The position numbers were made by a program, and so were the translations under genes. From positions 65,266 to 129,265 of the forward strand of contig NIVC01002944.1 of assembly GCA_002269645.1 (NCBI GenBank): a stretch of 64,000 bases of DNA. Reading direction: 5' to 3'. The first letter of the stretch is position 1; the number at the start of each line of letters is the position of its first letter. This DNA is from Macrostomum lignano (lineage: Eukaryota). The notes beneath the pieces were generated by a model. The model was not told where the DNA came from, ran no database searches, and worked only from the letters and a program-made list of their open reading frames with translations. This document shows, one piece after another, positions 1 to 64,000 of this stretch.

Positions 1-745
1 GGCAACCAACCCAATTAGGTAGCTATTAGGCAGTCGGCAACTAACCCAATTATGTAGCTATTAGGGTGTCCGCAACCACCCAATTAGGTAGCTATTAGAC
101 AGTCGGCAACCACCCAATTAGGTAGCTATTAGGCAGTCGGCAACCAACCCAATTAGATAGCTATTAGGCAGTCGGCAACCACCCAATAAGGTAGCTATTA
201 GGCAGTCGGCAACCACCCAATTAGGTAGCTATTAGATAGCCTGAAGCCACCCAATTAGGTAGTTAGCAACCACCCAATTAGGTAACTATTAGGCAGTCAG
301 CAACCACCCAATTAGGTAACTATTAGGCAGTCAGCAACCACCCAATTAGGTAGCTATTAGGCAGTCGGCAACCAACCCAATTAGGTAGCTATTAGACAGT
401 CGGCAACCAACCCAATTAGGTAGCTATTAGGCAGTCGGCAACCAACCCAATTAGGTAGCTATTAGGCAGTCAGCAACCACCCAATTAGGTAACTATTAGG
501 CAGTCAGCAACCACCCAATTAGGTAACTATTAGGCAGTTAGCAACCACCCAATTAGGTAACTATTAGGCAGTCAGCAACCACCCAATTAGGTAACTTTTA
601 GGCAGTTAGCAACCACCCAATTAGGTAACTATTAGGCAGTCAGCAACCACCCAATTAGGTAACTATTAGGCAGTCAGAAACCACCCAATTAGGTAGCTAT
701 TAGGGTGTCCGTAACCACCCAATTAGGTAGCTATTAGGCAGTCAA
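1..745. repeat. Minisatellite, about 34-bp unit
   Basis: GGCAGTCAGCAACCACCCAATTAGGTAACTATTA repeats. Confidence 0.95.
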
Positions 746-770
746 TGCCCGGCAGCCGGGCGGCAGTCTG

Positions 771-37145
<36,375 letters not shown>

Positions 37146-39136
37146 TTTGATTCGCTCCTTCCCTGATAGCCTCGGCAGGTGCCGGGCGGGCTCAGAAATT
37201 TGCAGATAATTGCCGAGTAGGAGTGCAGACCCCGCACATCACTGGCCATCTATAATTATGATTATAAATTGAATAGTATTCAGTAGTAGACAACTAGCAC
37301 AAGTCTAACAAATTTGCCTCTACATGTGATGAGTTGCTTTACTTAGATAAGAATATCAAAAGCAGTGGAGGGAAGTCAGGTGAATACTTACTAAAAGGCT
37401 TAAAGTCCTATTCACATATTTTTCTTCAATATAAATTTGTCCACTTTTGAGATAGACAAGGCCAATGAATTGAACTTATATAAGCTAGCTCATATATTGA
37501 CTCCTTAATACTAATTAATATTTTAGCCGATTGATTAGCATGAAATGTATTTCCCAAGATTGTACAAAGACTAAAGTTTTATTATTGTAGACAGAGAATT
37601 ATAATATGGTTCATACACTGTATTGTAAAACCTAAATAGTATATAAAAATTAAGGCCACAATGAAAGTATACAAAATGAGCTTAACTTTATCATCAATCA
37701 AAGCAAAAAGCATGCATCCATTCGAAAACTGCTGCAAGTCTGCTTTGTTAATATTGCATTTAAAAAATAATTTATAATTATACAAGTAGCAATAATTTTG
37801 ATTTTAACTAATTCTATCTCAATTAACTTTGGAAATTTTTTAGAATAACATTTAAAACTAATAGTTTTAATTGATTTGCAGTTTATATGCATAGCAGAAC
37901 TAATAGGAACAGTTTTTTTATACATTCCTAAAAATAAAAATTCTAAATTTTGTTATCTGTCAATTTCTTTAAGAATGCTAGAATGGCTAAGTCCCAAAAA
38001 TTTTACGATTAACATCAATTGTCATTCATTTAAACCGAAAAAATAGGAGTTTATTATTCAGCAATCTAAAAACTAGAGCGCACGATATTCAATTCATAGA
38101 GTCAGACAAATTTCTCCAAAAAATATTGCCTCTAACCGAACCACAATGTAAAACATTCAGATTTCTAGTAAAATTCTGTGAATGAAATACTTTTAAAATA
38201 ATACGCATTTTATAACAAAACGTATATTAAGTCGTCGTAATTTAAAAAATAGGTTTACATTTTTATTGTTTTGTAATTAAATTACTTTATTTAAGTAATT
38301 TTAAAAGCTAAGAGCAAACAAAGCTATTTTTACACCAAGCAAGACAGGCGTATGCAAAAACGATTTCTCCATACGCCTCAGGACTACACTAGACACAAAC
38401 TCACTGACCTAGTGAATAGACTACACTAAGAAGATAAAGCTTATTGGCCTCCATTTTTTTCGTTTTACGCCCTTAGTATTTAATAGTCCCCTAGCATGAC
38501 ACGCCTACGAGTTTACGAAGAATGAATGCTTGTTTTTGGTATACGGATGCCATGAGTTCATGACACTTTAACACACACTTTGACACAATATCCTTTCGGA
38601 AGACAAGAGTTTGTTCTAAAATTCCAAATCGGCACTCTTTTCAATGTGGGATTGCCAGTGAAATATGTGAAAATAATGTAATAGTTATTAAAAATATAAG
38701 CTTTCTGTAAAAGTCATCCAACACGTCCCTGGGTTCCTCCTCCATGACTCATCGAATGCCACTCTCGTTCCTTCTCTATGACTCATCGACCGCCACTTTC
38801 CGTTCCTCCACCCCCCTCATCGACCGCCACTCTCCTTGCCTTCATGCGACTGTCTCTGAGCAGTCTGATGAGAAACTAACAAAAGATAGTGTATGGTAGC
38901 AATACCCCCCTTATCTAGGACAGACCAATCCCAATGAATGCAAATAATAATGCGGAGGCATTTTGTGAAAAGCATATTTTGTGTGCTAATGCATGCAGGT
39001 GAATATTGGGAGACTTTAATTCAACGCAAAACGATGTTACACAAAAGATCAGTCATAAATATATTGTCTGCTTGGACATCTAATTAGAGGTCGACTTGCG
39101 ACCTCAGCAATTTTGATCCAACGTTGAAAAACTTCA

Positions 39137-40029
39137 TCAGGAAGTGACGGCCTCGCTCCACTCCCACAGCAGGTCCTCGTTGGCAAGAAGCGACGTTTCC
39201 GCTGATGTCGGCTTCGACCTGCCGTCATAAAAGTACAGACCGCTTTTGTCTTCATAGGGCGGCACGCCCGCGGCAATGTTAAACATGTGACCGGCGCCTC
39301 TGCGGAGTGCGGTGATCCGCAGCAGCAGCAGAAACCGCTGAAGCAGCAGATAAAGAAGCAGCGCATGCAGCCACGAAAAAATCCGGTTGTTGGGATGAAG
39401 CCAGGATGCAGCGCGTTCACGTACACGCCGGTGCCCTCCAGCATCCTGGCCAGCTTGCGGCAGTGCAGGATGTTCATCGCCTTCGAGTTCTTGTAAGCCT
39501 GGCTGCCGCTGTAAGCCCCCGGTTTCTCCATAAACAGGTCATCAAAGTCCAGCGGCTTGACCCTAAACGTGTAAGTGTGATAATCCGAGCTCACGATGAG
39601 GACCCGGGCGGCTCCGTGGCGGCTCGCAGTGTCCTTCAGAGTCTGGAGCAGCATCTTGGTGAGCAGGAAGTGGCCCAGATGTTTGTCGCGATCGTCATCT
39701 CGTGGCCTTTGGAGTTCAGATTTCGCTGCTGCCTTGAGAACTCCTCAGCGTAGCCGGCGTTGTTGAGCACGTCAGTCGGGAGAACTTGGCGAGGAATTCG
39801 CTGACGAACTTCCTCACGAGTCGTAGTCGCTCAGGTCGAGCTGAAAGTCAAAGAAGTCGAGAGAAAGTCCCGATTAGTTGAGAAGCTGCTCACACTGCTC
39901 ATCTATCGTACGCGCAGCAGCTCATGACACGGAAAGCGCGGTGCTGAGTACTCACCTGCATCGGCACGAAGGAGCCGCTGCTCTTCAGTGAATGGTTTCG
40001 TTCTGCATAGCCGCGACCGCCTGGTTGGC
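39137..40029 (-). CDS. Short-chain dehydrogenase/reductase (RDH11-14-like), 5' end truncated by the gap, several 1-bp deletions
   Basis: LDLSDY, NNAG, HLGHFLLTKMLL, VSS, catalytic YKNSK and VNALHPG motifs; intron 39841-39955. Confidence 0.85.
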
Positions 40030-40391
40030 NNNNNNNNNNNNNNNNNNNNNNNNNNNNNNNNNNNNNNNNNNNNNNNNNNNNNNNNNNNNNNNNNNNNNNN
40101 NNNNNNNNNNNNNNNNNNNNNNNNNNNNNNNNNNNNNNNNNNNNNNNNNNNNNNNNNNNNNNNNNNNNNNNNNNNNNNNNNNNNNNNNNNNNNNNNNNNN
40201 NNNNNNNNNNNNNNNNNNNNNNNNNNNNNNNNNNNNNNNNNNNNNNNNNNNNNNNNNNNNNNNNNNNNNNNNNNNNNNNNNNNNNNNNNNNNNNNNNNNN
40301 NNNNNNNNNNNNNNNNNNNNNNNNNNNNNNNNNNNNNNNNNNNNNNNNNNNNNNNNNNNNNNNNNNNNNNNNNNNNNNNNNNNNNNNNNNN
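40030..40391. other. Assembly gap (362 N)
   Basis: Run of N. Confidence 0.99.
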
Positions 40392-51792
<11,401 letters not shown>

Positions 51793-52039
51793 CAAGCTGT
51801 TGAAACCCGCAGATTTTGAACCCGGGGAATTAGTTTTGCGTGTCTCAGATTCTAAAATCTGAGGTCAAACTCAAACAAAAACTTGTTAATAGTTAGAAGA
51901 GAGTTAAACATAAAATAGAGTACATTCGTGTAAAATTAGGATTTGAAGCAAGCATTGATATTGTTGGCTGGGGTGCTGCGCAGAATGTCAGGCAAACTCT
52001 GGCCTCTACCTTTGCCTCTCCCTGTGTCCCCTGCATCCT

Positions 52040-52906
52040 TTGAAACTTCCATCTTCTTTTCTGTTTCCTATCTTCTCTCTCCTCTCTCTTCTCTGGTCTA
52101 TGGTCTGTTATCTCTCCTTTCTCATCTTTTATCTCTTCTCATTTCTCTCTGCTCTCTACTCTCTCTTCCCTCTCCCTTCTTCTCATTCCTTACTCTACCC
52201 TCTCTCAACACTTCCCTCATCTCTACTCGCTCCTTTTTCCTCTCTTCTCTCTACTCTCTCCTCTCCTCTGTCCACTCTCTCCTCTCATCTCTTCTATCGT
52301 CTCTTCCCTCACCTCCCTTCTCTCTCGTCTTTGCTCCCTTGTCTCTCACTTCTCTTCTTTTATCTTCTCTTTCTCTTATCTTTTCTCATTTCTCTCTGCT
52401 CTCTCTCCTCCCCCTCTCTCTCTCCTCTCATCTCTCTCCTCTCTCCTGTCCTATCTCTCTTCTCTCTAATCTCTCCCCTCTTTTCTCTCCTCTCTCCCCT
52501 GTCCTCTTGATTCTCTCCCTTCCCCTCCTCTCTCCTCACTCACTTCTCATCTCTCCCTTGTCTCCACCTCTCATCTCTCATCTCTTATCTCTCCTCTTTT
52601 CTCTCTACTCTCCCATCTCTCGTCTGTTCACTCTCGTTTCTGCTCTCTCATCTCCCCTCTCTCATCTGTCATATTTACTCTCATATGTTCTCTCACCTCT
52701 CTCCTCTTGTACTCCTCTCTTTCCCCTTTTTTGACTCAGGACTCTCTTTCCTTTCTTCTTTCTTCTCGTCTCTTCTCTTCTCTCTTCTATACTCTCTCCC
52801 TCTCTTGTCTTCTCTCTTCTCTCTCCACTCTCCTCTCTCCTCTCTTATATCGTCTGTTCACTCTCATCTTTGCTCTCTCATTCCCCTCTCTCTTCCTTCA
52901 TATCTC
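52040..52906 (+). repeat. CT-rich polypyrimidine tract, left part
   Basis: Low-complexity C/T sequence. Confidence 0.9.
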
Positions 52907-55900
52907 ACTACTAAGGGATTCCGTAAGTGTTGATTTTGGAGGTGAGGTGGGTGTCAACCCTCCTCGCCTCTCATTGGCTGGCGCCCCGATCACTAGGTGA
53001 TCGATACCCGTATCGATATCGGCGCTCGGCGCGCGCGCGCGCGCCGCAGGCGCCAAGCGCCGCAGGCGCCAAGCGCCGCAGGCGACCCTCCCAGCCGCAG
53101 GCGCACCTACCGATATTAGATCCCAATAAATCAATCAGATCCCAAATCAATCAGATCCCAAATCAATCAGATCCCAAGCGCACCCACCCGAGCCGCAGGC
53201 GCCCATGCAGCAGGCGCCCCTCCCCGCCGCACGCGCCCTCCCCGACATGTATGCCGCAGGCGCCCTCCCCGTCTCAGGCGCCCCTCCCGATATGTATGCG
53301 CACTCTCCCTATATGTACACCGATATGTATGCAGCAGGCGCCCCGAGTGTACACTCCCCCGATATGTGTGTACACCGATATGTAGTCATCGATACGGGCC
53401 TCTTCCCTCTCTCACCTACATCTCAACTAGCGAAATCGAACCCAGGTCGCGCCCATACTAGGACACTACACGGTTGTGGGGTATAGGGAGCGAGAAGTTT
53501 CAACCCTAACGCTGACGCAGCCCTGTACAGTGAGAGTGTACGGGCAGAGAGGGGTGGCGCGGACAGAGAACCAGCCACTAGGTTGTTATACTGTTGAAGC
53601 ATAGGGAGCGAGAAGTTTTAACCCCGATGCTGACGCAGCCCTGTACACTGAGCGTGTACGGGCAGAGGGTGGGTGGAAAGAGATGTGAATAACACAGCCT
53701 GCTGCAGGAGCCGGATAGAGAGGCGCATGCTAGGACAGAGAGGTAGTGTGAGTCACACACACCCCACAGAGAAAGCCATACAGAGGATAGAGAGCTCCCT
53801 CCCCAGTTGCAGGGGACAGAGAGGCAGGCTGGGTATGCAGGGGCATGCGAACCGTCAAGGGGCCACGCGAGGATAGAGTGGAGGAGCAGAGATGTGTTTG
53901 GACAGAGAGCCAGCCACGTGTGCGTAGTGTGAGGGAACAGAAACATATGGAGCAGGAGGGAGATAGGAAGCAAACGCGCAGGGTAAGGGAGCCACACAGG
54001 GCGGTACAGTGAGACACGGGCAGGGGTGGAGCCGTGCGTGGACAGAGCTGAACGGCACGGTCAGCTGCAGGAATAGGATGATAGAGAGGCGCGGAGGGGG
54101 ACAGAGAGCAGTGTGCAGGGGTAGGCAGCCACGCAGGCTGGGGAACAGAGAGGCGCGTGTCAGCCAGTTGCAGCCCGGGACAGAGAAGTATGAAGGGGGG
54201 CCTGGGACAGAGTTCCGAGCAAGGCACAGAGGTAGGGTCCTGTAGCTATGTATAGGCAGGGAGCCACGCGAGGGCAGGACAGGGGAGCAGACATGCAAGT
54301 TGCATGCAAGGCCAGAGAGGTGTGCGCGGAGGGAGACAGAGAGCAGTGTGTAGGGGTAGGTAACAGCAAACTTTAGTAGCGGCGCGTGCGGGGACGGAGA
54401 AACCAGTCAGAGCATACAGAGACGTTACAGAGAGGTACACAAGCAGAGACCAAAGCGAGCAGAGCACATGTGTAGGGACAGAGACGTGAGGGAGAATCGA
54501 CCAAAACACGCTATGTATTTTCAAAAGTTGGTTTTAGTGCAACATGTTTAATAGTGGGTAGTATAATAGTATGTACATAGTAGGTATAATAGTAGTAATA
54601 ATAGTAAGCATATTAGCCCAAAAGGTAGACTAAAACAGGCTAAACTGTGTGTACGCATCCTCATCACCCCACAAGCCCCCTCTCCCGCCAGACTCACTCT
54701 ACCAAACCCTCCTGTATTGCTGCATGAAGGAAAATATAGTGTAAAAATACAGATCTTAACCGTCAGACCGCTGAAATCAGGGCACACTAGAGGGGGTTTC
54801 GGGGTCTGCATGCTCTATGTAAGCTGCTTGAGGAGGTTCCAAGGGCGTTGTGAGGGTTTCCATTATGTTTTGAAAAAAAACTAGGGCTTAAATACAACGT
54901 TTTATTCAAAAGTAGGTTATTTTAATGAAATAGCTGACACAATCATTGTCGAGAGTAGAAATTTTTATAAGAAACCAGGCATTTTAGCAAAAATAAACCT
55001 TCAAACCACATAAAATTGAATAAAAAGCAGACATTTTCAATTATAAACCGCAAGTATTTTAATAGAAAAGTAAGCAAACAAGGCACAAAACCAGCAAATT
55101 TTACCTTTTTATTTTAATGTTACTGATAAGGTAGAGAGTAGAAACTTGTGAGCTGTACGGAGTTAGAAAGTATTAACCATTATGTATCGTATGAATTATT
55201 AGTTCAGTACCAGCCATTGGTCAAGCGAGCATTTATGAAGTTATTACGAGTGATGAAGGGATAGAGAGCTATATACAGGAAGACAGTATCCTTCTAAACC
55301 ACCACGAACAGATTGCTAATAGAGATAAGCTTTGTCTGTGTGCAGTATGAGTAAGCGAAGGCGGGGCAAATACTTTTCCACATGCCGGACAGAACAGTAT
55401 TGTGCTAGGATTTCTCTCGAAATCGCGGTACGTTACTAGTTTTTATCACACCATCCAGATGCGTCAACTAGTCAGCAGTAGTCATTTATATGTTATTAGA
55501 ACTTACAAACCCAGGTCAAGTAAATATTACAAAGAGTATATTACGTACACACGCCAACTCCGAATACCAAGCCATACTAGTCTACTTGCAGTGCTCCTGG
55601 AGGGAAGGGACGGCGGGGTGTACATCCGGCAGGGTGGGCGTCCAGCGAGTGTACATCTGACAGGATGGGTGTTCAGCAAGTGTACATCTGACAGGGTGGG
55701 CGTTCAGCAAGTGTACCTTCAGCGTCGAGTAGGTGTACACCCGTCAGTGGGAACTCAGCCCCTCCCACCAATGTCGTGTGCATGCGGTTAGTCAGTATAG
55801 TGGTGGGGTAGACGGTGCAGGAAGGAAACCCAGATGCTGACGCTGCCCTGTACAGCGAGCAACCAGCCCTCCTGTAGCAGGAGGGGGACAGAGAGTGCGT

Positions 55901-58900
55901 GGAGGCAGTAGGAGATAGAGGACGCTACCCGGCATGTCGCAGCACGCGGCGCGGGACAGAGAGGCAGTGTGTAAGTCACCCCCGCGGAGGGACAGAGAGC
56001 TACCCTGGCAGGAGGCGCGGGACAGAGAGGCGGTGAATCACACCCCACGGAGAGAGCCGTACAACGAGCTTCCCCACCCGAGTCCGGTAAATATTACAGA
56101 GTATTACGTGCACACGCCAGCCCTGAATACCAAGCCATACTAGTCTACCTGCAGTGCTCCCAGAGGGAAGGGATGGTCAGGAGTTACACACCAAGAATGC
56201 ATTCATACAAAGAGTACACAACTCGAGCCAGACACCAAGTCACAGTCTACTTACAGTAGAGATGGTAGATTAATAGCAAGATTATATTACAATTAGACCT
56301 CCCTAGCACATGAGGAGTGAAATTCAATAATAATTGAATTCAATAATAATACAACATTTAGACGTAGTAATTTAATTACAAAATACCACTAACACTGAGC
56401 CAACGAATTGTAGGTTACAAAGGAGTTGTCACTCATATGGAAAGCCAGTATAATGCAGGTGTATATTATTAAAACATAGACAAAAACGATGCAGACGTAT
56501 ATACACACTATTGATTTTGTACATGTACATTTCGGCATATTACCACACATCGCAGGCACATATTATATATCGGGGGATAGGTTAAAATACACACATCGTA
56601 GATGTAGAAGCAGACACAATGCAGGAAAATTATGATACGAGTGTACATATTAGTGCGTAAAAGTATCATATTATGACACCCTGTAGCACATATTGACATA
56701 ATGCAGGGGAAAATATTGACAGAAATAGTACACAATTGTAGAGGTAACAACCCGCCAACTAGTAAGGACATCCAGCACTTGTTCAGGTTTTTATTATTTC
56801 GAGACGAGTGTCATGCCCCCGCAAGAGATCTTATCAGAAATTTGTTGAACTCCACTGCAACTCTCCCCAGAGCCTCCAAATGTGAGTTTTTAACCCAGGG
56901 TCGAGTACAAAGGACCCGCCCACTCTTAACCCCAAGGGGTGATCGTAGCGGAGACCAAGTACAGTGCGGACGGAGAGGGGTAACAGAAAGCGCTGCATCA
57001 GACCGCAGGGCTGCATTCCTCCCCGAGGTAGGCGCGTCAGCTCCCACTCCTCATTTAACCATCAAGTAAACTAAAGAAGTCAAGCAGAAAGCCTTACAAT
57101 CACCCGCAACCAGCACAAGTAAGAGTACTTTCCACTAGAGAGCCATAGTGCAAGATTCGCGAGCCAAGTTGAAGAAGCACACCAAATTACACTAAAGACA
57201 TATGTATTAAAAAGCATACCGGCACCTCTACAAAAACACAGTATGTACCGATTAAAGTTGCTTTTGGTGCAGTGTATTTAATAAAAAGCTGGTACCTAAC
57301 ACAAAAGTAGGCATCAATGCAGTGCACGGGCTAAACTGTATTTACAAACGCAGGGCAACGAACTACACACAATGTAGCGCATAGACATAATTGTACGCAT
57401 AAATGTACGCAATTTCCGGTATATAGGACCAAATGTACACAATGTACACAAACACACACACACACACACACACTCAGGCGTATTCACAGCAAGAGCTTCC
57501 TGCCGATGGCGCCATCGCCTGCGGCGATCGGTGCTGCAGGATGCGCTGCAGGATGCGCCTGAGTGTGTGTGTGTGTGTGTGTGTGTTTGTGTACATTGTG
57601 TACATTTGGTCCTATATACCGGAAATTGCGTACATTTATGCGTACAATTATGTCTATGCGCTACATTGTGTGTAGTTCGTTGCCCTGCGTTTGTAAATAC
57701 AGTTTAGCCCGTGCACTGCATTGATGCCTACTTTTGTGTTAGGTACCTGCTTTTTATTAAATACACTGCACCAAAAGCAACTTTAATCGGTACATACTGT
57801 GTTTTTGTAGAGGTGCCGTATGCTTTTTAATACATATGTCTTTAGTGTAATTTGGTGTGCTTCTTCAACTTGGCTCGCGAATCTTGCACTATGGCTCTCT
57901 AGTGGAAAGTACTCTTACTTGTGCTGGTTGCGGGTGATTGTAAGGCTTTCTGCTTGACTTCTTTAGTTTACTTGATGGTTAAATGAGGAGTGGGAGCTGA
58001 CGCGCCTACCTCGGGGAGGAATGCAGCCCTGCGGTCTGATGCAGCGCTTTCTGTTACCCCTCTCCGTCCGCACTGTACTTGGTCTCCGCTACGATCACCC
58101 CTTGGGGTTAAGAGTGGGCGGGTCCTTTGTACTCGACCCTGGGTTAAAAACTCACATTTGGAGGCTCTGGGAGAGTTGCAGTGGAGTTCAACAAATTTCT
58201 GATAAGATCTCTTGCGGGGGCATGACACTCGTCTCGAAATAATAAAAACCTGAACAAGTGCTGGATGTCCTTACTAGTTGGCGGGTTGTTACCTCTACAA
58301 TTGTGTACTATTTCTGTCAATATTTTCCCCTGCATTATGTCAATATGTGCTACAGGGTGTCATAATATGATACTTTTACGCACTAATATGTACACTCGTA
58401 TCATAATTTTCCTGCATTGTGTCTGCTTCTACATCTACGATGTGTGTATTTTAACCTATCCCCCGATATATAATATGTGCCTGCGATGTGTGGTAATATG
58501 CCGAAATGTACATGTACAAAATCAATAGTGTGTATATACGTCTGCATCGTTTTTGTCTATGTTTTAATAATATACACCTGCATTATACTGGCTTTCCATA
58601 TGAGTGGCAACTCCTTTGTAACCTACAATTCGTTGGCTCAGTGTTAGTGGTATTTTGTAATTAAATTACTACGTCTAAATGTTGTATTATTATTGAATTC
58701 AATTATTATTGAATTTCACTCCTCATGTGCTAGGGAGGTCTAATTGTAATATAATCTTGCTATTAATCTACCATCTCTACTGTAAGTAGACTGTGACTTG
58801 GTGTCTGGCTCGAGTTGTGTACTCTTTGTATGAATGCATTCTTGGTGTGTAACTCCTGACCATCCCTTCCCTCTGGGAGCACTGCAGGTAGACTAGTATG

Positions 58901-61900
58901 GCTTGGTATTCAGGGCTGGCGTGTGCACGTAATACTCTGTAATATTTACCGGACTCGGGTGGGGAAGCTCGTTGTACGGCTCTCTCCGTGGGGTGTGATT
59001 CACCGCCTCTCTGTCCCGCGCCTCCTGCCAGGGCAGCTCTCTGTCCTGCGGGGGTGACTTACACACTGCCTCTCTGTCCCGCGCCGCGTGCTGCGACATG
59101 CCGGGTAGCGTCCTCTATCTCCTACTGCCTCCACGCACTCTCTGTCCCCCTCCTGCTACAGGAGGGCTGGTTGCTCGCTGTACAGGGCAGCGTCAGCATC
59201 TGGGTTTCCTTCCTGCACCGTCTACCCCACCACTATACTGACTAACCGCATGCACACGACATTGGTGGGAGGGGCTGAGTTCCCACTGACGGGTGTACAC
59301 CTACTCGACGCTGAAGGTACACTTGCTGAACGCCCACCCTGTCAGATGTACACTTGCTGAACACCCATCCTGTCAGATGTACACTCGCTGGACGCCCACC
59401 CTGCCGGATGTACACCCCGCCGTCCCTTCCCTCCAGGAGCACTGCAAGTAGACTAGTATGGCTTGGTATTCGGAGTTGGCGTGTGTACGTAATATACTCT
59501 TTGTAATATTTACTTGACCTGGGTTTGTAAGTTCTAATAACATATAAATGACTACTGCTGACTAGTTGACGCATCTGGATGGTGTGATAAAAACTAGTAA
59601 CGTACCGCGATTTCGAGAGAAATCCTAGCACAATACTGTTCTGTCCGGCATGTGGAAAAGTATTTGCCCCGCCTTCGCTTACTCATACTGCACACAGACA
59701 AAGCTTATCTCTATTAGCAATCTGTTCGTGGTGGTTTAGAAGGATACTGTCTTCCTGTATATAGCTCTCTATCCCTTCATCACTCGTAATAACTTCATAA
59801 ATGCTCGCTTGACCAATGGCTGGTACTGAACTAATAATTCATACGATACATAATGGTTAATACTTTCTAACTCCGTACAGCTCACAAGTTTCTACTCTCT
59901 ACCTTATCAGTAACATTAAAATAAAAAGGTAAAATTTGCTGGTTTTGTGCCTTGTTTGCTTACTTTTCTATTAAAATACTTGCGGTTTATAATTGAAAAT
60001 GTCTGCTTTTTATTCAATTTTATGTGGTTTGAAGGTTTATTTTTGCTAAAATGCCTGGTTTCTTATAAAAATTTCTACTCTCGACAATGATTGTGTCAGC
60101 TATTTCATTAAAATAACCTACTTTTGAATAAAACGTTGTATTTAAGCCCTAGTTTTTTTCAAAACATAATGGAAACCCTCACAACGCCCTTGGAACCTCC
60201 TCAAGCAGCTTACATAGAGCATGCAGACCCCGAAACCCCCTCTAGTGTGCCCTGATTTCAGCGGTCTGACGGTTAAGATCTGTATTTTTACACTATATTT
60301 TCCTTCATGCAGCAATACAGGAGGGTTTGGTAGAGTGAGTCTGGCGGGAGAGGGGGCTTGTGGGGTGATGAGGATGCGTACACACAGTTTAGCCTGTTTT
60401 AGTCTACCTTTTGGGCTAATATGCTTACTATTATTACTACTATTATACCTACTATGTACATACTATTATACTACCCACTATTAAACATGTTGCACTAAAA
60501 CCAACTTTTGAAAATACATAGCGTGTTTTGGTCGATTCTCCCTCACGTCTCTGTCCCTACACATGTGCTCTGCTCGCTTTGGTCTCTGCTTGTGTACCTC
60601 TCTGTAACGTCTCTGTATGCTCTGACTGGTTTCTCCGTCCCCGCACGCGCCGCTACTAAAGTTTGCTGTTACCTACCCCTACACACTGCTCTCTGTCTCC
60701 CTCCGCGCACACCTCTCTGGCCTTGCATGCAACTTGCATGTCTGCTCCCCTGTCCTGCCCTCGCGTGGCTCCCTGCCTATACATAGCTACAGGACCCTAC
60801 CTCTGTGCCTTGCTCGGAACTCTGTCCCAGGCCCCCCTTCATACTTCTCTGTCCCGGGCTGCAACTGGCTGACACGCGCCTCTCTGTTCCCCAGCCTGCG
60901 TGGCTGCCTACCCCTGCACACTGCTCTCTGTCCCCCTCCGCGCCTCTCTATCATCCTATTCCTGCAGCTGACCGTGCCGTTCAGCTCTGTCCACGCACGG
61001 CTCCACCCCTGCCCGTGTCTCACTGTACCGCCCTGTGTGGCTCCCTTACCCTGCGCGTTTGCTTCCTATCTCCCTCCTGCTCCATATGTTTCTGTTCCCT
61101 CACACTACGCACACGTGGCTGGCTCTCTGTCCAAACACATCTCTGCTCCTCCACTCTATCCTCGCGTGGCCCCTTGACGGTTCGCATGCCCCTGCATACC
61201 CAGCCTGCCTCTCTGTCCCCTGCAACTGGGGAGGGAGCTCTCTATCCTCTGTATGGCTTTCTCTGTGGGGTGTGTGTGTGACTCACACTACCTCTCTGTC
61301 CTAGCATGCGCCTCTCTATCCGGCTCCTGCAGCAGGCTGTGTTATTCACATCTCTTTCCACCCACCCTCTGCCCGTACACGCTCAGTGTACAGGGCTGCG
61401 TCAGCATCGGGGTTAAAACTTCTCGCTCCCTATGCTTCAACAGTATAACAACCTAGTGGCTGGTTCTCTGTCCGCGCCACCCCTCTCTGCCCGTACACTC
61501 TCACTGTACAGGGCTGCGTCAGCGTTAGGGTTGAAACTTCTCGCTCCCTATACCCCACAACCGTGTAGTGTCCTAGTATGGGCGCGACCTGGGTTCGATT
61601 TCGCTAGTTGAGATGTAGGTGAGAGAGGGAAGAGGCCCGTATCGATGACTACATATCGGTGTACACACATATCGGGGGAGTGTACACTCGGGGCGCCTGC
61701 TGCATACATATCGGTGTACATATAGGGAGAGTGCGCATACATATCGGGAGGGGCGCCTGAGACGGGGAGGGCGCCTGCGGCATACATGTCGGGGGAGGGC
61801 GCGTGCGGCGGGGAGGGGCGCCTGCTGCATGGGCGCCTGCGGCTCGGGTGGGTGCGCTTGGGATCTGATTGATTTGGGATCTGATTGATTTGGGATCTGA

Positions 61901-62113
61901 TTGATTTATTGGGATCTAATATCGGTAGGTGCGCCTGCGGCTGGGGAGGGTCGCCTGCGGCGCTTGGCGCCTGCGGCGCGCGCGCGCGCGCCGAGCGCCG
62001 ATATCGATACGGGTATCGATCACCTAGTGATCGGGGCGCCAGCCAATGAGAGGCGAGGAGGGTTGACACCCACCTCACCTCCAAAATCAACACTTACGGA
62101 ATCCCTTAGTAGT
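52907..62113. mobile_element. Foldback-type palindromic element: arms 52907-57480 and 57556-62113, 75-bp spacer, TSD TATCTC
   Basis: The arms are near-exact reverse complements. TATCTC lies at 52901-52906 and 62114-62119. Both flanks are halves of one CT-rich tract. Confidence 0.8.
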
Positions 62114-62625
62114 TATCTCATCTCTACTCTCTCATCTTTCCTTTCATCTCTCTCATCTCTACAATCTCATCTCTTTCCTCTCTCCTCCTCTTCCCTTTAC
62201 TCTATCATCTCTCCTTTTTCCTCTCTTCTTCTCAACTCTCTCTCTAATCTCTTATCTCCTCTCTTCTCACTCCTCTCTCTCCCTCTCTCCCCCTCTTATC
62301 TCCTCTCTTCTCTATCCTTTCTAATCTCTTCTCTCGATCCTCTCTCATCTGCCTCTCTGTTCTCTCAACTCTTATCTCTTCTCACTCTTCTATACTCTCC
62401 TCTCTCATCGATCATCTGTCTCATCTCTCCCCTCTTCTCTCTCCATCTTCTCACCTCTACTATTTCCTCTCACTTCTCTCTCCCCTCCTTTCGCTTCTTC
62501 GTCCCATATTCTCTGCTCTCTCCTCAACCCCCTCGTCTCTGCTGTTATCTTCTATCTTTCTCTTATCCCCCTCTCGCCCCTCCTCCCTTTCTAATAGTCT
62601 ATTCCTTTTTCTTTTCACTCTCATC
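62114..62625 (+). repeat. CT-rich polypyrimidine tract, right part (same strand as left part)
   Basis: Low-complexity C/T sequence, not inverted relative to the left part. Confidence 0.9.
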
Positions 62626-63830
62626 TGGCCCGCAGCCATGAGTTGGATTCTTTATCTGGCCTTTGAGATAAAAATCTGCCGATCCCTGCTTCGAAAGCTA
62701 GTTTGTGGGATGTAGTACTATCACGGTTGTTATCATTTCTCATGCTTTAATCACGTCATCTTTCTGACCAATTAGCAGCCCTGAGAGGAATTTGTGTATC
62801 TCCATTCTCCTCCACCACCACAGTCTGCAGCAGTCTAACAACCAAGGACATACGCATTTCTTAGGAGGCCATTTAAATTTTAAAGTACCTTATGCGAATC
62901 TTAATGTTAAAATTTTCATGGTGTAACTAATTTAGTAGGATTGCATGTAATCGGTTATTCATTAATTTTTCGCTATTTTTACAAACCATGCCGCATCGCC
63001 TTGTTGATTTGCCAATTGCCATCCATCCACTGATAAACTGCTGCACGCTTGTCTAATGTCTATACAGAGGACAGTGGTTTGAATCTCTCACTAAACTGTC
63101 ATGACCAAACGTAGCCTCTCCACACGCGGGGGGTGCGGAGAAGGCTATTAAAAAGTTATTCCAAAACACTGTACATTCGCTATGTACACTGAGCCCTATA
63201 GCCTGACCCTTTGTCTGGGCTGGGGGATTGAGTGAGTGAGCGGCACAAACAACAGAAAAAGCAGACAAATTTCACATGCTTACAGTTTCTGTTCTGATTG
63301 AGTTACAGAGTTGAGACTTTATATTTAGACAGTGAATGAGTCAAAGAAGAATTGAGTCAAGTTTCAAGTCAATGGCTTCACGTAGAGCAAACCTATGGCA
63401 GCCGAAAGTTAAGTCAATTTTTATAACCCCCTTTACACACCAGGCCCAGTTCGGGAAAGAGAGGCAGGCGGAGGTTGGGGTGGCTGCCTCGCTGACAAAA
63501 AACAGCCTAACTTTAAAAGTGCACGATTGTGTCGAAATAGTTCAAGATTAATTGTGTCAAATTTGAAGAGGATTGGTAGCAGTGGAGCGGCGCTATGGAG
63601 GATTTAGTAAAAAAATCGCGCATTTTGGGCAGTTTTTTTGCACTTTTAAGTAGGAAGACTCAAATTTAGGAAATTTTAAGGTAGCCTATGACACTTTCTG
63701 TAGTGAATTTAGGGTGGGTGCAAAATTTGGTGTAATTTGGTTGAGCGGTTTGGTAGTCCATAGCGAAGTAATTTGTACACAGACACACATACACACAGAC
63801 AGAGTTTTGATTTTTATATGTAGAGATAGA

Positions 63831-64000
63831 CGAGTTAATCTTGAGATTTGGGAGTTAATCTCAGGATTTGGGAGTTAGTCTTGGGATTCTGGAGTTAATC
63901 TTGAGATTTAGAAGTTAATCTCGGGATTTGTGAGTTAATCTCGGGATTTGGGAGTTAATCTTGAGATTTGGGATTTAATTTTGGTAGTCCAGAGTTAATC
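63831..64000. repeat. Resumption of the LRRK intron-13 20-bp minisatellite after the Helitron
   Basis: GAGTTAATCTCGGGATTTGG repeats, same orientation as 51650-51792. Confidence 0.92.

Follow-up and report, generated by a model that had tools for sequence, protein, structure and literature searches.

A gene-less palindromic element in Macrostomum lignano shares its ends with polymerase-only Polinton-like elements and is probably their satellite

The locus studied here raises the question of how 9.2 kb of DNA with two mirror-image arms and no credible open reading frame could be copied and inserted in the genome of Macrostomum lignano. We analyzed a window of 64,000 nucleotides (GenBank assembly GCA_002269645.1, contig NIVC01002944.1), in which the palindromic element occupies 52907-62113 (9,207 bp) and has the termini 5'-ACTACTAAGGG...CCCTTAGTAGT-3' (Table 1). 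The original prediction had been drawn from the letters of this stretch, and its arms, spacer, ends and TATCTC duplication were the same when re-measured; both flanks are CT-rich. Four substitutions (55989/59047, 56002/59034, 56429/58607 and 57290/57748) separate the arms, together with a single 16-bp unit and several indels of 1-3 bp. Another giant palindrome, unrelated to this element, also lies in the window.

Table 1. Features of the palindromic element and its flanks, in window coordinates
Feature	Position	Strand	Basis or remark
Target-site duplication, left copy (TATCTC)	52901..52906	+	6 bp; own exact duplication in 40/41 two-ended relatives
Left arm, 4,574 bp, non-coding	52907..57480	+	Arm alignment; ORF, Pfam and Rfam nulls
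Terminal ACTACTA, invariant	52907..52913	+	Entropy 0 at nt 1-7, 58 elements
Hypervariable subterminal block, nt 8-28, mosaic, common to palindromes and polymerase elements	52914..52934	+	43 haplotypes/58 elements
Conserved 32-bp subterminal box, also in polymerase elements	52946..52977	+	212 exact genomic matches
Sole arm segment with a long alignment to the polymerase element's terminal repeat	52907..53238	+	79%, 351 columns
16-bp tandem repeat; one unit fewer in right arm	53041..53084	+	Arm comparison
Central spacer, 75 bp, GC-rich, flanked by (CA)n/(TG)n; predicted hairpin extension	57481..57555	.	Same spacer in 13/14 palindromes
Right arm, 4,558 bp, reverse complement of left; same terminal motif, variable block and box	57556..62113	-	Arm alignment
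Target-site duplication, right copy (TATCTC)	62114..62119	+	6 bp

No coding signal was found in the element, as had been claimed. Its longest stop-to-stop frame has 183 aa against a shuffled mean of 185.5, none of the 41 frames of 55 aa or more matches Pfam at E<=0.01, and Rfam gives no match; a coding or structured-RNA function of the arms was considered and rejected on these nulls. The center is predicted to fold, with z = -5.3 for 57470-57566 (spacer plus 11 bp of each arm) and -19.3 kcal/mol, a value without a shuffle control, for the spacer alone.

Arms more than 99% identical could also come from a long-read fold-back or an assembly artifact. The original prediction had taken at least two arm substitutions to mean that the arms are not two reads of one strand. 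Four substitutions are present, but as evidence against an artifact they are weak, because a second assembled copy of the same insertion, with the same flanks (G000 C3234), lacks three of them and keeps only 57290/57748. The arm was found in short-read contigs of all four sequencing runs, a check that covers the arm outside 57440-57620, the interval holding the spacer. Each locus has distinct flanks with an exact 6-bp duplication (38 different 6-mers among 40), a single 75-bp fold-point sequence recurs across the copies, and asymmetric central deletions and nested insertions are incompatible with fold-back reads. The many independent insertion sites with their own duplications, together with the arm in short-read contigs, confirm that the palindrome is real, and an artifact has next to no likelihood. 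No empty allele of the window insertion was found when its flanks were compared with four other loci.

The element is a member of a young multicopy family with dozens of gene-less copies in this genome, represented by 119 candidate arms, of which each element has two. An exact duplication of 6 bp is present in 40 of 41 two-ended relatives; it fixes the ends as 5'-ACTACT//AGTAGT-3'. The duplicated sequences have a symmetric N-A-Y-R-T-N bias, which would fit a symmetric integrase. The invariance of the terminus is, for nt 1-6, by construction because ends were chosen by ACTACT; ACTACTA is the putative protein-priming and integrase end. Five haplotypes of the hypervariable block occur in both palindromes and polymerase elements, and the exact matches to the 32-bp box compare with none for a reversed control.

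The same ACTACTA terminus and 32-bp box bound 19 elements of about 9.5 kb that carry the gene for a protein-primed polymerase of family B (PF03175 above cut-off). Nine of ten tested polymerase motifs are present in 18-19 of the 19 copies. Third codon positions hold 130 of 187 variant sites, and 131 changes are synonymous versus 56 non-synonymous; judging from these sites, the polymerase is under purifying selection. Its gene contains introns with GT-AG borders at the exon ends, and about 55 near-identical matches occur in the genome. The protein is 28-29% identical to PF03175 proteins of fish and other metazoans, and no relatives were found in viral contigs or among PDB sequences. A second product is PC4-like: its best PDB fold match is human PC4 (E 4.6e-3, target TM 0.79), and among viral folds it matches lancelet-adintovirus MOSUB best (E 2.4e-4). 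A third frame has no atlas match.

The shared termini and the near-constant 6-bp duplication uphold the proposal that the element is a non-autonomous member of the Polinton/Maverick world. The canonical 5'-(AGT)2//(ACT)2-3' or 5'-(AG)3//(CT)3-3' motif is not present on ACT-ended elements, and the mismatch had been taken as a hint of an undescribed foldback family. That hint is weakened, as the ends are those of the polymerase elements, and the ACT polarity is no bar to Polinton kinship because 5'-(AC)3A//T(GT)3-3' ends are reported for a fish Maverick in the excerpted text of PMC8097293.

A related possibility is that a DDE transposase moves the element as a foldback-type cut-and-paste transposon and that its likeness to Polintons is incidental. 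Giant inverted repeats without genes are a common trait of foldback elements, and the other, unrelated giant palindrome in the window would fit such a reading. However, the ends are identical to, and exchanged with, those of polymerase-encoding elements, and cut-and-paste movement leaves unexplained the indels mirrored in both arms that are described below. The transposases that relatives do contain are each a lone nested insertion, P-like in L132 and mariner in L130, and none forms a regular core among the elements examined. Mutator and CACTA transposons duplicate 8-11 bp and 2-3 bp, respectively; with 6 bp throughout and no DDE core among the elements examined, membership of either is not borne out. 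FB-type elements resemble the window element in their long inverted arms with little or no coding capacity, but their arms are usually tandem repeats, and they have a cut-and-paste transposase and other duplication lengths, whereas the window arm is mostly non-repetitive and its ends are common with the polymerase element. FB-type transposons are mentioned in the excerpted text of PMC6431247. Taken together, we regard a foldback transposon as very improbable.

If the element is instead a satellite of the polymerase elements, an integrase would have to come from elsewhere. The original prediction suggested longer elements with the same termini; a protein-primed polymerase was indeed found, in elements of about 9.5 kb, but integrase, ATPase, protease and capsid were not detected. 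Using three resident integrases as queries, no integrase was found in 78 ACT-ended loci save in one nested AGT-ended Polinton, and ATPase, protease and capsid similarity was likewise absent from the 78 save in that nested Polinton, which has its own duplication. The partner frames gave no integrase match in Pfam, a null that a very divergent or finely spliced integrase could escape. Negative family searches are weak here because a genome search with PF04665, in which 150 of 375 candidates were scored, gave no match, yet the genome does contain ATPase frames. Two apparent exceptions were rejected: an integrase in a 21-kb copy (C106) sits in a nested AGT-ended element with its own duplication, and one near C271 lies in a nested fragment. 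The genome does hold a 16.1-kb Polinton with integrase, polymerase, protease, ATPase, capsid and 6-bp duplication, as well as a 12.1-kb AGT-ended element, also with a 6-bp duplication. All 143 resident integrase matches were scored; the four integrase-bearing families with ends seen all start with AGT, the polarity opposite to ACT, and none of the four ties a helper integrase to ACT ends.

This leads to the alternative that an unsampled full-length ACT-ended Polinton with integrase and capsid exists or recently existed, the polymerase-only elements and palindromes being its ordinary deletion and copy-back derivatives. Integrases usually require cognate ends; 112 of the 212 box matches (26 of 126 in a sister family) lie outside the matches listed, so such a parent may exist, and a fragmented polymerase of 35-38% identity lies near capsid and integrase genes on C234. 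The search of the 78 ACT-ended loci speaks against it, as does the lack of any polymerase match between 67% and about 43% identity outside the ACT-ended families (144 of 152 candidates scored). Moreover, three families of polymerase-only elements agree in size, exon layout and type of end, which suggests an old lineage and not a fresh deletion. We therefore consider a full-length ACT-ended parent unlikely, and favor the view that the polymerase-only element likely borrows its integration enzyme from full-size Polintons.

The origin of the palindrome was approached through a sister family, whose polymerase is 67% identical to that of the partner. Seven of the eight of its elements examined are palindromes of 9.1-9.9 kb, and all eight have a 6-bp duplication. 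The eighth, L132, a palindrome which was considered as an integrase segment and rejected, turned out to carry a P-like transposase as a nested insertion, and both of its arms have a dUTPase frame; dUTPase matches also lie near sister-family ends on polymerase-bearing contigs, as judged by coordinates only. Like those of the window family, the sister palindromes have a structured spacer of about 75 nt, and the arms of the two families have no sequence similarity. Besides the terminal ~390 bp, the sister arm contains 950 bp that are 76% identical to the unique region adjoining the terminal repeat of the sister polymerase element, as copy-back from a polymerase-element end predicts. In the window element, only the first ~330 bp of the arm align with the partner's terminal repeat, and no parent for the remaining ~4.2 kb was found among the loci compared. 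Copy-back is thus indirect for the window element and, from these alignments, appears better supported for the sister palindromes; the description of the window element as almost entirely terminal inverted repeat does not stand with respect to the partner.

The part of the copy-back proposal that fares better concerns the arms, which behave as if one templates the other. Within-copy arm divergence is 0-2.0 substitutions/kb in 13 of 14 palindromes. Among 11 copies aligned, indels of at least 20 bp are mirrored in both arms in six of the seven copies that have any, so the arms have likely been re-copied from one another. In five of six sister-family copies, arms differ by 0-0.5/kb within a copy versus 8.5-54/kb between copies. 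The window element itself is less telling, its arms being 0.96/kb apart and its nearest other copy 0.72/kb away; arms at a single locus can come to look alike through read polishing, and the two assemblies of the window locus differ in that way. Each family also has one copy with clearly unlike arms (L043, 13.8/kb; L131, sister family, 16.4/kb).

Size is the second regularity. End pairs lie 8.0-10.6 kb apart in 32 of 37 cases whatever the core, a mode on which long-read assembly may bear by under-reporting longer palindromes; in the sister family the mode is weaker (13 of 29). This regularity would also suit a multipartite Polinton-like system in which the palindrome is a required second segment, structural or RNA-producing for instance, that is co-selected with the polymerase segment and is not a parasite. 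A size-matched palindrome with a structured spacer has been retained by each of two polymerase families, and copy numbers are similar, with about 55 near-identical polymerase matches set against 119 arm candidates at two per element. However, coding and Rfam signals are nil, the two families' arms have no common sequence, the arms tolerate large indels and foreign transposons, and defective-interfering-type parasites would yield the same pairing. We hold a required second segment to be quite improbable.

The window palindrome has the same ends and length as the polymerase elements and no genes, and is therefore likely a hitch-hiker. Our favored reading is that it is probably a gene-less satellite: the matching polymerase element would replicate it, and a resident Polinton integrase, the presumed helper, would integrate it in trans. 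The polymerase would prime at the ACTACT end and displace one strand, which would fold on itself as a hairpin of ~4.6 kb whose loop has 75 nt. In each round, one arm would be copied or repaired against the other, so arms would stay alike while copies drift apart. Copying through the loop would restore a 9.2-kb double-stranded palindrome with two correct ends, and a retroviral-type Polinton integrase acting in trans would insert it with a 6-bp stagger. Particles, protein-blocked ends and extrachromosomal forms were not seen, which counts against this reading. The founder may have arisen once, likely by copy-back from one polymerase-element end, and then grown by internal duplication; some constraint, packaging for one, likely keeps its length at ~9.3 kb. 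A wider and more tentative scenario, which we regard as possible but doubtful, is an old undescribed Macrostomum lineage of ~9.5-kb nuclear polymerase-only Polinton replicons, with introns, a PC4-like protein and ACT ends and with no integrase or capsid. Each family would have independently spawned and kept a size-matched hairpin partner, and both tiers would be integrated and packaged by full-size Polintons, so that an animal germline would house a virus, a satellite and a subsatellite as three levels, or else a split genome; the hypervariable block would record competition for replication or integration proteins.

Copy-back or snap-back defective viral genomes and clothes-pin replicons have one end inverted and duplicated around a small loop, are gene-less and depend on the parent polymerase. 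The window element resembles them in layout; unlike them, its family is heritable, integrating and parent-length, with one conserved spacer, and the parent of most of the arm was not found. The 2006 PNAS Polinton paper and Repbase reportedly describe elements that lack genes, have Polinton ends and are moved in trans, and the window element resembles such non-autonomous derivatives. In the excerpted text of PMC8097293 and bioRxiv 10.1101/2023.08.22.554363, Polintons/Mavericks measure 12.7-24.6 kb, with repeats of 46-1,447 bp and common ends 5'-(AGT)2//(ACT)2-3', and intact vertebrate Mavericks are intronless. On these descriptions, the window element shares the 6-bp duplication, terminal inverted repeats and a reiterated 6-bp end motif, and differs in its reversed 5'-(ACT)2//(AGT)2-3' ends, its 9.2-kb size, 4.6-kb arms and lack of genes. 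The partner shares the protein-primed polymerase and PC4/MoSub-like protein, but has spliceosomal-type introns and no detectable integrase, ATPase, protease or capsid. Among known models, linear plasmids and transpovirons come closest to the partner; the excerpted text of bioRxiv 10.1101/2024.03.18.585575 presents them as capsid-less Polinton derivatives that retain a protein-primed replication protein, occurring as cytoplasmic or mitochondrial plasmids or as giant-virus parasites, with transpovirons relying on a helper virus. In contrast to that account, the partner, known here from integrated copies alone, resides in an animal nuclear genome with 6-bp duplications, introns and gene-less palindromic partners.

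Our literature search found no palindromic or polymerase-only Polinton elements and no Macrostomum Polintons; a prior description is possible, for instance in Repbase or the 2006 PNAS paper. Within the literature searched, what appears new is the existence of polymerase-only partners, their match in size and the recurrence of the palindrome pairing. Knowledge of Polinton particles, and of replication through a displaced strand that anneals to itself, is still mostly inferential, and the excerpted text of PMC8097293 describes particles as not yet observed. Arms of 4.6 kb that stay mirror images while copies diverge may be a genomic record of the fold-back step, and the tight ~9.3-kb size across unrelated cores may hint indirectly at a packaging-type limit. 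As nuclear, integrating analogs of linear plasmids, the partners would mean that in animals the replication and integration modules of Polintons can reside in different elements. As the copies are young and near-identical in a laboratory-model host, extrachromosomal forms and insertion polymorphism are directly accessible.

Several atypical loci were also resolved. L041, considered as a second coding segment, is an end pair around a tandem Gypsy-type LTR dimer, and L084, L086 and L088 are not separate elements but one ~140-bp end fragment within another repeat. In the chimeric L038, one half is palindrome arm and the other is polymerase gene; the two went in together, flanked by a 6-bp duplication of their own.

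The main interest of this analysis lies in a polymerase-only partner lineage, its recurrent size-matched pairing with palindromes, and a record of arm homogenisation. The palindrome in the window belongs to a family (family 1) whose structure, common ends, mirror-image arms and genes are shown by the sequence data and in which two element classes carry the same ACTACT ends: polymerase-only elements (class A) and palindromes (class B). We consider it probable that the class A polymerase copies the palindrome by snap-back and that a Polinton integrase inserts the product in trans. A literature search of main texts, with the founding 2006 paper and Repbase outside the comparison, found neither palindromes of this kind nor polymerase-only elements of the nuclear genome described, and PMC6431247 and PMC11296320 offered nothing closer. 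Capsid-less elements that keep a polymerase have been described as linear plasmids and transpovirons (bioRxiv 10.1101/2024.03.18.585575).

Re-measured on the window, the arm lengths, spacer, TATCTC duplication and termini (5'-ACTACTAAGGG and CCCTTAGTAGT-3') lie where the original prediction placed them, within a CT-rich tract. The arm was also said to hold no credible open reading frame, and its longest frame is indeed 183 aa against a shuffled mean of 185.5; none of its 41 frames matched Pfam, and Rfam gave no match to the arm. The two arms differ by four substitutions (at least two had been noted), one 16-bp unit and small indels. These differences are weak grounds against an artefact, because the same insertion was assembled twice and the second copy has only one of the four substitutions. 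It is the family evidence that excludes an artefact, to which we assign a negligible chance. The window arm, mapped outside the spacer region, is covered in short-read contigs of all four runs examined, from four studies.

Coordinates of the palindromic element, related loci and neighbouring features
Feature	Location	Description
Palindromic element	window 52907-62113	arms of 4,574 and 4,558 bp, 75-bp spacer; TATCTC flanking each side
Hypervariable 21-nt block	window 52914-52934	43 haplotypes in 58 elements
Conserved 32-bp subterminal box	window 52946-52977	
Chimeric element (L038)	G000 C428:214927-223625	8,699 bp; 6-bp duplication
Element holding retrotransposon dimer (L041)	G000 C558:43471-53355	9,885 bp; 6-bp duplication
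Three head-to-tail right ends	G000 C362:496,180-525,280	9.86 kb apart
Unrelated giant palindrome	window ~25,050-51,790 and 63,832-64,000	arms >13 kb of many minisatellite arrays
Centre of giant palindrome	window ~38,100-40,400	short-chain dehydrogenase-like fragment, run of N
CT-tract insertion in its right arm	window 51,792-63,831, minus 9.2-kb element	~2.8 kb

Across the 764-Mb genome, 212 sites match the conserved subterminal box exactly (100 of them listed), against none for the reversed control. Further copies with 6-bp target duplications proved to be many: the duplication is exact in 40 of the 41 family-1 elements with both ends (35 of 36 loci, the window and all four split loci), and the sole exception, L015, is the L011 locus assembled a second time, with errors at its left end. 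The 40 duplications comprise 38 distinct 6-mers with a symmetric N-A-Y-R-T-N bias. Class B palindromes measure 7.5-9.4 kb and form two subfamilies; 13 of the 14 examined share one ~75-bp spacer, the remaining one being centrally deleted, which argues for descent from a single founder. Cut-and-paste movement of a foldback element is a rival reading of these palindromes; we find it highly improbable.

Several other arrangements of element ends occur. By eye, CT-rich tracts host three of ~41 insertions (L022, L026 and the window); comparing their flanks revealed no similarity. Short derivatives with the same ends include one of 1.1 kb and one of 3.2 kb, each flanked by a 6-bp duplication, besides an end pair of ~460 bp (L083 on G000 C168, L034 on C190, L093 on C670). 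One element encloses a tandem Gypsy-type LTR retrotransposon dimer. Right ends are repeated head-to-tail on C362 and duplicated on C201, C261 and C843 (L024, L099, L100), through either tandem integration or assembly duplication.

Class A elements span 8.8-10.5 kb with terminal repeats of ~0.9-1.2 kb (19 loci). They lie complete between two ends and target duplications, which speaks against their being halves of full Polintons. Their polymerase is up to 98-99% identical to UniRef proteins named Macrostomum lignano. Its N-terminal Cys/His motifs may be read as a vOTU domain and the insert as VSR-like, labels that we presume from sequence motifs and from bioRxiv 10.1101/2024.03.18.585575 and 10.1101/2023.08.22.554363 rather than from a fold. 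A second frame has a PC4-like predicted fold (model pLDDT 73.6), with human PC4 as best match in the PDB (E 4.6e-3) and adintovirus MOSUB as best match among viral structures (E 2.4e-4); a third frame is acidic. Integrase, ATPase, protease and capsid proteins resident in this genome, eight in all, matched nothing in 78 ACT-ended loci except one nested AGT-ended element. Gene-bearing elements with the same ends, which the original prediction suggested looking for, do exist, with a polymerase but with no integrase, ATPase, protease or capsid of their own found in these loci.

Sequence has passed between the two classes. A palindrome arm aligns with class A over the first ~330 bp only, and five identical haplotypes of the variable block (nt 8-28) are common to both. 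Furthermore, a chimera (L038) couples one palindrome arm to the polymerase gene's 3' half; it was inserted as a single unit, and its two ends bear different variable blocks. These observations are best read as replication of both classes in one pool. The variable block is hypervariable and mosaic beside a near-invariant box, and the window element's 14-mer at nt 18-31 recurs at the same position in some sister-family ends otherwise devoid of DNA similarity.

The two arms of a copy stay alike. In all but one of 14 class B copies they diverge from each other by 0-2.0 substitutions per kb, and in 12 of 14 the left arm is nearest to its own right arm; the exceptions are the window and L011, two young near-identical copies. 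Arm distances between subfamilies are inflated by misaligned blocks, the shared blocks being 95-97% identical. Relative to the window arm, indels of at least 20 bp are mirrored in both arms of six of the seven indel-bearing copies (11 aligned), with a few one-sided extra indels close to the ends or centre; one copy (L043) is a recombinant between two arm types. Polishing could level single letters, but presumably not mirrored large indels. We infer, as the probable mechanism, priming, snap-back, a helper and packaging: the class A polymerase would prime at ACTACT and displace a strand, the displaced palindrome strand would snap back into a 4.6-kb hairpin, and copying through the loop would restore a 9.2-kb duplex in which both ends are correct, to be inserted by a Polinton integrase in trans.

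A second, sister family, whose polymerase shows 67% identity over the query, and a third family have ACTACG/ACTACT ends, 6-bp duplications and lengths of ~9.5-10.3 kb, and carry no Polinton core gene other than the polymerase. Their end box has 126 genomic matches. Eight end pairs of 9-10 kb, chosen for having no polymerase match, all showed the 6-bp duplication. Seven of them form a single gene-less palindrome family, whose ~77-bp spacer differs from that of class B; in the eighth, also palindromic, each arm holds a dUTPase frame and a P-like transposon is nested in the element. Sister-family arms are near-identical within five of six copies and share no sequence with the window arm. Over 950 bp, a sister-family arm is 76% identical to the unique region adjoining the second family's terminal repeat, the layout that copy-back would be expected to leave. 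The proposed copy-back origin is more strongly backed for palindromes of the sister family than for the window element, whose arm aligns with its partner over ~330 bp only. Lengths of 8.0-10.6 kb account for 32 of 37 listed end pairs in family 1 (median 9.3 kb) and for 13 of 29 in the second and third families (median 9.5 kb). The pairing of palindromes with polymerase elements could also mean that the palindrome is a needed second segment, which we think unlikely. Two sister palindromes with short or deleted arms, L132 (G000 C2132) and L130 (G000 C1091), reach ~9.5 kb only through a nested P-like or mariner transposon; as loci selected by size, they are no more than suggestive.

Integrase- and capsid-bearing Polinton-like elements, the candidate helpers, are numerous in this genome: scoring 126 of 195 capsid candidates gave at least 73 matches, and scoring 143 of 1,509 integrase candidates gave at least 143. 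One canonical Polinton, 16.1 kb long, carries the full set of core genes and is flanked by a 6-bp duplication. Every such element whose ends were seen begins AGT, and among the matches listed, coordinate inspection found only one integrase within 20 kb of an ACT end, a nested fragment on C271. An unsampled full Polinton with ACT ends is a rival source of these elements; we think this unlikely, though slightly less so than a needed second segment. PMC8097293 gives Mavericks of 12.7-24.6 kb with repeats up to 1,447 bp, and one precedent for a 5'-AC end. The window palindrome shares the 6-bp duplication with Polintons but differs from an autonomous one in having no polymerase, integrase, capsid or canonical end motif. 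The element probably works like a non-autonomous Polinton derivative or a copy-back genome, outside the autonomous family.

There are at least four AGT-ended integrase-bearing families (L115/L067/L068 on C67; L121-L124 on C77 and C434; L125/L069/L070 on C1316; L057/L058 on C106), nested in one another and inside ACT-ended elements. One of them (18.2 kb) encodes a primase-helicase and ends in hairpins of ~100 nt; the terminal hairpins of another are ~290 bp. Additionally, the window contains an unrelated giant palindrome; its right arm is broken by the CT-tract insertion that houses the 9.2-kb element, and the arm carries on in G000 C3234.
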